This document shows positions 1 through 5,386 of a stretch of 5,386 bases of DNA, piece after piece. The stretch lies in sequence record EF380025.1. The stretch is one strand, 5' to 3'. The notes under the pieces were generated by a model. The model had not been told where the DNA came from and did not search any database. It was given only the letters and a program-made list of their open reading frames with translations. The stretch comes from Escherichia phage phiX174. Numbering within the stretch: the stretch's first letter is position 1; the number at the start of each line of letters is the position of its first letter. A program made the translations under genes and the position numbers.

Positions 1-51
1 GAGTTTTATCGCTTCCATGACGCAGAAGTTAACACTTTCGGATATTTCTGA
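1..51 (+). CDS. B: Internal scaffolding protein B, 3' terminal portion (wraps from 5075..5386); stop TGA at 49-51
   Basis: Frame continues GCA(5384-5386) then EFYRFHDAEVNTFGYF and TGA at 49-51; the stop overlaps the K start (TGATG). Confidence 0.93.
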   Translation, partial: EFYRFHDAEVNTFGYF

Positions 52-136
52 TGAGTCGAAAAATTATCTTGATAAAGCAGGAATTACTACTGCTTGTTTA
101 CGAATTAAATCGAAGTGGACTGCTGGCGGAAAATGA
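1..136 (+). CDS. A: Replication initiation protein A, 3' terminal portion (wraps from 3981..5386); stop TGA at 134-136
   Basis: Frame continues from codon 5385-5386-1 (CAG) with no stop until TGA at 134-136; the end is ...KSKWTAGGK. The stop overlaps the C start (ATGA at 133-136). Confidence 0.93.
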   Translation, partial: SFIASMTQKLTLSDISDESKNYLDKAGITTACLRIKSKWTAGGK

Positions 137-221
137 GAAAATTCGACCTATCCTTGCGCAGCTCGAGAAGCTCTTACTTTGCGACCTTTCGTCATCAACT
201 AACGATTCTGTCAAAAACTGA
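51..221 (+). CDS. K: Protein K (small nonessential membrane-associated protein), overlapping the end of A and the start of C
   Basis: ATG at 51, TGA at 219-221; translation MSRKIILIKQELLLLVYELNRSGLLAENEKIRPILAQLEKLLLCDLSSSTNDSVKN (56 aa), near-identical to phiX174 K. Confidence 0.9.
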   Translation: MSRKIILIKQELLLLVYELNRSGLLAENEKIRPILAQLEKLLLCDLSSSTNDSVKN

Positions 222-369
222 CGCGTTGGATGAGGAGAAGTGGCTTAATATGCTTGGCACGTTCGTCAAGGACTGGTTTAGATATGAGTCACATTTTGTT
301 CATGGTAGAGATTCTCTTGTTGACATTTTAAAAGAGCGTGGATTACTATCTGAGTCCGATGCTGTTTAA
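133..369 (+). CDS. C: Protein C (DNA packaging / ssDNA synthesis switch); 78 aa here, ending at TAA 367-369, which is 8 codons short of the canonical 86-aa C
   Basis: ATG at 133 (ATGA overlap with the A stop); ORF track 115..369 is in the same frame; translation MRKFDLSLRSSRSSYFATFRHQLTILSKTDALDEEKWLNMLGTFVKDWFRYESHFVHGRDSLVDILKERGLLSESDAV then TAA. Canonical phiX174 C continues QPLIGKKS to TGA at 391-393. Confidence 0.88.
   Translation: MRKFDLSLRSSRSSYFATFRHQLTILSKTDALDEEKWLNMLGTFVKDWFRYESHFVHGRDSLVDILKERGLLSESDAV
320..349 (+). promoter_or_regulatory. Promoter pD (sigma70-like), inside gene C upstream of D
   Basis: TTGACA at 320-325, 18-nt spacer, TACTAT at 344-349; predicted start near 356-358, consistent with the D mRNA start I recall for phiX174. 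Confidence 0.6.
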
Positions 370-389
370 CTATTAATAGGTAAGAAATC

Positions 390-848
390 ATGAGTCAAGT
401 TACTGAACAATCCGTACGTTTCCAGACCGCTTTGGCCTCTATTAAGCTCATTCAGGCTTCTGCCGTTTTGGATTTAACCGAAGATGATTTCGATTTTCTG
501 ACGAGTAACAAAGTTTGGATTGCTACTGACCGTTCTCGTGCTCGTCGCTGCGTTGAGGCTTGCGTTTATGGTACACTGGACTTTGTGGGATACCCTCGCT
601 TTCCTGCTCCTGTTGAGTTTATTGCTGCCGTCATTGCTTATTATGTTCATCCCGTTAACATTCAAACGGCCTGTCTCATCATGGAAGGCGCTGAATTTAC
701 GGAAAACATTATTAATTGCGTCGAGCGTCCGGTTAAAGCCGCTGAATTGTTCGCGTTTACCTTGCGTGTACGCGCAGGAAATACTGACGTTCTTACTGAC
801 GCAGAAGAAAACGTGCGTCAAAAATTACGTGCAGAAGGAGTGATGTAA
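390..848 (+). CDS. D: External scaffolding protein D
   Basis: ORF track 390..848, 152 aa; MSQVTEQSVRFQTALASIKLIQ... matches phiX174 D almost exactly (one difference recalled, Gly to Cys in NIINCVERP); AGGT Shine-Dalgarno-like motif at 378-381. Confidence 0.96.
   Translation: MSQVTEQSVRFQTALASIKLIQASAVLDLTEDDFDFLTSNKVWIATDRSRARRCVEACVYGTLDFVGYPRFPAPVEFIAAVIAYYVHPVNIQTACLIMEGAEFTENIINCVERPVKAAELFAFTLRVRAGNTDVLTDAEENVRQKLRAEGVM
568..843 (+). CDS. E: Lysis protein E (MraY inhibitor), fully embedded in D in the +1 frame
   Basis: ATG at 568 preceded by GAGG (555-558); 91 aa MVHWTLWDTLAFLLLLSLLLPSLLIMFIPLTFKRPVSSWKALNLRKTLLIASSVRLKPLNCSRLPCVYAQEILTFLLTQKKTCVKNYVQKE; stop TGA 841-843. The ORF track entry 520..843 is the same frame extended upstream to a TTG. 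The N-terminal transmembrane segment and Pro21 are intact. Confidence 0.93.
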   Translation: MVHWTLWDTLAFLLLLSLLLPSLLIMFIPLTFKRPVSSWKALNLRKTLLIASSVRLKPLNCSRLPCVYAQEILTFLLTQKKTCVKNYVQKE

Positions 849-964
849 TGTCTAAAGGTAAACAACGTTCTGGTGCTCGCCTTGGTCGTCCGCAGCCGTT
901 GCGAGGTACTAAAGGCAAGCGTAAAGGCGTTCGTCTTTGGTATGTAGGTGGTCAACAATTTTAA
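848..964 (+). CDS. J: Small basic DNA-binding (DNA packaging) protein J
   Basis: ATG at 848 overlapping the D stop (TAATG), AGGAG at 836-840; 38 aa MSKGKQRSGARLGRPQPLRGTKGKRKGVRLWYVGGQQF; TAA at 962-964. Below the ORF-track length cutoff. Confidence 0.92.
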   Translation: MSKGKQRSGARLGRPQPLRGTKGKRKGVRLWYVGGQQF

Positions 965-968
965 TTGC

Positions 969-984
969 AGGGGCTTCGGCCCCT
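969..984 (+). terminator. J-F intergenic stem-loop (T_J-type mRNA hairpin; weak terminator / stabilising element)
   Basis: AGGGGC (969-974), TTCG tetraloop (975-978), GCCCCT (979-984): a perfect 6-bp GC-rich stem. No following U-run, so termination would be partial. Confidence 0.7.
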
Positions 985-1000
985 TACTTGAGGATAAATT

Positions 1001-2284
1001 ATGTCTAATATTCAAACTGGCGCCGAGCGTATGTCGCATGACCTTTCCCATCTTGGCTTCCTTGCTGGTCAGATTGGTCGTCTTATTACCATTTCAACTA
1101 CTCCGGTTATCGCTGGCGACTCCTTCGAGATGGACGCCGTTGGCGCTCTCCGTCTTTCTCCATTGCGTCGTGGCCTTGCTATTGACTCTACTGTAGACAT
1201 TTTTACTTTTTATGTCCCTCATCGTCACGTTTATGGTGAACGGTGGATTCAGTTCATGAAGGATGGTGTTAATGCCACTCCTCTCCCGACTGTTAACACT
1301 ACTCGTTCTATTGATCATGCCGCTTTTCTTGGCACGATTAACCCTGATACCAATAAAATCCCTAAGCATTTGTTTCAGGGTTATTTGAATATCTATAACA
1401 ACTATTTTAAAGCGCCGTGGATGCCTGACCGTACCGAGGCTAACCCTAATGAGCTTAATCAAGATGATGCTCGTTATGGTTTCCGTTGCTGCCATCTCAA
1501 AAACATTTGGACTGCTCCGCTTCCTCCTGAGACTGAGCTTTCTCGCAAAATGACGACTTCTACCACATCTATTGACATTATGGGTCTGCAAGCTGCTTAT
1601 GCTAATTTTCATACTGACCAAGAACGTGATTACTTCATGCAGCGTTACCGTGATGTTATTTCTTCATTTGGAGGTAAAACCTCTTATGACGCTGACAACC
1701 GCCCTTTACTTGTCATGCGCTCTAATTTCTGGGCATCTGGCTATGATGTTGATGGAACTGACCAAACGTCGTTAGGCCAGTTTTCTGGTCGTGTTCAACA
1801 GACCTATAAACATTCTGTGCCGCGTTTCTTTGTTCCTGAGCATGGCACTATGTTTACTCTTGCGCTTGTTCGTTTTCCGCCTACTGCGACTAAAGAGATT
1901 CAGTACCTTAACGCTAAAGGTGCTTTGACTTATACCGATATTGCTGGCGACCCTGTTTTGTATGGCAACTTGCCGCCGCGTGAAATTTCTATGAAGGATG
2001 TTTTCCGTTCTGGTGATTCGTCTAAGAAGTTTAAGATTGCTGAGGGTCAGTGGTATCGTTATGCGCCTTCGTATGTTGCTCCTGTTTATCACCTTCTTGA
2101 AGGCTTCCCATTCATTCAGGAACCGCCTTCTGGTGATTTGCAAGCACGCGTACTTATTCGCCACCATGATTATGACCAGTGTTTCCAGTCCGTTCAGTTG
2201 TTGCAGTGGAATAGTCAGGTTAAATTTAATGTGACCGTTTATCGCAATCTGCCGACCACTCGCGATTCAATCATGACTTCGTGA
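1001..2284 (+). CDS. F: Major capsid protein F
   Basis: ORF track 1001..2284, 427 aa; GAGGA at 990-994; translation is collinear with phiX174 F over its full length, with roughly a dozen substitutions relative to my recollection. Confidence 0.97.
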   Translation: MSNIQTGAERMSHDLSHLGFLAGQIGRLITISTTPVIAGDSFEMDAVGALRLSPLRRGLAIDSTVDIFTFYVPHRHVYGERWIQFMKDGVNATPLPTVNTTRSIDHAAFLGTINPDTNKIPKHLFQGYLNIYNNYFKAPWMPDRTEANPNELNQDDARYGFRCCHLKNIWTAPLPPETELSRKMTTSTTSIDIMGLQAAYANFHTDQERDYFMQRYRDVISSFGGKTSYDADNRPLLVMRSNFWASGYDVDGTDQTSLGQFSGRVQQTYKHSVPRFFVPEHGTMFTLALVRFPPTATKEIQYLNAKGALTYTDIAGDPVLYGNLPPREISMKDVFRSGDSSKKFKIAEGQWYRYAPSYVAPVYHLLEGFPFIQEPPSGDLQARVLIRHHDYDQCFQSVQLLQWNSQVKFNVTVYRNLPTTRDSIMTS

Positions 2285-2315
2285 TAAAAGATTGAGTGTG
2301 AGGTTATAACGTCGA

Positions 2316-2343
2316 AGCGGTAAAAATTTTAATTTTTGCCGCT
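2316..2343 (+). promoter_or_regulatory. F-G intergenic hairpin (region of the primosome assembly site for complementary-strand synthesis and of terminator T_F)
   Basis: Near-perfect inverted repeat AGCGGTAAAAATT / AATTTTTGCCGCT (one G-T wobble) at 2316-2343, in the 110-nt F-G intergenic region, which is the largest noncoding stretch. Confidence 0.6.
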
Positions 2344-2394
2344 GAGGGGTTGACCAAGCGAAGCGCGGTAGGTTTTCTGCTTAGGAGTTTAATC

Positions 2395-2922
2395 ATGTTT
2401 CAGACTTTTATTTCTCGCCACAATTCAAACTTTTTTTCTGATAAGCTGGTTCTCACTTCTGTTACTCCAGCTTCTTCGGCACCTGTTTTACAGACACCTA
2501 AAGCTACATCGTCAACGTTATATTTTGATAGTTTGACGGTTAATGCTGGTAATGGTGGTTTTCTTCATTGCATTCAGATGGATACATCTGTCAACGCCGC
2601 TAATCAGGTTGTTTCTGTTGGTGCTGATATTGCTTTTGATGCCGACCCTAAATTTTTTGCTTGTTTGGTTCGCTTTGAGTCTTCTTCGGTTCCGACTACC
2701 CTCCCGACTGCCTATGATGTTTATCCTTTGGATGGTCGCCATGATGGTGGTTATTATACCGTCAAGGACTGTGTGACTATTGACGTCCTTCCCCGTACGC
2801 CGGGCAATAATGTTTATGTTGGTTTCATGGTTTGGTCTAACTTTACCGCTACTAAATGCCGCGGATTGGTTTCGCTGAATCAGGTTATTAAAGAGATTAT
2901 TTGTCTCCAGCCACTTAAGTGA
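2395..2922 (+). CDS. G: Major spike protein G
   Basis: ATG at 2395 preceded by AGGAG (2383-2387); 175 aa [28 protein letters not shown]... matches phiX174 G. The ORF track entry 2350..2922 is the same frame extended upstream to a TTG. Confidence 0.96.
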
Positions 2923-2930
2923 GGTGATTT

Positions 2931-3917
2931 ATGTTTGGTGCTATTGCTGGCGGTATTGCTTCTGCTCTTGCTGGTGGCGCCATGTCTAAATTGTTTGGAG
3001 GCGGTCAAAAAGCCGCCTCCGGTGGCATTCAAGGTGATGTGCTTGCTACCGATAACAATACTGTAGGCATGGGTGATGCTGGTATTAAATCTGCCATTCA
3101 AGGTTCTAATGTTCCTAACCATGATGAGGCCGCCCCTAATTTTGTTTCTGGTGCTATGGCTAAAGCTGGTAAAGGACATCTTGAAGGTACGTTGCAGGCT
3201 GTCACTTCTGCCGTTTCTGATAAGTTGCTTGATTTGGTTGGACTTGGTGGCAAGTCTGCCGTTGATAAAGGAAAGGATACTCGTGATTATCTTGCTGCTG
3301 CATTTCCTGAGCTTAATGCTTGGGAGCGTGCTGGTGCTAATGCTTCTTCTGCTGGTATGGTTGACGCCGGATTTGAGAATCAAAAAGAGCTTACTAAAAT
3401 GCAACTGGACAATCAGAAAGAGATTGCCGAGATGCAAAATGAGACTCAAAAAGAGATTGCTGGCATTCAGTCGGCGACTTCACGCCAGAATACGAAAGAC
3501 CAGGTATATGCACAAAATGAGATGCTTGCTTATCAACAGAAGGAGTCTACTGCTCGCGTTGCGTCTATTATGGAAAACACCAATCTTTCCAAGCAACAGC
3601 AGGTTTCCGAGATTATGCGCCAAATGCTTACTCAAGCTCAAACGGCTGGTCAGTATTTTACCAATGACCAAATCAAAGAAATGACTCGCAAGGTTAGTGC
3701 TGAGGTTGACTTAGTTCATCAGCAAACGCAGAATCAGCGGTATGGCTCTTCTCATATTGGCGCTACTGCAAAGGATATTTCTAATGTCGTCACTGATGCT
3801 GCTTCTGGTGTGGTTGATATTTTTCATGGTATTGATAAAGCTGTTGCCGATACTTGGAACAATTTCTGGAAAGACGGTAAAGCTGATGGTATTGGCTCTA
3901 ATTTGTCTAGGAAATAA
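2931..3917 (+). CDS. H: Minor spike / DNA pilot protein H
   Basis: ORF track 2931..3917, 328 aa; GAGG at 2921-2924; Gly/Ala-rich N-terminus [16 protein letters not shown] and the Q-rich coiled-coil region match phiX174 H. Confidence 0.96.
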
Positions 3918-3926
3918 TCGTCAGGA

Positions 3927-3955
3927 TTGACACCCTCCCAATTGTATGTTTTCAT
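3927..3955 (+). promoter_or_regulatory. Promoter pA candidate in the H-A intergenic region
   Basis: Perfect -35 TTGACA at 3927-3932; a weak -10-like hexamer (TTTCAT at 3950-3955, 17-nt spacer). The -10 assignment is uncertain. Confidence 0.45.
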
Positions 3956-3980
3956 GCCTCCAAATCTTGGAGGCTTTTTT
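3956..3980 (+). terminator. H-A intergenic hairpin plus T-run (T_H-type intrinsic terminator); the 3' arm contains the gene A Shine-Dalgarno sequence
   Basis: GCCTCCAA (3956-3963), loop ATC, TTGGAGGC (3967-3974), followed by TTTTTT (3975-3980), immediately before the A start codon at 3981. Confidence 0.75.
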
Positions 3981-5386
3981 ATGGTTCGTTCTTATTACCC
4001 TTCTGAATGTCATGCTGATTATTTTGACTTTGAGCGTATCGAGGCTCTTAAACCTGCTATTGAGGCTTGTGGCATTTCTACTCTTTCTCAATCCCCAATG
4101 CTTGGTTTCCATAAGCAGATGGATAACCGCATCAAGCTCTTGGAAGAGATTCTGTCTTTTCGTATGCAGGGCGTTGAGTTCGATAATGGTGATATGTATG
4201 TTGACGGTCATAAGGCTGCTTCTGACGTTCGTGATGAGTTTGTATCTGTTACTGAGAAGTTAATGGATGAATTGGCACAATGCTACAATGTGCTCCCCCA
4301 ACTTGATATTAATAACACTATAGACCACCGCCCCGAAGGGGATGAAAAATGGTTTTTAGAGAACGAGAAGACGGTTACGCAGTTTTGCCGCAAGCTGGTT
4401 GCTGAACGCCCTCTTAAGGATATTCGCGATGAGTATAATTACCCCAAAAAGAAAGGTATTAAGGATGAGTGTTCAAGATTGCTGGAGGCCTCCACTATGA
4501 AATCGCGTAGAGGCTTTACTATTCAGCGTTTGATGAATGCAATGCGACAGGCTCATGCTGATGGTTGGTTTATCGTTTTTGACACTCTCACGTTGGCTGA
4601 CGATCGATTAGAGGCGTTTTATGATAATCCCAATGCTTTGCGTGACTATTTTCGTGATATTGGTCGTATGGTTCTTGCTGCCGAGGGTCGTAAGGCTAAT
4701 GATTCACACGCCGACTGCTATCAGTATTTTTGTGTGCCTGAGTATGGTACAGCTAATGGCCGTCTTCATTTCCATGCGGTGCACTTTATGCGGACACTTC
4801 CTACGGGTAGCGTTGACCCTAATTTTGGTCGTCGGGTACGCAATCGCCGCCAGTTAAATAGCTTGCAAAATACGTGGCCTTATGGTTACAGTATGCCCAT
4901 CGCAGTTCGCTACACGCAGGACGCTTTTTCACGTTCTGGTTGGTTGTGGCCTGTTGATGCTAAAGGTGAGCCGCTTAAAGCTACCAGTTATATGGCTGTT
5001 GGTTTCTATGTGGCTAAATACGTTAACAAAAAGTCAGATATGGACCTTGCTGCTAAAGGTCTAGGAGCTAAAGAATGGAACAACTCACTAAAAACCAAGC
5101 TGTCGCTACTTCCCAAGAAGCTGTTCAGAATCAGAATGAGCCGCAACTTCGGGATGAAAATGCTTACAATGACAAATCTGTCCATGGAGTGCTTAATCCA
5201 ACTTACCAAGCTGGGTTACGACGCGACGTCGTTCAACCAGATATTGAAGCAGAACGCAAAAAGAGAGATGAGATTGAGGCTGGGAAAAGTTACTGTAGCC
5301 GACGTTTTGGCGGCGCAACCTGTGACGACAAATCTGCTCAAATTTATGCGCGCTTCGATAAAAATGATTGGCGTATCCAACCTGCA
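3981..5386 (+). CDS. A: Replication initiation protein A (HUH rolling-circle endonuclease), 5' portion; continues across the circular junction to 1..136 (513 aa in total)
   Basis: ATG at 3981 preceded by GGAGG (3969-3973). I translated the frame codon by codon to 5386 with no stop. HUH-type motif RLHFHAVHF and the paired catalytic tyrosines in YVAKYVNKK are present. The origin lies inside the gene. Missing from the ORF track only because it has no stop inside the linear window. Confidence 0.95.
   Translation, partial: MVRSYYPSECHADYFDFERIEALKPAIEACGISTLSQSPMLGFHKQMDNRIKLLEEILSFRMQGVEFDNGDMYVDGHKAASDVRDEFVSVTEKLMDELAQCYNVLPQLDINNTIDHRPEGDEKWFLENEKTVTQFCRKLVAERPLKDIRDEYNYPKKKGIKDECSRLLEASTMKSRRGFTIQRLMNAMRQAHADGWFIVFDTLTLADDRLEAFYDNPNALRDYFRDIGRMVLAAEGRKANDSHADCYQYFCVPEYGTANGRLHFHAVHFMRTLPTGSVDPNFGRRVRNRRQLNSLQNTWPYGYSMPIAVRYTQDAFSRSGWLWPVDAKGEPLKATSYMAVGFYVAKYVNKKSDMDLAAKGLGAKEWNNSLKTKLSLLPKKLFRIRMSRNFGMKMLTMTNLSMECLIQLTKLGYDATSFNQILKQNAKREMRLRLGKVTVADVLAAQPVTTNLLKFMRASIKMIGVSNL
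4299..4328 (+). other. Viral (+) strand origin of rolling-circle replication (30-nt A-protein recognition and nick site; nick between G4305 and A4306)
   Basis: Exact match to the canonical origin CAACTTGATATTAATAACACTATAGACCAC located inside gene A. Confidence 0.9.
4497..5386 (+). CDS. A*: Protein A* (internal in-frame start within A; continues across the junction to 1..136, 341 aa in total)
   Basis: In-frame ATG at 4497 (tcc act ATG aaa tcg) in the A reading frame, at the canonical phiX174 A* position. Assigned by established knowledge rather than an independent sequence signal. Confidence 0.8.
   Translation, partial: MKSRRGFTIQRLMNAMRQAHADGWFIVFDTLTLADDRLEAFYDNPNALRDYFRDIGRMVLAAEGRKANDSHADCYQYFCVPEYGTANGRLHFHAVHFMRTLPTGSVDPNFGRRVRNRRQLNSLQNTWPYGYSMPIAVRYTQDAFSRSGWLWPVDAKGEPLKATSYMAVGFYVAKYVNKKSDMDLAAKGLGAKEWNNSLKTKLSLLPKKLFRIRMSRNFGMKMLTMTNLSMECLIQLTKLGYDATSFNQILKQNAKREMRLRLGKVTVADVLAAQPVTTNLLKFMRASIKMIGVSNL
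4863..4892 (+). promoter_or_regulatory. Promoter pB candidate inside gene A upstream of B
   Basis: TTGCAA at 4863-4868, 18-nt spacer, TACAGT at 4887-4892. A weak match; placed here partly because phiX174 is known to have a B promoter inside A in this vicinity. Confidence 0.3.
5075..5386 (+). CDS. B: Internal scaffolding protein B, 5' portion; embedded in gene A in a different frame; continues across the junction to 1..51 (120 aa in total)
   Basis: ATG at 5075 preceded by AGGAG (5063-5067); frame open to 5386; translation MEQLTKNQAVATSQEAVQNQNEPQLRDENAYNDKSVHGVLNPTYQAGLRRDVVQPDIEAERKKRDEIEAGKSYCSRRFGGATCDDKSAQIYARFDKNDWRIQPA... matches phiX174 B. Confidence 0.95.
   Translation, partial: MEQLTKNQAVATSQEAVQNQNEPQLRDENAYNDKSVHGVLNPTYQAGLRRDVVQPDIEAERKKRDEIEAGKSYCSRRFGGATCDDKSAQIYARFDKNDWRIQPA

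Follow-up and report, generated by a model that had tools for sequence, protein, structure and literature searches.

The stretch of DNA analysed here (the window; 5,386 nucleotides) is almost certainly the genome of EF380025, a laboratory-evolved clone from the study of Silander, Tenaillon and Chao (2007; PLoS Biol 5:e94), which describes hydroxylamine-mutagenised phiX174 bottleneck lines with the accessions EF380009-EF380032. It is already known and published, and there is nothing new within it; the preliminary description had likewise expected no novel system, and what it had before it was a known phiX174 laboratory genome.

The phiX174 records align to positions 1-5386 of the window as a single ungapped piece on the plus strand, starting from record position 1, with identities of 98.9-99.2%. 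Against the reference NC_001422, the 5386 bases are 99.0% identical across 1-5386 and collinear from base 1, with no indels, and it is this near-identity to an annotated reference that settles the gene identities. One strand holds the eleven genes A, A*, B, K, C, D, E, J, F, G and H with their known overlaps kept; all of them are open at the reference coordinates, and the origin of viral-strand synthesis is intact (Table 1). When the end of the window is joined to its start, the reading frames of A (513 aa), A* (341 aa) and B (120 aa) run on uninterrupted, and the junction (...CCTGCA/GAGTTT...; CCAACCTGCAGAGTTTTATC) restores a PstI site, the sole CTGCAG in the circular sequence, which is the conventional Sanger coordinate origin. 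The in-frame closure of A, A* and B and the rebuilt PstI site support circularity at the sequence level, and the window appears to be the whole circular genome of phiX174, a single-stranded DNA, given in the orientation usual in databases. The preliminary description had proposed as much, viz., a whole phiX174-type genome making one turn of a circle, with A, A* and B split in frame over the window ends; both the 5386-base ungapped match to phiX174 records and the unbroken joined frames bear it out.

Table 1. Positions of genes and other features in the window.
Feature	Position	Strand	Remarks
Gene A, 5' part	3981..5386	+	NC_001422 annotation; replication initiator, 513 aa across the junction
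Gene A*, start	4497, in the frame of A	+	NC_001422 annotation
Genes A and A*, 3' end, wrapped from the window end	1..136	+	Frame closes; stop at 134-136
Gene B, 5' part	5075..5386	+	Rest at 1-51; internal scaffolding protein, 120 aa; overlaps A in a different frame
Gene K	51..221	+	56 aa
Gene C	133..369	+	Stop at 367-369 (Q79*, 367 C>T), 8 codons lost; reference gene end is 393
Gene D	390..848	+	External scaffolding protein, 152 aa
Gene E	568..843	+	Lysis protein, 91 aa; within D in a different frame
Gene J	848..964	+	DNA-binding core protein, 38 aa
Gene F	1001..2284	+	Major capsid protein, 427 aa; 12 aa changes from the reference
Gene G	2395..2922	+	Major spike protein, 175 aa
Gene H	2931..3917	+	Pilot/minor spike protein, 328 aa; 6 aa changes
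30-base origin of viral-strand synthesis, inside gene A	4299..4328	+	Exact match to CAACTTGATATTAATAACACTATAGACCAC; at the reference coordinate, unchanged
PstI site CTGCA/G, first five bases	5382..5386		Base 1 completes the site; conventional phiX174 numbering origin

The biology of such a genome is well understood. phiX174 (Sinsheimervirus phiX174, Microviridae) has eleven overlapping genes, all on one strand. Its replication is of the rolling-circle type and is driven by protein A, which nicks a 30-base origin located in gene A itself; B and D act as scaffolds for the capsid, which consists of F, G and H, the DNA is packed by J, and lysis of the cell is due to E. Going by this established knowledge, the phage of the window would be expected to work as phiX174 does. 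The annotation of NC_001422 puts the rep_origin at 4306. Relative to that reference, the amino acid changes number 12 in F, six in H, five in E (R3H, S30L, M50I, T72I and R89Q), four in A, three in J (K6Q, P12L and A28V), two in B (H31Y and A52V, both private to the window) and one each in D, G and K, namely G110C, which is common to the window and the isolate 3F90 (EF380024), the lineage-wide N113D, and P48S (192 C>T), private to the window. Gene A, translated over the junction, has no internal stop, and gene E is intact, without the am3 stop. The change G575A, which yields R3H in E, is the published Epos pos6 allele (PMC4825663). Gene C is eight codons shorter than in NC_001422, a truncation common to the laboratory lineage as a whole and likewise annotated in the other inspected records of the EF3800xx series, that of the laboratory-adapted ancestor AP100 among them; the changes at 371 and 373 sit downstream of its new stop.

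The attribution to EF380025 comes from the proteins. The window versions of A, B, K, E, J, F and H are exactly ABN49798.1, ABN49800.1, ABN49801.1, ABN49804.1, ABN49805.1, ABN49806.1 and ABN49808.1, each of them found on one 5386-base contig, and in a set of some 15 billion proteins, those unique to the window were confined to a single contig. EF380024 accounts for ABN49787-97 and EF380026 for ABN49809-19, leaving a gap of ABN49798-ABN49808; the seven matched proteins fill this gap and therefore point to the EF380025 record. Of the series EF380009-EF380032, EF380025 alone is absent from the phage collection used for comparison, the other 23 being present. By accession order, the name of the isolate should be 10D90.

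The exact protein matches pin 32 of the 54 variants that separate the window from the reference, including 10 of the 24 private ones; the base-level match to EF380025 covers these protein-pinned sites, the 22 others being silent, intergenic or in genes C and G. A close sibling or edited copy of EF380025, i.e., a clone of the same population or a version altered at silent sites, would share this identity at the protein level (for 7 of the 11 proteins) and could differ at the 22 unpinned variants. We nevertheless regard it as very improbable: all seven proteins match exactly, with 10 private missense changes included; the private changes outside the pinned set resemble those within it in their C>T character, and many of these unpinned changes lie at sites hit in sister lines; and EF380025 is the single record of the series that the comparison collection lacks.

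The attribution to EF380025 accords with the differences from the reference. The window departs from NC_001422 by 54 substitutions (42 transitions and 12 transversions), which fall into three layers: 10 changes of AP100, 20 shared as a set only with 3F90, and 24 private to the window. Among the private changes, 19 (79%) are C>T, none is G>A and two are A>C (binomial p = 8e-7 for 19 versus 0). The private C>T changes recur in independent lines at 10 of their 19 sites, as against 24% expected (p = 0.006), and they are depleted in missense changes (7/19 versus 73% expected; p = 0.001). Such depletion marks the phage as viable and under selection. We also considered whether the 54 differences could stem from random sequencing errors or from noise introduced in silico, and rejected this, given that they are missense-depleted, strand-asymmetric and recurrent at sites changed in sister lines.

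The first layer places the window in a laboratory pedigree. It has 10 of the 11 AP100 changes (367T, 833A, 1650G, 1727T, 2085T, 2731G, 2811T, 3121A, 3139A and 4518A); the eleventh, 1460G, is absent from both the window and 3F90. These two have 21 differences from AP100 in common, viz., 20 derived changes and the reference base at 1460, and in a neighbour-joining tree the window is the sister of 3F90 within the EF3800xx series. Hence, the window appears to derive from the AP100 background via an undeposited ancestor common to 3F90. The extent and kind of its private divergence are those of its relatives: lines begun from AP100 show 21-39 changes after 90 transfers, a range that takes in the 24 of the window, and C>T makes up 81-92% of the changes in each of the ten AP100-derived sister lines examined. 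The published figure is 89% C>T under 250 mM hydroxylamine with a mutT host (Silander et al., 2007). With DEL1 and DEL4, the window shares only 1304C, 1609T and 3339A.

The preliminary description had put forward two other origins. Its first hypothesis was carry-over of the phiX spike-in control. An assembly contaminated with this Illumina sequencing-control DNA would account for a length of exactly 5386 bases and for the three control SNPs, out of five, that the window has (833A, 2731G and 2811T); such carry-over is also very common, a phiX contig being present in at least 120 genome assemblies. However, all 108 usable carry-over contigs have 587A, 833A, 2731G, 2811T and 3133T, and in 103 of them these five are the only differences, whereas the window is without 587A (the am3 lysis-gene stop) and 3133T and has 51 changes beyond the control SNPs. 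The three SNPs that it does share are also in AP100, so that ancestry explains the sharing. Further, the carry-over contigs have arbitrary breaks, with 57 in minus and 51 in plus orientation and none starting at position 1, whereas the window is in plus orientation and begins at the database origin. A 21-mer specific to the window had no match in genome contigs, where the reference 21-mer is found in at least 120 assemblies; it had none in metagenome contigs either, a weaker result for being obtained without a positive control, and in a scan of IMG/VR the reference phiX 21-mer was unmatched as well as that of the window, which makes this negative uninformative. With 587A and 3133T missing and 53 sites differing from the control-type record CP004084, we consider carry-over exceedingly unlikely. 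The accompanying remark that the window has more substitutions than separate the control from the reference was correct, the count being 54 against NC_001422, as compared with five in 103 of the 108 carry-over contigs.

The other origin suggested there, a natural member of the phiX174 clade, either S13-like or a wild isolate, draws on the fact that 54 substitutions exceed the typical variation of laboratory stocks and that a few variant bases equal those of S13, e.g., 1242G, 3104T, 4604T and 5185T. It did not survive comparison with actual relatives: between S13 (M14428) and the window there are 146 differing sites, and NC37 and PJNS001 are 96.5% and 95.1% identical to the window, respectively, whereas laboratory strains are nearer, at 42-54 differences, and the 40 best matches all lie at 98.9-99.2%, little different from standard phiX174. 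The presence of derived AP100 laboratory mutations and the nesting of the window in an experimental pedigree speak against a natural origin in the same way, as does the private spectrum, in which 19 C>T against no G>A matches chemical mutagenesis of packaged single-stranded DNA; the restriction of the unique proteins to a single contig is a further point. The probability of a wild source is accordingly as negligible as that of carry-over. The actual origin is almost certainly a third option beyond those two, a hydroxylamine-mutagenised, laboratory-evolved line of the published experiment, as the derived laboratory mutations of the window and its place in that pedigree indicate.

The three layers of the genotype differ in content. 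The ten changes of the laboratory-adapted ancestor AP100 include the stop that drops the last eight codons of gene C, and the 20 changes shared as a set only with 3F90 are mainly missense in capsid proteins. The 24 private changes fit repeated hydroxylamine treatment of packaged plus-strand DNA, together with a mutT host for growth and small bottlenecks at passage. The identity of the window, its place in the pedigree, its mutation spectrum and its intact genes are matters of direct observation; the particular mutagen behind individual changes is something we infer, as is the name of the isolate.

The stem shared by the window and 3F90 is of a different character. Only 38% of it is C>T, because of which it misfits simple hydroxylamine mutagenesis; 16 of its 21 differences are missense, eight of them in the capsid protein F. 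R3H in E, a lysis up-mutation, also belongs to the stem, and so does the reference base at 1460. The published experiment employed two low-fitness ancestors, one of which founded both extra N=10 lines (Silander et al., 2007). By sequence, the pair matching DEL4 is 10E90 and 10F90, and the ancestor of the window is a different, undeposited one; this, like the low C>T share of the stem, counts against the main reading. We tentatively raise the possibility, which we rate at somewhat under even, that the 21-difference stem represents a third low-fitness ancestor that was never deposited; its changes may be the trace of harmful capsid mutations that were fixed on purpose and then compensated. The window and 3F90 would in that case constitute a replicate pair in which to study the compensatory evolution of the phiX174 capsid, which would annotate an experiment already published rather than reveal a new biological system.

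More generally, a sequence that looks like phiX174 with too many SNPs need not be either control carry-over or a wild relative. Quick discriminators are the five control SNPs (am3 at 587 above all), the break-point and strand of the contig, and a plus-strand spectrum of C>T only. For triage, the window may be put aside, its laboratory phage genome being known and already published; for those who build contamination filters or screen with them, its record, 99% identical to phiX, makes a useful edge case.

Set against the known members of the clade, the window is like the Sanger strain (NC_001422/J02482) in length, gene order, coordinates, origin and PstI numbering origin. S13 (M14428) belongs to the same species-level clade and also has 5386 bases, at a distance nearly three times that between the window and phiX174. 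The Illumina control (CP004084 and the 108 contigs) is phiX174 as is the window, with the am3 stop and 3133T found only in the control. The closest record available, EF380024 (isolate 3F90), is 99.2% identical to the window without indels. Of the 54 changes that set the window apart from the reference, this isolate has 30, among them the stop in gene C, R3H in E and eight in the F protein; the two differ from each other at 42 sites, 24 of these changes being confined to the window and 18 to 3F90, each set about 80% C>T. With EF380025 itself, all seven tested proteins are identical and no difference was detected at the protein level.

phiX174 is the best-studied small phage, and the window has the layout of its complete genome. 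A search of the phage collection returned 161 phage records covering at least 80% of the window, and phiX174 records match it end to end as a single ungapped piece on the plus strand, starting from record position 1, at 98.9-99.2% identity. Relative to the reference NC_001422, it carries 54 substitutions (42 transitions and 12 transversions, with C>T making up 31 of the 54) and no indels, and the coordinates of all 11 genes coincide with those of the reference. Once its end is joined to its start, genes A, A* and B read through without interruption, at 513, 341 and 120 aa, respectively, and the junction (...CCTGCA/GAGTTT...) restores the sole PstI site of the genome, the point from which phiX174 is conventionally numbered. 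The preliminary description had recognized a whole phiX174-type genome of 5386 bases with genes A, A* and B wrapping its ends in frame, and it is confirmed in every respect that can be seen in the sequence.

Coordinates of the replication feature in the window
Feature	Position	Remarks
Origin of viral-strand synthesis	4299-4328	30 bases, intact

One source proposed for such a genome was carry-over of the sequencing spike-in control. As a stand-in for the control, we used CP004084, a phiX genome deposited alongside a honeybee-gut bacterium (Enterobacteriaceae), which differs from NC_001422 at 587, 833, 2731, 2811 and 3133. The five control SNPs are confirmed in this record, including am3, the stop in the lysis gene E created by 587A, which accounts for the late annotated start of gene E there. 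Scanning one-genome-per-species assemblies with a reference 21-mer detected phiX contigs in at least 120 species-representative assemblies of unrelated bacteria and archaea, with 108 contigs usable. All 108 possess 587A, 833A, 2731G, 2811T and 3133T, and 103 show exactly five differences from NC_001422, against the 54 of the window, in line with the earlier impression that it had more substitutions than separate control and reference. These contigs are found in both orientations (57 minus strand, 51 plus), their break-points are spread round the circle, and none of the 108 begins at position 1; they are 5386-5513 bases long, which suggests that assemblers left k-mer overlaps where the circle closes. 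The window, in contrast, begins at the database origin, has neither 587A nor 3133T, and is separated from CP004084 by 53 differences. Hence, we reject control carry-over, as the am3 and 3133T alleles missing from the window are universal among the 108 usable carry-over contigs.

A window-specific 21-mer spanning 1304C, 1308C and 1315T had no matches in the genome contigs, where the reference 21-mer is found, and, as a weaker negative, none in metagenome contigs. Its lack of matches in the IMG/VR viral contigs is uninformative, as the reference 21-mer is also unmatched there; that set seems to have been cleared of phiX by filtering, and phiX-like negatives in it therefore mean little. Separately, four phage-database records under other names (CP004084.1, MT947439.1, PP417747.1 and MZ417522.1) are essentially phiX174 at 99%. 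The names besides that of CP004084 are Protaetiibacter phage SSC1, Enterobacteria phage ST5386 and Mycolicibacterium phage J1, the last a record of 24,953 bases with a whole phiX inside it at 169-5631; all three have the look of carried-over control or of chimeric assemblies.

The best match of the window is EF380024 (isolate 3F90), a member of the series EF380009-EF380032, which the study of Silander, Tenaillon and Chao (2007; PMC1845161) deposited. In that experiment, a phiX174 clone was first adapted over 100 transfers at 32 C. Lines next went through 90 transfers with bottlenecks of 3 to 100, with 250 mM hydroxylamine applied to the phage at each transfer and an E. coli mutT strain as host; low-fitness ancestors were obtained by picking small plaques, and by the authors' count C>T made up 89% of substitutions (PMC1845161). 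Of the 11 changes of the laboratory-adapted ancestor AP100 (EF380009), the window has 10, including 367 C>T, which ends gene C eight codons early and is annotated as the same truncation in the inspected series records. It has a further 21 differences from AP100 in common with 3F90, and after their split 24 private changes arose in the window and 18 in 3F90. A neighbour-joining tree likewise places the two as sisters nested inside the series.

The phage collection holds every one of the 24 accessions of this series except EF380025. By exact-sequence look-up among ~15 billion proteins, with each match on a single contig of 5386 bases, the A, B, K, E, J, F and H proteins of the window are identical to ABN49798, 49800, 49801, 49804, 49805, 49806 and 49808. 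These fall exactly between the proteins of EF380024 (ABN49787-97) and EF380026 (ABN49809-19), and the identities fix 32 of the 54 variants, 10 of them from the private set of 24. From the exact protein matches and the accession gap, we conclude that the window is EF380025. Accession order implies the isolate name 10D90, which fits uneasily because 10E90 and 10F90 pair with the deposited low-fitness ancestor DEL4 by sequence, and the paper derives both extra N=10 lines from one such ancestor (PMC1845161).

The private changes comprise 19 C>T, two A>C, two T>C, one G>T and no G>A. An asymmetry of this kind, 19 C>T to 0 G>A (p = 8e-7), is expected when a cytosine-specific mutagen attacks packaged plus-strand DNA, whereas damage to double-stranded DNA would yield both types. 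A>C changes are typical of a mutT host, to which the two private ones may be attributed. From this spectrum and the methods of the paper, we infer a mutagen origin for the private changes of the window; their number, 24, falls inside the range of 21-39 for AP100-started lines after 90 transfers. Of the 19 sites with a private C>T, 10 are hit in independent lines as well (24% expected, p = 0.006), which would reflect genuine mutational hot spots or parallel selection rather than noise. One such site, 2312, in the F-G intergenic region next to hairpin-forming sequence downstream of gene F, changed independently in 30C90 and 100A90, a recurrence that may reflect a hot spot or selection. Random C>T would be expected to change a protein, in one frame or another, in 73% of cases; among the 19, only 7 do so (p = 0.001), and this depletion points to purifying selection on the phage.

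Missense changes are significantly more frequent on the stem common to the window and 3F90 than on the private branch (Fisher p = 0.03). They make up 16 of the 21 changes of the stem, where F has eight of them and J and H have two apiece; only 38% of the 21 are C>T. Its overlap with the low-fitness ancestors DEL1 and DEL4 is limited to 1304C, 1609T and 3339A, so small that the founder of the pair was probably not deposited. The pair has the reference base at 1460, whereas 1460G is found in AP100 and the rest of the lines, and 3339A (H D137N) is missing from the deposited AP100 record although each of the 21 derived lines has it; therefore, either the deposited clone is not the exact founder or the founding stock was polymorphic. 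H D137N and J A28V (930) recur in a separate adaptation experiment (PMC3324380). Also on the stem is G575A, silent in gene D and R3H in gene E, the published Epos pos6 allele, with which more E is made and phiX174 can plate on slyD hosts (PMC4825663; PMC3324380); where fitness is low, it may make up for slow growth. Gene E is intact in the window and, judged from its sequence, predicted to be lysis-competent. Three C>T changes lie within the seven bases 367-373, of which 367 is lineage-wide and 371 and 373 are common to the window and 3F90; the latter two come after the new stop of gene C and therefore fall in sequence shortly before gene D that is no longer translated. Line 100A90 acquired 371T independently. 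In the sister line 10A90 (EF380013), the annotation shortens gene K to 51..161, against 51..221, and the line was viable all the same.

The origin of the window is thus neither of the two first proposed: it is a laboratory genome that was known and published before, a full phiX174 with nothing novel in it, and the preliminary description was right to expect no novel system. The alignments which that description had suggested, to NC_001422, control-type phiX and phage S13, give 54, 53 and 146 differences, respectively. An S13-like or wild source is rejected on the distance to S13 and on the identities of the wild isolate NC37 (96.5%) and Salmonella phage PJNS001 (95.1%) to the window; laboratory-type phiX174 is nearer, the best 40 of the 161 matches all being little different from standard phiX174 at 98.9-99.2% identity.

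Follow-up and report, generated by a model that had tools for sequence, protein, structure and literature searches.

Gene C and the C/D junction

The window analyzed here is the complete genome, 5,386 nt in length, of a phiX174 isolate (EF380025.1). The open reading frame list for this genome places gene C between an ATG at 133 and a TAA at 367-369, which gives a product of 78 amino acids as compared to 86 in the canonical gene. Gene C lies between A/K and D and the layout of K, C, and D agrees with that in the annotated records; the features of this stretch are listed in Table 1. Protein C mediates the change from stage II to stage III DNA synthesis, in which double-stranded replication gives way to single-stranded synthesis and packaging.

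Table 1. Features at and around the C/D junction of the isolate, with positions in the 5,386-nt window
Feature	Position	Strand	Basis	Details
Gene K	51-221	+	ORF list	
Truncated gene C (78 codons and TAA)	133..369	+	ORF list, sequence	ATGA 133-136 holds both the start ATG and the gene A stop, an overlap shared with the wild type
D promoter inside gene C	320..349	+	Consensus scan, 10/12 matches	TTGACA 320-325, 18-nt spacer, TACTAT 344-349
Ochre stop TAA	367..369	+	Comparison with NC_001422	Created by C367T: CAA (Gln79) to TAA, C Q79*
Former C codons 80-86	370..389	+	Comparison with NC_001422	Now an untranslated 20-nt C-D spacer with C371T and C373T
Gene D	390..848	+	Sequence, sibling-record annotation	Start intact; ATGA 390-393 kept, its TGA no longer the C stop

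The original prediction, made from the sequence alone, was that the first 78 residues are those of phiX174 C, and the 78-residue product was indeed 100% identical to canonical C over its length. A protein identical to it is present in NCBI as ABN49626.1 and under other accessions, named 'protein C'. Base-by-base comparison with NC_001422 confirmed the coordinates that had been given for the stop and the three T-for-C differences near the end of C, of which the one at 367 creates the stop, the one at 371 would be P80L, and the one at 373 would be synonymous at L81. Besides 367, the only other difference within the shortened gene is a C>T at 192 that is synonymous in C, and NC_001422 is matched without a difference from 374 up to and including the D ATG at 390, a stretch that takes in the D ribosome-binding region. 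The canonical stop-start overlap, in which C ends at TGA 391-393 over the D ATG at 390-392, was not found at this junction, where C ends at TAA 367-369; the predicted loss of the eight C-terminal codons, QPLIGKKS, together with the overlap of the C stop and the D start, therefore stands.

Over the whole genome there are 54 differences from NC_001422, 31 of which are C>T, and A>C and T>G transversions also occur. Positions 367, 371, and 373 form the single place in the genome where three differences fall within 7 nt. When the 54 differences were permuted with base matching, a cluster of this kind arose anywhere in the genome with P=0.07, and the clustering alone is therefore suggestive and not a strong signal. 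The cluster is there because one inherited change is joined by two changes that occurred on one later branch, as described below.

Origin of the isolate and of the stop codon

Records EF380009-EF380032 are the phiX174 genomes of Silander, Tenaillon and Chao (2007, PLoS Biol 5:e94, PMC1845161). In that study a phiX174 clone from B. Fane was taken through 100 transfers at 32°C with about 10^4 phage, which gave an ancestor of high fitness; low-fitness ancestors were derived by mutagenesis and the picking of small plaques, and the lines were propagated on an E. coli mutT host, with hydroxylamine at each transfer and with the bottleneck set at between 3 and 250 plaques (PMC1845161). C>T changes made up 89% of the substitutions in the population-size experiment, and the C stop is nowhere mentioned in the paper (Silander et al. 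2007, PMC1845161). The companion paper to Silander et al. 2007 gives E. coli C as the host.

The 367T allele was found in 23 of 23 sibling genomes from EF380009-32, including AP100 (EF380009), and in the same 23 records the GenBank CDS for C is 133..369. AP100 differs from NC_001422 at 11 positions, 367 among them, and ten of these 11 markers are present in the isolate studied here (367, 833, 1650, 1727, 2085, 2731, 2811, 3121, 3139, and 4518). The position of the remaining marker is 1460, where AP100 has G (F Q154E) and where the wild-type C is restored in the present genome and in isolate 3F90 by a G>C transversion on their common branch. In a neighbour-joining tree 3F90 (EF380024) is the sister of the present genome, and the two have 21 further derived changes in common, including 371T and 373T. 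Their sequences are 100% identical over 300-430 and have 42 differences elsewhere in the genome. In the phage collection the best whole-genome matches of the isolate were EF380024, EF380009, EF380032, and EF380031 at 99.1-99.2%. Parsimony over the series with the present genome gave 569 events, the total in the paper being 560, and the deposited AP100 sequence agrees with the paper (PMC1845161) both in the number of cytosines (1,151) and in the number of stop-changing sites among these (106). The share of C>T among the differences in the present genome agrees with the hydroxylamine spectrum of the paper. The hydroxylamine/mutT mutation spectrum and the position in the tree together identify this genome as a mutagenized isolate of the lineage of Silander et al. 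2007. Judging from the isolate names in accession order, which go from 3D90, 3E90, and 3F90 past this genome to 10E90 and 10F90, it may be the isolate '10D90'. The isolates 3F90, 100A90, and AP100 and the others in EF380009-32 have the same TAA at 367-369 and the same shortened C; 3F90 also has both 371T and 373T, and 100A90 carries 367T and 371T.

These comparisons bear on two of the explanations that the original prediction had put forward. The first is that the TAA is an error of sequencing, base calling, or assembly and that the true codon is CAA. All of the records are Sanger data from a single laboratory, so that any site with a systematic artefact would be wrong in every one of them. 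However, the siblings were sequenced separately and agree at this base, and the depositors deliberately annotated the shortened CDS. The neighbouring positions 362, 370, 371, and 373 vary among isolates, which shows that this stretch was read base by base, and the cytosine count given by the authors is that of the deposited AP100 with T at 367. An error of this kind is in our estimate very unlikely when all of this is taken together. The finding is real and ordinary: the 367T stop has been deposited, with C annotated short, in GenBank since 2007.

The second explanation is that the stop is a deleterious mutation that was fixed by drift or mutagenesis in this small-population line and adds to its low fitness. 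The lineage of the present genome is indeed one of low fitness and has numerous missense changes, and both Silander et al. 2007 (PMC1845161) and Wei et al. 2026 report that a nonsense mutation in phiX174 is almost always lethal. The stop, however, is older than all of the lines: it is already in the high-fitness AP100, and it was kept in lines that gained fitness, among them the N=100 and the N=250 lines, which came to the highest fitness. Drift in this line is thus not what fixed it. Only one nonsense change was counted among the 560 substitutions of the experiment (Silander et al. 2007, PMC1845161), and this appears to be the truncation of gene K in isolate 10A90. If the single nonsense substitution is indeed that of K, it fits with the C stop being older than the experiment. 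We therefore consider a deleterious stop fixed in this line to be quite improbable. In the record of 10A90 (EF380013) gene K is annotated as 51..161 rather than 51..221, an observation that fits with K being non-essential.

Occurrence of the 367T allele outside the series

When 50,697 phage records were searched by megablast with a 35-mer specific for 367T, all of the matches were EF3800xx records, and the same 35-mer had no match in 5,426 complete E. coli RefSeq genomes. Searches with degenerate exact patterns for 367T found none in IMG/VR, in the GTDB species genomes, or in JGI metagenomes, and the other phiX174 evolution series in GenBank lack 367T. It had also been considered in the original prediction that canonical phiX-clade genomes might carry the TAA as well, and when this was checked, C was found to be full length in S13, in WA4, in the Bull-lab ancestor AF176034, and in the Fane-lab 'PhiX_ancestral' genome GQ153915. 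From these full-length genes it follows that the stop arose in, or just before, the adaptation carried out in the Chao laboratory. The suggestion that the truncation is a natural variant was thus not borne out, 367T being confined to the EF380009-32 experimental series in the collections searched.

In the protein collection the exact 78-residue product is nevertheless listed under 85 index blocks, which could be taken as a wider spread of the truncated protein. This was rejected on the one non-NCBI contig that was examined, JGI Ga0371429_1076345. The contig has 5,527 nt, that is, 5,386 nt and a 141-nt terminal overlap; it is circular phiX whose linear end falls at 366, and the other end has CAA at 367. 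With the break at 366 gene callers emit a 78-residue 'protein C' that is a partial gene at a contig end, with no stop. In 67 of the blocks the product comes from short contigs and these are presumably contig-end partials of the same kind. Exact-protein look-ups overstate the spread of the truncated allele.

The C-terminal tail and the conserved domain

The truncated C matched the PF12025 Phage_C profile with 170.3 bits (cut-off 25) over residues 5-72 and profile positions 1-68 of 68, and full-length C gave the same result with 169.9 bits. Since the matches to C in a broad protein homology search were mainly phiX spike-in contigs and chimeric ORFs, the end of C was compared by tblastn against the phage collection. 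By this search the similarity of phiX C to the C proteins of G4-like and alpha3-like phages ends at residues 72-75, and six aligned C proteins are conserved up to about residue 73, beyond which their tails vary in sequence as well as in length. A single-sequence AlphaFold2 model of C, of low confidence (mean pLDDT 59), has three helices within residues 7-68 and coil from 69 to 86, with pLDDT <50 from residue 75. No solved structure of C was found, and a search of the literature on truncated C or on C-terminal function gave nothing specific. Compared to the wild-type C of phiX174 and S13 (86 amino acids, NP_040707), the present C has the same first 78 residues, the same position, the same overlap with the A stop, and the complete Phage_C domain; it differs from it in that QPLIGKKS is absent and in that the stop is 20 nt upstream of the D ATG with no ATGA overlap. 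The eight-residue tail is evidently non-conserved and dispensable, and the truncated C would be expected to be fully functional.

The relatives of phiX174 show how variable this junction is. The distance from the end of C to the D ATG is 1 nt in NC13, 42 nt in ID21, and 97 nt in Pectobacterium phage Mimer, and in ID18 C runs 14 nt into D. Going by these genomes, the 20-nt gap between C and D in the present phage falls within the natural range, from 97 nt upstream to 14 nt inside D, and the junction is not conserved, which agrees with the overlap being dispensable. In ID21 (alpha3-like), NC13 (G4-like), and Mimer, C ends near the end of the conserved domain and apart from D as it does in the present phage. 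The C proteins of Mimer and of the Bullavirinae ID21, NC13, and ID18 (also G4-like), however, are homologues of 39-69% identity and reflect natural divergence, whereas the end of the present C is due to one recent nonsense mutation.

The D promoter and leader

The promoter for D lies inside gene C (Table 1), and transcription from it, the start of which we take to be near 358, would put about 358-389, including positions 367, 371, and 373, in the 5' leader of the main D mRNA. With the main D transcript starting inside C, translation of D would be independent of ribosomes arriving from C. Wei et al. 2026 (bioRxiv 10.64898/2026.07.25.740675) place pD at C codons 63-75 and the D ribosome-binding site at C codons 82-83, and report that synonymous changes at these codons are harmful through the D promoter or the ribosome-binding site.

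An effect of the changes on RNA structure at the D start was rejected as an explanation after folding three stretches, 358-430, 358-460, and 340-420, from the wild type, AP100, 100A90, the present genome, and three other variants. The structures in the D leader were weak (-4.4 to -13 kcal/mol). For 358-430 the wild type, AP100, and the present genome were within 0.3 kcal/mol of one another in both minimum free energy and ensemble energy, and over all three stretches the wild type, AP100, 100A90, and the present genome differed by at most about 1 kcal/mol. There was no consistent change in the pairing of 376-392 in any of the three stretches. The folding thus predicts no change in access to the D start, and D expression is probably unchanged.

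A separate observation concerns the minus strand of 369-398. The 371T and 373T changes together convert ACCACT to ACTATT, which on the minus strand creates a -10-like AATAGT. This lies 18 nt from a TTGACT at 398-393, and the two form a putative antisense promoter-like site with 9 of 12 consensus positions that is not in the wild type.

Changes in the former C tail

Across the experiment, the tail cytosines at 370, 371, 373, and 389 had 1, 2, 2, and 0 independent C>T events, respectively. On average, each tail cytosine thus had 1.25 events, and each cytosine at a synonymous or intergenic site had 0.87 (Poisson P=0.27); the tail cytosines are therefore mutating at a neutral rate under a C>T mutagen. 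Three of the changes arose independently in large-population lines, 371T in 100A90, 373T in 250B55, and 370T in 250A55, and harmful changes rarely fix in such lines. It is probable from this that 371T and 373T are neutral. However, on the branch common with 3F90 two of the four tail cytosines were changed as compared to two of 308 neutral cytosines elsewhere (Fisher P=0.0007 in a post hoc comparison), and simple neutrality does not predict this. Since that branch was built by the picking of small plaques, 371T and 373T could be mildly harmful to D expression. The pair may stem from such a slight effect on D or from one mutagenic event that struck both sites together.

The changes in the tail also bear on whether read-through or suppression of the TAA continues to yield some full-length C, in which case the tail would not really be dispensable. 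The old frame is open from 370 to the TGA at 391-393, and a read-through product would end in xLLIGKKS. The host, E. coli C, is the standard non-suppressing host and read-through of ochre codons is normally very low. Moreover, the tail took the change at 371, which is missense if translated, and its sites evolve at the neutral rate. That full-length C is produced in this way is for these reasons highly improbable.

Another position of interest is 362, near the start of the D leader, where C362T (C A77V) had five independent origins, in 3C90, 10A90, 10E90, 10F90, and 250B55. Of the 394 variable sites in the series none changed more often, position 362 being tied for the highest count; the present genome retains C. 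The change at 362 may act on D expression instead of on C.

Tolerance of the stop in gene C

We think it very probable that the stop is a laboratory mutation that was inherited from AP100 and is tolerated, that C keeps its Phage_C domain without the dispensable tail, and that 371T and 373T are later hits. C367T, a single nonsense change, was fixed already in the laboratory-adapted AP100 and passed on to every descendant. The resulting 78-residue C keeps the whole domain and loses a variable tail whose DNA doubles as the ribosome-binding region of gene D. The function of C is evidently kept because the phage propagates: the 367T allele was carried through at least 90 transfers, and the ancestor of these phages was of high fitness. 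Translation of D would still begin at an initiation region of its own that has not changed, chiefly on mRNAs from the D promoter inside C, and the loss of the ATGA overlap would be tolerated because initiation of D is independent and unchanged. Codons 80-86 would be untranslated after the stop, and C371T and C373T would be later mutagen-type hits on the branch common with 3F90.

An explanation that we hold to be unlikely, though it has several observations in its favour, is that the stop was positively selected in the 100-transfer adaptation, a shorter C or an earlier C end improving either the timing of the switch from replication to packaging or the synthesis of D, and that the later changes at 362 and 370-373 further tune the leader of the D mRNA. 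AP100 differs from AF176034 at eight positions, and seven of these differences are protein-changing (C Q79*, F Q154E, F L243F, F A362V, G N113D, H P64H, and H S70N). The sole synonymous difference, at 4784, is a change of AF176034 itself relative to NC_001422, so that AP100 has no synonymous changes of its own, which is typical of adaptive sweeps. The fivefold recurrence at 362 points in the same direction, as does the report of Wei et al. 2026 that even synonymous changes in the promoter and ribosome-binding codons of C cut fitness. On the other hand, a neutral or slightly deleterious stop can hitch-hike with capsid mutations in an asexual sweep, and 367T did not arise in any of the other phiX174 evolution series in GenBank. 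The predicted accessibility of the D start site is unchanged by the RNA folding, and over the whole tree the tail sites evolve at a neutral rate. If selection did act, then a C end upstream of the D ribosome-binding site, or a shorter C, raised plate fitness at 32°C, and the C/D junction would be a tunable regulatory site instead of a fixed overlap.

A tolerated stop inherited from AP100 can be compared with what is reported for other nonsense changes in phiX174. According to Wei et al. [quoted passage not shown] Their assay in a wild-type background could disagree with our conclusion on the tolerance of gpC_Q79*. The classical amber and ochre mutants of phiX174 likewise have a single-base nonsense change in an essential gene, but they need a suppressor host. 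The C367T allele, unlike these, was maintained on E. coli C over hundreds of transfers with no help from a suppressor, and no suppressor would be needed because C367T removes only the dispensable tail. The value of the allele is modest: it is a ready-made natural experiment in which the last eight residues of C and the ATGA overlap of C and D are unneeded for vigorous growth.

Other differences from the reference

Protein-changing differences from the reference are also found elsewhere in the genome (192, 575-882, 1034-2145, 3121-3339, and 4399-5229). They include K P48S and D G110C, the latter together with E M50I, and further changes in E (R3H, S30L, T72I, and R89Q) and in J (K6Q, P12L, and A28V). 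There are 13 protein-changing differences in F and seven in H, and A, A*, and B have several each. Such numbers are expected for a low-fitness, mutagenized line with small bottlenecks and could be mistaken for natural variation. Since this genome is a mutagenized laboratory derivative, its departures are to be compared with AP100 and not with NC_001422.

What the first reader, a model, noticed from the sequence alone, without database searches (positions are those of the whole stretch)
568..843. Lysis protein E carries several substitutions, including His at residue 3
Relative to the canonical E as I recall it, this E has R3H, S30L, M50I, T72I and R90Q. I recall R3H as one of the described Epos alleles that allow E-mediated lysis without the host chaperone SlyD, so the lysis phenotype may differ from standard phiX174. 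The R3H and S30L codon changes are synonymous in the overlapping D frame, the pattern expected when D is under stronger constraint than E.
Basis: partly seen in the sequence, partly recalled or inferred. Interest (0 to 1): 0.45.

Follow-up and report, generated by a model that had tools for sequence, protein, structure and literature searches.

The report
Known Epos (R3H) lysis-gene allele
The lysis gene of this laboratory-evolved phiX174 genome carries the well-known R3H "Epos" change plus three mostly passenger changes; the protein is already in GenBank, so this is a correct but ordinary observation.

Summary
Against the Sanger reference, E (568-843) has R3H (G575A), S30L (C656T), M50I (G717T), T72I (C782T) and R89Q (G833A), not R90Q. 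Four of the five are silent in D; G717T also makes D G110C.

R3H is the published Epos allele pos6, and it arose again when phiX174 was adapted to slyD-defective hosts.

The window is not a new phage. Its D, E, J, F and H proteins are ABN49803, 04, 05, 06 and 08, which places it at GenBank EF380025. That record is one of the hydroxylamine-mutagenised, bottlenecked lines of Silander, Tenaillon and Chao (2007).

- R89Q is the state of the AF176034 lab strain (isolate Anc), used here as baseline, and of all eight wild phiX174-clade E proteins examined.
- R3H, M50I and T72I are shared with sister line 3F90. S30L is private to the window.
- His3 and Leu30 are the native residues in G4 and ID21 E.

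Across 24 genomes of that experiment, D-silent sites that change E are hit as often as ordinary silent sites (11/24 vs 7/15). D-changing sites are depleted (p=0.0025).

The slyD-independent phenotype is predicted, not tested. Already known; low interest.

The parts
568..843 (+). Gene E (lysis protein E, 91 aa), nested in the +1 frame of gene D
   Evidence: ORF and translation. Same coordinates as E in NC_001422. Pfam PF04517 Microvir_lysis, 71.8 bits against a cut-off of 25. The exact protein is ABN49804.1.
390..848 (+). Gene D (external scaffolding protein), the overlapping and more constrained frame
   Evidence: Pfam PF02925, 322.6 bits. Only one residue change, G110C. The exact protein is ABN49803.1.
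574..576 (+). E codon 3, CGC>CAC (G575A): R3H, the Epos allele pos6; silent in D (T62T)
   Evidence: PMC4825663 Table 1 and PMC3324380 Table 2. Shared only with 3F90/EF380024 among phiX174 records. One of only 6 G>A variants among 391 in the experiment.
655..657 (+). E codon 30, TCA>TTA (C656T): S30L at the cytoplasmic end of the transmembrane helix; silent in D (V89V)
   Evidence: Private to the window within the experiment. Found in no phiX174 record, but T is the native base in 369 G4/ID11/ID21-type records. Leu30 is native in G4 and ID21 E.
715..717 (+). E codon 50, ATG>ATT (G717T): M50I, coupled to D G110C
   Evidence: Shared only with 3F90. D Gly110 is invariant in phiX174, G4, ID21 and WA13.
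781..783 (+). E codon 72, ACA>ATA (C782T): T72I; silent in D (N131N)
   Evidence: Also present in 3F90 and in 3E90.
832..834 (+). E codon 89, CAG (A833): Gln89, the ancestral and wild-type state; Arg only in the Sanger reference
   Evidence: AF176034 isolate Anc and all lines have A833. (all eight wild phiX174-clade E proteins examined have Q89). PMC4825663 lists G833A as a background difference between J02482 and AF176034.
628..630 (+). E codon 21, Pro21, the residue required for lytic activity; intact
   Evidence: P at residue 21. The requirement is stated in PMC5039524.
555..558 (+). Shine-Dalgarno GAGG of gene E, 9 nt upstream of the ATG at 568; unchanged
   Evidence: Sequence read directly.
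555..584 (+). Predicted local mRNA hairpin (hypothesis only). The outer helix pairs 555-560 with 578-584 and covers the SD. The inner stem pairs 562-565 with 573-576 and closes a loop holding the AUG. G575A breaks the C563-G575 pair.
   Evidence: MFE goes from -13.6 to -11.3 kcal/mol in the 548-608 window, with pair probability 0.63; ddG is in the top 2% of single substitutions in that window. The hairpin is not seen in larger windows.

Best explanation
The window is the genome of a laboratory phiX174 line, GenBank EF380025, from the drift and mutagenesis experiment of Silander, Tenaillon and Chao (2007). Its gene E encodes an intact lysis protein E. The N-terminal transmembrane helix with Pro21 inhibits MraY, and the C-terminal domain is the part handled by the host chaperone SlyD.

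The protein carries four derived changes on the Gln89 background of the AF176034 lab strain (isolate Anc), the baseline used here.

G575A (R3H) is the known Epos allele pos6. According to the literature it raises the rate of E synthesis, so that enough of this unstable protein accumulates to lyse cells lacking SlyD. On slyD+ hosts the phage lysis time is about the same as wild type. The prediction for this genome is therefore plaque formation on slyD-defective E. coli C, with little change on normal hosts.

S30L and T72I are ordinary C>T products of hydroxylamine. They are silent in D and became fixed under tight bottlenecks because E's residue sequence is nearly unconstrained at such sites.

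M50I is the E-frame by-product of G717T. That base change's more important effect is probably D G110C, at an invariant glycine.

Shown here: sequence identity, provenance, allele identity, and the D-versus-E constraint pattern. Taken from the literature: the Epos phenotype and its expression-level mechanism. Inferred: that the phenotype holds in this four-change background, and that the RNA-level cause is the melting of a small hairpin around the E start codon.
For: Sequence and substitutions.

Provenance: the exact D, E, J, F and H proteins are ABN49803, 04, 05, 06 and 08. They fall between EF380024 (ABN49787-97) and EF380026 (ABN49809-19). The paper assigns EF380009-EF380032 to its lines and describes 250 mM hydroxylamine, 89% C>T, an E. 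coli mutT host, bottlenecks, and deliberate picking of small plaques. The window's changes against AF176034 are 30/51 C>T.

Allele identity and phenotype: PMC4825663 Table 1 and Discussion report 'markedly faster E protein synthesis'. PMC3324380 shows G575A arising on a slyD- host and states that expression-raising E mutations restore lysis.

Tolerance of His3 and Leu30: both are native in ID21 E (PDB 8G01) and G4 E. His3 is also in WA13 and in the wild phiX174-like phage MED1.

Passenger status of the other changes: D-silent C sites in the overlap are hit 11/24, against 7/15 outside it (Fisher p = 1). The rate is similar in the transmembrane part (5/10) and the C-terminal part (6/14). D-changing C>T sites are hit 3/39.

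D G110 is invariant. Pro21, the SD and the ATG are intact.
Against: No phenotype was measured for this genome. The Epos effect was established for R3H alone or with L19F, not together with S30L, M50I and T72I. The last two lie in the C-terminal domain that SlyD handles, so they could change E stability in either direction.

The primary papers (Bernhardt 2002, Orta 2023, Tanaka and Clemons 2012) could not be read here. The mechanism is taken from secondary descriptions.

The thermodynamic support for an RNA-structure mechanism is weak. In four broad windows G575A changes the opening energy of the ribosome-binding site by only -0.4 to -1.1 kcal/mol. That puts it at the 34th percentile of 372 single substitutions.

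PMC4825663 Table 1 reports no change in lysis time for pos6 phage on slyD+ E. coli C. The allele may therefore be phenotypically silent under the conditions in which this line was grown.
Confidence: 0.78

Rival explanations
1. G575A was positively selected in this lineage on a slyD+ host, rather than fixed by drift. The lineage is crippled and derived from small plaques. The change would act as a compensatory up-regulator of lysis-gene expression, or would have been picked directly by the experimenters' choice of small plaques. It would act by melting a local hairpin over the E Shine-Dalgarno and start codon.
For: G575A is not a hydroxylamine-type change. Only 6 of 391 unique variants in the experiment are G>A, and 2 of those pre-date it. 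The chance that one of the 4 new ones lands on site 575 is about 0.003.

It sits on the shared stem of the window and 3F90. That stem has 8 non-C>T changes out of 16, against 37 of 375 elsewhere (Fisher p = 1e-4).

The paper states that low-fitness ancestors were obtained by purposely choosing small plaques.

In the 548-608 window, G575 pairs with C563 in a stem that closes the AUG loop. G575A costs +1.95 kcal/mol (top 2% of the null). The neighbouring silent C576T, which was fixed on slyD- hosts in PMC3324380, costs +1.70 kcal/mol (top 6%).
Against: The probability argument is post hoc, because the site was flagged for being famous. With Ne = 3-10, drift can fix anything. pos6 shows no change in lysis time on slyD+ hosts. 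PMC3324380 argues that these E changes carry a cost on normal hosts, since they do not spread there. The hairpin appears in only one of several folding windows and is replaced by long-range pairs in larger contexts. The atypical spectrum of the stem may simply reflect a different, undocumented passage history.
Confidence: 0.22
2. R3H is present, but its Epos effect is cancelled or irrelevant in this background. The combined allele (R3H, S30L, M50I, T72I) would behave like wild type or be weaker, so the phage would remain SlyD-dependent.
For: M50I and T72I lie in the C-terminal domain, which is the part that interacts with SlyD (PMC10688784). Met50 is conserved in every natural E examined, and Thr72 is conserved in all the phiX174-clade E proteins examined. 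The line comes from low-fitness stocks in which deleterious changes were being fixed.
Against: Residue changes in E accumulate at the silent-site rate across the experiment, including 6/14 in the C-terminal part. This argues that such changes are close to neutral. The lytic activity resides in the N-terminal ~29-35 residues (PMC5039524, PMC10688784). Met50's conservation is explained by the invariant D Gly110 codon that shares its base. Epos acts through the rate of synthesis, which downstream residue changes should not undo.
Confidence: 0.15
3. His3 and Leu30 were imported by recombination from a G4-like or ID21-like phage that carries them natively, rather than arising by point mutation.
For: His3 and Leu30 are both native in G4 and ID21 E.
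Against: The two changes arose on different branches: R3H on the window+3F90 stem, and S30L privately in the window. Each is a single base change in a phiX174-identical context. The 55-mer around 575 is 100% identical to 3F90, and both variant-centred 55-mers match the other genera with mismatches (94.5% to WA13, 96.4% to the G4/ID21 types). No other G4-type bases lie between 575 and 656.
Confidence: 0.01
4. The substitutions are sequencing errors in the deposited record.
For: These are Sanger-era genomes sequenced from single clones.
Against: R3H, M50I and T72I are present in two separately sequenced genomes, the window and 3F90. T72I is also in a third, 3E90. Only S30L rests on a single record, and it is an ordinary C>T change of the type the mutagen makes.
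Confidence: 0.02

Closest known systems
phiX174 Epos allele pos6 (E R3H, G575A), Bernhardt, Roof and Young 2002
   Same: It is the identical nucleotide change (G575A) and residue change (R3H) in the same gene of the same phage, and it is silent in D.
   Different: Here it was not selected on a slyD host. It sits with S30L, M50I and T72I on a heavily mutated genome (51 changes from the AF176034 lab strain, isolate Anc). Its phenotype in this combination has not been measured.
E protein of sister line 3F90 (EF380024, ABN49793.1)
   Same: It carries R3H, M50I, T72I and Q89, and shares 26 derived genome-wide variants with the window.
   Different: It lacks S30L. The two genomes differ at 42 sites.
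Natural E proteins of ID21 (PDB 8G01), G4, WA13 and MED1
   Same: His3 is the native residue in all four. Leu30 is native in ID21 and G4. The transmembrane segment is otherwise almost identical, differing only at Leu19 (Phe in G4) among residues 10-29.
   Different: Apart from MED1, these are separate genera with divergent C-terminal domains. In them His3 is the wild-type state rather than a suppressor, and whether it makes them SlyD-independent was not established by anything read here.
Canonical phiX174 E (NP_040709 in NC_001422; PDB 8G02)
   Same: Same length, frame, Shine-Dalgarno, start codon, Pro21 and overall sequence (86/91 identical).
   Different: It differs at residues 3, 30, 50, 72 and 89. 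The reference's Arg89 is itself the unusual state.

Membership tests
Microvirus lysis protein E (Pfam PF04517; MraY-inhibiting single-gene lysis protein) | Sequence match to the family model | tested here: met
   PF04517 at 71.8 bits against a cut-off of 25, E = 4e-20. phmmer gives E = 1e-50 to PDB 8G02 'Lysis protein E'.
Microvirus lysis protein E (Pfam PF04517; MraY-inhibiting single-gene lysis protein) | Gene nested out of frame inside scaffolding gene D | tested here: met
   E is at 568-843 inside D at 390-848, offset +1.
Microvirus lysis protein E (Pfam PF04517; MraY-inhibiting single-gene lysis protein) | N-terminal hydrophobic helix containing the essential Pro21 | tested here: met
   Residues 10-29 are identical to the reference and Pro21 is present. 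S30L raises the mean hydropathy of residues 10-32 from 2.30 to 2.50. The Pro21 requirement is stated in PMC5039524.
Microvirus lysis protein E (Pfam PF04517; MraY-inhibiting single-gene lysis protein) | Inhibits MraY and lyses the host | not testable with these tools
   Inferred from the fact that the source was a plaque-forming phage line.
Epos alleles of phiX174 E (plate on slyD) | Carries one of the published changes, G575A/R3H or G624T/L19F | tested here: met
   A at 575, so CAC = His3. The allele is defined in PMC4825663 Table 1. L19F is absent: G624 is unchanged.
Epos alleles of phiX174 E (plate on slyD) | Plaque formation or lysis on a slyD-defective host | not testable with these tools
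   This needs a plating or induction experiment. It has been reported for R3H alone but not for this four-change allele.
Epos alleles of phiX174 E (plate on slyD) | Increased rate of E synthesis | tested here: inconclusive
   RNA folding was the only available proxy. The opening energy drops 0.4-1.1 kcal/mol but is not an outlier (34th percentile) in broad windows. It is a top-2% destabiliser in the 548-608 window only.
Silander, Tenaillon and Chao 2007 phiX174 lines (EF380009-EF380032) | Proteins identical to a record of that series | tested here: met
   D, E, J, F and H are ABN49803, 04, 05, 06 and 08. They are bracketed by EF380024 and EF380026.
Silander, Tenaillon and Chao 2007 phiX174 lines (EF380009-EF380032) | Carries the series' founder changes and the hydroxylamine C>T spectrum | tested here: met
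   It has 7 of the 8 AP100 founder variants and 30/51 C>T overall, with 19/25 on its private branch.
Silander, Tenaillon and Chao 2007 phiX174 lines (EF380009-EF380032) | Nucleotide identity to EF380025 itself | not testable with these tools
   EF380025 is absent from the searchable collection, and the contig look-ups found nothing.

The most novel reading that the evidence does not exclude
The Epos change G575A was not a drift passenger. It was selected on a normal slyD+ host in a crippled phiX174 lineage as a compensatory up-regulator of lysis. It works by melting a small hairpin (562-565 paired with 573-576, inside the 555-584 helix) that masks the E start site. That is the same stem hit by the silent C576T seen on slyD- hosts. 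If so, Epos-type changes would be a general route for tuning lysis timing, and the natural His3 of G4, ID21 and WA13 E would mark lineages with constitutively higher E translation.
Probability: 0.15. Interest if true: 0.35.

Novelty: already known. Interest (0 to 1): 0.1.

Why it matters
It matters little as a discovery. The allele, its phenotype and this exact protein sequence are all published or deposited. The value of the check lies in calibration:
- It shows that the five 'substitutions' are a mix of one ancestral polymorphism (Q89), one classic suppressor (R3H) and three mutagenesis or bottleneck products.
- It gives a clean quantitative picture of overlapping-gene constraint. In 24 mutagenised genomes, E residue changes accumulate at the silent-site rate while D is protected.
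- A minor practical point follows: anyone using the EF380024 or EF380025 lines for lysis-timing or fitness work should know that they carry an Epos allele.

Tried and rejected
(1) RNA accessibility as the explanation of Epos. The opening energy of 553-585 was computed in four contexts, with a null of 372 single substitutions. G575A has the expected sign but is unremarkable. Local-window folding gives a suggestive hairpin in one window only. I kept it as a hypothesis, not a result.

(2) Counting His3 against Arg3 among uncultivated phiX-like phages. Two degenerate-pattern scans of viral contigs both returned zero hits, so they are uninformative.

(3) Broad protein homologue search. It returned mostly spike-in or assembly variants of phiX174 E clustered at 90% identity. 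It was useful only for showing that Q89 dominates.

(4) Reading the primary sources. Bernhardt 2002, Orta 2023, Tanaka and Clemons 2012, and Zheng 2008 (both papers) are not held. I used secondary descriptions instead.

(5) The ID52-E paper, consulted to learn whether natural His3 proteins (G4, alpha3) are SlyD-independent. The text gives no residue-level or per-protein conclusion.

(6) Direct retrieval of EF380025 or the encoding contig failed. Provenance was established instead from exact protein accessions.

(7) Recombination from G4- or ID21-like phages as the source of His3 and Leu30. Rejected: the two changes arose on different branches, and each is a single base change in phiX174 context.

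(8) Enrichment of changes in E relative to the rest of the genome. Not significant.

Full report
**What is in the sequence**

The window is a complete 5386-base phiX174-type genome in the standard Sanger numbering. The ORF at 568-843 translates to a 91-residue protein. It has the same coordinates as gene E in NC_001422 and is nested in the +1 frame of gene D at 390-848. It matches Pfam PF04517 (71.8 bits, cut-off 25), and D matches PF02925.

A base-by-base comparison with NC_001422 finds 54 differences genome-wide, five of them in E:

| Base change | E frame | D frame |
|---|---|---|
| G575A | R3H | T62T (silent) |
| C656T | S30L | V89V (silent) |
| G717T | M50I | G110C |
| C782T | T72I | N131N (silent) |
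| G833A | R89Q | A148A (silent) |

The Shine-Dalgarno GAGG (555-558), the ATG at 568 and the essential Pro21 are intact. Five changes in 276 nt is not an excess over the genome-wide density (Poisson P = 0.15, or 0.27 against the AF176034 baseline described below).

**Where the genome comes from**

No record in the phage collection is identical to the window. The best match is EF380024 (isolate 3F90) at 99.2%. That accession belongs to Silander, Tenaillon and Chao 2007 (PMC1845161), which deposited EF380009-EF380032.

In that experiment phiX174 was passaged on E. coli mutT with 250 mM hydroxylamine at every transfer. C>T made up 89% of substitutions. Bottlenecks were 3, 10, 30, 100 or 250 plaques. 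The low-fitness ancestors were produced by serial bottlenecks in which small plaques were purposely chosen.

The window's exact E protein is ABN49804.1. Its D, J, F and H proteins are ABN49803, 49805, 49806 and 49808. These consecutive numbers, in gene order, fill the gap between EF380024 (ABN49787-97) and EF380026 (ABN49809-19). The window is therefore EF380025, the one record of the series missing from the searchable collection. The record order runs 3D90, 3E90, 3F90, [EF380025], 10E90, 10F90. That suggests the isolate name 10D90, but this is an inference.

**Sorting the five changes**

As baseline I used AF176034 (isolate Anc), a lab strain that differs from the Sanger sequence at five sites including G833A. 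Fane-lab origin of the Silander stock is stated, but its identity with AF176034 is my assumption.

I fetched the other 23 genomes of the series and compared everything to that baseline.

- **Gln89** is not derived. AF176034, every line of the series and all eight wild phiX174-clade E proteins examined have it. So do 86 of 120 database representatives, against 6 with Arg. The Sanger Arg89 is the odd one out.
- **R3H, M50I and T72I** lie on a stem shared only with 3F90. T72I also occurs in 3E90.
- **S30L** is private to the window.

To count carriers I queried megablast with 55-mers centred on each variant, so that the 28-base exact seed had to include the variant base. Among phiX174 records, A575 is found only in 3F90 and T717 only in 3F90. 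T782 is in 3F90 and 3E90, and T656 is in none.

T656 is, however, the native base in 369 G4, ID11 and ID21-type records. An alignment shows that His3 is the native residue of G4, ID21, WA13 and the wild phiX174-like phage MED1, and that Leu30 is native in G4 and ID21. ID21 E, which has both His3 and Leu30, is the protein in PDB 8G01. Both residues are therefore fully compatible with a working E protein.

**Is R3H an Epos allele?**

Yes. PMC4825663 Table 1 lists pos6 = G575A = R3H, pos5 = G624T = L19F and pos4B = both, all from Bernhardt et al. 2002. For pos6 it reports the same phage lysis time as wild type on E. coli C, but much faster lysis when the cloned gene is expressed. Its Discussion says these mutations give markedly faster E synthesis, perhaps through mRNA translatability.

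PMC3324380 adapted phiX174 to a slyD-defective host. In its two slyD-adapted lines every change observed was in gene E, including G575A/R3H, G624T/L19F and C576T, which is silent in both frames.

**How it most likely works**

Established knowledge, from PMC5039524, PMC10688784 and PMC11812184:
- E's N-terminal transmembrane helix, kinked at Pro21, binds MraY next to helix 9 and blocks lipid I synthesis.
- The cytoplasmic C-terminal domain is bound by SlyD, which keeps the protein stable and competent for membrane insertion.
- Epos changes bypass SlyD by making more E rather than by stabilising it.

I tried to see the RNA basis of this. In four broad folding windows G575A lowers the cost of opening the ribosome-binding region by only 0.4-1.1 kcal/mol. 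That is the 34th percentile of 372 single substitutions, so it is not distinctive.

In a short window (548-608) a different picture appears. A hairpin pairs the Shine-Dalgarno (555-560) with 578-584. An inner stem, 562-565 with 573-576, closes a loop that holds the AUG. G575A breaks the C563-G575 pair (+1.95 kcal/mol, top 2% of the null). C576T weakens the G562-C576 pair (+1.70 kcal/mol, top 6%).

E's start lies inside the D reading frame, and D is a heavily made scaffolding protein (240 copies per procapsid scaffold). Ribosomes translating D would repeatedly unwind long-range structure, so a fast-refolding local hairpin is plausible. However, the prediction depends on the window chosen, and I treat it as a hypothesis only.

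**The D-versus-E constraint claim**

E codon position 2 is D codon position 3. Nearly every D-silent change therefore alters an E residue: 23 of 24 possible D-silent C>T changes in the overlap do so.

Across the 24 genomes the overlap holds 16 distinct variants. Among the C>T variants:

| Class | Observed | Opportunities |
|---|---|---|
| D-silent | 11 | 24 |
| D-changing | 3 | 39 |

- D-silent changes are enriched (binomial p = 0.0025), and E shows no depletion of residue changes (p = 0.59).
- D-silent C sites are hit equally often inside the overlap (11/24) and in the D-only part (7/15; Fisher p = 1).
- Those rates resemble the silent-site rates in F, G, H and A (0.49-0.60).
- The rate is the same in E's transmembrane third (5/10) and its C-terminal part (6/14).

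S30L and T72I are therefore best read as passengers. G717T hits D Gly110, which is invariant across three genera inside a highly conserved block. M50I is probably the by-product of a D lesion, and the conservation of Met50 in natural E proteins is explained by that shared base.

**Drift or selection for R3H?**

G575A is not the kind of change the mutagen makes. Of 391 distinct variants, 346 are C>T and only 6 are G>A, and two of those pre-date the experiment. The chance that one of the four new G>A events falls on site 575 is about 0.003.

The stem it sits on is also unusual. It has 8 non-C>T changes out of 16, against 37 of 375 elsewhere (p = 1e-4). This hints at selection, either compensatory or through the deliberate picking of small plaques.

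Against this, the argument is post hoc and bottlenecks of 3-10 fix almost anything. In addition, pos6 shows no lysis-time change on slyD+ hosts. I give this reading about 0.2.

**Verdict**

The thing itself is already known: a published suppressor allele, in a protein sequence already deposited, in a laboratory-mutagenised genome. What remains untested is whether the four-change allele keeps the SlyD-independent phenotype. Interest is low.

Noticed in passing
window 367 (gene C, 133-393 in the reference): C367T turns gene C codon 79 into a stop, so the product is 78 aa instead of 86. The change is in the passaged founder AP100 and in every line of the series, and GenBank annotates C as 133..369 there. 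It looks like a laboratory adaptation rather than damage.
   Followed up: partly
window 371 and 373: Two C>T changes 17-19 nt upstream of the gene D start codon (390), just 5' of its Shine-Dalgarno. Both lie on the stem shared by the window and 3F90 (each also turns up once elsewhere: 371 in 100A90, 373 in 250B55). They could alter D and E expression on the same lineage that acquired R3H.
   Followed up: no
window 717 (D codon 110): G717T makes D G110C, the only residue change in D. Gly110 is invariant in phiX174, G4, ID21 and WA13 D, inside a highly conserved block. It is a candidate for the low-fitness, small-plaque lesion of this lineage.
   Followed up: partly
whole window; the stem shared with L002 (EF380024, 3F90): The 16 variants that define the window+3F90 stem (10 exclusive to the pair, 6 also seen once in another line) include 8 that are not C>T (G>A, G>T, A>C x2, A>G x2, C>A, T>G). 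Elsewhere in the experiment 37 of 375 are non-C>T (Fisher p = 1e-4). That branch had a different mutational or selective history from the hydroxylamine passages.
   Followed up: partly
window 4784: The window has C here, like the Sanger reference and AP100. Its closest relative 3F90 has T, like AF176034. This is a homoplasy or reversion inside the window+3F90 clade, or a sign of recombination between lines.
   Followed up: no
window 848-964 (gene J) and 3339 (gene H): J has 3 changes in 38 residues (K6Q, P12L, A28V), the highest density of any protein here. J A28V (C930T) and H D137N (G3339A) are also listed among the adaptive changes in the independent flask adaptations of PMC3324380, so these sites recur.
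   Followed up: no
L007 (3E90), L012 (3B90), L013 (3C90) position 576; L007, L018 (30B90), L024 (10E90) position 581: C576T is silent in both D and E, and was fixed on slyD-defective hosts in PMC3324380. It occurs in three lines of this experiment. C581T (E T5I, D silent) occurs in three others. In the local fold, C576 pairs with G562 and C581 pairs with G558 of the E Shine-Dalgarno. This may be recurrent mutagen hot spots, or recurrent tuning of E translation.
   Followed up: partly
PDB 8G02 chain B compared with window E residue 42: The solved phiX174 E chain reads SWKARNLRK (Arg42), where the window, the Sanger reference and AF176034 have Leu42. ID21 E also has Arg there. The structural construct therefore differs from the textbook sequence at this position.
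   Followed up: no
window 2312 and 3918: Two intergenic C>T changes. One is in the F-G spacer. The other is the base immediately after the H stop codon. Both are private to the window among the lines first compared, and neither was examined further.
   Followed up: no
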